Source of the DNA: Sedimentisphaerales bacterium
GTDB lineage: Bacteria > Planctomycetota > Phycisphaerae > Sedimentisphaerales > Anaerobacaceae
Reading direction: 5' to 3'
DNA length: 64,000 bases
Assembly: GCA_963708075.1 (NCBI GenBank)
Contig: OY970194.1
Location: 5,088,001 to 5,152,000, forward strand
Notes under the pieces: generated by a model
What the model saw: only the letters and a program-made list of their open reading frames with translations
The model's database searches: none
Told to the model about the DNA's origin: nothing
Part shown: positions 1 through 64,000 of the stretch, piece after piece
How positions within the stretch are numbered: position 1 is the first letter of the stretch
How the letters are laid out: each line of letters begins with the position of its first letter
Program-made: the position numbers and the translations under genes

Positions 1-726
1 GACGAGCCGCTCGACCTCGCGGACACTGAGCCGCCCTGTCATTGCCCGGTTGGCAAGCTTGCGCCGCAACTCGTCATTCGGCAGCGACAGGATCGCCCGT
101 GCGTGGCCTGTGGTGATCTGACCGTTCACAAGCATCTGACGCAGATCTTCCGGTAAGTCCAGCAACCGCAAGTGGTTAGCGATTACGGACCGGTCCTCGC
201 CGAGCCGCTGCGAGGCCTCCGCCTGAGTCAGGGAGAACGCGCTGAGATACCGCTGGTAAGCCTTTGCTCTCTCGATGGGATTGAGGTCCCGGCGATGGAT
301 ATTCTCGACCAGCGACCATTCGAAGAGCTGCTCCTCAGTAACGGGCCGGACAAGCGCGGGGATTTTCCCCAAGCCTGCCATCTGGGCAGCCCGAAACCGT
401 CTTTCACCGGCAATGAGCTGGTAAGCGCCCTGGAACGGCCGGACAATGATCGGCTGGATGACCCCATTGGCCTTGATCGAATCGGCCAGCTCGATCAGGT
501 CCTGCTCGTTCCAGACCGTACGGGCCTGGTACGGGTTCGCAGAGACCTGATCCAGGGCCAGCTCCCGGAACGAATCACTTAACTCCTTGTCTGGTGGGAA
601 CTTAAGGACACTCGCAGGGGCTGGCGGAAGATCAGTATTCACCGCGACCTCTGCCATTATAGGACCTAACAATGACTCAAGCCCCCTGCCCAGGTGCCGT
701 GGCTTGTCGCCCCTGCCAGTACTCAT
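1..726 (-). CDS. parB: ParB/Spo0J chromosome partitioning protein (3' end runs off the window)
   Basis: Manual translation (absent from the ORF track): MSTGRGDKPRHLGRGLESLL...NPYQAR...GVIQPIIVR...LIAGERRFRAA...LVENIHRRDLNPIERA. AAGGGG RBS upstream. Confidence 0.95.
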   Translation of the reverse strand, partial: MSTGRGDKPRHLGRGLESLLGPIMAEVAVNTDLPPAPASVLKFPPDKELSDSFRELALDQVSANPYQARTVWNEQDLIELADSIKANGVIQPIIVRPFQGAYQLIAGERRFRAAQMAGLGKIPALVRPVTEEQLFEWSLVENIHRRDLNPIERAKAYQRYLSAFSLTQAEASQRLGEDRSVIANHLRLLDLPEDLRQMLVNGQITTGHARAILSLPNDELRRKLANRAMTGRLSVREVERLV

Positions 727-872
727 TGCATCGCCCCTTAAAAAATGGTGTTGTCCAAGTTGCGCAGGTGCACGATCTTAGAGGACACGCGCCCCGCTGT
801 TCAACTGTATTTTCGTCCTGGCGCGCTGAAATTCTGCAAATTTAGCCCTGGCAACCCAGCGAGCCGCCCCAC

Positions 873-888
873 TGTGGCACGTGGAACC
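873..888. promoter_or_regulatory. degenerate parS-like site
   Basis: TGTGGCACGTGGAACC versus parS consensus TGTTNCACGTGNAACA. Confidence 0.55.
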
Positions 889-1083
889 GCCGACCGTTTG
901 GCCGAGCACCTGCCGGCCGTGCATTCAGCCAAGCTCCCCATCAGGCCTCCGGACGAACACCGGCCGATCAGCGATGACCGGCTGCCAAAGGGCATCTTAC
1001 GTATAGTACCGGGCTTGGCGGGTGCCCGGGGTTCCTCTCCCCTGCGGATGCCGCTGGATCCAGGTCAAGCTCAGTGGTATGCC

Positions 1084-1099
1084 TGTGGCACGTGAAACA
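1084..1099. promoter_or_regulatory. parS-like site
   Basis: TGTGGCACGTGAAACA; right half-site is perfect. Confidence 0.7.
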
Positions 1100-1563
1100 A
1101 CGAATCCGTCAAATGCCCAACACGCCCTCAGGTCCGCACGCTCCTGCCCGCTCGCCAGGGTCCGCACATGCCGCCTGCGAACCTGCCGACGACTTTCGAA
1201 CCTCCTGCATTCCCCCCACGCGCCGGAAGGCACCAACGGGCTCTTGGAGGCATCAAGCCCGAACGCCTTCCACGGCCAGCCAGCAAACCGTCCCTCACTA
1301 CTGCGCGCGCCCACAAACAAGCCACCGCCTTGCGATGCCCCCAACTCGCACGCCCGCCTCAGCGCGTCAGGATAGACCCCCGTAAGCCTACCGCGAATGA
1401 GTCCGTCGTTCCCGCCCTTTGCGGTGGTCGGCCGACCCAAACAGGCAGGGCCGCCCACGGTAGCCGTTTGCTGCGATGCGACCAGCCCGCCGACTCTGAT
1501 GCACCACGAGCGCAGCAGCCCTACCGGCGGAACTTCGGACGTCGTCAACGCCTCAACAGCGCA

Positions 1564-1579
1564 TGTTCCACGTGGAACA
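1564..1579. promoter_or_regulatory. parS centromere-like site
   Basis: Perfect palindrome TGTTCCACGTGGAACA, about 840 bp upstream of parB. Confidence 0.9.
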
Positions 1580-2287
1580 TAGGCGTCGGTCGCCCGCTAA
1601 GACCACCCTGCTTGCAGTGTTTCTCGGTGCGCTCGGCCCACGACATACCCGCCGACGCTGGTCGGCAGCATCGCGGTCCACAGTGCTCAAAGTCATATCC
1701 ATAGAGACGCACGTCCCGTCGTAACTGCAGATTGTGCCCAAAGACGCAGATAGAGGACCCGGCGTTGGTCGCCGACAGCCCATTTCCTCGTGAAAGATCG
1801 ATTTCTCGCCAATTACTGATCTTGTCTTAGCGCCACCGCTCCTGTCGTACCCCGCTGCCCAGGCCTCCTGCGTCTCCCGCAGGACCTCTCGTTAAGCGTC
1901 AGCCCGCCCCATGGGTGGCGGCCAGCCGGACTATCTGGAGCTGCTGCCGGTCGGCACCAATGCGCATCCTGTAAGCCAGCCACGTCAACCAGGGCACGCA
2001 GCCAGACCACGACGTCAGGCTAACGATCAGCATCGTTTGGCCCAACCCGGCAGCGCCGTCGCCCACAAGGCCAGGAATGTTACCGACCGGCTGGAGCCAT
2101 ATTGATAGGGCAGCGATTATAGGACGCCCGCGACGGCACAGGTCTACGGGCTGGGGCGAAGCCCTGTGGGTAGGTGCGGGCAAGATAGGCGGTATAGGCA
2201 AGCCGGGCGTCCTGCGATGCGAGGTGGCGTTCATTGTAAGTCGTTACGTTTAGCCCGATGGCGGCGGCGCCTGAAAGATGTTGCGCG

Positions 2288-2839
2288 TCAGCGGCGGCGC
2301 CGGCGGATGGCAATTGCCCCCAAGGCGAGCAGGGCGATAGTGGCTGGCTCCGGCGTGTGGACGGGCACAATGGTCGGGATGACCTTGGTATCGCCCTTGG
2401 CAGCGCCACCGGGGCTCCACCCCGAGCCGGTGAAATCGGTCGCCGTGAGCGCCAGCGTGTCAGAGCCGCCGCCGGCGCCGCCAAGGCGGAGCTGCTCCTC
2501 GATGCGCTTCTCGGTCTCGGAGTGAAAAACCGCAATGACGATCTTCGGCTCATCGACGACGACGGTCGTGCACTCAGCAGCCGGGTCCGACACGTCGCCC
2601 AGCCAATACGCGAATCGGTAGCCCGGCTGGGGGCTAGCCGTGAGGGTCACGGTCGAGTTGGCCGAGATGCGGTGGGCCCCCGTGTTCGGCGTCACGTCAC
2701 CCGCCTCGAGCGGGCTGCGTTGGATCAGGAGGTCATATGCCGCCGTGTCGGCGCAGGCCCGGAGCGTCAGGCCGCCGACCGCAATGGTCAGGGCCGCCGC
2801 CAAGGACAACCTGCGACGCATGATCCCACCGCGTTTCAT
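2288..2839 (-). CDS. PEP-CTERM protein with an InlB B-repeat-like domain
   Basis: Signal peptide; VTLTASPQPGYRFAYW motif; C-terminal TPEPATIALLALGAIAIRRRRR; GGAGG RBS before the ATG at 2839. Confidence 0.85.
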   Translation of the reverse strand: MKRGGIMRRRLSLAAALTIAVGGLTLRACADTAAYDLLIQRSPLEAGDVTPNTGAHRISANSTVTLTASPQPGYRFAYWLGDVSDPAAECTTVVVDEPKIVIAVFHSETEKRIEEQLRLGGAGGGSDTLALTATDFTGSGWSPGGAAKGDTKVIPTIVPVHTPEPATIALLALGAIAIRRRRR

Positions 2840-3186
2840 TGGAGCGTACTCACCTCCCGTACAGGGTGAACCGCAGGGCCCAGGCGAAGGTATGTCGCGA
2901 CGTGCAGCACAGCGATGAACCATGCGCTCGTGACGCACCCCCAGCTCCATGAATCGGACCCCCAGTTCGACTTGCCTATAGCATACCGCATCAGGCCGCG
3001 CCAGTCAAGCACGGCAGGGGGGTGACGCCTCAATGTCCCGGGCGTCGCATAACAACCACGGTACCGGGGCGATGGCCCTGCTTTTTTGCGGACCCACGGT
3101 CGGCGTCGGCTCGCCGGCGAGAACATTTTTCCTGTTGATGGCCGCGCCTGCGAACAGCGGCGAATGAGACGCGGCCGCTAAGGCCC

Positions 3187-3362
3187 CAGGCAGTGACGTG
3201 TCACCACAGCCCGTTTGGAGTCCATCAACGGTCCTGATGCCTCGGAATCCCGGATTCCAATCTGAATAGGTCCGAATCGGCACTCAGTCCGCGAAGACGC
3301 GTCAGCTATTCATCTCGCCGGAGTCCTTGCAGGCTCTTGTGTGGAGATGGGGAAGCTGCCTG
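3187..3362. ncRNA. candidate rod-shaped structured RNA (6S RNA-like)
   Basis: Intergenic, 176 nt. Nested pairings found by eye: CAGGCAG/CTGCCTG, CCAC/GTGG, AGCCCG/CAGGCT, GGAGTCC/GGAGTCC (one mismatch), CTGATGCC/GGCACTCAG, TCGGA/TCCGA, with an asymmetric central bubble. Confidence 0.35.
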
Positions 3363-3474
3363 TGGATTCCTGCGGTCAAATCAGGAAAAACTGTTGAAAT
3401 CTCCGGGGATGGAGGGTACGATACGGCCAAGACAAGCCCACGTGACGGATGTCACGGCGGTGAGGTGGCAGCTT

Positions 3475-3771
3475 ATGGTGGACCCGGTGCAAACGAGCAA
3501 CAACAGCGCGGGCGAGAAGGGCGATGGGGCTGTGGTTGCGTATGTTGATGGCCTCAGCCAGGAACATCGGATGCTCGTGGTCCTCAAGGCCCAGTTGTAC
3601 GGCGGCTCGTGGGAGCCGATGCTCGACGACCTGCGAAATCGCCTGTCGGGAAAGCCGTACATCTTCAAGCTCGTCCACCGGATTCAGGATGATATCGAGC
3701 GCATCGAGCAGATGCGCAAGTTCGAAGCTGAGCATGGCGTCGATCTGACCGACTACGTCGATCTGGCGTGA
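3475..3771 (+). CDS. hypothetical protein (98 aa, helical)
   Basis: Coding-like GC3 bias; LYGGSWEPMLDDLRNRLSGKPYIFKL; GAGG upstream of the ATG at 3475. Confidence 0.75.
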   Translation: MVDPVQTSNNSAGEKGDGAVVAYVDGLSQEHRMLVVLKAQLYGGSWEPMLDDLRNRLSGKPYIFKLVHRIQDDIERIEQMRKFEAEHGVDLTDYVDLA

Positions 3772-3872
3772 GAAGTCGGCAGTCAATGGAAGGAGTCCCG
3801 AAAAGGGGAGACCTGGTTGGATCTCCGCTTTTCGAATTCCACTCAAAACTCGGTACTGGCAGGGTAGGGCAC

Positions 3873-4982
3873 ATGGGAAAATCATCACGACGGGAGGGTC
3901 TGTTGTTTCTGGCCGGATGTCTGCTGTGGTTCGGGTCTACGACCGTCCGCGCCCAGGACACCTTCGATTGCTTCATCTCCAAGGATCTGCTCGATCACGC
4001 GGGTCTCTCGCTTGTCTGGCAGAACGCGCTGCCGGTCAAGGAGGGCGAGAAGCTCGAGACGATGCAGTTGCTCAACGAGCGGCTGTATATCCGCTCGGAC
4101 CGCAACTACACGTGGTCGCTCGGCCGCAACGACGGCAAGATCATATTCAGCAGGGCCATCGCGCCTGCCGGGTTCGTGATCCCTGGATGGACCGCCTACG
4201 AGGACCGGCTGATCGGCGTCATCGATAACCGGCTCGTGCAACTCGATCTCGAGACCGGAATCCAGAAGCAGGCCGATGACCTCGGGCTGAGTATTGCCGC
4301 TCCCCCGGTGCGCAACAGTAAATTCTTCTACATCAGCGCCACGGACCGGCGCCTGCACGCGTTGCGAGAGAAGGACTTGGTCCAGCTCTTTGAGGTGGCC
4401 GCCGAAAACGATTCGCTCATCACCACGGTCCTTGCCGACGACCAGATGGTCGTCTTCGGCACCGATGCCGGCAATCTCATGGCCGTGGCGGCCGACCGGC
4501 CCAGGAAGCTCTGGGAATTCAAGGCGCCCGACGCCATCGCCGGACCCGTCGTTCAAGATGCCAATTCGTACTTCTTTGCCGACAAGGACATGAGCGTCTA
4601 CAGGGTGGACGCGAGCCCATCATCGGGGGTGAGCCTTGTGTGGAAGTACCATACCGAAGGGGTGCTGGATCGTCCCCCGCAGGTCACGAAAGACGTCGTC
4701 TATCAGTACGCTCCCGCCCGGGGCCTGACCGCCATCCACAAGCAGTCCGGCCAGACGATCTGGGCGTTGCGGGAGGGCATCGATCTGCTGGCGGAGGCCG
4801 CCGGCAGGGCATACGTCATCACGAAGGAAAAGACGCTGACCGTCATGGATAATGCCACGGGCCGAAAGCTGTATTGGGTGAATTTAGCTCCCGTTTTCCA
4901 TTACGCGGTCAACACGGCCGACGCGAAAATCTATGTGGCCGACGCGCAGGGACACATCGTGTGCCTCGCGCCGACACGGTAG
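3873..4982 (+). CDS. PQQ-like beta-propeller (BamB-like) secreted protein
   Basis: Signal peptide; repeated blades ending in W/F (LWEFKA, LVWKY, GQTIW, GRKLYW). Confidence 0.8.
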
Positions 4983-5013
4983 GAGCAGGTGCAGGATTCG
5001 AAAAGGAGTTGAT

Positions 5014-6625
5014 ATGGACGTCACAATCAGGACCGCTCTGATCAGTGTTTCGGACAAGACCGGGGTCATCGGTTTCGCCAACGCCCTGGCGCAGATGGGG
5101 GTCAAGATCATCAGCACCGGAGGCACGGCCAAGAAGCTCGCGGAGGCGGGAATCCACGTCGTGAGCATCGACTCCGTCACCGGCTTTCCCGAGATGATGG
5201 ACGGCCGGGTCAAGACTCTGCACCCGAAGATCCACGGCGCGTTGCTCGGCCTGAGGGACAAGAAGGAACACGTCGAGGCCATGCGCGAGCACGGCATCGA
5301 GCCGATCGACCTGGTTTGCGTCAACCTCTATCCGTTCGAGCAGACGATCTCGAAACCGGAGTGCACGCTCGAAGAGGCGATCGAGAACATCGATATCGGC
5401 GGGCCCAGCATGATCCGCTCGGCCGCAAAGAACCACAAGTTCGTCACCGTCGTCACCGCCTCCGACCACTACCCGCGCGTGATCGAGCAGATGCGCAGCA
5501 ACAATGGCGCCGTCGAGCGCCAAGCTGCGCGAAGAGCTGGCGCGGGCGGCCTTCAGTCTGACGGCTACGTACGACGCCACCATTTCGAGATACCTCAATG
5601 CGCGGGCGGGCGTGGAATTCCCCAACCGCATGACCATCGGGCTGACGAGGGAGATGGCGTTGCGCTACGGGGAGAACCCGCACCAGGCGGCGGCCCTGTA
5701 CAAGCTGCCCCGCAGCCAGGAGGCCTGCGTCAGCAACGGGCGCGTCCTGCAGAGCGAGACCGAGATCAGCTTCAACAATCTGCTCGACGCCGACGCCGCG
5801 TTCGAGCTCGCCAAAGAATTTGAGGAGCCCGCCGCCGTGGTGGTCAAGCACCTCAACCCGTGCGGCTGCGCCATGGACGACGATATCTCTGTCGCCTATC
5901 GAAAGGCGTATGAAGGGGACGTCGTCAGTGCGTTCGGCGGCATCATCGCCGTGAACAGGCCCGTCGATGTCGAGCTGGCCCGAACCATCATGGAGTCCTA
6001 TGGCCGCTTTGGAAAGGCCCTCGGGGCTGAGGGCTTCTTCGCCGAGGTCATCGTCGCTCCGAAGTTCTATGAGGACGCCATCGAGATCGTCCGGACCCTC
6101 AAAGTCTGGGGCAGCCGGGTCCGCCTCGTCGAGACCGGCCCCATCGACCGGACCAGGATCGATACGAACGAGTATGACGTACGCCACATCGTGGGCGGCC
6201 TGCTACTGCAGAAGAGAGATCTGGTCGGCTGGGAGCCTGATGTGCTGACGTTCCCGACCAAGGCCAGGCCGACGCCGGAGCAGCTCGCCGATTTGCGGCT
6301 TGCCTGGCTCGTCGCCAAGCACACCAAGAGCAACACGATCATCATCGCCAAGAACAGGAAGGTCCTCGGCGTAGGGGCCGGGCAAATGAACCGCGTGGAG
6401 TCCGGCCTGCTCGCGGCCAAGCGTGCCGGCGACGAGGCCCGCGGCGCCGTCATCGCCTCCGATGCCTTCTTCCCGTTCCCCGACAATGTCGAGAACGCCG
6501 CGGCGATTGGCATCACCGCCATCGTCCAACCGGGCGGGTCCAAGAAGGATGACGAGGTCATCGCCGCCGCCGACAAGCACGGAATCGCCATGGTCTTCAC
6601 CGGCAAACGGCACTTCAAGCATTGA
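5014..6625 (+). CDS. purH: bifunctional AICAR transformylase/IMP cyclohydrolase; one frameshift near 5515
   Basis: [38 protein letters not shown] in one frame; [35 protein letters not shown] in the next frame. Confidence 0.95.
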
Positions 6626-6680
6626 GCCATCGCACCCAGGGCGACTCTTGGTTCTCACATAGGCCGGGTAGACGCAACAA

Positions 6681-6771
6681 GGGGCCACGCGCAAACTCGT
6701 TTGCTTGCGGGGCTTCGGATGATCGCGCCTGAGCGAATCAGCACCGTCAAACGAGTTTGGCGGTGCCACCC
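6681..6771. repeat. REP-doublet (REPIN-like) family A
   Basis: Similar to 25681..25771 (GCAAACTCGTTTGC...GCACCGTCAAACRAGTTTGGCGGTGCCACCC); partial copy near 58634..58659. Confidence 0.8.
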
Positions 6772-6883
6772 GGCAAGCACAGGGACCTGGCCCTACTGTG
6801 CTTGGCGTACTCAGCGAAACCCTGAATGCTGCTACGGAGAATCACTACAGACTCCGCTCCTGTCCGGCGGTATCAAGGCAGCT

Positions 6884-8305
6884 ATGGGCAAAGTACGGGT
6901 AAAGACGACCTGGGATTATGAGATTTCTCTCGACGATCGTGCTGTCGATCAGTTCAAGGCGTCCCTGTGCGGGAAGGTGATTCTGGCCAACGATCCGGCG
7001 TATGAGTCGGCCCGGCGGGTGTACAATGGGATGATCGACAAGCATCCCTGCATGATCGCCCGTTGCGTGGACGTGGCCGATGTCGTCTGCACGGTGAACT
7101 TCGCCCGCGAAAACGGACTGCTTCTGGCGGTGCGCGGTGGCGGACACAACGGCGCGGGGCTGGGGACGTGCGAAAATGGCATCGTGCTCGACCTGTCGTC
7201 GATGAACGGAGTCCGGGTGGACCCGGACTCGCACACCGTGCGTGCCGAGGGTGGTTGCACACAAGGAGAAGTGGACCACGCCGCTTCCGCATTCGGCTTG
7301 GCAGTGCCGGCCGGCGTTGTCTCGACCACCGGCATCGGCGGCCTGACTCTGGGCGGCGGTCACGGCTATCTCACGCGCAAGTACGGCCTGACGATCGACA
7401 ATCTCCTGGAAGCGGATGTCGTTCTCGCCGACGGCCGGCTTGTCGTCGCGTCGGCTGACAGGAACGAAGACCTTTTCTGGGCGATCCGGGGCGGCGGAGG
7501 CAACTTCGGCGTCGTCACCAGCTTTCTGTATCAAGCCCATCCGGTCAGCATGGTCACGGCAGGCCCGATGTTCTGGGATATGCGCCAGGCGGCGGACATC
7601 ATGTGCTGGTACCGCGAGTTCCTGCCCGCGGCGCCGGAGGACCTCTATGGTTTCTTTGCGTTCATGAACATCCTGCCGGTGCCGCTATTTCCCACCCACC
7701 TGCACGGCAGATGCGTCTGCGCCGTCGTCTGGTGCCATCTGGGCTCCGCCGAACAAGCGACGAAAGACCTGGATGAGGTGCGACGGTCCCATCCGCCGCT
7801 GTTCGAGCACGTCGGGTGCATGCCGTTCGCCGCCTTGCAGCAGATGTTCGATCCGCTCCTGCCGCCCGGCCTGCAATGGTACTGGAACGGCGATTTCGTC
7901 AGGGAGCTGAGCGACGAGGCCATTGAGCAGCACATCCAGTACGCCTCGCATCTGCCGAACCTGCTGTCCGCGATGCACCTGTACCCGATCGACGGGCAGG
8001 TCAACCGGGTCGCCCAGGACGCGACGGCCTTCAGCTATCGCGATGCCAAGTGGTCCATGGTCATCACCGGGATCGACCCGGACCCCGCCAATCGTGAGAA
8101 GATCACGAAGTGGGCGAGGGAATACTGGGATGCGGTACACCCGTACTGCGCCGGCGGGGCCTATGTGAATTTCATGATGGAGGAAGGCGCCGATCGTGTC
8201 CAGGCCACCTATCGGGACAACTACGATCGCCTTGCGAGCGTCAAGGCCAGGTACGACCCGGGCAACCTCTTCCGTGTGAATCAGAACATCACGCCTCAAC
8301 ACTGA
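6884..8305 (+). CDS. FAD-binding oxidoreductase (berberine bridge enzyme-like)
   Basis: VRGGGHNGAG, TGIGGLTLGGGHG, DLFWAIRGGGGNFGVVT, YVNF...KARYDPGNLF. Confidence 0.92.
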   Translation: MGKVRVKTTWDYEISLDDRAVDQFKASLCGKVILANDPAYESARRVYNGMIDKHPCMIARCVDVADVVCTVNFARENGLLLAVRGGGHNGAGLGTCENGIVLDLSSMNGVRVDPDSHTVRAEGGCTQGEVDHAASAFGLAVPAGVVSTTGIGGLTLGGGHGYLTRKYGLTIDNLLEADVVLADGRLVVASADRNEDLFWAIRGGGGNFGVVTSFLYQAHPVSMVTAGPMFWDMRQAADIMCWYREFLPAAPEDLYGFFAFMNILPVPLFPTHLHGRCVCAVVWCHLGSAEQATKDLDEVRRSHPPLFEHVGCMPFAALQQMFDPLLPPGLQWYWNGDFVRELSDEAIEQHIQYASHLPNLLSAMHLYPIDGQVNRVAQDATAFSYRDAKWSMVITGIDPDPANREKITKWAREYWDAVHPYCAGGAYVNFMMEEGADRVQATYRDNYDRLASVKARYDPGNLFRVNQNITPQH

Positions 8306-8347
8306 GGCGGTTCTCTTCCAAAGCGGTGCGCAATCGAGGGTCAAATC

Positions 8348-9772
8348 ATGGAAGCGCTACACATTCAGACGAACACATTGCAGCAAGCCACGCTCGATGA
8401 AGATGCGGTTGAACGACTCGATCAGTCTCTCACGGGCGAGCTGATCCGTCCGACGGATGAGATGTACGACGAGGCCCGCAAAGTGTGGAACGGGCTGATT
8501 GACAAACGCCCCGCGTTGATTGCCCGATGTGCCAATGCGGAGGATGTGGTGACAGCAGTCAATTTCGCGAGGGAGCACGATGTGCTTCTGTCCGTCCGCA
8601 GCGGCGGGCACAATGTCGCCGGCCGGGCGCTCTGCGACGATGGGCTTGTGGTGGATTTGTCGCCGATGCGGGGCGTTCGCGTAGATCCGATCCGTCGGAC
8701 CGTGCAGGTGCAGGGCGGCGCAACGCTGGGCGACATCGACCGTGCGACACAACCCTTCGGTTTGGCCGTCCCGATTGGGCTGGTCTCTGCCACCGGCATC
8801 GGCGGTTTGACCCTTCACGGCGGCATCGGCTGGCTGATGCGCGAGCACGGCTTGACCATCGACAATCTCCTCTCGGTTGACATCGTCACCGCTGATGGCC
8901 AGTTGCGCAAGGCCAGTGAAACGGAATACGCCGACCTGTTCTGGGCCATTCGCGGCGGCGGGGGCAATTTCGGGATCGTCACCTCGTTCGAGTTCCGCGC
9001 CTATCCGGTCGGGCCGCAGGTCTGGTTTCTCGCGACCGTCTATCCGATTTCACAGGCCCGCCGGGTTCTGCAGTTTACGAGAGATTTCGCGGCCGATGCG
9101 CCGGAGGACCTGGGTCTGTTGACGACGCTGTGGAGCGCCCCGGATGCCGAGCCGGTCCCGAGAGAGTACCGCGGGACGCCGGTGATCATCGTGGCCGGCT
9201 GCTACAGCGGGCCGCTGGAAACGGGCGAGCGAGTCATCCAGCCGCTACGGGAAATCACAGAGCCTATTGCGGACCTCAGCGGTCCCATGCCCTTCCAGGG
9301 CGTCCAGACTTTTCTCGACGCGGATTATCCCGACGGCTGGTTGTACTACTGGAAATCAGCCTTTCTGCAAGACCTGAGTGATCCGTCGATCGATCTCCTG
9401 ATCAGCCATGCCGCCGGGCGGCCCTCGCCCCTGAGCTCCATCGACATCGTCTTTCTCGAAGGCGCCGTAACTCGGGTTCCTGCCGCGGCAACCGCTTTTG
9501 CGCGCCGCGACGTGTCCTGGTTCATCGGCATCGAGGCCAATTGGACGGACGCGGATCAATCCGACGCCAATATAGTCTGGGCGAGACAGGCCTTCGAAGA
9601 CATGCAGCAATTCGCGCACGGCACATATCTGAATTTCCCGGGCTTCCTGGAGGACAGCGACAAACTCCTGCAGGGCGCCTACGAAGTCAATTACGAGCGA
9701 TTGCGGACTATCAAGGGCAGGTATGACCCGGACAACCTGTTCCACGGCGTCTTGAACATCGTCCCCATATGA
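8348..9772 (+). CDS. FAD-binding oxidoreductase (berberine bridge enzyme-like), tandem paralog
   Basis: VRSGGHNVAG, DLFWAIRGGGGNFGIVT, YLNF...KGRYDPDNLF. Confidence 0.92.
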   Translation: MEALHIQTNTLQQATLDEDAVERLDQSLTGELIRPTDEMYDEARKVWNGLIDKRPALIARCANAEDVVTAVNFAREHDVLLSVRSGGHNVAGRALCDDGLVVDLSPMRGVRVDPIRRTVQVQGGATLGDIDRATQPFGLAVPIGLVSATGIGGLTLHGGIGWLMREHGLTIDNLLSVDIVTADGQLRKASETEYADLFWAIRGGGGNFGIVTSFEFRAYPVGPQVWFLATVYPISQARRVLQFTRDFAADAPEDLGLLTTLWSAPDAEPVPREYRGTPVIIVAGCYSGPLETGERVIQPLREITEPIADLSGPMPFQGVQTFLDADYPDGWLYYWKSAFLQDLSDPSIDLLISHAAGRPSPLSSIDIVFLEGAVTRVPAAATAFARRDVSWFIGIEANWTDADQSDANIVWARQAFEDMQQFAHGTYLNFPGFLEDSDKLLQGAYEVNYERLRTIKGRYDPDNLFHGVLNIVPI

Positions 9773-9805
9773 GCGTAACCCGAAGTCTGTCGTGCGCCGT
9801 GTGCT

Positions 9806-10384
9806 CTATCGATTCTTGAGGAGCTCCCGGATGGCTTGGAGTTCCAACAGGATTTGCTGCAGGACCGGCTGCTCTACTTTTTCGGCGGACGGCTCCGCTG
9901 CCTGCCGCTCGACCCTGGTTCTGTCGTGTGCCCTGATCCTCTCGCGGATCGTCTCCTTGATCGGTTCGAGCTGACGGATGCCCACGAGCCGCAGCTCGGC
10001 ATGGGTGCTTTGCCCGCCGCTGGCGCCGGCGGTTTGAACATGGATTGTCCCGATGTTGAAGGCTCGTTCGAGCGGGCCTTGAGTAATGTCGATGTTCGTG
10101 ATCTTCACGAACGGCACAGTGACATACCGCTTCCAGAACACGCCGGCCTGCCCCCGCACTGCGTCATCCTCGATGGCGTAGCTGATGGAATTGTAGTAGG
10201 CCGGTATCCACAGCAGGAGCAGCACCATTACGAGCAGCCAGACCATCAGGACCAGCCCGAACACCACGGGGTTCGCCAGGAGCAGGAGGAGCAGCACGGG
10301 CGTGCCGATGGCGGAGACGATGATCCAGTTCACGTACCACAGCGTCCGCTGTCCCTTCTCCGGTTGAAGCGTCAATGTATCCAT
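9806..10384 (-). CDS. membrane protein with bacterial PH domain (bPH_2/YdbS-like)
   Basis: Two TM helices then GVFWKRYVTVPFVKITNIDITQGPLERAFNIGTIHVQTAG; GGAG RBS. Confidence 0.85.
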   Translation of the reverse strand: MDTLTLQPEKGQRTLWYVNWIIVSAIGTPVLLLLLLANPVVFGLVLMVWLLVMVLLLLWIPAYYNSISYAIEDDAVRGQAGVFWKRYVTVPFVKITNIDITQGPLERAFNIGTIHVQTAGASGGQSTHAELRLVGIRQLEPIKETIRERIRAHDRTRVERQAAEPSAEKVEQPVLQQILLELQAIRELLKNR

Positions 10385-10428
10385 GTTCTTCTCTCCCAAT
10401 TCACGCCGATTTGTCTGTCTGCTCGCTA

Positions 10429-10977
10429 TCAACGGTGCACATCGACGCGGCGGTCGAGCAGGCCGTATTTCGTGCCTTGCATGTAGTGCAGCGTGTGGAA
10501 CTTCTCCGGAATCCACGCGCCGTCGAAGAATTCCTCCTCGGCCGAGGCGTACACGACCTCGCAGATGAGCAGGTCGTGCGTCGTCACCGTGAACGTCTGC
10601 ACGACCTGGCATTCGAGGTGCCCGGCACACTCGGCGATCAGCGGCGGCTTGACGAGATTGGCGGGCACGGGGGTCAGACCGGCCTCCTTGAACTTATCCA
10701 CCTTGCGACCACCTACGGTGCCGCAGAGATGCGTCTGTTCGAGCAGCTCCTCGCCGGGCACGTTGATCACCAGCTCGTTGTTCTGCCGGATCAGCTCGTA
10801 CGTATACCGCACGCGGTTCATCACGAGCAGCACCAGGCAGGGGTCGGCCGTCTGGACCGGTGTTTGCCAACTGAGCGCCATTACGTTCGCTTTGGTCATC
10901 GTCCCGCCGGTGACCAGGACCACGCAGCCGGGCTCGATGAGCCACTTGGCCTGATTCAAAGGCACGCCTCGCTTCAT
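10429..10977 (-). CDS. flavin reductase family protein
   Basis: NVMALSW, ELVINVP, CGTVGGRKVDKF, PPLIAECAGHLEC, THDLLICEV. Confidence 0.88.
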   Translation of the reverse strand: MKRGVPLNQAKWLIEPGCVVLVTGGTMTKANVMALSWQTPVQTADPCLVLLVMNRVRYTYELIRQNNELVINVPGEELLEQTHLCGTVGGRKVDKFKEAGLTPVPANLVKPPLIAECAGHLECQVVQTFTVTTHDLLICEVVYASAEEEFFDGAWIPEKFHTLHYMQGTKYGLLDRRVDVHR

Positions 10978-11015
10978 AGGCTTGTCCTCTCGTGCACCTG
11001 CCCAGGCAGCATCGG

Positions 11016-12006
11016 TCAGGCTTCAATCAGCTTCCACAGGCGGTTGAGCGAATCGATCGTCGTCTGCAATATCGCGGCCTGGTCCATTTTTCGCAGCTCC
11101 TGGTCGAATGGCTCGCACTCCACCGGGCCGTCGTAGCCGATCTTGACCAGCGTGTTGATGAACCCCTTGAGATCGATCACGCCGGTAGTCACGGGGAGTT
11201 TGCGCCGGTTGTCGATCTGCTGATCGATCTCTACGCCGGCGGGGGCGTCGTTGACGTGGACGTGGACGATGTCCCGGGCCGAGAGCTTCTGCATCTCCTC
11301 GATTGTCCCATGCGAGGTGTACCAGTGCCAGCTATCGAACAGCAGGCCCACGTTGCCCGTCCCGATCGCCTGCGCCAATTCCATCATCTCCGCCTGCGTG
11401 GAGGCGAAGGGGAAGCGGAACCGCTCCCGGGACGTGTGCGGCCCGACGAACTCCAGGCCCAGTCGAATATCGTTGTCCTTGAACACCTTGGCCACCTCGC
11501 GCAGCCGGGTTCTCGTGCTGCTTGAAGTTCTGCAGGTACGTCAGCTCGTTGTGTCCGGGCGTCAGCCACGTCGCGACACGAGTCACGCCCATTTGCTTCA
11601 AGACACCCGCCCGTTTCGGCAGGGCGGCGAGGTCCTTCTGAAACTGCTCCTCGCCTCGGCGAAACTCGACAGGCAGCCCGGCGGCGCCGTAGCGAATTCC
11701 CTTTTCCTTCATCGCCGCGACCCACTCGCCAATCTCGGCCGCGGACCTGTTCTCAAACTCGCCCTGGCTGGGACTGATTCCCCCGAATCCATACTTGATC
11801 GCAAACTCCAGCGCCTGCTTCTGATTCGCATTGACGCCGATATGTCCCGGCGCCAGATTCTTGAAGAACTTGACCCCACCCCTATCCTGCCCCGCTCGTC
11901 CGGCCGACCCGACCAACGGAATCGCCGCTGCCGCGACCACTGATTGACAAAACGCGCGTCTCGACAGGCTTTCGGATTGCCTCAATGTCTCACGACTCAT
12001 TGCCAT
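11016..12006 (-). CDS. Tat-exported sugar phosphate isomerase/epimerase (TIM barrel); frameshift near 11505
   Basis: SRRAFC twin-arginine signal; LGLEFVG, LLFDSWHWY, HVHVNDAP, GYDGPVECEPF split over two frames. Confidence 0.85.
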
Positions 12007-12087
12007 ATCTCCTTTTGCAGTTGTGCGATGCAGCCTCAATGAGCCTGAGTGTAACGCAGGGCGCACCCGGCGTCAAACTATCAGGCG

Positions 12088-12351
12088 TCACCGTTGCCGG
12101 TCTTTCCAGTTCCACCATTTGAGTCGCTCGGGGTCGGGGTCCTCCGTGGAGGCGTAGTACACGGCACAGCGAAGCACGTACAACATGCACCGGTCCACGG
12201 GCGAGGCCTTAAAGTTGCAGAGTCTGCGGTACAGCTTCTCCGCGTCCTTGCCTTTGAGCTGGCCCACACGCGTGATGCCGAGGCGGCGCAGATCTTCGGC
12301 GATGGATTTGCCGACGCCGGGGATCAGTTCGAGATCGTCTTGTGCTGTCAT
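12088..12351 (-). CDS. helix-hairpin-helix protein (Cdd1/mitomycin-resistance-like)
   Basis: LELIPGVGKSIAEDLRRLGI...DRCMLYVLRCAVYYAS...KWWNWKD. Confidence 0.8.
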   Translation of the reverse strand: MTAQDDLELIPGVGKSIAEDLRRLGITRVGQLKGKDAEKLYRRLCNFKASPVDRCMLYVLRCAVYYASTEDPDPERLKWWNWKDRQR

Positions 12352-12779
12352 GCTACAGGCTCCTTGGGACTGCCGGCGAGCGTCAGCACGTAGCCGTTAC
12401 AGTCACGGATATAGAATTCCTCTGTGCCGTAGAATGTCGTGTGCAGGTCCTTGAGGATTGTAACCTTCCGGTGAATGCTTTCATAGAGCTTGCGGGCATC
12501 GGCGACGCGGATATAGAGGGAGATGGACCCGCCAATGGCTTGCCGGTGCAAGGCGGGCAAATCCTGGGACAGGCTCGCCCGGGACTGGAGCATGAGCTCC
12601 ACGTCGTCGCGCTTGATGATGGCGAAAGCCAAGGGTACGTCGCCACTGCGGCTGGTGACAACCTCCTGACTGCCGGCGGGCACACCCATCACAAGGCCAA
12701 AGCCGAGCACCTGCTCATAGAAATCGAGTGTGTCATTGACGCTTGTGACCACGAGATTCGTTGTGATCTTGCTGAACAT
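12348..12779 (-). CDS. VOC/glyoxalase/bleomycin-resistance family protein
   Basis: NLVVTSVNDTLDFYEQVLGF...TTFYGTEEFYIRDCNGYVL. Confidence 0.88.
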   Translation of the reverse strand: MFSKITTNLVVTSVNDTLDFYEQVLGFGLVMGVPAGSQEVVTSRSGDVPLAFAIIKRDDVELMLQSRASLSQDLPALHRQAIGGSISLYIRVADARKLYESIHRKVTILKDLHTTFYGTEEFYIRDCNGYVLTLAGSPKEPVA

Positions 12780-12814
12780 GGCGTTCTCCTTTTTTCAGTC
12801 AGCATAGGCCATGC

Positions 12815-13651
12815 TCAGCGTCGTGTATTGTAAGAAACGGACATGACAGTCGAGGGACTTGCCCCGTAGAAGGCATTGAACTCGTGGATGAAATGGGCCT
12901 GATCGTAATAGCCGGCATCGAGGGCGATTTGCAGCAGGTCCACCTGCGGCCGGCGGCGCAGGGCACGCAGAGCGGTTTTGAAACGGACGATTCGGCAGTA
13001 GGTCTTGGGACCAACGCCGACCGATTCGCGGAAGACTCGCAGCAGTTGGCGCGGGCTGCAACCTGCCGCTTGAGCAAGTTGTGTTACCGTGACCTTGCCC
13101 CGGCAGGCGACTATGGTTTCGAGAGCCTCCCACAGAACCGGGCAAGGCCGAGTCCGGAGGAGCCGTTGAGTAAGCCAATCCTGGAGTATATTGAAGGAGG
13201 CTTCAGTTCCGGGGCTCTCGGCGATCCGGTCGGCGGATACAAAAGGCAGTGGCAGACTATCGAGGGGGACAGTCCGATCGGTGAATTCATGGGCGGGACA
13301 GCCGAAGAGGTGCGTGAAACCGCCGGCGGCGAACCGGATTCCCAGGTACTGTGCTCCGGCAGCTATGTCCTCGAAGATCGGCCGGGTCATCGTGCCGACG
13401 ACATGGCCTTTGTAGGTCTCCGTCGGGCCGTTGCGAGTGAAGATAATGTCGATGCATCCATCCGGTACGATGCGCTGTCGTCTGCGCTCGCCCGATTGCC
13501 CCATGGACTGGCTCGCCCAGAAGTTGCGGACGAACGGACGCAGGCGCTCGTCCGGACACCCGCGGTGAAACTGCAAAGGCTCCGGCTGCGGAACAAGACT
13601 CTGCCGATCCTGTCTCATGCCGGCCATTGTACCATATTCCGCGTATCTCAC
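12815..13651 (-). CDS. AraC family transcriptional regulator
   Basis: IVPDGCIDII N-terminal domain; SPRQLLRVFRESVGVGPK...AGYYDQAHFIHEF helix-turn-helix. Confidence 0.9.
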   Translation of the reverse strand: MRYAEYGTMAGMRQDRQSLVPQPEPLQFHRGCPDERLRPFVRNFWASQSMGQSGERRRQRIVPDGCIDIIFTRNGPTETYKGHVVGTMTRPIFEDIAAGAQYLGIRFAAGGFTHLFGCPAHEFTDRTVPLDSLPLPFVSADRIAESPGTEASFNILQDWLTQRLLRTRPCPVLWEALETIVACRGKVTVTQLAQAAGCSPRQLLRVFRESVGVGPKTYCRIVRFKTALRALRRRPQVDLLQIALDAGYYDQAHFIHEFNAFYGASPSTVMSVSYNTRR

Positions 13652-15381
13652 TCGACTTCCTGCGTGACGATATGGAGGATTCTCTTTTCCCGGCTCTGCA
13701 GCAGGCGGCCGAGATGCGGCAGGCTGAGCGAGTAGAGGGTGGCCACGAGTGCGAGCTCAACAGCCGAGAAGAGCAGATTCGTCGGCGCCGCCGGCAGCCA
13801 GCCGGCGGTCGAGACCAGCCAGCCCGCCACGGGGGGCAGAAATATCGGAGTCAGCGCCACCGAAAAGGACATATGACAGAGCATAAGCAAGAGAGTGGTC
13901 GACGTGGGCAGCTTTGTCGGCCGCAGGGACCCGGGCGAGATTCGGCACGGAAGCAGCGGCGAGATGAGATTGCCCAGCATGCTCAGCAGCAGGAAGGCCG
14001 TCCCGAATTGCAGACAGGCCGCCAGAACGATGAGCCACGGGATATGCAGAGCCAGTTTGGCGACAAGCAGAAGAATCGATCCGATCCCCATCGCGAACGG
14101 CAGCAGGGCGAGGTTCTTGCCCAGCAGGATCTGCCACCGCGGCACGGGGGACAGCACCAGGGCCCGAAACCCCGCGCGATCGAAGCCGAAATGGTTCAGC
14201 AGGAGTTGCGCCATTCCGAAGAACGGGAGCACCACGGCGGCCGTGGCGGCGAACGGCTGAGCGCCCGCGCTGGACGGCCCCGAGTGCCGGACGACGAACA
14301 TGCCGCCGAAGATCACCAGCCACAGGAGACTGGCGGCCATCGCCATCTTCACTTCCGTTGCGCGGGTCATCGAGCGAAAGAAGGTCAGGGCCAGCGCTGC
14401 CGCTTCATCGGGAACGCCCGGCAGCGTCCTTTCCAGGAGCGTGCGGCGAGTCACGACGGCCCGCTCCTTTTTGCGCCGTGTCTTTGTCTTGATGGACCGG
14501 CCTTCATAGAATCGCCGGGTCGATCTGTAGGCACGACCCAGGCCCAGGCCCGCCAGGCCCAACGTGCCCGCCAGACCGAGGGCCGCCGGCCAGACACTAC
14601 CGCCCGCCAGGTGCATCGCGCCATTGCCCACCCACAGCACCGGCACCGTCCTGTGCAGCCACAGCAACGTCGGCGAACTCTCCGGTTTGCCGTAACGTTC
14701 TATCGGGGGCTCCCTTCGTGTTTCCGGCTGCACCTGTTGGGTGTGCGGCCGTCCATGGTCGTGCGTAGCGTTCATCAGAAGATTTGGAAGCTGCGACAGG
14801 AAAATGAATACCAGTGTGATTCCGCCGACAATCGCGCGGTATCGTCGCGGGTTCTGCATGAGCGTGATGAGCCAGCCGCGAAGATGGTACGTCCAGGCGG
14901 TGATCATGAAGATGAAGCCGAGTGACAGCGGCAGCATCCAGAGCATGGCCCGCCCGCGGCCCGCGGCCAGACCGATCGACAGGCCCAGCATCCACGGCAC
15001 GAATACGATGATGCTCGCGGTGACATGCGACGCGACGTAGTTCACGACGAAGATGCCTCTCATGGAGACCGGCAGGTGAAGCATCTTGCTGATGTCGATG
15101 GCCTCGGATCGCTGGATTTCTGAGACGATTCCGACGACCCACAATATCAGGAATGCGCCGATGGTGCCGTCCCAGACGCCGAGAATGATCCCGGGGGAGA
15201 CTTCATCCAGCGCAAAGAGGCCGACCAGCAGGCCGGCGAGGCCTCCTATGGCCCCGATGATGCACATGAGCGCGGTGACGATCACGGTAATGATGACATT
15301 GAGCCGCCCGCCGCGGGACCACTGATTGCGGGTCAGCCGCCAGCGCAGCCAGAGAATCGTGCACAACTGGCTCCAGTACAT
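13648..15381 (-). CDS. ABC-2 type exporter permease
   Basis: Many TM segments; directly follows the ABC ATPase; NHFGFDRAGFRALVLSP. Confidence 0.8.
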   Translation of the reverse strand: MYWSQLCTILWLRWRLTRNQWSRGGRLNVIITVIVTALMCIIGAIGGLAGLLVGLFALDEVSPGIILGVWDGTIGAFLILWVVGIVSEIQRSEAIDISKMLHLPVSMRGIFVVNYVASHVTASIIVFVPWMLGLSIGLAAGRGRAMLWMLPLSLGFIFMITAWTYHLRGWLITLMQNPRRYRAIVGGITLVFIFLSQLPNLLMNATHDHGRPHTQQVQPETRREPPIERYGKPESSPTLLWLHRTVPVLWVGNGAMHLAGGSVWPAALGLAGTLGLAGLGLGRAYRSTRRFYEGRSIKTKTRRKKERAVVTRRTLLERTLPGVPDEAAALALTFFRSMTRATEVKMAMAASLLWLVIFGGMFVVRHSGPSSAGAQPFAATAAVVLPFFGMAQLLLNHFGFDRAGFRALVLSPVPRWQILLGKNLALLPFAMGIGSILLLVAKLALHIPWLIVLAACLQFGTAFLLLSMLGNLISPLLPCRISPGSLRPTKLPTSTTLLLMLCHMSFSVALTPIFLPPVAGWLVSTAGWLPAAPTNLLFSAVELALVATLYSLSLPHLGRLLQSREKRILHIVTQEVE

Positions 15382-16143
15382 TCAGCCCTCCAGCCAACTG
15401 AGTGTCTGGCGCTCGATCTGGCCGTGACCGACGACCTGAAGGAACCGGTCCTCCAGCGAGCCGCTCTGGCGGACCTCGTCCATCGTCCCCTGGTACATGA
15501 GTCTGCCCTCGGCGATGATCCCGACAGCGGTGCAGAGTTTCTCCACGATCTCCAGGATGTGGGATGTCAGGAACACCGTCGCCCCGCGCTGCACGGCTCG
15601 CCTGAGGACATCCCGCAGCACGCTGGACGAGACGGCGTCGATGCCCTCGAAAGGCTCATCGAGAAAAAGCACATCCGGATTTGGGATCAGTGCCGCCGCC
15701 AGGGCCAGCTTCTTCTTCATCCCGTGCGAGTATTCCAGCGTGAGTTTCTTCTCCTCGTTGTCCAGATTCATCATGGCCAGCAGCTCGCGGCAGCGGTCGC
15801 GCACCGTATCCACGGGCAGCCGGTACATGCGGCCGACGAATGTCAGGTATTCGCGCGCGGTGAGATTGTCGAACAGAGCGAGCTGTTCCGGCACGACGCC
15901 GATCCGCCGGCGGACCTCGATAGCTCCTTTGGCGTCGGAGATGTCCTGATCGAGGATGCGGATGACGCCGCCGTCCGCACCGAGCAAGCCGGTGAGCATC
16001 TTGATGGTCGTGGATTTGCCCGCGCCGTTGGGGCCGAGGAAACCGTAAAACGTTCCGCGTTCCACATGCAGATCGAGGCCGTTGACGGCGACCAGGTCGC
16101 CGAACCGGCGGGTCAGGCCCTGAGTTTCGATAGCAAGAGTCAT
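15382..16143 (-). CDS. ABC transporter ATP-binding protein
   Basis: Walker A GPNGAGKST, signature YSHGM, Walker B LFLDEP, H-loop TSH. Confidence 0.95.
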   Translation of the reverse strand: MTLAIETQGLTRRFGDLVAVNGLDLHVERGTFYGFLGPNGAGKSTTIKMLTGLLGADGGVIRILDQDISDAKGAIEVRRRIGVVPEQLALFDNLTAREYLTFVGRMYRLPVDTVRDRCRELLAMMNLDNEEKKLTLEYSHGMKKKLALAAALIPNPDVLFLDEPFEGIDAVSSSVLRDVLRRAVQRGATVFLTSHILEIVEKLCTAVGIIAEGRLMYQGTMDEVRQSGSLEDRFLQVVGHGQIERQTLSWLEG

Positions 16144-16236
16144 AGTAGCCCGAGTCTATTGGCCCCGCACTCAAATCGCAAGCGGCTATTGGTACTCAGC
16201 GGCAAATCAGTGGCGCCGGGTGGCCGCAGCAAGCTT

Positions 16237-16315
16237 GGGTGCCATGTTTACGCTCGCGTAAGCATGCCGTGCCTGTCGAATGGAACATGTCTACGCAAGC
16301 GTAGACATGGCACCC
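16237..16315. repeat. REP-doublet family B (79 bp)
   Basis: GGGTGCCATG-palindrome...palindrome-CATGGCACCC; same architecture and length as 17488..17566. Confidence 0.85.
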
Positions 16316-16542
16316 GGCCTTCGGCCTTGCCGTTGCCGCCCGAGCTGCACAGGCAAGGAGTTTGAATGCCTCGTTGTTTCGACTCCACGCTCACCTGTCA
16401 GGAATACCCCTATATGCGAATTATGGGTGCGGCAAGTATGCTGGGGTGTTGCTTCGAGATGATTCATATTCGGTTGACAGCGATAGTTTGGTATATTAGG
16501 GGGGTTCACATGACGATGCTTTGTCTTCCGAGGCAGATAAAC

Positions 16543-17454
16543 ATGAGCATTACGGCTGCAATAGGCAATACTCCGCTGGTGGAGTTGAGCAATCTCAATA
16601 GCAAGAGCCCCGCTGTCCGGGTTTTCGGCAAGCTCGAAGGCGCGAACCCCGGCGGCTCCATCAAGGACCGTCCGGCCTACTACATGATCAAAAAGGCGGA
16701 GGAGTCCGGCGAGCTATCGCCGGGAAAGACCATCCTGGAGGCCACGTCCGGTAATACTGGAATCGCCGTGGCTATGATTGGCGCCGCCAAGGGATACAAG
16801 GTCAAGCTCTGCATGCCGGAGTGCGTCAGCATGGAGCGGCAGCACACCTTGCGGGCCCTGAACGCCGAGGTGGTTTTGACGCCCGCCAAAGAGGGCACCG
16901 ACGGCGCCATCCGCAAGGCCCACCAGCTCCTAAAGACCGAGCCGGACGCCTATTACATGCCCGATCAGTTCAGCAACCCGAACAACATCCTGGCCCACTA
17001 CGAGACCACAGGGCCGGAGATCTTTTCCCAGACGGACGGCCGGATCGACGTCTTCGTGGCGGGCATGGGGACCACCGGGACCCTCATGGGCGTACGGAAT
17101 TACCTCAAGGAGAGGAAGCCCCAAGTGAGGATTGTCGGCGTCGAGCCGCCGGAGGGGCACACAATCCAGGGGCTCAAGAACATGTCCGAATCCATGGTCC
17201 CCGGGATTTATGACCCAGACCTGCTGGATGAGAAGATCACGATCAATGACGACGATGCGTTCGAGACGACCCGGCTGCTGGCCGCCCGGGAGGGGGTCTT
17301 CGTCGGCATGTCCAGCGGCGCCGCCGTGGCCGGAGCCCTGCGCATGGCGCGCCAGATGCAGTCCGGCGTCGTCGTCGCCATCCTGCCCGACCGTGGCGAC
17401 CGCTACCTGAGCACCACCCTCTTCCGCTCCATCTGCGCCAAATGCCCGCCGTAG
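16543..17454 (+). CDS. cysM: PLP-dependent cysteine synthase (CysK/CysM family)
   Basis: IGNTPLV, KLEGANPGGSIKDR, EATSGNTG, GMGTTGT, DRGDRYLST. Confidence 0.85.
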   Translation: MSITAAIGNTPLVELSNLNSKSPAVRVFGKLEGANPGGSIKDRPAYYMIKKAEESGELSPGKTILEATSGNTGIAVAMIGAAKGYKVKLCMPECVSMERQHTLRALNAEVVLTPAKEGTDGAIRKAHQLLKTEPDAYYMPDQFSNPNNILAHYETTGPEIFSQTDGRIDVFVAGMGTTGTLMGVRNYLKERKPQVRIVGVEPPEGHTIQGLKNMSESMVPGIYDPDLLDEKITINDDDAFETTRLLAAREGVFVGMSSGAAVAGALRMARQMQSGVVVAILPDRGDRYLSTTLFRSICAKCPP

Positions 17455-17487
17455 TAGTACCCTGACTGTCTCAAGACTGTAGATTGC

Positions 17488-17566
17488 GGGTGCCATGCCC
17501 ACGCTCGCGTGGGCATGCTCCACAGACGGGACAAGACATGCTTACGCAAGCCTACGCATGGCACCC
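17488..17566. repeat. REP-doublet family B (79 bp)
   Basis: GGGTGCCATGCCCACGCTCGCGTGGGCATG...CATGGCACCC. Confidence 0.85.
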
Positions 17567-17714
17567 GACTCAACGGCCGAGCATCCGCCTGCCAAATTGG
17601 GAGGTCGAGGTGATAGGGTGCGGCTTACCCCGCCAATTCGCTGGTGTTTTCCGCCTGTTGCGGCCGATAAATGGATAGGTTGGGTTGTTGTCTTCCCGGC
17701 CGCATAGGGATGGT

Positions 17715-18464
17715 ATGTCTATGATGCAGCAGGCAAATCCGATTCCTGTACCGCAGATGCCGCAGAGCCGGCATCGCACCAAGCCGTGCCCGTACTGCGC
17801 CGAGACCATCCGCTACGCCGCGGTCAAGTGCCGATTCTGTGGCGAATTCCTCTCCGGCGACCGCAAGGGCGAGGCAAAAGCTGCACCCGAGGGACAGCCC
17901 GACGAACCACAGCAGGGCGAAGAGGGCCAGGGAAGCAGCGTCCTCTGGGCGGGCCGGCCGAGCGTGTTTGCGTTGACCAGGACATTCCTCAAGATCGCCT
18001 GCTTCACGGCCGTTTGCTGGGCGGTGTACACGTACCCCGTGACGCTTGTGGCCACTTACGTGCCGAATGCCAATGTGAAGGTCGCGCAGTTGGTGCCGGT
18101 GGAGGCCTGGATCGACCTGTCCGTGCTGGCGCTGGGCTTGGGGGCGGTGTTCGCCCTGTTCTGGAAGGCGCTGGCGCTCAAGAGCATCCGCTACGAGGTC
18201 ACGCCGGACCGCATCGAATGGTCCCGCGGCATCTTCGACCGCAAGGTGGACAACATCGACATGTTCCGCGTGGTGGACTTGAAGCTGCGCCGCTCGCTCC
18301 TCGAAGCCTGCCTCGGCATCGGTACCGTGATTCTCCTGACCAACGACGAATCCGACCCGCAGTTCGAGTTCAAGAAGGTCCATCGCTGCCGCCGCCTCTA
18401 CGACACCCTCAAAGAAGCCGGCCTCAACGCCGACAAAAAACGAAACGTCATCCACGTAGAATAG
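17715..18464 (+). CDS. zinc-ribbon + 2TM + bacterial PH domain protein
   Basis: CPYCAETIRYAAVKCRFCGE; two hydrophobic helices; YEVTPDRIEWSRGIFDRKVDNIDMFRV. Confidence 0.82.
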   Translation: MSMMQQANPIPVPQMPQSRHRTKPCPYCAETIRYAAVKCRFCGEFLSGDRKGEAKAAPEGQPDEPQQGEEGQGSSVLWAGRPSVFALTRTFLKIACFTAVCWAVYTYPVTLVATYVPNANVKVAQLVPVEAWIDLSVLALGLGAVFALFWKALALKSIRYEVTPDRIEWSRGIFDRKVDNIDMFRVVDLKLRRSLLEACLGIGTVILLTNDESDPQFEFKKVHRCRRLYDTLKEAGLNADKKRNVIHVE

Positions 18465-18476
18465 ACCCGCCTTGCC

Positions 18477-21389
18477 TTAGGCCTCGCCGTTGCACTCGAT
18501 CTTCGTGACCGATCTGGTCTCCGCGTTGAAAATGATTCTGAGCACAGCGCTCCCGCCGTCGGCTACTATGGCAAACCTGGCGTTCGGAGGTGGCCGGTAG
18601 AAGCTGTGGGACAAGACCATGCTGCAGATCAGGTACTTGACACCATTGTCAATGAAACCGCCGAACTCTTGATTGTATCGCCGGTAGTTGCGCAGAACGT
18701 ACTCACGGTCGAGCCAAGAGCTTGCGATGACTGATGAATCCTCCTCCAAAGAAGCTTTCACAACGGAATCAAGACCCTGGATATCCGCTTGGCTGGGTGT
18801 CCACACGTCATCGAAAGGTATGACGTGGCCTTTCAGGAATGAGCGGACCTCGTGGCGGTCTGTCACAATGATCGTGTAAGGAGCATAGGCCTCAATGAGA
18901 AGGCGGGCAGTCTCCGCCACACTCTGACGGTGCGGGTCCGGCAAGACAATACCGGCATCTTCTTCCCCGGCGATGATCTGCGCTCCCCGGGTCAAGAGGA
19001 TCTCCACAACACCGGCGTGGCCGCGCAGGGCCGCTTCGCGAAGCGCTGTGCTTTTCCAGGCGGCGCGTGCATTGACCTCCACGCCTTTGTCAATGAGCAG
19101 TTCCACGGTTTCTCTATGACCTTGTCGCGCAGCTTCGTGCAAAGGTGTATAATCTTCGAGTGTTCCCGGGTGGATATTCGCGCCGTGGCGAATGAGCAGC
19201 TTGACCATACCCGTCTGCCCGCGCTCCGCCGCCGCATACAAAGGAGTGGGTAACCAGGAATCTTCCTTGCCCCGGTCAACCTCAGCGCCTCTGGCAATCA
19301 GAAGTTCCGCGACAGCCATGTTGCCTTCCCCAGCGGCGAGACTTAGAGCGGTTCGGCCGTGCTCATCCATGGCATTGATATCGGCGCCGCGGCTGAGAAG
19401 GTGTTGCACGGCATTAGAATCGCCGATATACGCGGCGGCATGGATCGTGAGATCAGCACCATGGGCAGCAAGCAGCTTGACGATCTCGCGGTGATCCCAC
19501 TCCATGGCAAGGTCGATGGCCGACTCACCCCAATCATTCACTGCATCGACATCCGCACCTTTTGCGATGAGAAGTTGAACGATATCCTCATGTCCCTGCG
19601 CGGCAGCACACTGCAAAGCCGTCCACCTGACTCCGCCGATTGCTTTACTGACATTGGCGCCTTTAGCAAGGAACAACTCGACCATGTCTCTGCGGCCACT
19701 CTCAGCAGCACTCAGCAGTGCCTGATTAACGGCGTCACTGCCTGGCTTACCCAAAGCCCCTTTGCTGATGAGCAATTCAACCAGATCCCTTAAGCCTTTG
19801 GAGATGGCCATCTCCAAGGGAGTCGTCATCCCGTACTCGTCCGAGGTCCCATTCAGTGCTGCACCGTTCATCACGAGCAGAGCGGCTATATCGTTGTGCC
19901 CTCGTCGCATCGCGGCAAGCAGAGGCACGCCGTTGCTGCTCTTGCCGTTTATGTCAGCACCATGAGTCAACAGCAGTCGCACCACATCTTCGTGGCCCTC
20001 TTGAGCAGCCCAACGGAGAGCGGTCCAGCCGTACACATCCTGTGCATCCACTTGAACGCCGCCGGCAAGGATCTCGCGGGCCTTGTCAATCTGACCAAGA
20101 TATGCGGCTTGATGGATTGTGACCTCAGCCCCTCGCTCGGCAAGCAGGCGAACGATTTTACTGTGGCCCATCTTCATGGCTACCTGCACGGGTGTTTGGC
20201 CGGGTCCAGGCGGCACGCCCGGAGAACCCCGCTTTCTCGACCTTGCCGTGGGCCTCGGAGTCGGGCCCCACGGGTCATCGATCCCAATAGCACCTGCGGC
20301 GTTCAGGGGAGCCCCGGCGGCAATCAGCAATTCGGCCACCGGCTTCCAACCGTAATAGGCGGCAATGTGCAGGGGTGTGTACTGGCTCTTGCGGCGTCTG
20401 ACGTTTACACTGGCGCCCTGCGAAATCAGGAACTTGACCAGATCCGGCTCGCCATACGCGACCGCCTCAGTCAAGGGGGTCTCGCCTTGCTTGTTTGCCA
20501 CATTGACGCTGGCCCCCTCGGCTACCAGCCTCCTGACAATATCGAGATGCCCGTATCTTGCGGCGTACAGCACAGGAGTATCACCCGGCCTGTCAACGGC
20601 ATTCACATCCGCGCCTCCTGCGATCAGGTTGGCCACGATATCGTCATAGCCTATCTTCGCCGCTACGTGGAGCAACGTCTCGCCATCATGGGTTTGCGTC
20701 CTGGCGTCAGCACCCCTGGCAAGCAGAAGTCGGGCTATATCGGGATCGACGTCGCGGGCTCGAAGTGCCTTATGTAACGCCGTGAAACCCCACGTATCGG
20801 CCGCGTTGATCTCCGCGCCGGCCGCAAGCAGCGACTCTATGATTTCTTTCTGACCGTACTCGGCCGCCAATTGCAGGGGCGTCGAGGACGCAGGAGCGAG
20901 CTTTGCGTTCACGTCGGCGCCGCGCGCGATTAGCAACTCCACCAGGCTGGTGTCGCGTAATTGAATTGCCTTACTCAAGGGTGTTTTTCCGGACACATTC
21001 ACTGTCCGGACAGTAGCCCCGTGAGCAAGGAGCAGTCTGGTTATGCTGGACTTCTCGGAGTCAATTGCGCAGAACAGTGGCGTATTGCCGTCCACGTCAA
21101 CCGCGTTGACATCGGCGCCGGCCGATATCAGGAGCTCGACAATAGCTTCCTGTCCGGAGTTGATGGCCACGTGCAGCGCTGTTCGGCTATAACGATCCTT
21201 CGCCCCCAGGTCTGCGCCACCTGCGATCAGGGCTTGCACACGGGCCGCGTCACCCGCCTCGGCTGCCTCATGCAGGGCAGGTGTAATGATGGTGGCCAGC
21301 GGAGTTGTGGTTGCCACCGGCTTCTTCTTGCACCCGAGGCACAAGACCAACGGGATCAAGGCCGCAGCGAACAATCTGAATGCTCTCAT
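18477..21389 (-). CDS. ankyrin-repeat lipoprotein with an uncharacterised C-terminal domain
   Basis: Lipobox LCLGC; about 20 or more TPLH/TALH...LL..GAD/EVN repeats. Confidence 0.92.
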   Translation of the reverse strand: MRAFRLFAAALIPLVLCLGCKKKPVATTTPLATIITPALHEAAEAGDAARVQALIAGGADLGAKDRYSRTALHVAINSGQEAIVELLISAGADVNAVDVDGNTPLFCAIDSEKSSITRLLLAHGATVRTVNVSGKTPLSKAIQLRDTSLVELLIARGADVNAKLAPASSTPLQLAAEYGQKEIIESLLAAGAEINAADTWGFTALHKALRARDVDPDIARLLLARGADARTQTHDGETLLHVAAKIGYDDIVANLIAGGADVNAVDRPGDTPVLYAARYGHLDIVRRLVAEGASVNVANKQGETPLTEAVAYGEPDLVKFLISQGASVNVRRRKSQYTPLHIAAYYGWKPVAELLIAAGAPLNAAGAIGIDDPWGPTPRPTARSRKRGSPGVPPGPGQTPVQVAMKMGHSKIVRLLAERGAEVTIHQAAYLGQIDKAREILAGGVQVDAQDVYGWTALRWAAQEGHEDVVRLLLTHGADINGKSSNGVPLLAAMRRGHNDIAALLVMNGAALNGTSDEYGMTTPLEMAISKGLRDLVELLISKGALGKPGSDAVNQALLSAAESGRRDMVELFLAKGANVSKAIGGVRWTALQCAAAQGHEDIVQLLIAKGADVDAVNDWGESAIDLAMEWDHREIVKLLAAHGADLTIHAAAYIGDSNAVQHLLSRGADINAMDEHGRTALSLAAGEGNMAVAELLIARGAEVDRGKEDSWLPTPLYAAAERGQTGMVKLLIRHGANIHPGTLEDYTPLHEAARQGHRETVELLIDKGVEVNARAAWKSTALREAALRGHAGVVEILLTRGAQIIAGEEDAGIVLPDPHRQSVAETARLLIEAYAPYTIIVTDRHEVRSFLKGHVIPFDDVWTPSQADIQGLDSVVKASLEEDSSVIASSWLDREYVLRNYRRYNQEFGGFIDNGVKYLICSMVLSHSFYRPPPNARFAIVADGGSAVLRIIFNAETRSVTKIECNGEA

Positions 21390-21451
21390 GTCGCCAATCT
21401 CCCTTCAAGAGACAACCTGCTAACTGCCCTTATGATAAGGCACAAAAGCCG

Positions 21452-22909
21452 TCAATGGTAACCGGTTTTCAACACAAGAATAGCGGCGTAGGCACCATCG
21501 TGGTCGAACGGTTGTGCGGAGGGGAGCGTGAGGTGCTCCTGTGTGAGCTGGAATTGGTCGTGGGCCTTGAGGAAGGCTTGGATTACGTCCTGGTTTTCGG
21601 TTTTTTGGATGCTGCAGGTGCTGTAGCAGATTCGGCCGGCGGGCTTGAGGAAGGTGGCGGCTCTTTCGAGGAGGGTCCGCTGGGTGGCGGCGAGGTCGTG
21701 GATCGTCTCGGGGCGGAGTCTGTAGCGGGCCTCGATTCGACGGGCGAGGACGCCGGTGTTGGAGCAGGGGACATCGAGCAGAATTGCGTCGAAGGGGCCC
21801 ACTGCGCCGTGTTCGAGTTGGGCGTAGGGGATGATGGTGATGCTCTTGAGGCCCAGGCGGGTGATGTTTTCCTGGACGCGCTCCAGCCGCTTGGGGTCGA
21901 TGTCGGTGGCGAGGATCGTTGCCGAGTCTTGCGTCAGCTCGGCAATCTGCGTGGTCTTGGTCCCCGGCGCCGAGCACATGTCGAGAATGGTCCATCCCGG
22001 CTGGGGTTGCAGCGCGCGAACAGCCTGCGAGGCCGAAAGGTCCTGCACGGTGAACAGGCCCTCGGAGAAGCCGGGGAGTTCCGTCACGGCGTGCGGGCCG
22101 GTGACACGAAGCATGTCTGATGTCACGTCCGCGATGGTAGGGTGGGCTATGCCCACCGATTCCCCTGGATACGAATGAGAGACGGTGGGCAGAGCCCACC
22201 CTACCGGCTCCGCCTTGACGCCGGCCTGCTCGAAGCGCGCCAGCAAATCCTGGGCGGTCGTTCGCAGGGGGTTGATGCGGATGTAGAGACTGGGTCTGCG
22301 GTTAGAGCCGAGACAGATTCGTCGAGTCTGATCGGGGCCGAACGTGTCGAGCCATTCATGCACGAGCCACGGCGGCAGCGAGAAACAGGTGCTCAGGTAC
22401 TCGGCAAAAGAGGCGGCGGGGTCGGGCAGGAAGTCCGTGTCGAATTCGCAGCCTGCGTCGGGCTCGCGGATGAGCGTGCGTCTGGAACCAGACGCGGCAA
22501 GCGGGGCCTCGCGATTGGCGATGTGCCGCACGATTTCGCGCAGGACGGCGTTGACGAATCCTGTCTGCTTTTTGCCGCCGGCCTTGCGGGCGTTGTTGAC
22601 CGCCTCATTGACGATGGAATAGACCGGCGTGGCGGGACTGTACGCAAGCTCATAGATCGCAACCCGAATGATGCTCAACAAGGCTGGAGCGATTCTGTCG
22701 GGCCGGCGGCCGGAGAAGCGGCCGATCACGGCGTCGATGGCGAGGAGGTTGCGGATCGTGCCGTAGACGAGATCGGTGGCCCGCTGTCGCTCGTCTGTCT
22801 GCGAGAGCAAAGGGTCCAAGATCGTCCCGGCGTAGTCGCGCGCGGGATCGAACCGCTGCAGCGTTTCCGCGGCCACCGCACGAGCGGATTTAAGCTCCCG
22901 AGCGGACAT
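21452..22909 (-). CDS. rsmB: 16S rRNA m5C967 methyltransferase RsmB/Sun
   Basis: NusB-like N-terminus (GFVNAVLR), DMCSAPGTKT, DVPCSNTG, YSTCS; def-fmt-rsmB order. Confidence 0.92.
   Translation of the reverse strand: MSARELKSARAVAAETLQRFDPARDYAGTILDPLLSQTDERQRATDLVYGTIRNLLAIDAVIGRFSGRRPDRIAPALLSIIRVAIYELAYSPATPVYSIVNEAVNNARKAGGKKQTGFVNAVLREIVRHIANREAPLAASGSRRTLIREPDAGCEFDTDFLPDPAASFAEYLSTCFSLPPWLVHEWLDTFGPDQTRRICLGSNRRPSLYIRINPLRTTAQDLLARFEQAGVKAEPVGWALPTVSHSYPGESVGIAHPTIADVTSDMLRVTGPHAVTELPGFSEGLFTVQDLSASQAVRALQPQPGWTILDMCSAPGTKTTQIAELTQDSATILATDIDPKRLERVQENITRLGLKSITIIPYAQLEHGAVGPFDAILLDVPCSNTGVLARRIEARYRLRPETIHDLAATQRTLLERAATFLKPAGRICYSTCSIQKTENQDVIQAFLKAHDQFQLTQEHLTLPSAQPFDHDGAYAAILVLKTGYH
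22137..22204. repeat. REP-doublet family C inserted in-frame in rsmB
   Basis: GTAGGGTGGGCTATGCCCACC...GGTGGGCAGAGCCCACCCTAC; same family is intergenic at 26729..26796. Confidence 0.85.
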
Positions 22910-22910
22910 A

Positions 22911-23864
22911 TCATTCTTGCATCTTGACCAGTCGGTCGCCGGGCTGGACTCGCCAGCCGTTGATGAAGGCTTTGAAGTCCATCAGCCCCGAGCCAGCGGG
23001 CTTGAGCTGGATGATCCTGAGCCGGCCCTGGCCGCAGATCACGTTGAGGTCTTCGGCGAACGTGCCCGGAGCGCGTTGCACTGTGTCGGTTGCGGACACG
23101 GCCTCGGCGAGGGCAATCACGACACGCGTTGTCTTCTGCGTCTGCTGAGAAACGAAGCCTGCAAAAGCTCCCGGCCAGGGCCAGAAGCCGCGGATCTTGC
23201 GGGCCAGCGATTCGGCGGGCTCGGCGAAATCCAGCAGGCCGTCGCTCTTGTGCAGTTTCGGGGCGAATGTGACCTGGGCCGGGTCTTGTTTGATGTGCGC
23301 AGCCGTGCCGGACTCGATCTTGTCGAGCGTGTCGAGCAGCAGCGGGGCGGCCAGTCGCGCAAGCCTGTCGTGCAACTCGCCGGCCGTCTCCAGCGGACCG
23401 ATGGCGGTCCGGGACTGGGCCAGGATGTCGCCTGCGTCGATTTTCTCGGCAAGTGTGATGATGCTGTTGCCCGTGTGGGTTTCGCCGCGGAGGATGGCCC
23501 AGTTGATCGGGGCGGCCCCGCGATACTTCGGCAGCAGCGAAGCGTGAACGTTGATCGCGCCCTTGGGGGCGAGTGCCACCAGTTCCCGGCCGATCTTCTG
23601 GCCGAACGCGATGACCACGAGGATCTCGGGCCGGCATTCGGCGATTCGCGCCAGCATCTCCGGCGTGTTGACATTGTCAGTCTCGACAACGGGCACTTCG
23701 TGCGCGGCGGCCCACTGGGCAACGGGCGTAGGCTGCGGCTTGCGGCCCCGGCCCGCCGGGTTCGCCGGCTGAGTCACCACCAGCGCGAGCCTGTGGCTCG
23801 ACGCATCCAATGCATCCAGAGACGGAACACCGAACTCTCCACTGCCGAGATAGACAACGCTCAT
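22911..23864 (-). CDS. fmt: methionyl-tRNA formyltransferase
   Basis: VVTQPANPAGRG, NVHASLLPKYRGAAPINWAI, DAGDIL. Confidence 0.96.
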   Translation of the reverse strand: MSVVYLGSGEFGVPSLDALDASSHRLALVVTQPANPAGRGRKPQPTPVAQWAAAHEVPVVETDNVNTPEMLARIAECRPEILVVIAFGQKIGRELVALAPKGAINVHASLLPKYRGAAPINWAILRGETHTGNSIITLAEKIDAGDILAQSRTAIGPLETAGELHDRLARLAAPLLLDTLDKIESGTAAHIKQDPAQVTFAPKLHKSDGLLDFAEPAESLARKIRGFWPWPGAFAGFVSQQTQKTTRVVIALAEAVSATDTVQRAPGTFAEDLNVICGQGRLRIIQLKPAGSGLMDFKAFINGWRVQPGDRLVKMQE

Positions 23865-23896
23865 GGGATTTTCGATCTATGATTTCTGATTTATGA

Positions 23897-24150
23897 GTGG
23901 AGTTCTGCAAAATGGAAGTTGGGCTTATTATTCAAGGAAATCCGCTTTCAGGGATTTCCTTGAATCGAGACGTTGTCCGTGCGTATCGCACAGCGCGCGA
24001 GGGTCTGTTTGTCGTGTGCGGCAAGGCAATCCCCCGTCGCTTCACGAAGTGCGTATCGTGCCCATTGGCGTCCATCGTTGGGGAAGGAAAAATGAAATAC
24101 GCATTTTTCCTTCCCCAAGTAAGCCCAACTTCCATTTTGCAAAACTCCAC
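23897..24150. mobile_element. 254-bp MITE-like element
   Basis: 31-bp terminal inverted repeats GTGGAGTT(C/T)TGCAAAATGGAAGTTGGGCTTA (one mismatch) flanked on both sides by TTATGA. Confidence 0.8.
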
Positions 24151-24203
24151 TTATGATTGCCGAAGAGGCCGCAAGGCAACAATCAAACATCAACAATCAT
24201 TCT

Positions 24204-24722
24204 TTACTTGCCTTCCTGTTCTTCGGCCAGTTTCTTGAGTTGCCGGCGGTGGGCGATCTTGGCCGCCGAGCCCATGCGATTGACGATCGTCATGCCCTCG
24301 ATGTGATCGTACTCGTGCTGCAGGCAGCGGGCGTACATGCCCTCGGCCTCCTCGGTGAACTGGTGCCCGTCGAGGTCGGTGGCCGTGACGGTCGCGTTCT
24401 TGTATCGCCGGATCTTTGTCCACACGCCCGGCACGGACAGGCAGCCTTCCTCCAGCTCCTCGAGCTCGCCGCTCGGCGTCACCGTCGGGTTGATGTAGAC
24501 TCGCACGTTCTCCCGCGACACGTCGAGCGACACGATGAACAATCGCAGCGGCACGCCCGCCTGCGGCGCCGCCAGCCCGATCCCCCGGTGCTCGATCATG
24601 ATGTCCGTCATCCGCTCCACGAGTCGGCGGATACTGTCATCGATCTTCTCCACCCGCTTGGCCGCCCCCCGCAACACCGGCGCCGGGTAGTACGTGATCT
24701 TGCATTTACTGACATCAATCAT
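24204..24722 (-). CDS. def: peptide deformylase
   Basis: GIGLAAPQAG, EGCLS, QHEYDHIEG. Confidence 0.96.
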   Translation of the reverse strand: MIDVSKCKITYYPAPVLRGAAKRVEKIDDSIRRLVERMTDIMIEHRGIGLAAPQAGVPLRLFIVSLDVSRENVRVYINPTVTPSGELEELEEGCLSVPGVWTKIRRYKNATVTATDLDGHQFTEEAEGMYARCLQHEYDHIEGMTIVNRMGSAAKIAHRRQLKKLAEEQEGK

Positions 24723-24761
24723 AACACGGTCTCGCAGTCTGAAATCCCTTTGGCTCCATTC

Positions 24762-25514
24762 TCATTGTTCGTCGAATTCGTCGCCGGAGAAGGTGTTGCC
24801 GAGATAACTCTTTCGGACGAGCTCGTCGCGGATGATGCTCGGCGGGCGGGCCGGAGGCGATCACCTTGCCGTGGTCGATGATGTAGGCCTTGTCCGCCAC
24901 TTCCAGCGTCCGCTCGACGTTGTGGTCGGTGATCAGGATGCTCACGCCGGAGGCGACCAGCCGGCGGATTTCCCGCTGCAGGTCCTCGACGGCGATCGGA
25001 TCGACGCCGCTGAACGGCTCATCGAGCAGGATCAGCGACGGGTCGGTCACCATCGCCCGGGCGATCTCCAGCTTGCGCCGCTCGCCGCCGGAGAGGAACC
25101 GGCCCTGGCTCTTGGCCACCTCGCGCAGGCCGAACTGCTCCATGAGCAGATCCGCCTTTCGCATCCGCTCGGACCGCGTCAGCGACATCGTTTCGAGGAT
25201 CGCCAGGAGGTTGTCGCGGACGCTGAGCCGCTGGAAGATGCTCGGCTCCTGGGAGAGATAGCCGATCCCCAGCCGTGCCCGCTTGATACATGGGCAGTCG
25301 GGTGATATCCCGGCCGTCGAAGACGACGCTGCCCTTGTCCGGCGTGATCATGCCCATGATCATGCGGAAGGTCGTCGTCTTGCCCGCCCCGTTGCGGCCG
25401 AGCAGACCGACGATGCTGCGCTGGTCGATCGTGACGCGAGACCTCGTTGACGACGGCCCGGCCGGAATAGCGCTTAATCAAATCATGCGTTTCAAGAAGG
25501 GTGATCCCTGCCAA
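24762..25514 (-). CDS. lptB: LPS export ABC ATPase; three apparent single-base insertions
   Basis: Stitched frames: LIKRYSGRAVVNEV / GLLGRNGAGKTTTFRM...RLPMY / GYLSQEPSIF...LSGGERRKLEIAR...LLDEPFSGVDP...ITDHNV / VRKSYLG. Confidence 0.88.
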
Positions 25515-25680
25515 TGCGCACCTCTACATCAGTATCTTTCAGACATCCACATTATATCAGTAGCAGACAACCGGGCAACCGGCATTTGTCGGCAAGGCTG
25601 CAATGGGGGAGCGGTCGGCATTCGGCGGTGGGCGGCAGCGACAAGCGGAGGACCTGTTTAGCCTGGAAAGGCTCGATCTT

Positions 25681-25771
25681 GGGTGGCACGGGCAAACTCG
25701 TTTGCCCGTGGGGCTTCGAGCGGCAAGCCCCATCGAATGAGCACCGTCAAACAAGTTTGGCGGTGCCACCC
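25681..25771. repeat. REP-doublet family A
   Basis: GGGTGGCACGGGCAAACTCGTTTGCCCGTG...CGGTGCCACCC. Confidence 0.85.
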
Positions 25772-25911
25772 ATCCCCAATGCCGTGAAATCTTAACAGAT
25801 ACTGCACAAGCGATATGAGAAATCTTCTGGCAATTCGATGCTGTTTCTGCTATTGAGTAGCGTTTCGGCGTAAATGGAGCACTGATCTTACGTTATGCAG
25901 TCAAAGTGTCT

Positions 25912-26688
25912 ATGTTTGCGATTCTGAGCGATATACACTCGAACATTGAAGCCCTGAGCACGGTCCTGGCGGATATCGAGCAGCGGGGCATCAAGACGAT
26001 CTATTGCCTGGGCGACGTGGTCGGCTACGGCCCGAACCCCCGGGAGTGCCTGGATTTGATCATCGAGAAGAGCGAGTGGTGCGTCCTGGGCAACCACGAT
26101 TACGCCGTGTTTTACGAGCCGACGAACTTCAATTACGGCGCGGAACAGGCGAGCTTCTGGACCCGCGAGGTGCTGGAAACCGACGATGACAAGGTCAAGA
26201 GCGATAAGCGATGGCGCTTTCTGGGCGATCTGCCGATGCGGCATTCGGTGCAGGCCCAGTTGGGCCCGACGAAGACGACGATGGACTTCGTCCATGCCTC
26301 GCCACGGCGGCCAATCAACGAGTATATTTTCCCGGACGACGTATATACCAACCCGGCCAAGGTCCGGGCGCTATTCGAGCGGATCACCCACCTGTGCTTC
26401 GTGGGCCATACGCACATGCCGGGCGTCTTCCTCGATGAGCCGGATTTCTACCTGCCCGACGAACTCGGCGGAGTCTACCCCATTATTGAGGAAGAAAAGG
26501 CCATCATCAATATCGGCTCGGTCGGCCAGCCCAGGGATAAGGACAATCGCGCCAGTTACGTGTACGTCGAGGAAAACAAGGTGCACTTCGTCCGGCTGGA
26601 ATATGATTTCGAGACGACGATGAAGAAGATTCTGGCCATCGACCGTCTGGACAATTTCCACGCCGAGCGGCTACGCGATGGAAGATAG
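25912..26688 (+). CDS. metallophosphoesterase (calcineurin-like)
   Basis: SDIHSN, CLGDVVGYG, GNHD, GHTH, NIGSVGQPRD. Confidence 0.92.
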   Translation: MFAILSDIHSNIEALSTVLADIEQRGIKTIYCLGDVVGYGPNPRECLDLIIEKSEWCVLGNHDYAVFYEPTNFNYGAEQASFWTREVLETDDDKVKSDKRWRFLGDLPMRHSVQAQLGPTKTTMDFVHASPRRPINEYIFPDDVYTNPAKVRALFERITHLCFVGHTHMPGVFLDEPDFYLPDELGGVYPIIEEEKAIINIGSVGQPRDKDNRASYVYVEENKVHFVRLEYDFETTMKKILAIDRLDNFHAERLRDGR

Positions 26689-26728
26689 CCGCAAGGCGTC
26701 TGTATTACTGTAGGGTCCGTGCTCAGTC

Positions 26729-26796
26729 GTAGTGGGGCTTGCCCCACCATGAACGACATGCCCGGCAGCAGAACGGTGGGGCAAGCCCCACCCTAC
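26729..26796. repeat. REP-doublet family C
   Basis: GTAGTGGGGCTTGCCCCACC...GGTGGGGCAAGCCCCACCCTAC. Confidence 0.8.
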
Positions 26797-26880
26797 AGGA
26801 CTACGGGACAGGAACGGTCGGGTGGCAGCAGCGAGCGGCAGCGTGCCGATGGTTTAACCCGCCATTATTTGAAAGAGAAT

Positions 26881-28905
26881 ATGAGTCTTAGAACGATCTT
26901 CATCCTGGTCATTGCTGGTTTTTGCCTGCTCTGCGGCGGGCTCGTTTTGGAATCCGGCGTCCTGCAGGTTTTCCGATCTCCGACCGCCGATGCAGGCGTC
27001 GCGCCACCGCAGCAGACTACCGATGTTCAGGTCCCGGCGACCTCGCCCGAGCCGAATGCACCCGCTGTCAAGCCGACACCCGAGCAGATGCCGCAGCTTC
27101 GACCGGCAGGGGAGGACTTCGGCGCCGTTGGAGGCGCTGCCGCCGACGTCAACGTTCCCGTCGGCTCCGTGGACCCGGCCAGCGGCTTCAAATATCAGTT
27201 GGTGCTGGATTCCAAGGGCGCTGCTATCCGGACGGCCACGTTCAGCGAATTCGACGACCGCACGACTGAGACGCCCAAGCCGCTTACATTCCTGTCGCCC
27301 GTCAGCTCCAATGGACAGAAGGTCCTGTCGATGACCAACGGGGAGTTCACCCTCATCGATCAGAGCCGCCGGCTCAGACTGGATCGGTTGGACTGGAAAT
27401 CGCTGGGCGTGCAGAAGCTTGATGATGGCGGCGAATCGGCCTCATTCGAGGCGACGATTGTCGATTCACGCGATCAACCCGCGCTGAAGCTGACCAAGAC
27501 GTATCGCGTGCGTCCCGGCACGTATCTTCTCGACATCACCCTCAACGTCGAGAACCTGTCGGAAGAGGGGCGCAAGGTGCAGTATGTCATGACCGGTCCG
27601 GTCGGGTTGGAGCCGGAAGGCCCGCGATCCGAGATGCGAAAGGTCGTCGCCGGCTTTCGGCATCCGGACGGTCAGGTCGTGAGCACCCGGCTCGATATGG
27701 CAGCCTTGGCCAAGGCGACGACGTCCCAGGAGCGACTCTTGCAGCCCAGGAATGCGAACTCCGCCTTCTTGTGGGCCGCCGCAGTGAACAAGTACTTCGC
27801 CGCGATTGTGGTCCCGGTGCCCGCGGAGGGCCAGGAATCTGCGGATTGGATCGCCGCGAAATGGGGCACGTATTTCAACCCCGATCAGGATCGCAAAGGC
27901 AGGACCGGCGATGAGACCATCGGGCTTGCGATGTCGAGTGTGCCCGCCGCTCTGAGCCCGGCAGGCCAGGCGGACAGTTCCCGGAGCTATCAGTTCCAGC
28001 TCTACCTTGGGCCCAAAGACAAGAGCCAGTTCGCGGAGACTGAGAAGGGGATGGGCCGGAACCTGGGCTTCGTCCAGACGATCGATTTCCAGGGCTGCTG
28101 CTGCCCGGCGAGCATCATCAATCCGCTGGCCTTCGGCATCCTGGCGATCATGAAATGGGCGTACGGGTTCATCCCGAACTACGGCGTGGTGATCATCATC
28201 CTTGTGCTGCTGATGCGGCTGGTCCTGCACCCGATTCAGAAGTACAGCCAGGTCTCCATGAGCAGGATGAGCAAGCTGGCCCCACGAGCCGAGGAGATCA
28301 AGAAGAAGTACGCCTCCAACAAGGCCGAGATGAACAAGAAGCTCATGGAGCTTTACCGCGAGCAGGGGGCCTCGCCCATCATGGGCATGCTCCCCATGTT
28401 CATCCAAATGCCGATCTGGATCGCCCTTTGGAGTGCCATTTATACGAGCATCGACCTGCGAGGGGCGGCGTTCCTGCCGTTCTGGATCACCGACCTGTCG
28501 GCCCCGGACGCCCTGATAAGCTGGCCGCCGATCACGATCCCGCTGGTGGGCTGGACGCTCAGCTCGCTGAACCTGCTGCCGATCCTGATGGGCGTGGCGT
28601 TCTACCTGCAGCAGAAGCTCATGCCGGCACAGGCCGCAGCGCCGTCGAATCCGCAGATGGCGCAGCAGCAGAAGATGATGATGATCATGCTGCCGCTGAT
28701 TATGCCGCTGGCCCTGTACAACGCACCGTCCGGCGTGAACCTCTACATCATGGCCAGCACGTTCGCCGGCGTGATTGAGGGCTACGTCATCAAGAAGCAC
28801 ATCAAGGAACGAGAAGAGCAGGAAGCCAAGGGCGTAGTCCCCGTGACGAGCAAGACGGGCGGCAAGTTCAAGAAGAAGAGGCCCAAGCCGTTCTTCCGAT
28901 CCTAG
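26881..28905 (+). CDS. yidC: membrane protein insertase YidC
   Basis: N-terminal TM, large periplasmic domain, YLGPK, NYGVVIIILVLLMRLVLHP, LYREQGASP..GMLPMFIQMPIW, WITDLSAPD. Confidence 0.95.
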   Translation: MSLRTIFILVIAGFCLLCGGLVLESGVLQVFRSPTADAGVAPPQQTTDVQVPATSPEPNAPAVKPTPEQMPQLRPAGEDFGAVGGAAADVNVPVGSVDPASGFKYQLVLDSKGAAIRTATFSEFDDRTTETPKPLTFLSPVSSNGQKVLSMTNGEFTLIDQSRRLRLDRLDWKSLGVQKLDDGGESASFEATIVDSRDQPALKLTKTYRVRPGTYLLDITLNVENLSEEGRKVQYVMTGPVGLEPEGPRSEMRKVVAGFRHPDGQVVSTRLDMAALAKATTSQERLLQPRNANSAFLWAAAVNKYFAAIVVPVPAEGQESADWIAAKWGTYFNPDQDRKGRTGDETIGLAMSSVPAALSPAGQADSSRSYQFQLYLGPKDKSQFAETEKGMGRNLGFVQTIDFQGCCCPASIINPLAFGILAIMKWAYGFIPNYGVVIIILVLLMRLVLHPIQKYSQVSMSRMSKLAPRAEEIKKKYASNKAEMNKKLMELYREQGASPIMGMLPMFIQMPIWIALWSAIYTSIDLRGAAFLPFWITDLSAPDALISWPPITIPLVGWTLSSLNLLPILMGVAFYLQQKLMPAQAAAPSNPQMAQQQKMMMIMLPLIMPLALYNAPSGVNLYIMASTFAGVIEGYVIKKHIKEREEQEAKGVVPVTSKTGGKFKKKRPKPFFRS

Positions 28906-28911
28906 GGGTTT

Positions 28912-29000
28912 TCAGGGTCCCCTTAGGTCTCTTGAGTCCTTTTGGTCCTTTCAAGGTCGTGCCATCCAAGGACCCAAGGGACCTAAAGGACCTAAGGGAC
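28912..29000. repeat. inverted arrays of 9-mer repeats (possible hairpin or terminator)
   Basis: (GGTCCCCTT/GGTCTCTTG/AGTCCTTTT)n facing (AAGGACCCA/AGGGACCTA/AAGGACCTA)n. Confidence 0.65.
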
Positions 29001-29009
29001 GGCTGACCC

Positions 29010-30515
29010 ATGTACAACCTCAGCGATACGATTGTTGCTGTCAGTTCGCCCAGTGGAGGCGTTCGATCCATCGTGCGCATCACCGGGCCGCAGACAATCT
29101 CCGCATGCGAGCAGCTTTTCGAGCCCTCGCTAAGTCCCCAAATCCGCGTTCCGCACTCCGCATTCCGCACTCGGATGCTCCTGTCCGGCTCCGTGCGGAT
29201 TCACGAGGGCCTGGCCATCGATGCGATGCTCTACCTGTTCTTCGCCCCGCACTCGTATACCGGCGAGCCTCTGGCGGAGATTCATCTCCACGCCGGCCAG
29301 GTCATCGTCGAGGCACTGGTCGAACGCCTGTTGGCGATGGGCCTGCGGCCGGCGGGGCCGGGGGAATTCACGGCCCGGGCGTACCTCAACGGCAAGCTCG
29401 ACCTCGCCCAGGCGGAGGCGGTCAACGAGATCATCAGCAGCTCAAACCGCCTCCAGTTGGATGCCGCCCAGAGGCTTTTGAGCGGACGGCTGACGACAGC
29501 AGCCGAAGAGATCCGCTCCGCACTGCTGGATGTTCTGAGCCTTATCGAAGCAGGCCTTGATTTCAGCGGAGAGGATATCGAGTTCATCAGCATCGAGCAG
29601 GCAGTGGAACGCCTCGGGAATATCCGGGGGAATCTCGAGCAGTTGCTCGCAGGCAGCATCCGGTATGAGACATTGATGGACCTGCCGGCCATAGGGATCG
29701 CCGGGGCGCCGAATGCGGGCAAGAGCAGCCTGCTCAACGCGCTGCTCGGCTGGGAACGCAGCATCGTCTCGGAGCAGGCCCGGACGACCCGGGACGTCCT
29801 CAGCGGCCTGCTGACCACGGACCGGTTTCAGTGCGTGCTCTTCGACTGCGCGGGCTTGATCCCTGTGGCACCCCCGCCCTCGGGGGTGAGCATTGAACCC
29901 AGCCGGGGGCGGCTGGGCTACATCGACGAGCTGGCGCAAGAAGCCGCCGTACAAGCTCTACAAAACTGTCACACAGTGTTGTTCTGCGTGGACCTGACCA
30001 AGCCGGATTGGAGTGACGACATCGCCGTCCGCACGTTGATCCGACCGAAAGACGTGATCTACATCGCCACAAAATCTGATCTGCTGCGATCGGATGAGTT
30101 GCCTGCGAGGCTGCACGCACTGACCAGCGCTTTCAATGCCGAGTTCCTGCCGGTATCGGCAAAGATGTCACGCGGCCTGGATGATCTGCTCGATTCCGTC
30201 GAGAGAAGCATCCTTGGGGAAATGGCGGGCACAGCCCACCCTACAGCCTCCAACGACGGGGTGCCATGCTTACGCTCGCGTAAGCCTGCGATAGATGCAG
30301 CCGGCGGCGCCGTGCTGCTCGCCCGGCACAAGCAGGCGATTGCGGAAGCGATGGACAACGTCCGCCAGGCAAGCGAGGAGGTTGCACGGGGCAACGACGA
30401 AGTCGCCGTGACGATGCTCCGCGCCGCCTGCCAAGCCATCTCCCAGATCGAGCAGCACCACATCGACGAGCAAGTCCTCGACCGCATCTTCAGCCGATTC
30501 TGCATCGGCAAATAG
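29010..30515 (+). CDS. mnmE: tRNA modification GTPase MnmE/TrmE
   Basis: APHSYTGE, GEFTARAYLNGKLDLAQAEAV, GAPNAGKSS, TTRD, DCAG, TKSD, FSRFCIGK. Confidence 0.95.
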   Translation: MYNLSDTIVAVSSPSGGVRSIVRITGPQTISACEQLFEPSLSPQIRVPHSAFRTRMLLSGSVRIHEGLAIDAMLYLFFAPHSYTGEPLAEIHLHAGQVIVEALVERLLAMGLRPAGPGEFTARAYLNGKLDLAQAEAVNEIISSSNRLQLDAAQRLLSGRLTTAAEEIRSALLDVLSLIEAGLDFSGEDIEFISIEQAVERLGNIRGNLEQLLAGSIRYETLMDLPAIGIAGAPNAGKSSLLNALLGWERSIVSEQARTTRDVLSGLLTTDRFQCVLFDCAGLIPVAPPPSGVSIEPSRGRLGYIDELAQEAAVQALQNCHTVLFCVDLTKPDWSDDIAVRTLIRPKDVIYIATKSDLLRSDELPARLHALTSAFNAEFLPVSAKMSRGLDDLLDSVERSILGEMAGTAHPTASNDGVPCLRSRKPAIDAAGGAVLLARHKQAIAEAMDNVRQASEEVARGNDEVAVTMLRAACQAISQIEQHHIDEQVLDRIFSRFCIGK

Positions 30516-30527
30516 CCGCCGGCAGAT

Positions 30528-31262
30528 TCACCCTGTCTTATTCTGATCCGCTTCCTTCGCTTGGGCTTGGAGGTACTCGGAGTGGACTTGGGCACGCCGC
30601 TCGGGGGGCCAGTCCCTGGGGAAATTCACACAGGCGAACTCGCCGAAGTGCTTGACGGCCGCATAGTCGTACGCCCGGGCTGCCTCGACCTCGTCGTCGA
30701 AATAGCCCAAGTGATGGAAGTGGCGCTTGACCGTGCATCCTGCCTTCCATTTGCCGGTCTTCTTCCAGTACGTGACGCCTTTGAAGCGGGAGAGGAAGTT
30801 GCGTCCCTTGGGCTTGTTGCGCTGGTTTTCCTCGCAGTTGCAGATACGCAGACTGGATCGGCGGGCATCCTGCTTGTTTCCGTCGACGTGGTCCACGAGC
30901 CTGTCCGCGGGCGCCTGCATGATCTCGCGGTGCATGGAAATCTGTCGGCCCTTTTCCCATCGGCAGGGATACCCATTCGTCATGCGCCAGTTGTACCGGC
31001 TGAGCCGCTCGTAGTCGGCGGCGTCCACCCAGGCGTAGCCGCCCCCGGCCAGGGGGATAAAGCGGACGGCGTCGCCCTCTGGCAATGCGGGCTTGCACCG
31101 ATAGTTCGGACAGGCCACCCCCGGCACGTCGTGCAGCACGCCCGGCCACTGGGGATGGTTCGCGCATCTCGGCACGATCGGCTCACCCCGCCGAAGCGAC
31201 CGATCCCAATGCTCCGGGTCACAGATCGAATACACGCAATTGTCACAGCACGGTCCAGACAT
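30528..31262 (-). CDS. Cys-rich-HNH-AP2 domain protein (copy 1)
   Basis: CDNC...CANHP...C; MHREIM...VDHVDGN; SRFKGV...W...LGYFDDEVEAARAYDYAA...GEFA.VNFP. Confidence 0.85.
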   Translation of the reverse strand: MSGPCCDNCVYSICDPEHWDRSLRRGEPIVPRCANHPQWPGVLHDVPGVACPNYRCKPALPEGDAVRFIPLAGGGYAWVDAADYERLSRYNWRMTNGYPCRWEKGRQISMHREIMQAPADRLVDHVDGNKQDARRSSLRICNCEENQRNKPKGRNFLSRFKGVTYWKKTGKWKAGCTVKRHFHHLGYFDDEVEAARAYDYAAVKHFGEFACVNFPRDWPPERRAQVHSEYLQAQAKEADQNKTG

Positions 31263-31376
31263 GATTTCTCCCTTCCAAAATGATTGTTGCCCGCTTGCCC
31301 CTACCGTACCATATGTCTCGTGTCGCCAACTCTTGATTTGGCGCTCATCCGGCTTTTACGCACTTGCTTTTGCGCT

Positions 31377-31671
31377 GGGGGCTCTGCCCCCACACCCCCG
31401 GCATTTTTCGCTTTGGGCCAATAGCATGGTGATCATTGATGCGTCCGCCTCGCCCCTTGCCGAGGACAGGCGTTGCCGGTAATCTGAAGTTGCTCCTGTG
31501 GAGGATAGAGCCTGCCCCCGCGAAGGCCGGGGGCTCTGCCAGCAAGCACCCCGAGCGCCGCGGCAGTCCAGTGGCATGGGCGATGCCGTCGTTGCGGAGG
31601 CATCGCCTTGTTCTCGAACCATGCTGCTGGCACAAAGCGCCAAATGCCAGGGGTCCGGGGACAGCGTCCCC
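31377..31671. repeat. about 295-bp element with about 54-bp imperfect inverted termini
   Basis: 31377..31430 (GGGGGCTCTGCCCCCACACCCCCGGCATTTTTCGCTTTGGGCCAATAGCATGGT) is similar to the reverse complement of 31618..31671. Confidence 0.7.
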
Positions 31672-31785
31672 GGCCTTCGGCTGTTTCTGTCCGTCTTCAC
31701 ACTCCTGTTTGCCTGTCAATTCGACACAAACTGTCGGAATCCCTCACGACACCAAAATCCAAAGCCCGACCCCTTCTTTCCCCTC

Positions 31786-32886
31786 TCAGTGAGTGCATGT
31801 CCATCCTCCCACGACCTCAACGAAATCCTCGCATTCTCTCAACACTCGGCGCAGGTAACTCCTGAATTGCTTCGCCCTCGTCTGATATCCAGTCGCCAAC
31901 AGCCTTCGCTCGATTTCATCGAGTGACATTGGTCGTCGCTGGGTAACACACACAGCACGTGCCAAGACACGGAGTGGAATGCTCCTTTTTGGCAACTGTC
32001 TCTCCACCTTCGATAGGGCCTCGTGCGCGTGCTGCGTTTGGAGTGCGGCCTGAGCTCCCAGTTGAACCAACACCTCACCCGTCTCAGTTGCAGCCACACG
32101 GAGAGAACCGCCGATTGTCTGAGCGTTCTTGACCAGCCATGCTCTCGAACGCGGATGGGCAATCAAGGCTACCGCGCTCGCAAGGAGCAGGCATTTAACC
32201 CAGGCAGGCGAGGATCGAATGAACTCTGCCATTCCTGCGAGCATCCGCAGAGATGCTACAAGCACGTGCCAACTCGCACCCACCGCAATTAGGCTGCCAT
32301 ACTGGACTGTGTACTGCCAACTCGCGGCTCGCGAATAGTCCCTGAGTGTGATGATCACGTTGCGGTCTATCGTAGAAGCCCCCATCCTGGAGATGTGGCG
32401 GTCACTGGAACACACCGCATGCGCGCCAAGCTCCTCATATATTGACACATACGCATCATCATCCGGATCAATGTCAGAAGGCTTCTTGTTGCCCTTGGAT
32501 TCAACAAAGATGATAGAGCCCCGATAGGCTTCCCATGCGAGGAGGTAGCGATGGACAGACACCCCGGCCTCAGCGGCCATCGCCTCAGCATGTTCACGGA
32601 CCTCTTCATCCAGCCAAGTTGGCGCGAACACAAGCAGAGTCCTAGAAGCCACCAATTCCTGGAGGGGAGTCCGCGCAGCGGGATTCTTTCTCCTTCCCGT
32701 CAGCCAGATGAGTTCACTGAAGACGACGTTGGCATCAAGAACCACTCGGAACTGCGCTGGGAGGCCCATGCCTCGGATCAATGGGATGAAGGTGGCAAAC
32801 TCTCGGAGGGGCTGAAGGAGGTCAGACCGAATAAGTTCGGCTGGCGTCGCGTCCTCTGGAAGGCCCATTCGCTTGGCGATATCCAT
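31786..32886 (-). CDS. PIN-domain protein with hydrophobic helices and a C-terminal winged-helix-like domain
   Basis: VVLDANV, EEV, DPDDDAY, SSDRHI acidic motifs; two hydrophobic stretches; RPMSLDEIERRLLATGY...LRRVL...F.EV..GW. Confidence 0.7.
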   Translation of the reverse strand: MDIAKRMGLPEDATPAELIRSDLLQPLREFATFIPLIRGMGLPAQFRVVLDANVVFSELIWLTGRRKNPAARTPLQELVASRTLLVFAPTWLDEEVREHAEAMAAEAGVSVHRYLLAWEAYRGSIIFVESKGNKKPSDIDPDDDAYVSIYEELGAHAVCSSDRHISRMGASTIDRNVIITLRDYSRAASWQYTVQYGSLIAVGASWHVLVASLRMLAGMAEFIRSSPAWVKCLLLASAVALIAHPRSRAWLVKNAQTIGGSLRVAATETGEVLVQLGAQAALQTQHAHEALSKVERQLPKRSIPLRVLARAVCVTQRRPMSLDEIERRLLATGYQTRAKQFRSYLRRVLRECEDFVEVVGGWTCTH

Positions 32887-32941
32887 TCATCTCCTCCCAA
32901 CACCCTTCATAGACTCATGGGCACCCTATAATGGCTGCCTT

Positions 32942-33656
32942 CTACTCCTTCCGTTCCGTCTTTGACTCATTTGACTCCTTGTTCCTCACCATCGATTGTT
33001 GACGGTGTTCCTCCCACTCATCCCTCTCCTGTTCCCTGTCCTGCCTATTATATGTATCGATCCCGATGCGCTTGAAACCAGTGGCCACGTTATGGAGATC
33101 ACGTTCGATACCCTCAAGGTGCTTCGCAATTGCATACAAGTGCGGCCTTCCAATCTGCGTCTGGCCCTCGAATTCTGAGAAATCGAGCCTGAATTTCTCC
33201 TCGTACCATTTGGTATTTGCGTTCCGATAGCGCACATCAAACACGAGAACGGATGCGATTTTCTGGTCGAATTTGTCCGTCAACTGCGAGTAGGCGGACT
33301 CTTGATACTGGCTTGGTCCAAGATACTTGAGAACCCGTATTGAAGAAGGACGCTCTTGTGAAGTCATCAATCAGGGCCTGGGCTCCATCTGCTCCCGCTT
33401 CGGCATGTATCTTAAAGGTGATGTCATAGGCGGGACCGAGTCCAATGTTGCGCACACAGAGACGGACTATGTTTATCCACCCCTCCCAAGGCTTGATCAT
33501 GATCTCGATCTTGGGCTCTGTCTGAGCTTGGCGCATTCGTCTTGTTTCAGCAACCAAGATGCCCGTGAGAAGGGCATAGACGACAGTCGACAACGTCACG
33601 ATTGGCGTGAAGAGGACTGTCAGTGAACCAGCGTTCTGATCAAGGAAATCAAGCAT
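32942..33656 (-). CDS. hypothetical single-TM protein; frameshift near 33330
   Basis: TM + ETRRMR...EP...VRNIGLGPAYDI...FNTG continues in the next frame as LKYLGPSQ...; GGAG RBS. Confidence 0.7.
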
Positions 33657-33827
33657 CGCAGGTACTCTCCCCTTCTGAGAGCCTCAATAGTCCCAACCTA
33701 CCGAAGCAGCATGCCGCAGGGCGTCTATCGTCATTCGCTCCAGCGAAAAACCATTCGGGCGAAAGCGCCTCTTTCGCCGCCGTCGTCCGGATTGCGTTAT
33801 GTGTTATTACGCCAATGATTGGCGTTA

Positions 33828-35759
<1,932 letters not shown>

Positions 35760-35850
35760 GAGTAACGTCCTTTCCTTGCCCTCTGACGATTGGTACAGCA
35801 CTCTTCGCTCAGCCAATTGCACAAAGAAACACTTCGTACTCGTGAGAATG

Positions 35851-35866
35851 TGCAAAATGCGTGCCA
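35851..35866 (-). promoter_or_regulatory. sigma54 (-24/-12) promoter of dnaK
   Basis: Minus strand TGGCACG-CATT-TTGCA matches TGGCACG-N4-TTGC, about 90 bp upstream of the ATG. Confidence 0.75.
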
Positions 35867-36309
35867 GTCAGAGGGCGAGTGCGACCCATGGTGCTAATTC
35901 CTTGCCAGCAATGGACTTAGCTGCTTTTCCCGCTCCGGCGGCGGGCGCAATAGGCCGGTCCATACCCATTTCCTTGCCACCTCGCCGTGCCATTTTGGCA
36001 GGATGGATGAGGAAGGTGTGGTCGGAATGTGATACCGATTCATGCTGCTTCCTGCAGGGCGAGCACGGGAGCTTGTGCTACGCTACGGCTTGAATCCGCC
36101 CCCGAAGGCCGACTGCACCCATCGCTGAAAGATCTCGGACGAACAAAAGTATCACACAGGTCGTGTAGGTGGAAGGACTAGCTGGACCCACAATACTCAG
36201 GACAACAGATTGTGCGGCGAAAGCCTGCGTATTGGTCGAGCTGCGAGCAGTCCTCATACTATTGAGACTTGCACAACGACAAAGGACTTGAGAGTTCGAG
36301 GCAAGGCGG

Positions 36310-39300
36310 ATGCGGAACACCTCCAAGCGCGGTCTGAAGGAAGTAGTCGAGGGAGCAGTGCGAGGCATGCAGGCGCTTCCGGTGCGGGTACATCGCTCGG
36401 GATATTACGGGTTGGCCCTGCTGTTCGTGGCAGCAGCGGCAATGCTGCGCTGGGAACTGCGGGACGTGCTGAGCCCCGCGCCGACTCTGGTATTCTATCT
36501 GGCATGGGTCGGGGCCGCGGCGTTCGGCGGACTGGGGCCGGGGCTGCTGGCGACGGTGGCCTCATGGCTGTGCATCGACCTTCTATTCGATCCCACCCCC
36601 GGACTGATCGGCTTCGCCGACCCCACGTCAATGGCCAGGCTGTGGGTTCTCCTGGCCGGCGGACTGGTCGTCAGCGTTGTGGGCGAGAAGATGCGGCAGA
36701 CCCGAACCCGCGAGCGCCGGCAGGAGCAGGTGCTGCGCAAGAGCGAGGAGCGCTGCGCCAGCGGGCGGAGGAAGTGGAAACCCTGATAGACATGGTTCCG
36801 GTGGGCATTTGGGTGTCTCAGGACCCGCAGTGCAACCATATCGTGGGCAACCAGGCGGCCAACAGGCTCTATGAGGCGCTTGACCACGAGAATGTCTCGG
36901 CCAGTGTCTCCCCGAAGCGTCGGTTCTTCCGCGACGGACAGGAACTCAAGCCCGAGGAACTGCCCATGCAGGAAGCAGTGGCCAAGAACATCGACATTCG
37001 CGACGCCCAGGTGGACGTGCTGCTCCCGAGCGGCACATGGCGGAACATGTTCGGGTCGGCCAGCCCGCTATACGACGCCAAGGGACGCGTGCGCGGCTGC
37101 ATCGGTGCGTTTATGGACATCACCGCCCGCAAGCAGGCGGAGGAGGCCCTGCGGGAGAGCAAGGAGCGCTACCACCGGTTTTTCGAGGACGACCTGACGG
37201 GGGATTACATCAGCACGCCTGAGGGGCGGATTCTCCTGTGCAATCCGGCCTTCGCAGAGATGTTTGGCTTCTCCTCGGCCCAAGAGGCGATCGGGACAAG
37301 CATCCTGGATCTGTACCCTGACCCGGGAGAGCGTGAGTCGCTATTGGAGAGGCTCAAGCAGGAAGGGAAGATCGGCCGCCTTGAGGTTTGGCGCAAACGC
37401 CGCGATGGTGAGCCTATCCACATTGTTGAAAATCTCGTCGGCCATTTCAACGACCAAGGGCAGTTGTACGAGATCAAAGGGTATCTTTTCGAGGATACCG
37501 ACCGCAAGCGGGCGGAGGAAGCCTTGCGAGAGGCCCGGGATGAACTGGAGATCCGGGTCCAGGAACGCACGGTGGAACTGCGGAAAGCCATGGACCTCGT
37601 ACAGGCCGAGCGCCAGCGCTTCCAGAACCTGCTGGACCAGTTGCCGGCTTACCTGGTGCTGCTGTCGCCGGATTTTCGTGTGCCATTCGCCAACCGCTTT
37701 TTCGAGCAACGGTTCGGCAAGTGCGAGGGCCGGCGCTGTTATGAGTATCTGTTCCAGCGCCCCGAGCCTTGCGAGAACTGCAAAGCCTACAACGTGCTGG
37801 AGACTAACGTGCCTCAGCACTGGGAGTGGATCGGCCCGGACGGGCGCGATTACGAGATCTATGATTTTCCGTTCACCGACGCGGACGGCTCGCCGCTCAT
37901 CATGGAGGTCGGCCTTGACATCACTGAGCGCAAGCAGGCCGAGAAGGCACTGCGGGAGAGCGAGCAGCGGCTGAAGCTGGCGCAGCAGATCGCCCGCGTC
38001 GGCACCTTCGACTGGGACATCCGCACGGGCGTGAACGTCTGGACACCGGAACTGGAAGCCATGTACGGTCTGCCCCCCGGTGGGTTTGCCAAGACTGAGG
38101 CGGCTTGGGAGCAGTTGGTCCATCCGGAAGACCGGGCGGAAACTCTGCGCCTCGTCGAGCAGGCCTTCGAGACGGGCGAGCCTATGGAGGGCCAGTGGCG
38201 CGTCATCTGGCCCGACGCCGGCGTTCATTGGTTGGCCGGACGTTGGCAGGTACTCAAGGACGAGTCGGGAAAGCCCTTCCGTATGACCGGCGTCAACATC
38301 GACATCACCGAGCGCAAGAATGCCGAGGCCGAACTTCAGCGGTTCAACGACGAACTGAAGCAGCGTACGGTGGAGTTGAAGCACCGGGCCCGACAGCTCC
38401 AGAAGCTGACGCTGGACATGTCCGAGGCCGAGGACCGCGAGCGCAAGCGCCTGGCGGAGATTCTGCACGACGACTTGCAGCAGGTGCTTGCGTCGGCGAA
38501 GTTCCACCTGAGCCTGATGAGGAACGGGGTGAGGGATGACCCGGCCTTGCACGACATCGGCGATCAGATCGACCAGATGCTTAGAGACGCGATAGCGAAA
38601 TCCCGCAGCTTGTCCCACGAGCTGAGCCCGGCCGTGCTGTATCATGGCAATTTCGGAGAAACCCTCGAATGGCTGGCCAACCACGTGCAGGCCAAGCATG
38701 GCTTGCTCGTCCACGTGCACACGCATGACCAGGTCAGTGTGGAATCGGAGACGACCAAAGCCTTCCTGTACAAAGTGACGCAGGAGTTGCTGTTCAATGT
38801 TGTCAAGCACGCCCGGGTCAACGAGGCCAGAATCCAGGTCCGGCGATTGGGCCGATGCATCTACCTGTCCATCTCTGATCAAGGACGCGGCTTTGACCCC
38901 GAAGAACTCGGGCAAACCGCCGGATTCGGATTGCTGAGTATCCACGAGCGCATCAAGTTGCTTGGCGGATGCATGAAGATCAAGAGCGCCAAAGACAAGG
39001 GCAGCATGTTCCTGATTGCCGTGCCCGATGGCGAAGTCGAGCCGGAACTGACCGGGCGCGCACCGAGTGCGGACACCGACCGATTGCGTGTGCTCCTGGC
39101 CGACGATCATGAGATCGTGCGGGAGGGGTTGGCATTGCTGCTGAACGAAGAGTCCTCCGTCGAGGTGATCGGCGGAGCGTCAAACGGCCTTGAGGCGGTG
39201 GACCTGGCCGACCGGCTGAAGCCGGACGTGGTGATCATGGACGTATCCATGCCTCTGATGAGCGGAGATGAAGCCACCCGCCGGATCAAACGGCACCTGC

Positions 39301-39437
39301 CCAGCACACGGGTGGTCGCGCTTTCGATGTCCGAGGACCCCGACACAGTCAAGAGAATGCACGCCGCCGGCGCCGAGGCGTACGTGCTCAAGACCGCCCC
39401 CTCCGAAGAGCTGCTCGCCGCCATCCGGGGAGACTGA
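36310..39437 (+). CDS. hybrid sensor kinase (membrane domain, multiple PAS, HisKA_3/HATPase, NarL-type receiver); frameshift near 36752
   Basis: Hydrophobic N-terminus in frame 36310; DITARK/DITERK PAS ends; ERKRLAEILHDDLQQ; ELLFNVVKHA; DQGRGF; GFGL; VLLADDHEIVREGL. Confidence 0.9.
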
Positions 39438-39528
39438 ACCGGCAAAGGCCGCCAAGGGCCGCAGAGGGTTCCAGCGAACAACCGCTTATCAACCACAGAT
39501 AAACCCAGCCCGGCCTCCGGCCGGAACC

Positions 39529-39846
39529 AAGATTACCTCTCGCCAAGCACGCCAAGACCGCAAAGGTTTCGAACGAACAACGAACAACCATCAACAAGCA
39601 ACCGCTTCTCAACCGCCGATGAACGCAGATAAAGAGCCGGGACACGGCAATGGCGACAGCCGGTAGGGTGTGCTTCGCACACCGATTCTTCTGTCTTTTC
39701 AGCCGCGAAGGACACGAACCACCGAAATGAACCCCCGATCCGCAATCGCACGGCATCCAGCCGCTCCTCCCTACTCCGCAATCCGCACTCCGAAATCCGC
39801 AATTCGGCGTCCCGCCGTCCGTCCCCGACCCCTGATCCCTGATCCC
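39529..39846 (+). repeat. about 310-bp mosaic repeat, left arm
   Basis: Nearly identical to the reverse complement of 43985..44290. Confidence 0.9.
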
Positions 39847-39884
39847 CGCCCTGACCCCCCTGCGCATTTTGTTTCCTTTTTGTC

Positions 39885-39913
39885 TTGACCTATTGACCAT
39901 ACGCGATTAGACT
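39885..39913 (+). promoter_or_regulatory. sigma70-like promoter upstream of HNH-AP2 copy 2
   Basis: TTGACC-N17-TAGACT. Confidence 0.55.
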
Positions 39914-39977
39914 GTGGGAAACGTCGCACAGTGCGGCAGATCGGGAGTGGATGCGTGTCACAGGAAGGGAGAAACAC

Positions 39978-40871
39978 ATGGCCAAGCCAACCTGTCACAG
40001 TTGCGTGTACGCGTATTGGGATCGGAGTCTGTGGATGCGGAGCCTGGCGTCGGGCTTTCCGGCCCGGCCGTTCTGCGCCAACCACCCGGACTCGCCCGGC
40101 CGGGAGCGGGAAACCCCGTGCGGCGAGGTCTGCCGCAACTACCGCCTCCGGCCCAAGACCCCGGACCTCGCCGACGGCACGGTCAAGCGAATCCCCATCG
40201 CGGGCGGCCTGTACGCCTACGTCGATGCGGCCGATTATCCGGAGATCAGCCGCCACAAGTGGCGCTTAGTTGGCACCGGCTACGCCGGCCGCCACGAAAA
40301 AGGCAAGCTCATCTTCATGCATCGCGAGATCATGAAGCCCCCCAAGGGAAAGGTCGTGGACCATATCAGTGGCCACCGCATGGACAATACCCGCGCCAAC
40401 ATGCACATCTGCACGCCCGCGGAAAACAACCGCAATCGGGGCAAGCACCACGGCACCTCCTCGCAGTACCTCGGCGTGTTCTACCACAAACCGACACGGA
40501 AATGGCTCGCCTCGATCGGCATCGGCGGCAAACGCAGGAACATCGGCCGCTTCGACGACGAGGTCGAAGCCGCCCGCGCCTACGACCGCGCCGCCGTCGA
40601 GCAGTCAGGCGAGTTCGTCCGCCTGAACTTCCCCGACGAATGGCCGCCCGAACGCCGCCGCCAAGTCCACGCCGAAGCCCAAAGGACGGCGAAGGAGCAC
40701 AAGCCCGCCGAAAGAAAGAAAAGCAAGAGCCGTCCCGCCCGGACAAAGACAGCCAAACGCAAAAAGCCTCCTGTGTCAGTCCCGCGAAAGGCGGTAGGGG
40801 CGAATCATCATTCGCCCGCACATCGTCACCGCGCAGAGACACGGGGACGCAGAGCACCCAGACGTAAGTAG
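39978..40871 (+). CDS. Cys-rich-HNH-AP2 domain protein (copy 2)
   Basis: CHSC...CANHP...C; MHREIM...VDHISGHRMDNTRAN...ENNRN; GRFDDEVEAARAYDRAA; GGAAGGGAG RBS. Confidence 0.88.
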   Translation: MAKPTCHSCVYAYWDRSLWMRSLASGFPARPFCANHPDSPGRERETPCGEVCRNYRLRPKTPDLADGTVKRIPIAGGLYAYVDAADYPEISRHKWRLVGTGYAGRHEKGKLIFMHREIMKPPKGKVVDHISGHRMDNTRANMHICTPAENNRNRGKHHGTSSQYLGVFYHKPTRKWLASIGIGGKRRNIGRFDDEVEAARAYDRAAVEQSGEFVRLNFPDEWPPERRRQVHAEAQRTAKEHKPAERKKSKSRPARTKTAKRKKPPVSVPRKAVGANHHSPAHRHRAETRGRRAPRRK

Positions 40872-41186
40872 GGTGGGTTCTCAACCCACGCGGACGGACT
40901 GAAAACTACCAACCGAGAACGGACAACTGATTGTCTTCCGCAAATTGCACGGATTTTCGCAGATTCACAACGGGCAACTGATCGTCTCGCGCAGAGACGC
41001 CACGACGCAGAGGATAGAAGGAGACGGGAGGAGCGTGGGAAGGGAGGAACTGCCCAATCCGAAATCCGCAATCCGCACTCCGCAATCGGGTTGCCTCGCC
41101 CGGCCTGCGCCCCAATCGCAAATTGCAGATCGTAGATCATAAATCCAAAGGGCGTCCCGCCGTCCGCCCTGCGGCCCCGGACCCTG

Positions 41187-41282
41187 TTAATTCCCAGGTC
41201 CCAGTTTTCTATAGACGAAGATGCCAACCACGGTCAGAGCGATGACGATAATCAAAGTCCAGTAGGAAGCGATTGCCAACAT
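41187..41282 (-). CDS. 31-aa single-TM small protein
   Basis: MLAIASYWTLIIVIALTVVGIFVYRKLGPGN*, with GAGGT just upstream of the ATG; below the ORF-track length cutoff. Confidence 0.55.
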   Translation of the reverse strand: MLAIASYWTLIIVIALTVVGIFVYRKLGPGN

Positions 41283-41574
41283 AATGCACCTCGGTATGTG
41301 TGAACCTCGGGAGACGATCAGGCATCACGGTCCGCCCAGGGATTTCAGGCGGAACGTACGCTGCCGATAGAGATATATTAGGCTTCCCTTGTCGGGTCGT
41401 CTATGGGGTGTAACCCTACCCGGCCCTATCCTGCCCGGCTGTGGACCAGACCAGGCCCTCCACCCCCACGTGCTCTGCCGGACAGTCACGCCTCTTCATT
41501 CCGCACTCTGCAATCAACAATCCGCAATCCCCCCTTCTCCCCGAAGAAGTACCGTACCCCTTTAATTCCCCGGG

Positions 41575-42495
41575 CTAAGCGATGGGTTGGCGGCACGTGC
41601 GGAGGCGAGAGAGTTCCGGGTCAACGTACAGGGTCTGTTGAGAAGACTCTATCTGCGCCCTTTCGAAGATGAGTTCTGAGGAACCAAACAGGCCTGCGTT
41701 CTCCGCTTTCAGTCTCCGGGCGGTCATACGGCAGTACTCCCGGTCGATCTCGATGCCAAGACTGTTGCGGCCATTCTTGAGGGCGGCAACCATCGTGGTC
41801 CCCGAGCCGCAGAAGGGATCGAGCACTGTATCACCTGTGAAGGAGAACATGCAAACCAGTCGCGTGGCAAGCTCCAAGGGGAATGGGGCCGGATGATTCC
41901 GGGTGGACGCGCCGGGAATGTTCCATATCTGCTGGAACCAGTCGTCGAAGTTCTTCTTGTCGATCTTGCTCTGGCGGCGTTGTTCCTCCGTAGGCTGACG
42001 GTAGCCGCCGGCCTTTCTCTGCATCAGGATGAACTCAATGTCATTCTTGATGATCGCGTTCGGCTCATACGGCTTGCCGAGGAACTTGGAGCCGTTCGAG
42101 ACTTCGTATGAGGCGTTGGCGATCTTGTGCCATATGATGGGGTTGAGATTGTCGAATCCGATCTTACGGCAGCGCACGGCGATATCGGCATGGAGCGGAA
42201 ACACAAGATGGCGACCGAATTCGCGTCTGGATACGCAAACGTCGCCTACTACACAGACGAGACGACCGCCTGGCGCAAGGACCCGAAAGACGTGTCGCCA
42301 CACCTTTTCCAACTCATCCAGGAATCGCTCGTAGTCATCGATGTGGCCGAGCTGGTCATCATGCTCATTGTACCGTTTGAGGTTCCAGTACGGTGGTGAC
42401 GTGACCACAAGATGCACGCTCTCCGTCGGGAGAAAAGACAAATCCCTTGCATCGCCATTTATAAGTCTGTGCGTAGTCGCATTCATGTTCATCAT
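41575..42495 (-). CDS. site-specific DNA amino-methyltransferase, beta class (N4-C/N6-A)
   Basis: VTSPPY precedes HPAPFP and VLDPFCGSGTT; ATGA overlap with the upstream restriction enzyme. Confidence 0.92.
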   Translation of the reverse strand: MMNMNATTHRLINGDARDLSFLPTESVHLVVTSPPYWNLKRYNEHDDQLGHIDDYERFLDELEKVWRHVFRVLAPGGRLVCVVGDVCVSRREFGRHLVFPLHADIAVRCRKIGFDNLNPIIWHKIANASYEVSNGSKFLGKPYEPNAIIKNDIEFILMQRKAGGYRQPTEEQRRQSKIDKKNFDDWFQQIWNIPGASTRNHPAPFPLELATRLVCMFSFTGDTVLDPFCGSGTTMVAALKNGRNSLGIEIDREYCRMTARRLKAENAGLFGSSELIFERAQIESSQQTLYVDPELSRLRTCRQPIA

Positions 42496-43223
42496 GCGGA
42501 TATAACCAGATGCCCAATGAGAGCTCTGGCAAACCTTTCCATGGATAAGTCCTGTGCGGGCGTAACATAATCACCGTTCTCGCCGGTCGAAGGTTCAGAC
42601 ATAAGGAAGGCAGCGGACGTGTAGTGCCTCTCCAGGACAAGTTTGCGGCAGAAAAGCTCGTACCGCCGTGCGTAGGACGAACCGACGAACTCAGGGAACA
42701 CCTTGAAGTGAGGCTCGTTCACGCGTACCGCGTGAGTTGAAGAGGGGCTGTCCTCGAGCATGAAGAAGTAGCCGAGAAACGGCTGCGGGCTCGCCGCATA
42801 GGCCCCTTCTCTGTACGCGGTCCACAAGTCCAATGCACTGCCCATCGCCTCCTCGGTTCTGTTATTGAAGTTATTGCCAAAGGACGGTCCCACCTGCGAC
42901 TTCGCCTCAATGGCAGCGACGAGCGTACCGTCCTTGACCACGACCAGATCCCACTCCTTGGTAGGTCGGAAGAACCCGGGCAACTCAAGGGCTCGTTCGC
43001 AGAAGAGGCACTCTCGTGCGACCCCTGCGTCACAGATCAGGCTGGTGAACAAGTGGATAAAACCATCCATCTGTGCGCCACCCGTGACGGCACCTCTCAG
43101 GCCCTGATCAAGCTTGCCCGTCTTCTGTTGCTTCTTGCGTTGAGCCGACCGGGTCTGCCAGTAATGAGCGACTGCCTCTCGTGTATGCCTCTCGATATTC
43201 AGTAGGGTCCTGTTGTCCTGCAT
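42492..43223 (-). CDS. type II restriction endonuclease, XhoI/PaeR7I family
   Basis: RGAVTGGAQMDGF, LPGFFRPTKEWDL, IEAKSQVGPSFGNNFNNRTEEAMG. Confidence 0.85.
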   Translation of the reverse strand: MQDNRTLLNIERHTREAVAHYWQTRSAQRKKQQKTGKLDQGLRGAVTGGAQMDGFIHLFTSLICDAGVARECLFCERALELPGFFRPTKEWDLVVVKDGTLVAAIEAKSQVGPSFGNNFNNRTEEAMGSALDLWTAYREGAYAASPQPFLGYFFMLEDSPSSTHAVRVNEPHFKVFPEFVGSSYARRYELFCRKLVLERHYTSAAFLMSEPSTGENGDYVTPAQDLSMERFARALIGHLVISA

Positions 43224-43516
43224 GGGGCGAATTATATCAGGTTCTCCGCGTTCATCCAGTCTTCACGGGTGAATTATCGCCTGTCAGGCATGAGAGTGGC
43301 AAGGGACTGCGCAGCGAGGGATGGTTATCGGGGGAATTAAAGGTGTCAGGTATTTTCTCCAGATGCCAATGACGGAAAGGCCGTGGCTGGCTTAGCCCGT
43401 TTCGAATTTCCGGCCCTGATTATTCGCGTTGGTCTCGGATTTCGATATTCGAATTTGACCCGATGCCGGAGTTTCGCGAGGTGGGTGTGTTTTCTTCGCT
43501 CGTACAACGGGCGGCG

Positions 43517-43835
43517 TTAGACCCCCGCAGCGGCCGTCGCGGCCGAGGAATCGTTCTGCATCATGATCATCAGGTACCATCCGAGCATCACCATCCACGG
43601 CAATTCCGGTAGCTCTTGCGCTCCGGGCAGAATGGTCACGTCGGCGGACATGCTCAGGAGGCCGCGATTGCGATAGTGAATCAGCGACTCCCCCGTCTGC
43701 GTCTTGAACTCGTACTGCGTCTGCCAGAAGTTGGTGTTCGCCGGATATTGGCGCCCGTCGGGAAGCAGGAGCGTTCCACCGCCGCTCCAGGTGTTATTCC
43801 TGAACGTGGCAATCTCCTCGTCAAAGTCGCAGACA
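43517..43835 (-). pseudogene. C-terminal fragment of a hypothetical protein
   Basis: Protein-like EIATFRNNTWSGGGTL...LPWMVMLGWYL. The apparent GTG start lies inside a repeat motif (43841..43867) and has no RBS. Confidence 0.55.
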
Positions 43836-43984
43836 CAGCTGGGGGTCACACCTACACATTTCACATTCTTGGGGGAATTAGAAGTGCCAAGGACTCTTTT
43901 GGCCTGAGTCGCCGTAAGTGTCAGTCTGGCAAAGGGGGACTTCGGAGCGCGGAGTGAGCAGTGCGGAATGAAGAGACAGGTGTC

Positions 43985-44290
43985 AGGGATCGGCGATCAG
44001 GGGTCGGGGACGGACGGCGGGACGCCGGATTTCGGATTGCGGAGTAGGGAGGAGCGGCTGGATGCCGTGCGATTGCGGATCGGGGGTTCATTTCGGTGGT
44101 TCGTGTCCTTCGCGGCTGAAAAAGACAGAAGAATCGGTGTGTGAAACACACCCTGCCGGCTGTCGCCATTGCCGTGTCCCGGCTCTTTATCTGCGTTCAT
44201 CGGCGGTTGAGAAGCGGTTGCTTGTTGATGGTTGTTCGTTGTTCGTTCGAAACCTTTGCGGTCTTGGCGTGCTTGGCGAGAGGCGATCTT
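43985..44290 (-). repeat. about 305-bp mosaic repeat, right arm (inverted)
   Basis: Reverse complement matches 39529..39846 with few substitutions and a different heptamer copy number. Confidence 0.9.
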
Positions 44291-44758
44291 TTCTTGTGAA
44301 GAGTCCGCATGGGCTGAAGCCCATCCTACCCTCCGCGGTTCAGAAAAGGATTGGATTCCCGGCCCGGGGCGGAAAGACAGATTGGTTGTGCGAACATACG
44401 TAGTTCACCCCATTGACGCGCCGACTGTTTTGAGGTGTAATGGCCGCGTTACGAGTGCAATAATGATACTAACTCAGATCTTTGAAAGACTGAACTCAAG
44501 GCACTCCGTAACAGGGAGATAGATGGAACGGAGAACGCTACGGATAGCGCCACGGATGGCGCTTGTCTCCCCTCTTCGCCGGCAGAGTCCTTACCCCCCC
44601 CCACAGTGGTCTGACGTCCTCTCTCGCTCTATTGGCCCGGACGGCGGCCCGAGTGATTGCGGAGTGCGGAATGAGGAGCAGTAATCGGTAGCCGGTAGTC
44701 GGTAGTCGGTTGGAAACCTGGATTCCCACCCCCGATCAGGTCGAGGGCAGGCTCTTCG

Positions 44759-44810
44759 CGGGAATGATATAGAAGGGCGGCGGGGCGGGTCAGGAGTTGG
44801 TGGTGAGGGC
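44759..44810. repeat. direct repeat duplicating the mcsB 3' end
   Basis: CGGGAATGATATAGAAGGGCGGCGGGGCGGGTCAGGAGTTGGTGGTGAGGGC is similar to 45589..45641. Confidence 0.85.
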
Positions 44811-44855
44811 GTGCCGATTGCGGATTGAGACCGGTTGTCAGTCCCCGGTTGGCGG

Positions 44856-45101
44856 TTAGACGGGGACTTTGGCTTTGTCGTAGAGGAATTCGGGCGCGAA
44901 GTCAGCTCCGTTGGGCCAGGTAATGGTGTGCAGATCGGGGTTGATGACAAAGGTCTTGAAGTAGGCCGGGTCTTTGAGCGGCTCGAAGACCTCGCCGTCC
45001 AATTCGTTGCGAAGATCGACATCGCCCTCGGCGCCGTCGGCGAACCGGACGTGAATCACGTAGTCGCGGACATGCTCGGCTTCGATCACTCTCGGTATCA
45101 T
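44856..45101 (-). CDS. DUF2442 putative antitoxin
   Basis: VRFADGAEGDVDL...GEVFEPLKD...TITWPNGADFAPEFLY. Confidence 0.85.
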   Translation of the reverse strand: MIPRVIEAEHVRDYVIHVRFADGAEGDVDLRNELDGEVFEPLKDPAYFKTFVINPDLHTITWPNGADFAPEFLYDKAKVPV

Positions 45102-45105
45102 TTTA

Positions 45106-45363
45106 CTACTCCAGCGGCTCGATCTTTTGCAGTGGGCGTCTGGCCTTGGCCCGTTGCCAGTTGTCGAGCAGGTCGTCCTTGTGCAGGTCCAGCCATTCCA
45201 ACACCAGCCGCAAGGCGCGCTTGGGGAACCAACCGTCAACAATGCCTGTTTCGATGTCTACGGTGACTTCATAGTCCGCGTATGTCGCGTGAAAATGCGG
45301 CGGCGCGTGGTCACGGTAGAACATGCCGATCACGATCCCAAGAAACCTGGATATCTCTGGCAT
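45106..45363 (-). CDS. DUF4160 putative toxin
   Basis: MPEISRFLGIVIGMFYRDHAPPHFHATY...W...H..DLLDNW...KIEPLE. Confidence 0.88.
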   Translation of the reverse strand: MPEISRFLGIVIGMFYRDHAPPHFHATYADYEVTVDIETGIVDGWFPKRALRLVLEWLDLHKDDLLDNWQRAKARRPLQKIEPLE

Positions 45364-45620
45364 AACTCAATTTTACACAAGAGTTTAGGTCGATGCAAGC
45401 TCCGGCGGGCGGATTGCGGATCGAGGAGGCAGGGGTCGGGGGTCAGGGGCGGGCGGCGGGACGCCGAATGCGGATTTCGGATTTCGGAATGCGGAGTGAA
45501 AAGGCAGCAAGAAGGTGTGCGGTGCACACCCTACACAGTCTGATCGGCGTTCATCTGCGGCTAAAAGAGACTGGATTCTCGATCAGGTCGGGAATGACAT
45601 CGGAGGGGCGGCGGGGCGGG

Positions 45621-46748
45621 TCAGGAGTTGGTGGTTAGGGCTTCGCGGATGATCTTGGCACGGAGGGCGTCGCGGTGGGCGGCGTCGAGGGACTGGCCGT
45701 AGTTGAGTTGCAGGTGGGCCGGCAGGGTGAGCATGAAGAGTCGGTTGATCGTGCGGATGGACAAGCCGTGCTGGTCGTTGGCCTCGGTGCCGTTACGCAG
45801 GGCGCAGAGACGCTGGATCGCGGGGGTGGAGGCGCCCATGTGGGCGTGCATGTTCAGGCCCAGGCGGAGGTGGCTCAGGAGAAAGAGCGCTTCCTGCGAG
45901 CTGATCAGGTGGGCGTTTTGGAGCAGGGCCATCGCCCGGGAGATTTTGTCGTCGAGGGCGTCGACCTGGCTGGTCAGGAGCTGGCGGCGGGCTTCCTTTT
46001 CGTACTCGACGACTTCGGGGATGATCTCGCCCTCGAAGCGCGAGACGATGGCTTTTTCGCTGATGCCGAGGGTGACCTGGTTGGAGAGCTGGTAGAGGTC
46101 GCTGACGGCTTCGCTGCCCTCGCCGAAGAGGCCGCGGACCGCCAGGCCCATGTCCTTGGCGGCGTTGAGGAACTTTTCGATTTGGCCGGTCAGTTTCAAC
46201 GCCGGCATGTGCAGCATCACCGACACGCGGATCCCCGTGCCCAGGTTCGTCGGGCACGCGGTCAGGTACCCGAACCGCGAGCTGAACGCATAATCAACCT
46301 TCTCCTCGATCAGGTCATCGATGCGGTCGATCTGCTCCGCGCACGCCGCAAGCTGGCACCCCGCCTTGAGCACTTGGATGCGCAGGGCATCCTCTTCGCA
46401 GATCATGGCGGTGAAGGATTCGTGCTTGGCGATGATGGCGCCGCGTGGGCCTTTGGCTTGGGCGAGATGGCGACTGATGAGGTGGCGCTCGACGAGCAGG
46501 TCGCGATGGAGGCTGGAGGCCCTCTCGACATTCACGTAGAAGACCTCGTCGCCGAGGTCCAGCGACATCAGGACGCCCTTGAGCTGGCTGAGGATTTTGG
46601 CCTTCTCCTCGTCCGAGCAGTTGCCCAGGAATCTATGCCCCGCAAGGTTCCTGGCCAGGCGAATCCGCGAGGATACGACGATGTCGGCCAGCGGCCCGCT
46701 GCCACTGAACCATTCGTTGATGTCGGTGCTGATATCGCTCAATCTCAT
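45621..46748 (-). CDS. mcsB: protein arginine kinase McsB
   Basis: SSRIRLARNL, LVERHLIS, GYLTACPTNLGTG, VRGLFGEGS, YQLSNQVTLG; downstream of mcsA. Confidence 0.92.
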   Translation of the reverse strand: MRLSDISTDINEWFSGSGPLADIVVSSRIRLARNLAGHRFLGNCSDEEKAKILSQLKGVLMSLDLGDEVFYVNVERASSLHRDLLVERHLISRHLAQAKGPRGAIIAKHESFTAMICEEDALRIQVLKAGCQLAACAEQIDRIDDLIEEKVDYAFSSRFGYLTACPTNLGTGIRVSVMLHMPALKLTGQIEKFLNAAKDMGLAVRGLFGEGSEAVSDLYQLSNQVTLGISEKAIVSRFEGEIIPEVVEYEKEARRQLLTSQVDALDDKISRAMALLQNAHLISSQEALFLLSHLRLGLNMHAHMGASTPAIQRLCALRNGTEANDQHGLSIRTINRLFMLTLPAHLQLNYGQSLDAAHRDALRAKIIREALTTNS

Positions 46749-46786
46749 CGTAATCGCCTATGACTACCCCCGGCGTCGCGCCCGGT

Positions 46787-47281
46787 CTATTCCATCTTCT
46801 TGATCTCGTCGCGGAGCTTGGCCGCAAGCTCGTAATCCTCGTTCCGCACCGCCACGTCCAACTGCCGCCGCAGGTTCGTCAGTTCCACGAGCCGCCTGGT
46901 CGCCTGGGGCGTCTTCGACGGCACCTTGCCCGTATGCGTCGTATTGCCCCCATGGGCCCGCTCGATCAGCGGCAGCAACGCCGCCTCGAACACCTCATAA
47001 TCATCCGGGCACCCCAGCATCCCCTCCTTGCGGAGCCGCGCCAGGCTGAACCCGCAGTTCGGGCACACCGTCTGCTGGTCCGACGGCCCGAAGATCTCGT
47101 CATCCCCCGGCTGCGACGCCAGCAGATGGCTCAGCAGCTCATTGATCGACATCTGGCTCTGTGCGGCGATCCCCTGATCCGCGGCACATTGCTCGCAGAT
47201 ATGCATCTCCGTCCGCACCCCCTCGCTGATCTCCGTCAGATGGATTGTCGCTGTCCGCTTATTGCATATCTGGCACTGCAT
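46787..47281 (-). CDS. mcsA: McsA (CxxC motifs + UVR domain)
   Basis: CQIC, CEQC, CPNC, LGCPDDY, HTGKVP, EDYELAAKLRDEI. Confidence 0.92.
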   Translation of the reverse strand: MQCQICNKRTATIHLTEISEGVRTEMHICEQCAADQGIAAQSQMSINELLSHLLASQPGDDEIFGPSDQQTVCPNCGFSLARLRKEGMLGCPDDYEVFEAALLPLIERAHGGNTTHTGKVPSKTPQATRRLVELTNLRRQLDVAVRNEDYELAAKLRDEIKKME

Positions 47282-47469
47282 AAATCCCGTCGAATTCGCT
47301 CCTGCGTTCACACTATCTCGATCCGGCGGTTTCCCGGACCACAACGGATACGTCCCGGCCCGCCCTGCGTTCGGCATTATACCACGCCCACACGTCCTTC
47401 ATCGGCAAATTCCCCCCCGGCAATCAACCCCCGTCGGAGGAAATCACCTTCCCTGCCATCCCCGCCCGT

Positions 47470-48260
47470 GGATACAGGCGAATGATCATTCGCCCCTACA
47501 TCCATTTACCTGCCCATTATACGCCCCGCCCCGCAATCCGCAACCCGCAATCGGCCCGATCCCTGATCCCCGACCCTGACCCCTGCCTCTTCATTCCGCA
47601 ATCAGGTCATTGCGAGCGAAGCGCGGCAATCTCCATCTTCCGACCGGAGATTTCGCAGGTTCAAGTAGGCTCTCAACCGGGAAACTACCAACCGAGAATC
47701 GCCAACTGGTCTTATTCCGCACTCCGAAATCCGCATTCCGCATTCCAACGGTCCTGCCGCCCCCCAAATCATCAATCGTACATCATCAATCATCCATCCC
47801 TTGGCCCCTGACACCTGCTCCTCATTCCGCAATCCGGTGCCCCCGCCGTCGTGCCTCGAAAGCCGAAATTGCCCAATCCGCCGTCTCATTAGACGCGGAC
47901 GGCACCGATTCTTGCAGGGTGTGCACGGCACACCGACGCCTCTATCAACACCTGTCCTGCCACAGAGACCACCGAGGACACCGAGAACCTGAGAGAGCAT
48001 GTAGGATGGGCTTTAGCCCATGCGGACTCTTGTTCGACGCGGATTCCACGGATTCACACGCATTCTCGTAGGGTGGGGCTCGCCCCACCGTCCTCCCATG
48101 CCATTTCCGCGAACGCGGTAGGGGCGAATCATCATTCGCCCGCACATCTTCACCACGAAGAGCCTGCCCTCGACCTGATCGGGGGACACGAAGAGCCCAG
48201 CGCGGCCTTCAGCCGCAACCAAAAAATGTGCTCGCACAAAGGCACCAGGACACGAAGAAG
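47470..48260. repeat. dense mosaic of short repeat families
   Basis: TCCGCA(A/T/C) heptamers, GTCATTGCGAGCGAAGCGCGGCAATCTC, GTAGGATGGGCTTTAGCCCA, GTAGGGTGGGGCTCGCCCCACC, GTAGGGGCGAATCATCATTCGCCC and CACGAAG units. Similar mosaics occur at 40790..41150, 45400..45600 and 53800..54235. Confidence 0.85.
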
Positions 48261-48351
48261 GACAGATGTGGGAATGGCTGCTGGGATGAGCAGTAGAGAT
48301 GTGGCTGCGGCTGCGTGTCAGCCGTGCTCAATGCAGATGCATCCGGCCAAC

Positions 48352-48840
48352 TCAGACGGAGGCTGCATCGTCAACGTCTTCCACCAACATGCAGGGCAGG
48401 GGATCTTCTCCCGTCTGCTTTCGCCACTCCACGATCGTGTGGAGTACAATAGATGCGGCTCTGACTCTTCTGTCCGTATCGTGTTCTCCCGCCAGCGCAA
48501 AACGCCCCAGTTCCATTTCCAACTGTGACCCGTCTTCTCTCGACCCAATGTCCTTGGCCATCCTGTAGCGGTCCACCAACAACTCAAGGAAAGCCGAAAT
48601 GGCCTCCGGCTTGATGTCGCCGTTCATGTTGTGCTGATAGATCCCAACGTACAAACGCAATACCTCCGTTAAGCCGAGCCGGTTCTCAGAGTGCTCCGCC
48701 CAGGGCAGAAAAGGCAGGCAGGCGAAATGCAACCAGAAGGCTTCCATCTTGGTGTATCCGACCGCCTGAAGTTGCGCACTGTGAGATCGGTAGAGCAGAT
48801 ACAGCGAGCTTAACGTTTGAACTTGTTGCTCTCGGCTCAT
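48352..48840 (-). CDS. hypothetical protein
   Basis: 162-codon ORF with protein-like composition; no recognised motif. Confidence 0.55.
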   Translation of the reverse strand: MSREQQVQTLSSLYLLYRSHSAQLQAVGYTKMEAFWLHFACLPFLPWAEHSENRLGLTEVLRLYVGIYQHNMNGDIKPEAISAFLELLVDRYRMAKDIGSREDGSQLEMELGRFALAGEHDTDRRVRAASIVLHTIVEWRKQTGEDPLPCMLVEDVDDAASV

Positions 48841-49299
48841 GTTCTCACGCCAAACAGCATGTCTTTCGGTTGCCAACCGGTGATGCGCTTGCCCCGTATG
48901 GCACTATGGTCCTTCTCCCTTCAAGTGCCTTCATGGCCTTCCCATGTAACGCGGTTTCTGAGGTTCTCGGAAGAAAATCTGCGCCCCGGCCGGACGCCAT
49001 CCTGGGTAGCCACGGTTGGCGGTTCGCCTGTCCCTTCGCCCCATGCTTTAGCAGGAGGTCGGCGACAGAGCGGCGTAGATGCATTGGAGTGGACGTATAT
49101 CGATGTCCGCCCGGGACGAGCGGCTGAGCCATGGCCGAGGCTGGGATTCACCTATTCCTTTGCCACGGACGTGTGTAGCAACCGGAGGACCGTTGGGTGG
49201 TTGTAGATGTGAACACAGGGATGGTCCTCCCGGTCGTCCCTTAACATAGTCAGCGACAGTCACCGACTACTTGCGCCAATAATAGGTGACTGTCCCTAG

Positions 49300-49474
49300 T
49301 ATCCGTTCGACAAAGGCCCCGAAGTCCTTCAACCGCACGCCCACGTGGGAGAGATAACTCATCATGCCTCCGACATTGGCCAGGATGCGCTGCATGCCCC
49401 GAATCCGCACGCGATCCCAGCCGCTGAGAACCCCCCGTGACATCCTTGTGATACTTCTGTATAGAAGCCTCCAT
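49300..49474 (-). pseudogene. 5' stub of a putative transposase-like gene
   Basis: AAAGGAG RBS, MEASIQKYHKDVTG / VLSGWDRVRIRGMQRILANVGGMMSYL...LKDFGAFVER, cut off at the hairpin at 49255..49294. Family assignment is from recall only. Confidence 0.45.
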
Positions 49475-49965
49475 GGCGTTGCTCCTTTGGAACGATACTG
49501 TTCGGCAAAAGCAATACCGTACCCCAAAGCGCAACGCCTTTCACCTATTTTGGTTGCGGCCGAGCGTAGCAAGGCCGCGCTGGGTCCTTCGTGCCCTTCG
49601 TGGTTAAAGAATTCGGGACAGGTCAAGGGCCGAACGCCATGCACGCTCCGGCATTTTGCAGATTCATGCATATTCGGCCCTCGGAAATGCAGGACTTGCC
49701 TGCACAATTAGGTGTTTCCACGAATAGATATGTGCGACCGGGGCGTGGTAGAATTCTCCCGGCTTTTCGGTCGAGCACGGAGGTTCGGCCTGTGTCACGG
49801 AGGATGGGTCACGCTCTAGTGTCGGTACGGAGAGGGTCTTTCGATAACAAATAGTGGTCGGCCGGACCTTGTCGGTCCCTTTGCGCCCGCCGTCATGGCT
49901 TCATCGTTTGATGTCCGTCGGTCATGAGCAGAAACGGTCTATCATCCAGGGAAAGGAGAACAGAG

Positions 49966-50742
49966 ATGAACACTCGAATGGTGATAATTGCATTGGCGCT
50001 TGCCATAACAGGAGCGCCTGTGGCTGTGCCGGCCTATGGGGCCGTGACGGTGGTCTCGCAGTACTACAGGGCGTGGGGCGGGGCCTACGGCGGAATATGG
50101 GACGACACCTCCCCTTTCCGTACGCCGCTGGCTTCTTTCCAGCAAAGCTACTCCAGTGAATCTCATGCACTACCTGTGTCCGGCTACTGTGAAGTGCCTT
50201 GGACTTTGGGCGACCTCAATGGCTATATCGGCGCCGGCAGCGAAGCAGGCATGTTTCGCGTCAGATCATATACCACGGGGGACGGTTCGTACCGGCAGGA
50301 CGGCATCGCGTCACATTCACACGCTGAGTCCCGGGTGGCCTTCCAACCAGACGCGCGTGAATTGGAACTCGTACTGACGGCGCTTCCTGTGGACGCATGG
50401 GTCTGGTGGCTCAACCCGCCCTTCGAGGGTTTTGGCTTCGTCCTAACCGATCTCACCACGAATGTGCCGATCGCATCAGAAGCGTGGGTCGAGGCGAGGA
50501 ACATGTTGCTCTGGGAAGAATGGATGGGCGACGACTTCACGCAAGGGTTCAAAGGCAGATACGCGGTTGACGTGAGCCATACGTATGAGTTGCTGCTCTG
50601 GGCCGGGGTCGTGGACTCGATGGACGATGATTGTGGTTACGATGTCACGCTACTGGCCGAGATGCATTGCATCCCCGCCCCAGGCGGCCTCTTGCTCGCC
50701 ACCATCGGCGCCGGGTTTGTGGGCTGGTTGCGGAGACGATGA
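49966..50742 (+). CDS. secreted protein with a PEP-CTERM-like (IPAP) sorting signal
   Basis: Signal peptide; C-terminal IPAPGGLLLATIGAGFVGWLRRR; AAGGAG RBS. Confidence 0.85.
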   Translation: MNTRMVIIALALAITGAPVAVPAYGAVTVVSQYYRAWGGAYGGIWDDTSPFRTPLASFQQSYSSESHALPVSGYCEVPWTLGDLNGYIGAGSEAGMFRVRSYTTGDGSYRQDGIASHSHAESRVAFQPDARELELVLTALPVDAWVWWLNPPFEGFGFVLTDLTTNVPIASEAWVEARNMLLWEEWMGDDFTQGFKGRYAVDVSHTYELLLWAGVVDSMDDDCGYDVTLLAEMHCIPAPGGLLLATIGAGFVGWLRRR

Positions 50743-50801
50743 GTCTCGCACGTGGAGGACGGCCACGGCCTAGGTCGTAGCCAACAGAAAGGAGAAGGTG
50801 T

Positions 50802-51506
50802 ATGAGAAGAATGGTCATTGTTTTTGGCATTGCATTGTCCACGGCCTTGGCAGTTGCCAGGCCGTCGCTGGCCGCGGTCACCATCCTCAGCGGAGAACAA
50901 CACATCTGGGGCGCGGCGGAATGCACCTACTACGTCGGGGATCCGCCGGGCGTGCCTGTCACAGAGCACGATTCGTACGATTCCGGGGTAGTCCCCTGGG
51001 ACGGTTCATTCCTGTCGGACATAGCGCACGTTGACCCGCACGTCTACGGCCACAGTTGTATCGGCGGCCTCTATGCGTATGTGGAAAGCGATGCCTGGTC
51101 GCCGGACCTGGACTACGCCGGGGCCAGGGCGACCGCCGAGGGCACCTGGACCTTCCGGCCGGGTGGAGACAGGCTCATCCTGGCGACGGAGTTCTTCCTG
51201 TGGAATTACCAGTTGGATCACTTGCTCATCGCTGTGACGGATCTGACGTCCGCCGATCAACTCTATTATCTTCGGGATCAGCCTCCGATGAACTCGATCG
51301 ATGGCCAGCGACTCGAAGAGGTGCTCTCGGTCGACCCCACGCATGAGTACCGCCTGGATGTGTACCTGCATTCGGGCGCCAACGACGATGGGCCGTGGTA
51401 CGGCTTGATCCAAGTGCTGGACCCCGTTCCCGCCCCCGGCGCCGGGCTGCTCGGGATGCTCGGCATGGGCCTTCTTGGCTGGCTCCGCAGACGCAAAACC
51501 CTGTAG
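50802..51506 (+). CDS. secreted protein with a PEP-CTERM-like (VPAP) sorting signal
   Basis: Signal peptide; C-terminal VPAPGAGLLGMLGMGLLGWLRRRKTL; resembles the upstream gene. Confidence 0.85.
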   Translation: MRRMVIVFGIALSTALAVARPSLAAVTILSGEQHIWGAAECTYYVGDPPGVPVTEHDSYDSGVVPWDGSFLSDIAHVDPHVYGHSCIGGLYAYVESDAWSPDLDYAGARATAEGTWTFRPGGDRLILATEFFLWNYQLDHLLIAVTDLTSADQLYYLRDQPPMNSIDGQRLEEVLSVDPTHEYRLDVYLHSGANDDGPWYGLIQVLDPVPAPGAGLLGMLGMGLLGWLRRRKTL

Positions 51507-51553
51507 CCGAATCACGCCAACATGGCAGTGGTGAAAAGGGGTCAGGGAAAAGG

Positions 51554-51628
51554 GAAAAGGGGTCAGGCTTTGGGTATTGGCGCGGAAGAATAGGGTCGGC
51601 ACCTACATCCAAAGCCTGACCCCTTTTC
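51554..51628. repeat. perfect 20-bp inverted repeat (GGGGTCAG family)
   Basis: GAAAAGGGGTCAGGCTTTGG ... CCAAAGCCTGACCCCTTTTC; related half-site at 31757..31780. Confidence 0.85.
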
Positions 51629-51731
51629 TCTTTCTGTTCCGGCGACTCTTCAAGGACCACTTGAATGGCACCTAGCCTTCACCTCTGTCAAGTTAGCAGA
51701 ACGCCCCTCTGAGATTGCTGACTACAACGGG

Positions 51732-53612
51732 TTGAAACGCCTCATAGACATTTCACACGATGCTCACTACATGATCACTCTCACTTTCAAGGAGGGTTTC
51801 ATGAAAGGATTCGCATGTGAGAAGAATGTCGCAGAAAGGTCTATTGTCTGGGCAATGATCAGGGGGGTCTCTTTGGTGAGTGAGCAAGCGGTGACTGAAG
51901 ATCAGGTCGAGCACGTGGTTGATTCAATAGTCACTGATGAGGATGCAAAGAGCTTCCATGCCCTGAGGGCTGCCACGTTTCTCCATTATGTCGCTGAGTC
52001 CCTGCCGAAGCCCATTGTGATTGATGGATGGGATGACGCTTCCTTGCGAATAGGACTTGGATGGTTGGGTAGGTCACGAGATGCTGGTTCGGATATCGTC
52101 GGGATTGATGACTGTACCACGTATATCAAGCAACTGCTGGATCGTCTGTGGGCTGACATCAAGAAGCTCCTTTCTACACTCGACCGGGAGAAACTCGTCG
52201 AGAAGCTGATTCTGAATATAGAGGCAGCACGTGTCGAACGAAACCAGTGGAAGAATACGATCAGGGCTTGCCTTGCTCAACATGTTGACAAAGAAGACGT
52301 ATTCCAGGCGGCGACAACCAAGCAGTATTCTCTAAATGCGGCGATGCTTGGATCCCGGATTGTGATTGAAATGGCACTATGCGAGTGTCCGCTGACTGAC
52401 GGGGCAAGTCCTGGAGAGATTGAAGTTGCCCGGCTCCTCGCATACGCCTCTCTCATGTATCATATGGGTGGATATTCTGACGCAATCAGATATGAGGCCA
52501 TGCCGGCAAAGATCAGGGTATCTCATTTCGGCGATGTCATGATGGACCACTCATTCACAGACACGGTACTCCATAGGTTTGGCACCGAGATCCAGAAACG
52601 GACACTGCGATCTGCGGCGCAGAAATATGGCGACTTGTTTCGGGAGCCGGAAGGCGTGGCATGCGTCGGCGACCTGTTTGTGACCGAATTCAATGACGCA
52701 TGGTTGGATGAGTATGGGTTTACCATTGATCAGTGCAGGGCGTATATTGATCATCTTGAAGATTTAGCCTTGAAAGAGAATACCCCTGTCGTGCGCCTTC
52801 ATTCCCATGATCTCCTGGACCTGGGGAGTGACGACATTGGTCTATCGCGTGAGACGATGAAAGCGATAGTGGATGCGCTTAGGCTCTGGCCGAGAGACAC
52901 GTGGCCGTCCGCACCGGATGGCTTTTCAGACAGAGATTGGCAGCCCTGGAAATTTCGACGGCGACTGTCTGTGGTGGAAAGACCCTTCGTACAATTGGAT
53001 AATGGGGATGATCCATTGTTCCTTGTAGCCCCGGACTTGATCAGGGAGGGATTTGCCTATGTACTCCGATGTTCGTATGAGGCTACTTACGAGGAGAGGC
53101 GATTCAAATCTCACAAGATGCGGAAATGGATTGGCACTCGAAGAAACGCCGCCGGCCATGATTTCAACGAGAAAGTGGCAGAGCGTCTCCGTACGTTGGG
53201 CTGGATGGCACGATCAAACGTCAAGTTGACTGAAATACTGAACACCAAATTAGATCGGAACTACGGCGATGTCGATGTGCTGGCGTGGAACAAGAAGCTC
53301 AATCGTGTCATGGCCATCGAATGTAAAGACCTGGGATCAGCAAAAACGCATGGAGAGATTGCCTCACAACTCCAACAGTTTCGGGGACGCGACACCGACA
53401 AAGGCAAACCAGACAGACTGAAGAAGCATCTCGATAGACTGGAGGTGCTTCAATCCAAGCGAGAAGCAGTCGCTAGGTATGTTGGATGGGGACGGCTCTT
53501 GAGCATCGAAGGGCACCTCGTATTTGAGAACTTGGTCCCGGTCATTTTCTCCCTGGATGACACTCTGGCGAAAGTAAAGATCACCGAATACGACTTCCTG
53601 GACTCAATCTGA
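51732..53612 (+). CDS. large protein with a C-terminal PD-(D/E)xK nuclease domain, probably 5'-truncated
   Basis: GHDFNEKVAERL...YGDVDVLAW...MAIECKD. The frame stays open upstream to the 51609..51628 repeat with no ATG or RBS; visibly lower GC than the backbone. Confidence 0.7.
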   Translation: MKRLIDISHDAHYMITLTFKEGFMKGFACEKNVAERSIVWAMIRGVSLVSEQAVTEDQVEHVVDSIVTDEDAKSFHALRAATFLHYVAESLPKPIVIDGWDDASLRIGLGWLGRSRDAGSDIVGIDDCTTYIKQLLDRLWADIKKLLSTLDREKLVEKLILNIEAARVERNQWKNTIRACLAQHVDKEDVFQAATTKQYSLNAAMLGSRIVIEMALCECPLTDGASPGEIEVARLLAYASLMYHMGGYSDAIRYEAMPAKIRVSHFGDVMMDHSFTDTVLHRFGTEIQKRTLRSAAQKYGDLFREPEGVACVGDLFVTEFNDAWLDEYGFTIDQCRAYIDHLEDLALKENTPVVRLHSHDLLDLGSDDIGLSRETMKAIVDALRLWPRDTWPSAPDGFSDRDWQPWKFRRRLSVVERPFVQLDNGDDPLFLVAPDLIREGFAYVLRCSYEATYEERRFKSHKMRKWIGTRRNAAGHDFNEKVAERLRTLGWMARSNVKLTEILNTKLDRNYGDVDVLAWNKKLNRVMAIECKDLGSAKTHGEIASQLQQFRGRDTDKGKPDRLKKHLDRLEVLQSKREAVARYVGWGRLLSIEGHLVFENLVPVIFSLDDTLAKVKITEYDFLDSI

Positions 53613-54377
53613 GGGAAGAGGAGAGTCAGGTCAGGGGGTGGGGACGGGGCCGCATCTTTGATTATATAATTATTTGGGGAGAAGCGGCCGCGTAGTAAGA
53701 GGGCCAGCCCTCAAATTAACAATTAAGGCCTTGCGGAGCCAGTCGCGGGCGGGGAATGATGGGGACATTCTACTTCTCTCGGAGCCGGATGGCTTGAATT
53801 CGGAACGAGGAACCGAGAAGCGATACGTGACAAGGGACAAAGGGGGAGGACGGCGGAGCCCTCGGGAATACGGAGTGCGGATCGGTAGTCGGTTGCCGGT
53901 TGAAGCCCTGGATTCCCGCTTTCGCGGGAATGACATTGAACCCGCATGGGCTGAAGCCCATCCTACATCCTGGTTGTTCGTTGGAACCCTCTGCGGCCCT
54001 TGGCGGCCTCTGCGGTTAAACGATAGACTGCCGCGCTGCGCTCGCAATGACATGCATAATGCAGTTTTCGCGTGGTTCGCGTCCCCGGATCAGAGCCTGC
54101 CCTCGACTTGATCGAGGGTCGAGGGCAAGATTTCGCGGTTTCCATATCGGCGTTCATCTGCGGTTGCATCTTCTCCGTGTCCTCTGCGTCTCCGTGGTGA
54201 AAGAACCTGGATTCCCGCCTTCGCGGGAATGACATGAGGGGACCGTGGTTTGGCGAAACCTGGATTGCCGTGCAATCGTAGAATACGTTGCCACTTGGCA
54301 CCAGGAAAAGGGCCGGCGGACGATGAAGTCTGCCGGCCCTTGTGTGTCTGGTGATTCGGTTGGGACACCTGTTGCGG

Positions 54378-57342
54378 CTACTGCGAAAGCGGATGGCCGT
54401 AGCCGATGTCGTCGATGAACAGTATGCCGGCGCTGCCTGCCTTCGGACTACTCCGGTCGCCAATCCCGATGGTCATCTTCTTGATGGCGGCGGTGTTTAT
54501 GCCCGTGAGGTCCTTCAGCGGAATACGCCACTCGGTCCAGTCAACCACGCACGTGGCCTTCGGATCGGGATGAACGATCGTCTTCGACTTGCCGGTGTTG
54601 TCCTGGACGATGACATACAACGAGTCGGGTTTGTTCGCGGGCTGAGCGACGCCGACGTCGGCCGTCTGCCATGCACCCGTGACGGCGCCGGTGGTCTTGA
54701 TCTGGGAGAAGTCCGCCACGGCAAGGTTGCCTGCCGAGTTGCTGCAGACCACCATACCCACATAGACGCTGGCGGGCATGGTGATCGTCGCCGAGGACGG
54801 CGAGCCATCGGTCGCTGCCAGCTTCGTCCAGGTCGTTCCGTTCGCCGAGTACTCGCCGGTGAACACGTTGCCCACGCGCGTGACCCGCAGCCAGACCGGC
54901 AGCGGATTGGCATTGGCCGCCGTGTTGAACCCCACGGTGGTCGTGCTGTTCGTCATGTTGCGGTACATCCACTCGACGAGGCTCTGCTGTGCGGCACTGA
55001 TCATATGGACCTGCATGGCCAGCGGATCGAGGCTCTCACGAATCATCACGCCGGACTTCGTCCAATTGGCCGCGGTTTGAACGCTGTCCACGCGGACGGT
55101 CATCGAGCCGTCGCCGCTGAGCTTCTTGTAGGCGAAGCGGAACTCGTCCGTGCCCATGTAGATGTCCGCGCCCTCGCCGCTCAGGGTGATGCCCGAAGCG
55201 GTTTCCACAAGGGCCGCCGGCCTGCCCCGGAACCACAGGCTCAGATCGGTGGCGCCGTTGGCCATCCAGTTCTGGGTCGCGTCGAAGGTGCGTTCGGCCT
55301 CGGAGTAGTAGGGAGTGTTCACGTTGTTGTATTCCACGGGCATGGCCTGTCTGCCGCCATGAACGATCGAGGTCTCCACGATGGTGCCCGCCGTGGGGTC
55401 ATAGCCGACAAACGAGCCCGAGCTGTTGCCCGGATTGCCCTGCGGGAAGAACTCGTCCTTGGAGAAGCCCGCGCCGTCGATCCACGCCTGGAAGAGGCGG
55501 TTGGGCGAGTCATTGGTATAGCTCTCGAAGTCATCCAGGATGACGTACTCGAGGGTGGAGAAGCTCCAGAGGTCGCCCGGCCAGGTGACGGTGTTGACCT
55601 CATCGACCTTCCAGTAGTAGGTCGTGCCGAAGTTCAGACTGCCGGGGTCATAGCTGTGCTCGGTCGCCGTTCTGGCGGGAACGGTTCCGCCGGCCACAGC
55701 GGCCTGATCGGCGCCGAAGAACACCTGATGCGAGGTGGCAAAGCGACCCGGTCGCCAATTCAGGCCGGCATCCAGGCTGACGCCCGTCGCGCCGGCGGCC
55801 GGCTGCGGCATAAAGGCCTGCGTCGGGATGTACGAGAAGCGGACCTCGGCCAAGCCGGTTATCGAAGTGACGCCCCAGTTGCTGCTGATCGTCAGGCGGA
55901 CGAACTTCGCCTGCACGTCATGCAAATCGACAGTGGACCCGGCGTAGGTGTCGGAGCCGCTGGCCTGCGGAAACTCCACGGTATCCAACGGCGTCCACGT
56001 TGCGCCGTCCAGGGAGTATTCGATCAGGACGCCCTTGGCACCAAAGCCAAGGGGCCCCTCGAGGCTCCGGTTCGAGTTCCACACCTTCATCTGCCGAATG
56101 ATGTAGGGCTTATCGAAAGCGTAGCTGATCCAGGCCGGCAGCTTGAGGGTCAGGCTGCTGAGCCACATATCCGTGTCCGCCGTCGAGTGTTCACCGCCGG
56201 CTTTGAGGCCTGACCCGTCGGTGGTCTTCCCCGGCCCCATATCTTTGGCCGACGAGCTGGCGGTGGCTGTCACAGACTGGATCGTATACGTGTAGGGTTC
56301 CGTGGTGAAGTTCCAGACGTAACCCTTGTAGATCCCGGAATCCGGCGCAGCGTTGACCTCATCGACTCGCCAGTAATAGGTCGTGCCGAAGGCGAGATTC
56401 GCCGGATCGAATTCCGTAGCCGTCCGGCCCTGGCCCACCAGCACGCTCATGGGATTGTCTCGCGAGGCATCGTTGACAGCATCGAACGCCGTGCCGAGAT
56501 AGACATCGTGGCTCACCGCGTAGTTGCCCGGGCTCCATGAGAGCATCGTGTCCACCGGCACATCCTCAGCACGGTTTGCCGGACTCGGACCACGGCTGAG
56601 TCCCTTCGGCAGTGCCGGGTCGGACGAGAGAATCAGATGCCCGAATCCCAGACTCTGGTCGTGCGCTTCCCGGCTGGTCCAGGTCATCTGGATTTCCCGG
56701 TCCGCGGCCTCCGTGTCATCGATCACGGGGTGAAAACCGATGACATTGCCTGCGGTAAACTGCAATGCGCTCATTCGTCCGTATTCGATAGAGAACCTCG
56801 CAGACGTACCCATCGGCAGTGGTCTTGGCGGCCGCCTGCATGTAATCCGGCAGGACCTGACCGGCGCTGTCCATGTTGTCCCAGTTCCATTTCTGAGCAT
56901 TGGCATTGAAACCGTACTGGTAATGGATACTGGCTGTATGTGTTGCCACTGCGTCTGTCGTGGAGAAGAGCACTTCTATACAGTCGGCATTCCAGATATT
57001 GCCGTCGGTCTTATTCATGGATAGCTTGTCGTCTTTCACCACCACGGCGAGGTAGATCTTCGTGCTATCCCACAGCAGATAGAATTTTCCGCTGCAGTCC
57101 GCCGGGTCGGTCCAGCTCGCCTGTCCCGTGTTAATTTGCCCGGCCACATCCAGAACGGCCGGGGTCATCGCTTCCAGATTCCAGTCGCTCAGGTCTCCGT
57201 CGATGGCATCCGGAGTGCCCTTGAGACATGTTATCACCAGTGGTTCCTTAGTCACTGGGTGCACGGCAGGGTCGGCCGCCATCGCCAGACTTGAGCCAAG
57301 CAGAGTGAATACCCCCACACAAAGCCACGTCTTCGCTAACAT
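54378..57342 (-). CDS. large secreted carbohydrate-binding protein (CBM9-like + discoidin/F5-8-like modules); frameshift near 56795
   Basis: Signal peptide; AIDGDLSDW...YLLWDSTKIYLAVVVKDD; repeated HDVYLG/TTYYWRVDEVN; MKVWNSN, GLAEVRF. Confidence 0.8.
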
Positions 57343-57951
57343 TGTTGGTCCTCCCTTCGATTGAGCCTACTGAATTGTGTTGTTATGGCATTCACCGGGA
57401 CCGACTCAGTACGGTCCCACAGGGCGAAATATATGCAGGGTCACCTTCCTTCCGAAAAGATGATGTGCAGAGCTATCATGGAACAAACCTGGACGCGAGA
57501 CAGGTGTGGATTCAGCACATCTACCCTTGAAGCACGTGTATAACAGTCCACATTGCATGAGGGCCTCCGAATCCGATTCGCCGCACGGTCGCCCACTCCA
57601 AACCGTTGTGACACCGTTAAGAACCCACACGTCCGTAAGCTCTTATATCAAATCCCGCCCCCTAACGCAATAGGATTTCAGTCCAGGCTCTGTCCGAAGA
57701 CAGCGAGTTGAGATATCGCTGCGGAATGGCGGGGACAGCCGGGAAGGGCGGTGCTTTAAGGAGATGGGTGAGCTCAGAACCCTCATTTCTGAGCCAGGAA
57801 TGCACATTTGCAGTACTCACGGCACCTTCCGGAACCGCCATTCGGGACAGAAGTCTATTAAAGACCCAGATAATCGGTGACTGTCAATAGTCCGTGCACA
57901 GGCAGTTCCCCGGCCGGGACAGGTCCACCCTCGGGATGGCGTCGGCCGCGA

Positions 57952-58485
57952 TCAGACCTGCAAGTCATCCGCCGCTGGGCGTCGGGTCAGTTTGCTGAAG
58001 CGTTTCTCCAAGCGTTTCTGCACGCTCGGCGGGATCAGGTTGGACAGGTCGCCGCCCAGGGAGGCGATCTCGCGAATCAGCGTGGAGCTGGTAAAGCCGT
58101 ACTGCTCGCTGGTCATGATGAAGACCGTCTCGATCCCCGCCACCGCCCGGTTGGTCATCGCGAGCTGAAACTCATACTGGACGTCGGTCAGGCTGCGGAG
58201 GCCGCGAAGGATGACGTCGGCCTTCCGCTTGGCGGCGTACTCGACCGTCAGGCCCTCGAAACTCTCCACGCGGACGCCCGGCAGGTCGGTGATCAGCTCC
58301 GCGATCATCTCGACCCGTTCCTCGGGTGTGAAAAGCTGGTTCTTGACGGGACTTCGCCCGACGGCGATGATCAGCTCGTCGAACAGCCGCATCGCACGCT
58401 TGACCACGTCCAGATGCCCGTTCGTGATCGGGTCGAACGAACCGGGAAAAATCGCTCTGACAAATCTATGCTCCATCCCGGACAT
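57952..58485 (-). CDS. coaD: phosphopantetheine adenylyltransferase
   Basis: AIFPGSFDPITNGHLDV, LRGLRSLTD..YE, SSTLIREIASLGG. Confidence 0.96.
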   Translation of the reverse strand: MSGMEHRFVRAIFPGSFDPITNGHLDVVKRAMRLFDELIIAVGRSPVKNQLFTPEERVEMIAELITDLPGVRVESFEGLTVEYAAKRKADVILRGLRSLTDVQYEFQLAMTNRAVAGIETVFIMTSEQYGFTSSTLIREIASLGGDLSNLIPPSVQKRLEKRFSKLTRRPAADDLQV

Positions 58486-58993
58486 TATAAGCCACTACAC
58501 TCCGCCCCGAAAGCCAAAATTGCCCAATCAGCCGCCCCCGCTCGGTGTGCACGACAGGATTGTGGAAGACCAAGCATGAGGTTGTGGCTGGCAGCGTAGC
58601 TTGTCCAGGCCCAATCTCAAGAATGTGGGACGTTGCCAACGAGTTGGGCGGTGCCACCCGGCGAGCGGGAGACTCTACGCTAAACACGTATGGACGTGGA
58701 TACACCCTTGTGATACAGGGATTTATAGCTGACAATCCTCGACGGAGGACCGGCAACCGCTCTTTCAACCACAGATGGACAGCCGTGGGCATAAATGAAC
58801 CCCTGACACCTTGATTCCCCCCTGAGTTGCCGACCCGAGCTGCTGAAATCGGATGCAGTACCCGGGTATCACGGGACATCTGCCGTGCAGGAGCACAGTC
58901 TATGAGGTCAAATGGGAAATCCCCGGCCAAAAGAGCTTGCTTAATGCCAAATTCCGGATATTGTTTATGGGTCGAAGGAATGAAGGATCTTCT

Positions 58994-60517
58994 ATGAATG
59001 TCTTCCTGATTTATGTTCGAGATGAGAACTTCTGCGGGTTACTTCCTGCAGAGTTGGATCAGTCACGGCCGGACGATGGGCGGGTCAAGGTGATGGCGTT
59101 TCCCCCCCTGGGGATTCAGACCCTCGCTCCGGTCCTGCGCCAGCGTGGACACCAGGTGCGGATGTTCGACACGTGTCACCCGCAGATGAAGGCGGAGCAC
59201 ATCGCCCAGGCGGTAGCGGCAGAACGGCCCGACGTCATTGCACTCTCCTTCCTCTCGACGACCACCTACCCGGCGGCCAAGCTGATGGCCAGGCGACTCA
59301 AGGCGGAAGCTGCGAAGATCCCGATCATCGCGGGGGGAGCGTTTGCCACCGGGAATTCGGACCGCATCCTGAGGGACTGCCCTGACATCGACTGCGTGGG
59401 TGTCGGCGAGGGCGAAGAGCTTCTGCCGGACTACTTGAATCACCTCGGCGATCCCGGCTCAGTGGCCGGTCTGGTCTGGCGTCATGAGGAGGAGATCATT
59501 CGGAATGCCCCACGTCCGTTGCTCCAGGACCTGGATCGGTATCCTTACCCCGACCGGACCAGTCTGCCCATCGATTACATTGAGTCGATGCCCCTGGACG
59601 TTCCCGCCGTCCTGTCCCTGGACAAGTTCTGCACCATGCAGACTTCGAGAGGCTGCCCCTATGGCTGTATCTACTGCGATATCCCGTCTCTCTCGCAGGG
59701 CAAGTGGCGATGCCGGTCCGCGGAGCATGTCCTGGGAGAGATGCAGCAACTGAACGACATGGGCTATCGCTCGATTTACCTTACCGATGACCACTTTTTA
59801 CTGAAGCGTGAGCGCATCAACGCCATCTGCAACGGCATCCTTGAACGTGGACTGGAATTTCGCTGGGGCTGCGAAGGGCGGGTCGATTCCGTGGCGATCG
59901 ATCAACTGCCGATCATGCGCAAGGCCCATTGCACCTTCCTGGCTTTTGGGGTGGAGGCGGGCACACAGAAAGTGCTGGACCGGCTGAAGAAGCATCAGAC
60001 CCTGGAGCAGGTGAAGAACGCGATCAGGAAAGCGAAGCAACATGGCATCGCCATGGTTCACGGGTTCTTTGTCATCGGCTCTCCCGGCGAGACCGCGGCG
60101 GACATTATGGAAAGCTTCCGCTTTGCCGCCCGGCTGGAACTGGACACCTTCGGCTTCAATCGCCTGTGCGTCTACCGGGGCACCCCGTTATGGAAGGAGT
60201 ACGTCACCCGCGGCATCATCGACGACGAGCGGGATTGGCACAAATGGTTCAAGTGCTCGGATATCGACCCAACCGTCCTGCCAAGTGCGGAGGTGAACCG
60301 TCTGCGCATGAAAGGCTACGGATGGCTTTTCGCTCACCGCATTTTCGGGCGTCCGATCCGAACCTTGAGGCTCCTGCGCACGTTCGGGCGATACATGAAG
60401 ACCTCTGATATGATCAAATTGCTTTTCAGTCCTTTTCGCCGGCGGACTTTGACCCGCCAGCCCGAGCTCCCGGCCAGGATGATCGATGGGGACTCGAAGA
60501 CCCCGCCTGGTCCGTGA
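58994..60517 (+). CDS. B12-binding radical SAM protein
   Basis: PPLGI, IIAGGAFAT, VGEGE, TSRGCPYGCIYC, FGVEAGTQKVL, GSPGET. Confidence 0.92.
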   Translation: MNVFLIYVRDENFCGLLPAELDQSRPDDGRVKVMAFPPLGIQTLAPVLRQRGHQVRMFDTCHPQMKAEHIAQAVAAERPDVIALSFLSTTTYPAAKLMARRLKAEAAKIPIIAGGAFATGNSDRILRDCPDIDCVGVGEGEELLPDYLNHLGDPGSVAGLVWRHEEEIIRNAPRPLLQDLDRYPYPDRTSLPIDYIESMPLDVPAVLSLDKFCTMQTSRGCPYGCIYCDIPSLSQGKWRCRSAEHVLGEMQQLNDMGYRSIYLTDDHFLLKRERINAICNGILERGLEFRWGCEGRVDSVAIDQLPIMRKAHCTFLAFGVEAGTQKVLDRLKKHQTLEQVKNAIRKAKQHGIAMVHGFFVIGSPGETAADIMESFRFAARLELDTFGFNRLCVYRGTPLWKEYVTRGIIDDERDWHKWFKCSDIDPTVLPSAEVNRLRMKGYGWLFAHRIFGRPIRTLRLLRTFGRYMKTSDMIKLLFSPFRRRTLTRQPELPARMIDGDSKTPPGP

Positions 60518-60699
60518 CACGCTCGCAGTGGCAACTGCATCCCAATCCGGCGTGGGAAGCCATCGTCTTCACGATGGGCAACGGCGGCTTGGGCCCCATT
60601 GCAGTTTCCACTTAGTTCCGGCAATTCCAGGCACGTCTTGCTTCGTTCGGTGTGCAGAGCACACCCTGCTATTCCGACTATTCTAATCTGGTGGATATC

Positions 60700-60793
60700 G
60701 GGTGGCAGCGGCAAGCGGAGTCTTCGGAGCTTGCCGATGGCGTGCAGGCGCAGACACGAGCCATCGGCAAGCTGGCGCTTGCCGCTGCCACCC
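60700..60793. repeat. palindromic REP-doublet (GGGTGGCA...TGCCACCC)
   Basis: GGGTGGCAGCGGCAAGC ... GCTTGCCGCTGCCACCC. Confidence 0.8.
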
Positions 60794-61024
60794 ATCGTAA
60801 CCGGTATTCTCTAAACACCATTTTAGAGTAGCCGGAGCACTACCCGCTGTCGCCGCATCTGTGAGGGGTGGCGGAAAAACAGGTCGGGGTAGGGACAGCG
60901 CGGTGAGTCGCGCGGGCCCTACCCCGAGTGAGACGGACGAGTCGTCCGCCTTTGTGTCGTTCTTCATGCGGCGAATCATGTTCTGCGTGATTCACCTGAA
61001 AGCGGCCTGGCGTGCGGTTGAGAC

Positions 61025-62493
61025 TTACGGCAGGCTGTTGCAGTCGAGGGCGTTGCACTCCAGCCAGTGGGCTTGGAGGAGGGTCAGGTCCTCATCGTTG
61101 ACCCTGCAGTCGCCGTTGATATCGCCGGGCAGCGGCTGATAGTCCGGCACCGATTTCGCCGCCTCACAACTGCTGCTGAAGACGCTGATGGTCACAGTAT
61201 CCGAACCGGCATACTCGCCGTCGTTGGCTTCAAGCTTCAGTTGGTAGGTGCCCAGCGCACTGAGCGTCACGGTTGCCGCTGTCTTATCCGCATTGGCAAT
61301 CACCGCCGGTATAGAGCCCTTGAAATCAGCCGCAGGGATCAGTTCATTGGGATCGTTGGGGTCATTGGGATCGAATGCACTGACGGTCCAACGTGTCGTA
61401 GTAGGATCGGCGTCCGTTACCGTACCTGCGATCGCCACGTTCACACTGCCGTTGTTCAGCCAAGCCCTTGCATTGTCACCGGCCTCGACCACGGGCGGCA
61501 GGTTGTCCACGTAGAAGTCAAAGATCGGTCCATAATTCGGGTCTTTCGCACCGGCAGCGTAGGTATCTACGGCCCAGTAGTACCGCTTCTTGCGATCCAC
61601 CTTCACTGTAGCAGAGGTCGCGGCTTTCTTCGTGACAATCAATTCGGCTGCACTGAGGTCCGCACTGGTGCCGAACCACACATCCACAAGCGTGCCCGCG
61701 GCCAGGGTCCAGTTCAGAGTGAGGTCACCCGCCGTGATGTTGTCGCCGTCGCCCGGCACCGGATTCAGGGGATGCAGCCCCTTGACGACGAGATTGTCCT
61801 TCACCTTCTCCACGATCACGGTTCCCTCGCCGTCGTAGGCTATGATGGTGCCGTTGGCGATGTTCGTGTTGATCATATTGGCACGAGCGTCAGAGTACGC
61901 CTGCGTCATCACGCCGCCGTGGAAATTCATGCTGGCCTTGGAGTTGCGCCGGCCCGGAAACGCAGCGGAAGTCCTGAAGTTGACAAAAGATTCAAGGCGC
62001 CGCCGCGGATCTCCACAGTCCCATCGCCGCCCGCTTCCTCGCCGATGCCGAGCTCCTGGGCGTTGAGATTGACAACGCCCGCGTAGTCAATCACCAACAT
62101 GGCGCGTCCCTGAAATCCTATGAACATGCGGGCATTGGCATTATACACGCCGCCCAGGACTTCCAGCAGATGAGGCTCTTCCGGGGCGCCCGCGTAGCCA
62201 ATGATGCTCCAGTCACGGACAGCCAGTTTCGCGCCGTCGACCAGGCGCAGGCGGCCGGCTCCGCCACCTTCTATCGCCACGTTCGTGATCGTACCCGCAT
62301 CGTAATCAAGAATGCAGAATCCACCATCCACGACTTGGGCCTTGTCATTCACGCCTGGAACAACCCCTAGGGTCCAGTTACCAGGGTCGCTCCACAGTTG
62401 GCTGACGGCCCCGCTAAAGCGGTCTTGCGCCGCGGACGCCATACCCGTAAGCAATAGGCCAATACACACCCCCAACATAATGCGCGATCTCAT
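61025..62493 (-). CDS. secreted protein with a C-terminal dockerin-like motif; frameshift near 61945
   Basis: Signal peptide, WSDPGNW, YYWAVD, PVVEAG PKD-like segment, DPNDPND, GDINGDCRVNDEDL; GGAGG RBS. Confidence 0.78.
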
Positions 62494-62543
62494 GACAGAT
62501 CCTCCTTCGAACAAAGATGAAACAACCTGACATTGACACATCG

Positions 62544-62816
62544 TCAATGATCACCGACAGATTCACCCGCTGGCTCAAGCTCCAGCGCCGCGTCACCATA
62601 GAAACTCAAATCGCCGACATTTTCTTCTCCGGCCAGACAGGCCAGAGTCAAGAACCGATCATCTGAATTCAAGAGAATCCGGACTTCAGGAATTGGCAGT
62701 GTGTGCATGGTAATGTCACGATGAAACTGCAGCTCACCATCCACGAGGACATAAAACTCAGAGGCCGGATCCTCGGAAAACCCGGAGACAGTCAGGTATT
62801 TCCGCCTTCTCTGGTC
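62544..62816 (-). pseudogene. C-terminal fragment, possibly NPCBM/NEW2-like
   Basis: SEFYVLVDGELQF...DRFLTLA...GDAALEL, with no start codon or RBS upstream of this segment. Confidence 0.35.
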
Positions 62817-63014
62817 TCACATATTCCTCGGCCTTCGCACCTCCACGGCCATCCCACACATTTCGGCCTCGTCACATCTATCCGGCCCACGAAGGGCCGC
62901 AACGCTCGTTTGTCGCAGCAGCACCAGGGCGTCTCCGGGGACTATTATGACCGATACGGGCGCAAGAGGCAAGAGAAAAGAAAACGGTTGTTGATTGTTA
63001 GCTGCCGGTTGTCA

Positions 63015-63190
63015 GCCCAAGTTACGCGTTTCCAACCGTGAATTGGCCTTCTTGATAGCGATAAGCGCGTTTTCTGCCGGAAGTCTTCACTCCATTTGTG
63101 GGAGCTCGTCGATCCGCCGGAGCCGCTGCGGCAAGGTCAGGCCCAAGCAGTGGAGCAACACTTTCTGGGCCTCATCCGCTGCCACCCGTA
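63015..63190 (-). mobile_element. IS1634-like right-end remnant
   Basis: DEAQKVLLHCLGLTLPQRLRRIDELPQM followed by about 70 bp ending GCGTAACTTGGG; resembles the IS1634 transposase C-terminus and end (recall). Confidence 0.5.
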
Positions 63191-63228
63191 AACACGATAT
63201 TCTCAATCATAATCCATGTCACCCGGCC

Positions 63229-64000
63229 TCACACGACGGGGCCGTAGCGGGGGCCGAGGGTGGGAGCGAGTTTCTGGCCATAGGCGAGCAACTCCGTCCG
63301 CTCGGCGTCGGTCAGGGGCTTGTAGCGGCGCGCCAGCTCCACGTTCTGGATCGCCTGCTCCATGGTGAACGGGCCGACGTTGGCGACGCTGACGCCCTCC
63401 AGGTCCAGGACGTACGCCAGGGCCTTGGGCAGCAGCTCGGCAGGGGTGTTGCAGCCGACCCAGCCCTTGCTGTGGTTGGGGAATCCGCCGCGGATGCCGG
63501 CGTAGACTTTCATCGCCACGACGCCGACGTTGCGCTTGCGGCACTCCGGCAGCACCTTGCCTTCGAAGTCGTAAATGTTGCGGTCTGCGTAGTTCATCAC
63601 GGCCATGAGCACGTCGATCTGGTCCGTTTCGAGCATGCGCACAAAGAGCCTCGGCCGGGCATGGCCGGAAATGCCGATAAAGCGGGTCTTCCCGGACTCC
63701 TTTTGCTTGAGCAGGTACTCCAGGATGCCGTCCCTGGCCAGCATTCGGGGGACTTCCTTGCCGCCGACGTGGTGGATGTGGACGAGGTCCACGTGGTCGG
63801 TCTTGAGTGTCCGCAAAGAGGTTCTCGAAGCTCTTCTGCGCCTGCTCGCCGGAATCGGTCCAGCACTTGGTGACGAGGAAGATCTTGTCCCGGCGGGCCG
63901 GCACGACCTGGCTGAGGGCCTCCTCCGCGATCCCGTAGCCCCGCGCCGTATCGACGTAGGTGACGCCGCGGTCGATCACCTCAGCGAATATCTTGGCCGC
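63229..64000 (-). CDS. aldo/keto reductase (5' end outside the window); frameshift near 63820
   Basis: GVTYVDTARGYG, FLVTK, LKTDHVDLVHIH, GKTRFIGISGH, VVAMKV. Confidence 0.88.

Follow-up and report, generated by a model that had tools for sequence, protein, structure and literature searches.

In-frame copies of four repeat families in an mnmE-type GTPase gene of Sedimentisphaerales, and the scattered distribution of one REP pair among its orthologs

How do copies of four repeat families come to lie in frame in one conserved enzyme, and why does one of them recur at the same codon in scattered relatives? Both questions are raised by an mnmE-type GTPase gene at 29010-30515 (+ strand) of the window, i.e., the whole 64,000-nucleotide stretch of a Sedimentisphaerales genome (GCA_963708075.1, contig OY970194.1) that was analysed.

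The mnmE-type gene and its four repeats

The gene encodes 501 aa, lies directly 3' of yidC and is the only full-length mnmE copy in the 7.5-Mb genome. Its product scored above the Pfam cut-offs of TrmE_N, MMR_HSR1 and MnmE_helical, and the best fold matches of its predicted model were solved MnmEs. Because the NCBIfam equivalog cut-offs for MnmE were missed (264.5 versus 380 bits and 243.1 versus 252.6 bits), we regard the gene as an mnmE-type ortholog of a diverged, order-wide subfamily rather than as a model-defined member. By sequence criteria it does not appear to be a pseudogene, a possibility that a sequence-only reading of the window had raised against itself: it is a single copy, comparison with six relatives gave a dN/dS of 0.15-0.18 for the part outside the inserts, indicating purifying selection, and the partner gene mnmG is open and intact (618 codons). 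The protein is presumably made and active.

The same reading had described all GTPase motifs and the terminal FCIGK as intact. The ORF does end in FCIGK and the G1, TTRD, DCAG and TKxD motifs are all found. The description is nevertheless only loosely correct: solved MnmEs have G immediately before TTRD, a position occupied by K or R in 108 of 120 homologs. The segment with the K-loop and switch II (29763-29948) is divergent order-wide, with this basic residue, Asp in place of the catalytic Glu and two Ala; the basic K-loop residue could alter potassium dependence. Beyond the gene, an ORF with weak HNH and AP2 matches (30528-31262, - strand) converges on mnmE, and a 136-base stretch of 76% similarity lies at 40540-40675. 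An ABC ATPase gene (24715-25514, - strand) appears broken over three frames, possibly by assembly errors.

Four repeats lie within the mnmE frame, where the sequence-only reading had placed them, and each is a copy of a multi-copy family of the genome. Element a (29141-29175, +; residues 44-54) is a heptamer tract of five 7-base units, the fifth of them degenerate. Element b (29864-29922, +; residues 286-304) is an inverted, REPIN-like REP pair whose two outer ends each carry a GT[AG]G foot; its terminal bases are likely T and A, and its two 8-bp hairpins (29865-29888 and 29898-29921, +) enclose a 9-base spacer (29889-29897, +) of a type seen only in mnmE copies. Element c (30224-30244, -) is a single GTAG REP arm with one stem mismatch, and element d (30259-30288, +) is a single arm of a palindrome family that lacks the GTAG foot and lies beside genes for REP-associated tyrosine transposases (RAYTs) in relatives. 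A search of the 7.5-Mb genome with our own patterns, plus blastn, returned 149 arrays of a, 24 left and 32 right arms of b, 32 copies of c and 244 of d. None of the four is present in short orthologs, and these are gapped at every insert site, which removes the objection that the inserts might align gap-free with repeat-free orthologs.

The b pair folded far better than expected (z -3.75; none of 200 shuffles was equally good), and the single arms of c and d folded alone no better than their shuffles (15/200 and 62/200); these two are classed as repeats because of family membership, not folding. With their GT[AG]G foot, short hairpin, multiple copies and frequent inverted pairs, b and c fit GTAG REPs/REPINs. 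Element d starts with GGGTGCC and lacks the foot, and so is not filed as a GTAG REP though REP-like in behaviour, and a is not a REP. The proposed colonisation needs revising for a, a heptamer tract that changes in steps of 21 bases by a process other than that of the hairpins. Intergenic relatives in the window had been reported for a, c and d; for c, however, the two closest (22137 and 22184) are in frame in a gene for an RsmB/F methyltransferase, and the intergenic copies are a variant. That gene (21452-22876, -) holds a complete in-frame c-family pair at 22137-22204, and a related GTAG REP at 26775-26796 lies just upstream of, or within, the uncertain N-terminus of yidC.

Insert sites across homologs

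A total of 120 mnmE homologs, whose names suggest the order Sedimentisphaerales of the Planctomycetota, were compared. Of 117 complete rows, 68 had a site a of 18 aa and 15 one of 11 aa (83/117 in all), and site b measured 8 aa in 86 of the 120. The main hot spot is the linker that joins the G domain to the C-terminal helices (30201-30320, +); it holds c and d, and its length varied between 16 and 65 aa. Another site, between G2 and G3, was enlarged in 22 homologs, and a fifth, with a REP pair before G4, was found in a genome of another family. Just 3 of 116 homologs were outgroup-like in length at all four sites, and at site b different REP families begin at one codon. Of the 120 proteins, 107 were retrieved again by a query with an empty site, together with 13 further ones that were without exception empty at b; the query bias is therefore small.

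The insert sites are thus hot spots throughout the genus. What held up of the earlier proposal is that repeats colonised, time and again and without loss of frame, a conserved single-copy gene with no sequence sign of being a pseudogene. The events themselves are old and genus-wide rather than four events of this genome, with a, c and d common to relatives and partly eroded. The gene amounts to a natural insertion scan of MnmE, in which four sites of the genus, plus one in another family, take up to ~70 extra residues. One of these sites lies in switch II, so "tolerant loops" describes only part of the picture: the insert positions are modelled as low-confidence coil (AlphaFold, pTM 0.50 with poor domain packing, used solely to tell local coil from secondary structure), but b is within switch II, which is tolerant just in this diverged lineage.

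In the linker, the full c pair was found in four relatives (L002, L003, L046 and L070), its left arm alone in L061, and a c arm read in another frame in L005. Of the pair that is complete in the first four relatives, likely only the right arm remains here. Element d was intact in three other homologs of the 120, with remnants in others, and residues 409-436 of the linker are predicted as low-confidence coil. We conclude that c and d are older, partly eroded inserts in a linker modelled in this way.

Site a follows a different course. The tract here is 7 aa, or three units, longer than the short forms; no change in unit number smaller than three heptamers (21 bases) would preserve the frame. 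At least nine changes on the tree are required to account for the 15 short forms. The variable bases of the heptamers agreed at 0.72 within a tract versus 0.39 when a given unit was compared across species (33 rows, of which one, L039, is a stray outgroup), i.e., the flavour of the unit differs between species while the length is kept. This pattern likely reflects slippage and homogenisation, with a frame filter. In this genome the a unit also forms inverted arrays around a TIGR02436/PF05635 four-helix-bundle gene (G000:C1:6174215-6174523), and other members of that gene family carry other units. We found no publication on this link by title or abstract start, in a search that excluded most subscription papers. 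The gap between yidC and mnmE contains, at 28906-29005, a fifth repeat family, with units of 9-10 bases arranged as inverted arrays, and similar units flank a PF05635-like match at G000:C1:6460740. A squalene-hopene cyclase-like gene (G000:C1:5948676-5950664) contains four in-frame heptamer tracts.

At site b the element measures 59 bases and the net gain is 42 bases (+14 aa), so ~17 host bases were overwritten; the insert is a replacement as well as the addition that had been described. It lies between Leu283 and Asp306, after the G3 motif and before the residue that aligns with the catalytic Glu of solved MnmEs. This residue, Asp306 (29925-29927, +), is invariant in all 120 homologs, and the corresponding E282D change of E. 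coli MnmE left 100% activity (PMC3695501, Table 4). Ala309 aligns with E. coli G285, a position that is also Ala in 8 of 11 outgroups, and Ala stands in this lineage at the positions aligned with both G285 and R288, as in most outgroups; the same table gives 0% modification for G285A and 11% for R288A. Because both of these sensitive positions are Ala in most outgroups too, switch II appears to have been remodelled order-wide before b arrived, and this may be why b was tolerated.

As to a repeat-driven source of new protein sequence, the sequence is indeed there, but no evidence of a function of the peptides was found, and across the genome b is read in all six frames, consistent with tolerated passengers. 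The insert peptides are probably just that. Contigs of four DNA runs of one study gave no joint that skips an insert, the best run being possibly the source sample. Among 20 listed runs containing the sequence, none was of RNA. One empty clade (L005, L050, L071 and L072) encodes V-E-P at site b; its bases match the end of the b spacer and the start of the right arm at 5 of 6 positions, and the spacer may have been captured from there, or the match may be due to chance.

Scatter of the b pair in mnmE and in other genes

Seventeen of the 120 homologs carry b at the identical codon and on the same strand, 16 of them with a site length of 22 aa and a nearly constant peptide, and the carriers have common ends and a common spacer type. 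On a tree built from columns outside the inserts, a single clade of carriers was rejected by 638 log units (p-AU 2e-39; 12 changes; 14 carriers of 45 rows), the group having been defined by the insert after the first tree was seen. With all 131 rows and weak nodes freely resolved, at least nine changes of b were still needed, and carriers often have empty sisters, at 99-100% support. Frameshifts in the mnmE of L040 (G013) and L034 (G021) are probably sequencing errors, as these assemblies have many such breaks.

Among nine DNA loci (eight distinct), identity within the insert was 0.94, versus 0.77 for the whole gene and 0.59 at four-fold sites. Most of this identity is arm sequence, and the arms are uniform across the genus, with 190 exact matches in 17 of 24 genomes (150 of the 190 among the matches listed). 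The spacer is for this reason the informative part; it and two upstream bases are all that is specific to the locus. Pairs with other spacers are present in 17 of the 24 genus genomes, whereas the mnmE type had two matches there, both in mnmE, and one in the genome collection, in the mnmE of G013. All eight distinct carriers with DNA have this one type and keep the terminal T and A at synonymous positions. The flanks of the G013 insert match its empty sisters on both sides, to about eight codons upstream and three downstream, and no clear co-conversion of mnmE flanks was seen beyond one or two codons. A 31-residue query against 1.84 billion representatives gave four uninformative matches, and no viral contig held an exact match to the b left arm. 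Copying of the spacer from its flank, as a complement of upstream codons, was rejected: there was no covariation in eight carriers, and 14 genome copies gave no excess of matches (60 observed versus 64.8 under the null). The movement of a short patch between orthologs is, we infer, the best account of the shared spacer, and b likely moved sideways in this form between mnmE copies of different species.

Does b behave in this way in other genes? An epimerase gene had full or decayed b in 5 of 21 rows and, in addition, one half copy, again beside empty sisters; half or decayed copies are those of L189, L172 and possibly L175. The distant genomes G004 and G020 match there at 15/15 bases beyond the insert, versus 11/15 with their own empty sisters, although 11 of the 15 patch-like windows in this gene lie away from the insert, so that background homoplasy or general recombination is not negligible. 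In EndoV, 3 of 15 rows carry b, and G004 shares the spacer and four adjoining codons with the distant G000, not with its sister G014. A HisA-like gene has b in 3 of 21 rows, scattered, at the same site and with the same net length but with unrelated 10-base spacers. DapF carries it in 1 of 21 (one of 22 loci, lacking site coverage, was left out of the count), and a serpin gene in 1 of 17; G013 has another pair at that codon of the serpin gene. Two other genes thus show mosaics like that of mnmE, and a third shows the same site with different spacers. Net gain was below element length at 6 of 6 loci, by 1-15 bases in the epimerase, serpin, DapF, HisA-like and EndoV genes.

The main competing account is independent insertion at a hot spot from each genome's own intergenic pool, with target preference and a frame filter giving the common length and position. 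The three scattered HisA-like carriers, with their unrelated spacers, fit this account; different REP families also start at one codon in the serpin gene as at mnmE site b, and REPs occur at the same site of recB in two Xanthomonas species (PMC3733652). It fails to provide the single spacer type of all eight distinct mnmE carriers, without a match outside mnmE in the genomes searched and with T and A kept synonymously, now that flank templating has dropped out as a source, and we consider it unlikely for mnmE.

An improbable reading, in our view, is that b was inserted once, long ago, stayed uniform through repair from family copies and was then lost many times, with empty alleles restored by recombination. 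Erosion is real, as the decayed epimerase copies and the c and d remnants in the linker indicate, and L190 looks like an empty patch from another clade. Deletion alone, however, cannot restore an 8-residue site b because b overwrote host bases, and 86 of 120 homologs have exactly 8 residues there, with clade-specific signatures and residues in common with outgroups. The present tree suggests an empty site at all deep nodes, and the ancient insertion would need many more events, lateral patches still among them.

Selection of the inserts for a function, as a peptide or as an mRNA hairpin tuning, for example, the GTPase cycle or translation, seems very improbable. It could draw on the near-constant b peptide of 16 homologs, the scarcity of homologs that are outgroup-like at four sites (3/116) and the lack of depletion of b in genes. 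Synonymous positions of the insert are conserved as strongly as the rest, though, and protein selection is therefore not the cause of its conservation; carriers and non-carriers are sisters, and the same sites are filled by different families and in different frames (c in another frame in G005). The scatter can hardly be an artefact of chimeric metagenome assemblies or of an erroneous tree: most carriers are metagenome proteins on single contigs and the G013 copy is frameshifted downstream, but both G013 flanks agree with one empty clade, the AU margin is 638 log units, query bias is small, and the scatter recurs in other genes of genome-level assemblies.

RAYT links, a proposed mechanism and known systems

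In relatives, b, c and d are linked to three different RAYTs. Of eight loci fetched there, seven have b arms on the flanks of a RAYT; c flanks one in G005, G014 and G004, and d lies on both sides of a RAYT-family gene in G020 and G022, the former above and the latter below the NF047646 cut-off. In this genome the b-linked RAYT has no close homolog (best 24-33% identity), and the scanned flanks of its 13 PF01797 matches held no b, c or d arms. The b RAYT was absent between clustered b copies in 8 of 8 regions, and was later found by a family search. Loss of mismatch repair as the cause was rejected, since MutS and MutL are both present; their presence argues against ordinary recombination at 25% divergence, but is no proof of a special route.

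Genome-wide, the families differ in how far they enter genes. The copies lying 40 codons or more inside an ORF were 41 of 149 for a, 13 of 24 (left) and 14 of 32 (right) for the arms of b, 9 of 32 for c and 6 of 244 for d, with 0.62 expected at random (own gene caller, 5,423 genes; three of the c host ORFs look spurious). Element d is strongly excluded from genes, and b hardly at all (13/24 versus 0.62, p 0.27); Pfam recognised all 20 host ORFs chosen for checking. Measured foot to foot, just 1 of 14 in-gene b pairs had a length divisible by 3. With the terminal T and A added, 10 of 14 did, versus 0 of 8 intergenic pairs (Fisher p 0.0017), a test that overstates the difference because six of the eight are one 50-base form.

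Published work on RAYTs suggests how such inserts could arise. In vitro, TnpA-REP makes cuts some way from a resident repeat and recombines single strands (PMC3333891), and RAYTs are described as cutting single-stranded DNA near REPs and joining strands, with integration near resident repeats and carriage of flanks proposed (PMC3333891, PMC8266576). Cognate RAYTs likely wrote b, c and d into mnmE, overwriting a few host bases, and selection likely retained frame-preserving outcomes alone. Cleavage and joining near resident repeats would also lead to the stacking in the linker, the exchange of repeats at site b and the overwriting. Taken together, we find it probable that repeat families settled at hot spots through RAYT overwriting, with slippage at a, a frame filter and lateral spread of b in short patches. 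A bolder version, which we hold only tentatively, is that REP pairs of this sediment genus home, i.e., that from a conserved gene that already has the pair a patch of ~60-90 bases moves into an empty ortholog between species 20-30% diverged, taking at most a few flank codons on one side, with a RAYT acting in trans.

Colonisation of genes in frame by REPs has been published. Di Nocera et al. 2013 (PMC3733652) describe in-frame REP singles and dimers of 20-30 aa in conserved genes, sometimes two per gene, with intragenic REPs in RNA-modifying enzymes and a peak in a species of the PVC superphylum. The GTAG/CGTC REPs of that study resemble those here in being in frame in conserved genes, down to the same-site recB case in two species; four of its supplements have no entry for GTPase, trmE, mnmE or thdF, and its section on genome distribution is without stacking of four families, overwriting of host bases or scattered sharing of a spacer. 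We found no paper, by title or abstract start and with most subscription papers outside the search, on scattered sharing of one REP allele among orthologs. It is this scattered b allele that is the less ordinary, homing-like lead.

Other systems share single features. The "double foot" REPs of TnpA-REP subclass 2.4 (Quentin et al. 2018, PMC6006769) start with GT[AG]G at one end, carry the complementary sequence at the opposite end, and insert in frame; in the parts of that study considered here the in-frame copies are mainly inside the transposase gene, whereas b is a two-hairpin pair in host genes that shares their double-foot layout. Rickettsia palindromic elements likewise add in-frame peptides to unrelated conserved proteins, but they measure ~150 bp (PMC10969869), and the elements here, at 21-59 bp and with an identifiable RAYT for three families, are not RPEs. 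The E. coli REPtron/BIME work (PMC3333891, PMC8266576), with single-strand cleavage near REPs, strand transfer and flank carriage, offers a ready mechanism for hot spots and short patches, although it concerns gammaproteobacterial enzymes in vitro and intergenic repeats, and its passages on these steps do not describe transfer between orthologs of different species.

The spread of REPs is still poorly understood (PMC8266576). Coding copies provide alignable empty and filled sites in many species, which intergenic copies rarely do, and those analysed here show overwriting of 1-17 host bases, reuse of codons, mosaic sharing of spacers and flanks, and candidate enzymes. If homing is real, REPINs would parallel homing introns and inteins on a miniature scale and without a gene of their own, and would leave a lasting peptide behind, even in the switch II region of a GTPase.

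Follow-up and report, generated by a model that had tools for sequence, protein, structure and literature searches.

The locus studied here raises the question of why short G-rich repeats stand at the borders of accessory and defence genes in a planctomycete genome, and what these repeats do there. The preliminary description of the window, a stretch of 64,000 nucleotides from a Sedimentisphaerales bacterium, took them to be one type of motif, related to REP hairpins and serving as integron-like cassette sites, with the enzyme encoded elsewhere. We found that the window motifs belong to TIRYT/TIRtron elements, of which they form the terminal inverted repeats (TIRs); this little-studied family was described by Di Nocera, De Gregorio, and Rocco in 2013 (PMC3733652). 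The enzyme is indeed encoded outside the window and is probably a Y1/HUH transposase: PF01797 scored above the cut-off at 13 genome loci, Y1 genes flanked by the same TIRs were found, and the TIR-flanked proteins carry the NHxH and YxxxNP motifs (the HUH and catalytic tyrosine motifs). Six or seven TIR types, and not a single one, are present within the window, and every type tested could be matched to element ends of a transposase clade of its own, either here or in congeners. Type E flanks 336-aa TIRYTs at C1:478630-479766 and 6908899-6910035, type B a 235-aa TIRYT at C1:4636826-4637604, and type D a 324-aa TIRYT at C1:5283337-5284374, and the F TIR of 41543-41571 also flanks 226-aa TIRYTs in four congeners.

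The whole genome has 232 TIR sites of about 13 types in 75 clusters, dispersed as solo ends, mini-elements (14 same-type minis within 150 bases), and stacks. This number results from 296 profile hits minus 64, removed by score thresholds set by eye, as a look-alike repeat of type K, or as self-overlaps; 18 of the 232 sites fall inside genes, of which a simple dicodon model called 6,238, and the set probably includes false sites. Allowing up to 4 mismatches, the 20-mer at 43331 occurs 15 times in the 7.5-Mb genome, including four times in the window, and not once in a 2-Mb order-4 Markov simulation searched on both strands. Intact TIR-flanked transposases were present in this genome for types A, B, D, and E, and for type C with the left end only, and in congeners for types F, G, J, and K; 8 of the 13 types had none among the genome's Y1 matches. 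For types H, I, L, and M the search turned up no transposase between such ends, and only their sequence and setting resemble those of TIRs. Of 38 parsed elements, 14 had matching TIRs at both ends and 12 at the left end only. TIR type tracks transposase clade (8 changes, compared to 16.9 when shuffled, over 26 rows; the search pattern missed F-type rows, and 12 rows without a left TIR were excluded), and this concordance is what suggests that a TIRYT may act on its own TIR.

The likeness to the published family is close. In the accessible text of the 2013 paper, HUH/Y1 genes are bordered by TIRs whose core is of the GGGGWSAS type, the TIRs of a family are dispersed singly, in dimers, or in groups, one genome can have several TIRYTs that differ in their TIRs, and there is no association with REPs. 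Types B, C, D, E, J, K, and L fit this core or nearly so, F reads GG(G/T)GTC(A/C)G, and the core variants GGTGTC or GGGCC occur in several types. The transposases of types C, D, E, G, and K are 315 to 340 aa long and those of types A, B, F, and J 220 to 240 aa. They probably belong to TnpA-Y1 subclass 2.1 of Quentin et al. 2018, for which the accessible text gives a C-terminal extension or a Bac_DnaA_C-like HTH as a feature (PMC6006769). REPtrons have related Y1 enzymes, the RAYTs; short RAYT genes with hairpin REPs on their flanks occur in this genome too. Unlike REPs and REPINs, solo TIRs form no hairpins, whereas four of five REP families do: the folding energy of 36-mers was about that of shuffles in 12 of 13 TIR types, type A (6 sites) being lower, and was clearly lower for REP1 to REP4. 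The idea of REP hairpins therefore had to be given up for these repeats.

Strong TIR-profile matches in the window are at 31773(-), 41561(-), 43341(+), 43842(+), 49297(-), 51559(+), 51623(-), 53646(+), 53700(+), and 53761(+). Most sites listed in the preliminary description are among them; those at 41186 (0.7 bits), 43882 (8.7 bits), and 58811 (1.3 bits) score poorly on the F profile, which yields about 1.6 sites of at least 8 bits per 64 kb. By their letters these three are weak candidates, and a homology break supports the one at 41186. The TIRs at 53646 and 53700 were absent from the earlier list.

Compared to intact homologs, four window genes are cut 5 to 16 bases outside a TIR core. The first is a membrane-peptide-like gene (41187..41282, minus strand) of 31 aa, natively 28 aa as in three congener copies. 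It diverges from these at 41201, where a degenerate F-like TIR (41170..41201, minus strand) has replaced the last codon and the stop; the new stop comes from the repeat leader. The second is a 174-aa gene without a Pfam family, of which the 3' 104 codons are left (43517..43832, minus strand). The frame 43517-43864 matches the last 104 or so residues of a family of 170 to 175 aa, and DNA homology begins at 43832, 10 bases outside the core of an E-type TIR with leader (43833..43869, plus strand) that is identical in 26 of 26 positions to the ends of the 336-aa TIRYT elements; the 5' part is absent from the whole genome. Stacked behind this TIR is the weak degenerate F-like site (43871..43898, plus strand; 4 mismatches in 20). 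The third is an IS-like stub (49302..49476, minus strand), the 5' 58 or so codons of a gene for about 510 aa, cut 5 bases outside the core of a B-type mini-element (49250..49302, two TIRs, the left one decayed). All five congener matches that extend that far end in homology at 49302, and the remainder of the gene is missing at the locus. One contig aligning over 49302-49576 with 67 unaligned leading letters most likely represents another, intact copy of the IS-like gene and was not counted. The fourth is the anti-phage gene Upx, a nuclease from a family of about 1,250 aa, of which the C-terminal half is left (51639..53612, plus strand; GC 0.51; positions 645 to 1260 of the 1,271 of the PADLOC profile). 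Homology starts at codon 4 or 5 of the frame at 51630, within about 16 to 19 bases of the core of a D-type mini-element (51538..51638, TIRs at 51559 and 51623), and the N-terminal 600 or so residues are absent from the whole genome. The left outer end of this mini-element is duplicated as a stutter, and a sister mini is at C1:2287684. The three truncations claimed earlier thus hold against longer homologs, the 31-aa gene adds a fourth, and the earlier proposal of recombination joints at the borders of accessory genes was borne out.

Other genes also lie beside TIRs. An intact type II N6/N4 methyltransferase (41575..42495, minus strand; PF01555; PADLOC MTase_II), with 274 aa after SPPY compared to 273 to 275 in four of seven homologs, and a XhoI-family restriction endonuclease (42492..43223, minus strand; PF04555, E=6e-92) lie between two F-type TIRs. 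One (41543..41571, minus strand, 34 bits) has its outer end towards the methyltransferase stop, 3 bases away, and its divergent partner (43331..43359, plus strand, 37 bits) faces the 5' region of the restriction-modification genes. The coordinates of this pair and its 23/29 identity had been given exactly. A PIN-like gene (31786-32886, minus strand; PIN_2, E=7.5e-4) ends 12 bases from a D core, and its stop abuts the outer leader of this D-type TIR (31750..31785, minus strand, 35 bits). The B and D minis have two PEP-CTERM-type secreted-protein genes (49960..51506, plus strand; PF07589, weak) between their outer ends. Compared to congeners, each of the two window intervals is an insertion. Three co-oriented TIRs are stacked at 53632..53836 (plus strand; H at 53646, G at 53700, I at 53761; profile scan and paralog comparison). 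Further on, a relaxed scan showed a decayed B-like TIR (57861..57888, minus strand, 17.5 bits); contrary to the polarity described below, its outer end is directed at a host gene, coaD. The doubtful F-like site (58794..58821, minus strand) is one base short, with 4 mismatches.

In the genome as a whole, foreign DNA is mostly on the outer side of the TIRs. The nearest gene had a GC below 0.57 at 57% of outer and 17% of inner sides, compared to 18 to 19% for REPs and 11 to 13% for random positions. GC was lower in the outer than in the inner 1 kb at 169 of 232 TIRs, compared to 167 of 326 in the REP control, and with one TIR per island the polarity was 74%. At island edges, 59 of 86 TIRs have their inner side pointing outwards. 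Congeners showed the polarity in 27 of 40 cases (22 of 34 excluding those with a transposase inside), whereas a coding-likeness measure in congeners went in the opposite direction (10 of 34). Neighbouring TIRs 501 to 3,000 bases apart formed 35 outer-facing, 8 inner-facing, and 21 co-oriented pairs. Outer-facing pairs (n = 43) enclose 0.45 to 4.4 kb, and the enclosed GC is below 0.57 in 34 of the 43, versus 9.6% of random windows, while all 10 inner-facing segments are at 0.585 or above. In the same genome-wide comparison, 33 rows of copies (reciprocal pairs counted twice) had the TIR and inner flank in common, with the boundary at -10 to -6 in 19, and none had the outer flank and TIR in common, partly because the cargo is single-copy. 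Stutters were found at 27 of 232 outer ends, 3 of 232 inner ends, and 14 of 892 control sites. Inner-side joints exist: a C TIR and an F TIR are each joined to an internal point of their own transposase gene, and minis show such joints too. There was no leading or lagging strand bias (113 of 232 TIRs).

The genome scan with motif models that had been proposed earlier thus brought out an outer-side low-GC polarity, and no excess at truncation points. The first truncation test gave 7 of 232 outer and 9 of 232 inner sides (REPs, 12 and 11 of 326). The second, with a coding filter trained on the host, which picked up neither the Upx nor the stub cut, gave 16 of 230 and 12 of 230 (REPs, 35 of 596). 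Neither separated the sides. Among the low-depth contigs of strains (four of eight listed runs), the joints listed lay mostly between host repeats and none at a TIR, and no gain or exchange was seen; congeners are about 80% identical in McsB. Of 17 regions around mcsB examined in relatives, 3 contain a TIR, and one of these has a TIR-bounded islet upstream of mcsA.

The joint is about 5 to 16 bases outside the G-rich core; the TIR keeps its inner flank, and the DNA beyond is arbitrary, often the middle of a gene. Each outer end joins independently to arbitrary DNA. That outer edges are joined to foreign genes suggests that TIR ends splice outside DNA into the chromosome. We favour inside-out capture by TIR outer ends, to which we give an even chance. 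A TIRYT acting in trans would bind the TIR as a sequence and not as a hairpin, nick just outside it, and join the end, singly, to any available 3' end or target. A resident TIR, anchored by its inner side in the chromosome, would in this way be spliced onto outside DNA, and two TIRs with facing outer ends would trap the intervening segment. Fragments such as the Upx half, the 43517 gene, and the IS stub would come from random breakpoints, while selection would retain whole useful units such as the restriction-modification pair and Hachiman. Joining to nascent strands at or near the TIR may produce the stutters and stacks. Capture leaves the host DNA on the inner side of a solo TIR unexplained. 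Also against it stand the lack of observed gain or exchange between strains, the null truncation tests, the coding-likeness result in congeners, the inner-side joints, the lack of strand bias, the TIR facing coaD, and the TIR types for which this genome had no intact flanked transposase.

The alternative that survives best, possible although we lean against it, is trimming: islands arrive by other means, TIRtrons land in or beside them, and outer ends delete adjacent DNA in cis until selected DNA is reached. It uses the identical outer-end joint and accounts for the absent gene halves, the TIRs abutting intact stops, the stacks, and the fact that targets are not duplicated. The accessible text of PMC11708052 documents adjacent deletion for IS elements. 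The polarity could, with similar reservation, be attributed to purging of ends that face host genes. However, trimming requires independent delivery of about 40 small unrelated islets, and the survey of tyrosine recombinases found none within 37 kb of a TIR (four sit 37 to 128 kb from the nearest one). Random landing would leave foreign DNA on both sides, yet inner sides are host-like, and deletion alone does not make end stutters.

A true cassette system, in which the DNA between successive TIR joints would leave as a circle and integrate again at a TIR, is improbable. TIR-headed units of 90 to 275 bases do recur at distant loci, often ending where the next TIR begins, and of the 51 pairs less than 150 bases apart, 33 have both TIRs in the same orientation. 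The paralog of the stack at C1:6580457-6580600 has H and I and cleanly lacks the 61-base G unit (53691-53751), but this indel has a 6-of-7 microhomology at its border, and slippage therefore explains it equally well. Gene-sized cargo is mostly between outer-facing TIRs of mixed type (35 of the 43 enclosing pairs), no TIR is beside the gene at 30 homolog loci of the 43517 gene and 19 of the restriction-modification genes, and mid-gene cuts are not expected from site-to-site recombination. Like an integron with IntI, attI, and attC, the system has variable loci at which short repeats enclose small accessory and defence genes. Unlike an integron, it has no IntI (the best genome match to TIGR02249 reached 82 bits against a cut-off of 265), no hairpin sites, mixed and divergent ends, and joints in the middle of genes on one side of one repeat. 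Co-oriented, site-bounded whole-gene cassettes recurring with their site were not found in the genome. The one-sided polarity, the mixed-type pairs, and the copies sharing only the inner flank therefore show that this is not an integron-like cassette system, and the earlier view of the repeats as cassette sites does not stand. Finally, it is very improbable that TIR debris merely gathers in accessory safe havens with no boundary role, which would fit the clustering alone (82% of TIRs are within 3 kb of another) and the null truncation tests, as it is largely refuted by four homology breaks within about 16 to 19 bases of an outer end, and also has against it a one-sided polarity missing in the REP control and the lack of a clean insertion among 23 two-ended elements, a low-powered set in which neither an empty site nor a duplication longer than 5 bases was seen.

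Inside-out capture has relatives among known reactions. Inverse (inside-out) transposition and IS adjacent deletion are known in DDE elements and use two cognate ends; in both, element ends join arbitrary nearby or foreign DNA and target duplications are lost. The ends described here differ from both in belonging to Y1 enzymes, in being solo ends of about 30 bases, and in pairing mostly with non-cognate ends. As in the one-ended transposition of IS91, an HUH enzyme is involved, a single end acts, adjacent DNA is rearranged, and there is no target duplication; the accessible part of the IS91 account (PMC13181058) gives distinct ori and ter ends, a specific target, and transport of DNA beyond ter. 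Unlike those of IS91, TIR ends are inverted repeats, the targets look arbitrary, and at the joint the foreign DNA lies on the side of the target; three joints known to the base have no obvious common target word, a number too small to exclude one.

Compared to the accessible description of TIRtrons, the joint position, the link with foreign and defence genes, the polarity, the mixed-type pairs, and the stacks are seen here only. In the openly accessible literature searched, we found no function for TIRYTs or subclass 2.1, and neither TIRYT biochemistry nor gene capture. The joint position and the inside-out polarity make TIRYT function directly assayable, as the enzyme, the site, and the predicted product can be named. 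If capture is true, small defence islets are built without an integrase or att sites; if trimming is true, it explains how islets are pared and why halves of defence genes are found. Tentatively, and at somewhat less than an even chance, TIRYT ends may form a distributed, integrase-free acquisition platform, in which chromosomally anchored TIRs of many types, served in trans by a single-strand transposase, would have their outer ends spliced to incoming DNA at arbitrary points. With the same caution, dozens of loci may sample foreign pieces of 0.5 to 4 kb, from which selection would retain the defence and surface genes that are intact. Subclass 2.1 is the second largest Y1 subclass and occurs in 14.9% of strains, according to the accessible text of PMC6006769. 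If the acquisition-platform reading is true, it would provide a function for this large uncharacterised class of Y1 transposases.

The genome (7.5 Mb, one contig, 60% G+C; window, C1:5,088,001-5,152,000) carries 13 Y1_Tnp loci, and several of these are flanked by inverted repeats corresponding type by type to the window motifs. The terminal inverted repeat (TIR) at 43842 is identical to the ends of two 336-aa elements, and the TIR pairs at 49255-49297 and 51559-51623 match the ends of a 235-aa and a 324-aa element, respectively. The preliminary description had placed a motif and related motifs at accessory-gene borders. Its main motif frames 226-aa transposases in four congeners; the motifs are not all of one type. 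In this genome the main motif (type F) is present as solo copies and as one remnant joined to the 3'-terminal 44 codons of its transposase gene. For most TIR types, including J (the commonest, 55 sites) and the type around the R-M pair, an intact cognate gene is missing here. The repeats are ends of the TIRtron/TIRYT family, which has a GGGGWSAS core (PMC3733652), and the TIRYTs probably represent subclass 2.1 of PMC6006769. TIR type changed 8 times over the transposase clades compared with a shuffled mean of 16.9 (26 rows), a concordance that indicates clustering only because kin share labels. Solo TIRs form no hairpins, unlike four of the five REP families in this genome.

Four window genes are broken just outside a TIR core (negative positions count bases outside the G-rich core; the outer side lies beyond the TIR end, away from the element). 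The frame at 43517 corresponds to the C-terminal ~104 aa of a family of 170-175 aa, with DNA homology beginning at 43832 (-10). Homology of the transposase-like stub to five congener copies, whose intact frames are about 510 aa, ends at 49302 (-5). The nuclease represents the C-terminal half of Upx, aligning from codon 4-5. At 41201, position -15 relative to a decayed TIR site, a 28-aa gene lacks its final codon and stop. The full-length homologs confirm the earlier suspicion that the first three genes were cut; both genes of the R-M pair are complete. For the 43517 gene and Upx, the missing halves were not found in the genome (estimated completeness, 93%). As these joints were picked in the preliminary description, they establish the existence of such joints but not their frequency. 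The stub belongs to an IS-like family (~510 aa) that is multicopy in congeners and frequently located at contig ends. Within the stub (49302-49476), contigs of two runs differ from the window by one base at 49431, so it seemingly is frameshifted too.

The surrounding host genes are dnaK, mcsB, mcsA, and coaD, together with genes for a PAS histidine kinase and a radical SAM protein. Among 16 mcsB loci of relatives, the coaD-mcsA distance is <600 bases in 8 and the mcsB-dnaK distance is at most about 300 bases in 2; here each interval is about 10 kb, indicating two accessory insertions. A congener islet bounded by C, J, and G TIRs (L034, G012:C80, 12965-15304) lies upstream of mcsA, at the junction of the second insertion. 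An HNH_3 and AP2 gene (39951-40871) lies inside repeat-rich DNA; related genes lie close to mcsAB/coaD in four congeners, at differing positions, and within two segments bounded by TIRs in this genome, so the gene looks mobile. Stuttered short-unit repeats of the GATTGCG/TCCGCAA type (41055-41160, 43950-44100, 45400-45510, and 47530-47850) are numerous genome-wide, frequently directly on the TIR inner side. Beside mcsB, a toxin-antitoxin-like DUF4160/DUF2442 pair (44856-45363) has copies of a repeated stretch on its two sides (44750-44810 and 45580-45640) in place of TIRs. A 174-aa frame (48352-48876; GC, 0.55) has no detected TIR border, paralog, or Pfam or PADLOC match.

Among repeated copies, 33 rows have the TIR and inner flank in common, and their outer boundary lies between -16 and +4 (19 at -10 to -6); none has the outer flank and TIR in common. 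The two E elements are identical as far as 6 bases beyond the core on either side. Short end duplications (stutter) occur at 27/232 outer and 3/232 inner sides and at 14/892 control sites, and inner-side deletions also occur. The 23 two-ended elements yielded no empty site and no shared word of >5 bases. Full-length homologs of window cargo (30 and 19 loci) have no adjacent TIR; one such locus has a mini, two same-type TIRs close together, 1.5 kb away. At C1:5283337-5285904 and 6906499-6910280, TIRYT genes break off and start anew at the outer ends of TIRs, with partial tandem D-element copies and an E element that follows the initial 25 codons of a C element.

Profiles of 13 TIR types gave 296 matches, of which 232 were kept. 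A neighbor within 3 kb was present for 82% of TIRs, versus 20% with random intergenic placement (maximum 29%, 500 draws). The 51 neighbor pairs within 150 bases comprised 33 co-oriented stacks (of which 29 mix types), 15 inward-facing pairs (14 of them minis), and 3 outward-facing pairs; the densest stack seen, at C1:213238-213351, has four co-oriented TIRs that represent three types and are spaced 29-43 bases apart. At 501-3000 bases (64 pairs), outer ends faced each other in 35, inner ends in 8, and 21 were co-oriented. The nearest gene had a GC of <0.57 on 57% of outer sides (231 cases) and 17% of inner sides, compared with 18-19% for REPs and 11-13% for random sites. GC was lower on the outer than on the inner side for 169/232 TIRs versus 167/326 REPs, and this persisted when each island contributed a single TIR (74%, 75 islands). 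The effect was weaker in congeners (27/40 usable loci, after exclusion of 4 own and 16 short-flank loci from the 60 retrieved), where coding-likeness ran in the opposite direction.

The 43 outer-facing segments (0.45-4.4 kb; median GC, 0.544) are bounded by different TIR types in 35 cases. Scanning covered 72/80 open frames in 30 regions, from 36 of the 43 segments. Matches included a complete Hachiman pair, an MmeI-type IIG R-M gene, and a Dsr1 gene in three frames; further ones included an IS-split AbiEi gene, Fic, a RelE-like/HTH pair, a TIR-like plus SIR2 pair, and a CdiI immunity gene. Nondefense cargo includes MacB, Band 7, and FGE-sulfatase-like genes, and 41/72 frames had no Pfam match. 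Defense genes are a visible minority. The Hachiman hamAB pair (C1:4866082-4870143) lies between F and J TIR outer ends, about 80 bases from each. At C1:5813026-5815671, two 275-base E-type minis (98% identical), each enclosing about 200 bases of nontransposase DNA, bracket two FGE-sulfatase-like frames. A 1,248-aa frame between outer-facing E and B TIRs (C1:6699642-6703801), with neither a Pfam nor a PADLOC match, is a candidate novel-type defense gene. A role of RAYTs against incoming DNA is raised as speculation in PMC5581495.

Our data demonstrate the site identity, the joint position, the polarity, and the arbitrary target side. For the nicking and joining steps of TIRYTs we draw on HUH chemistry. 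The enzyme would nick outside the TIR and stay bound to the 5' end of the TIR strand until an available 3'-OH of any origin released it. A foreign strand as acceptor would result in capture, a nearby chromosomal strand in deletion, and a nascent strand just inside a TIR in a stutter or stack; the foreign piece would then be held by two outer-facing ends. One-ended HUH action has a precedent in IS91 (PMC13181058). We give capture by TIR outer ends roughly an even chance. Enrichment of the motifs at truncation points, raised in the preliminary description, did not appear genome-wide (two tests, both null), and TIRs show no strand bias; both results count against capture, as do the inner-side deletions and the lack of intact cognate genes for most types. 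Public sequencing runs, which were shallow, revealed no gain or loss between strains. Trimming of islands delivered by other routes is a plausible though less favored explanation; adjacent deletion is described in PMC11708052, and trimming would use the same joint as capture and can coexist with it. A true cassette cycle is improbable; its best support, a clean 61-base indel at 53691-53751, is accounted for by microhomology as well.

The element family is already known. The literature searched yielded no description of TIRYT ends in which the joint on the outer side is mapped and the polarity is inside-out and of mixed type; this joint and this polarity of the TIRs appear to be new here.
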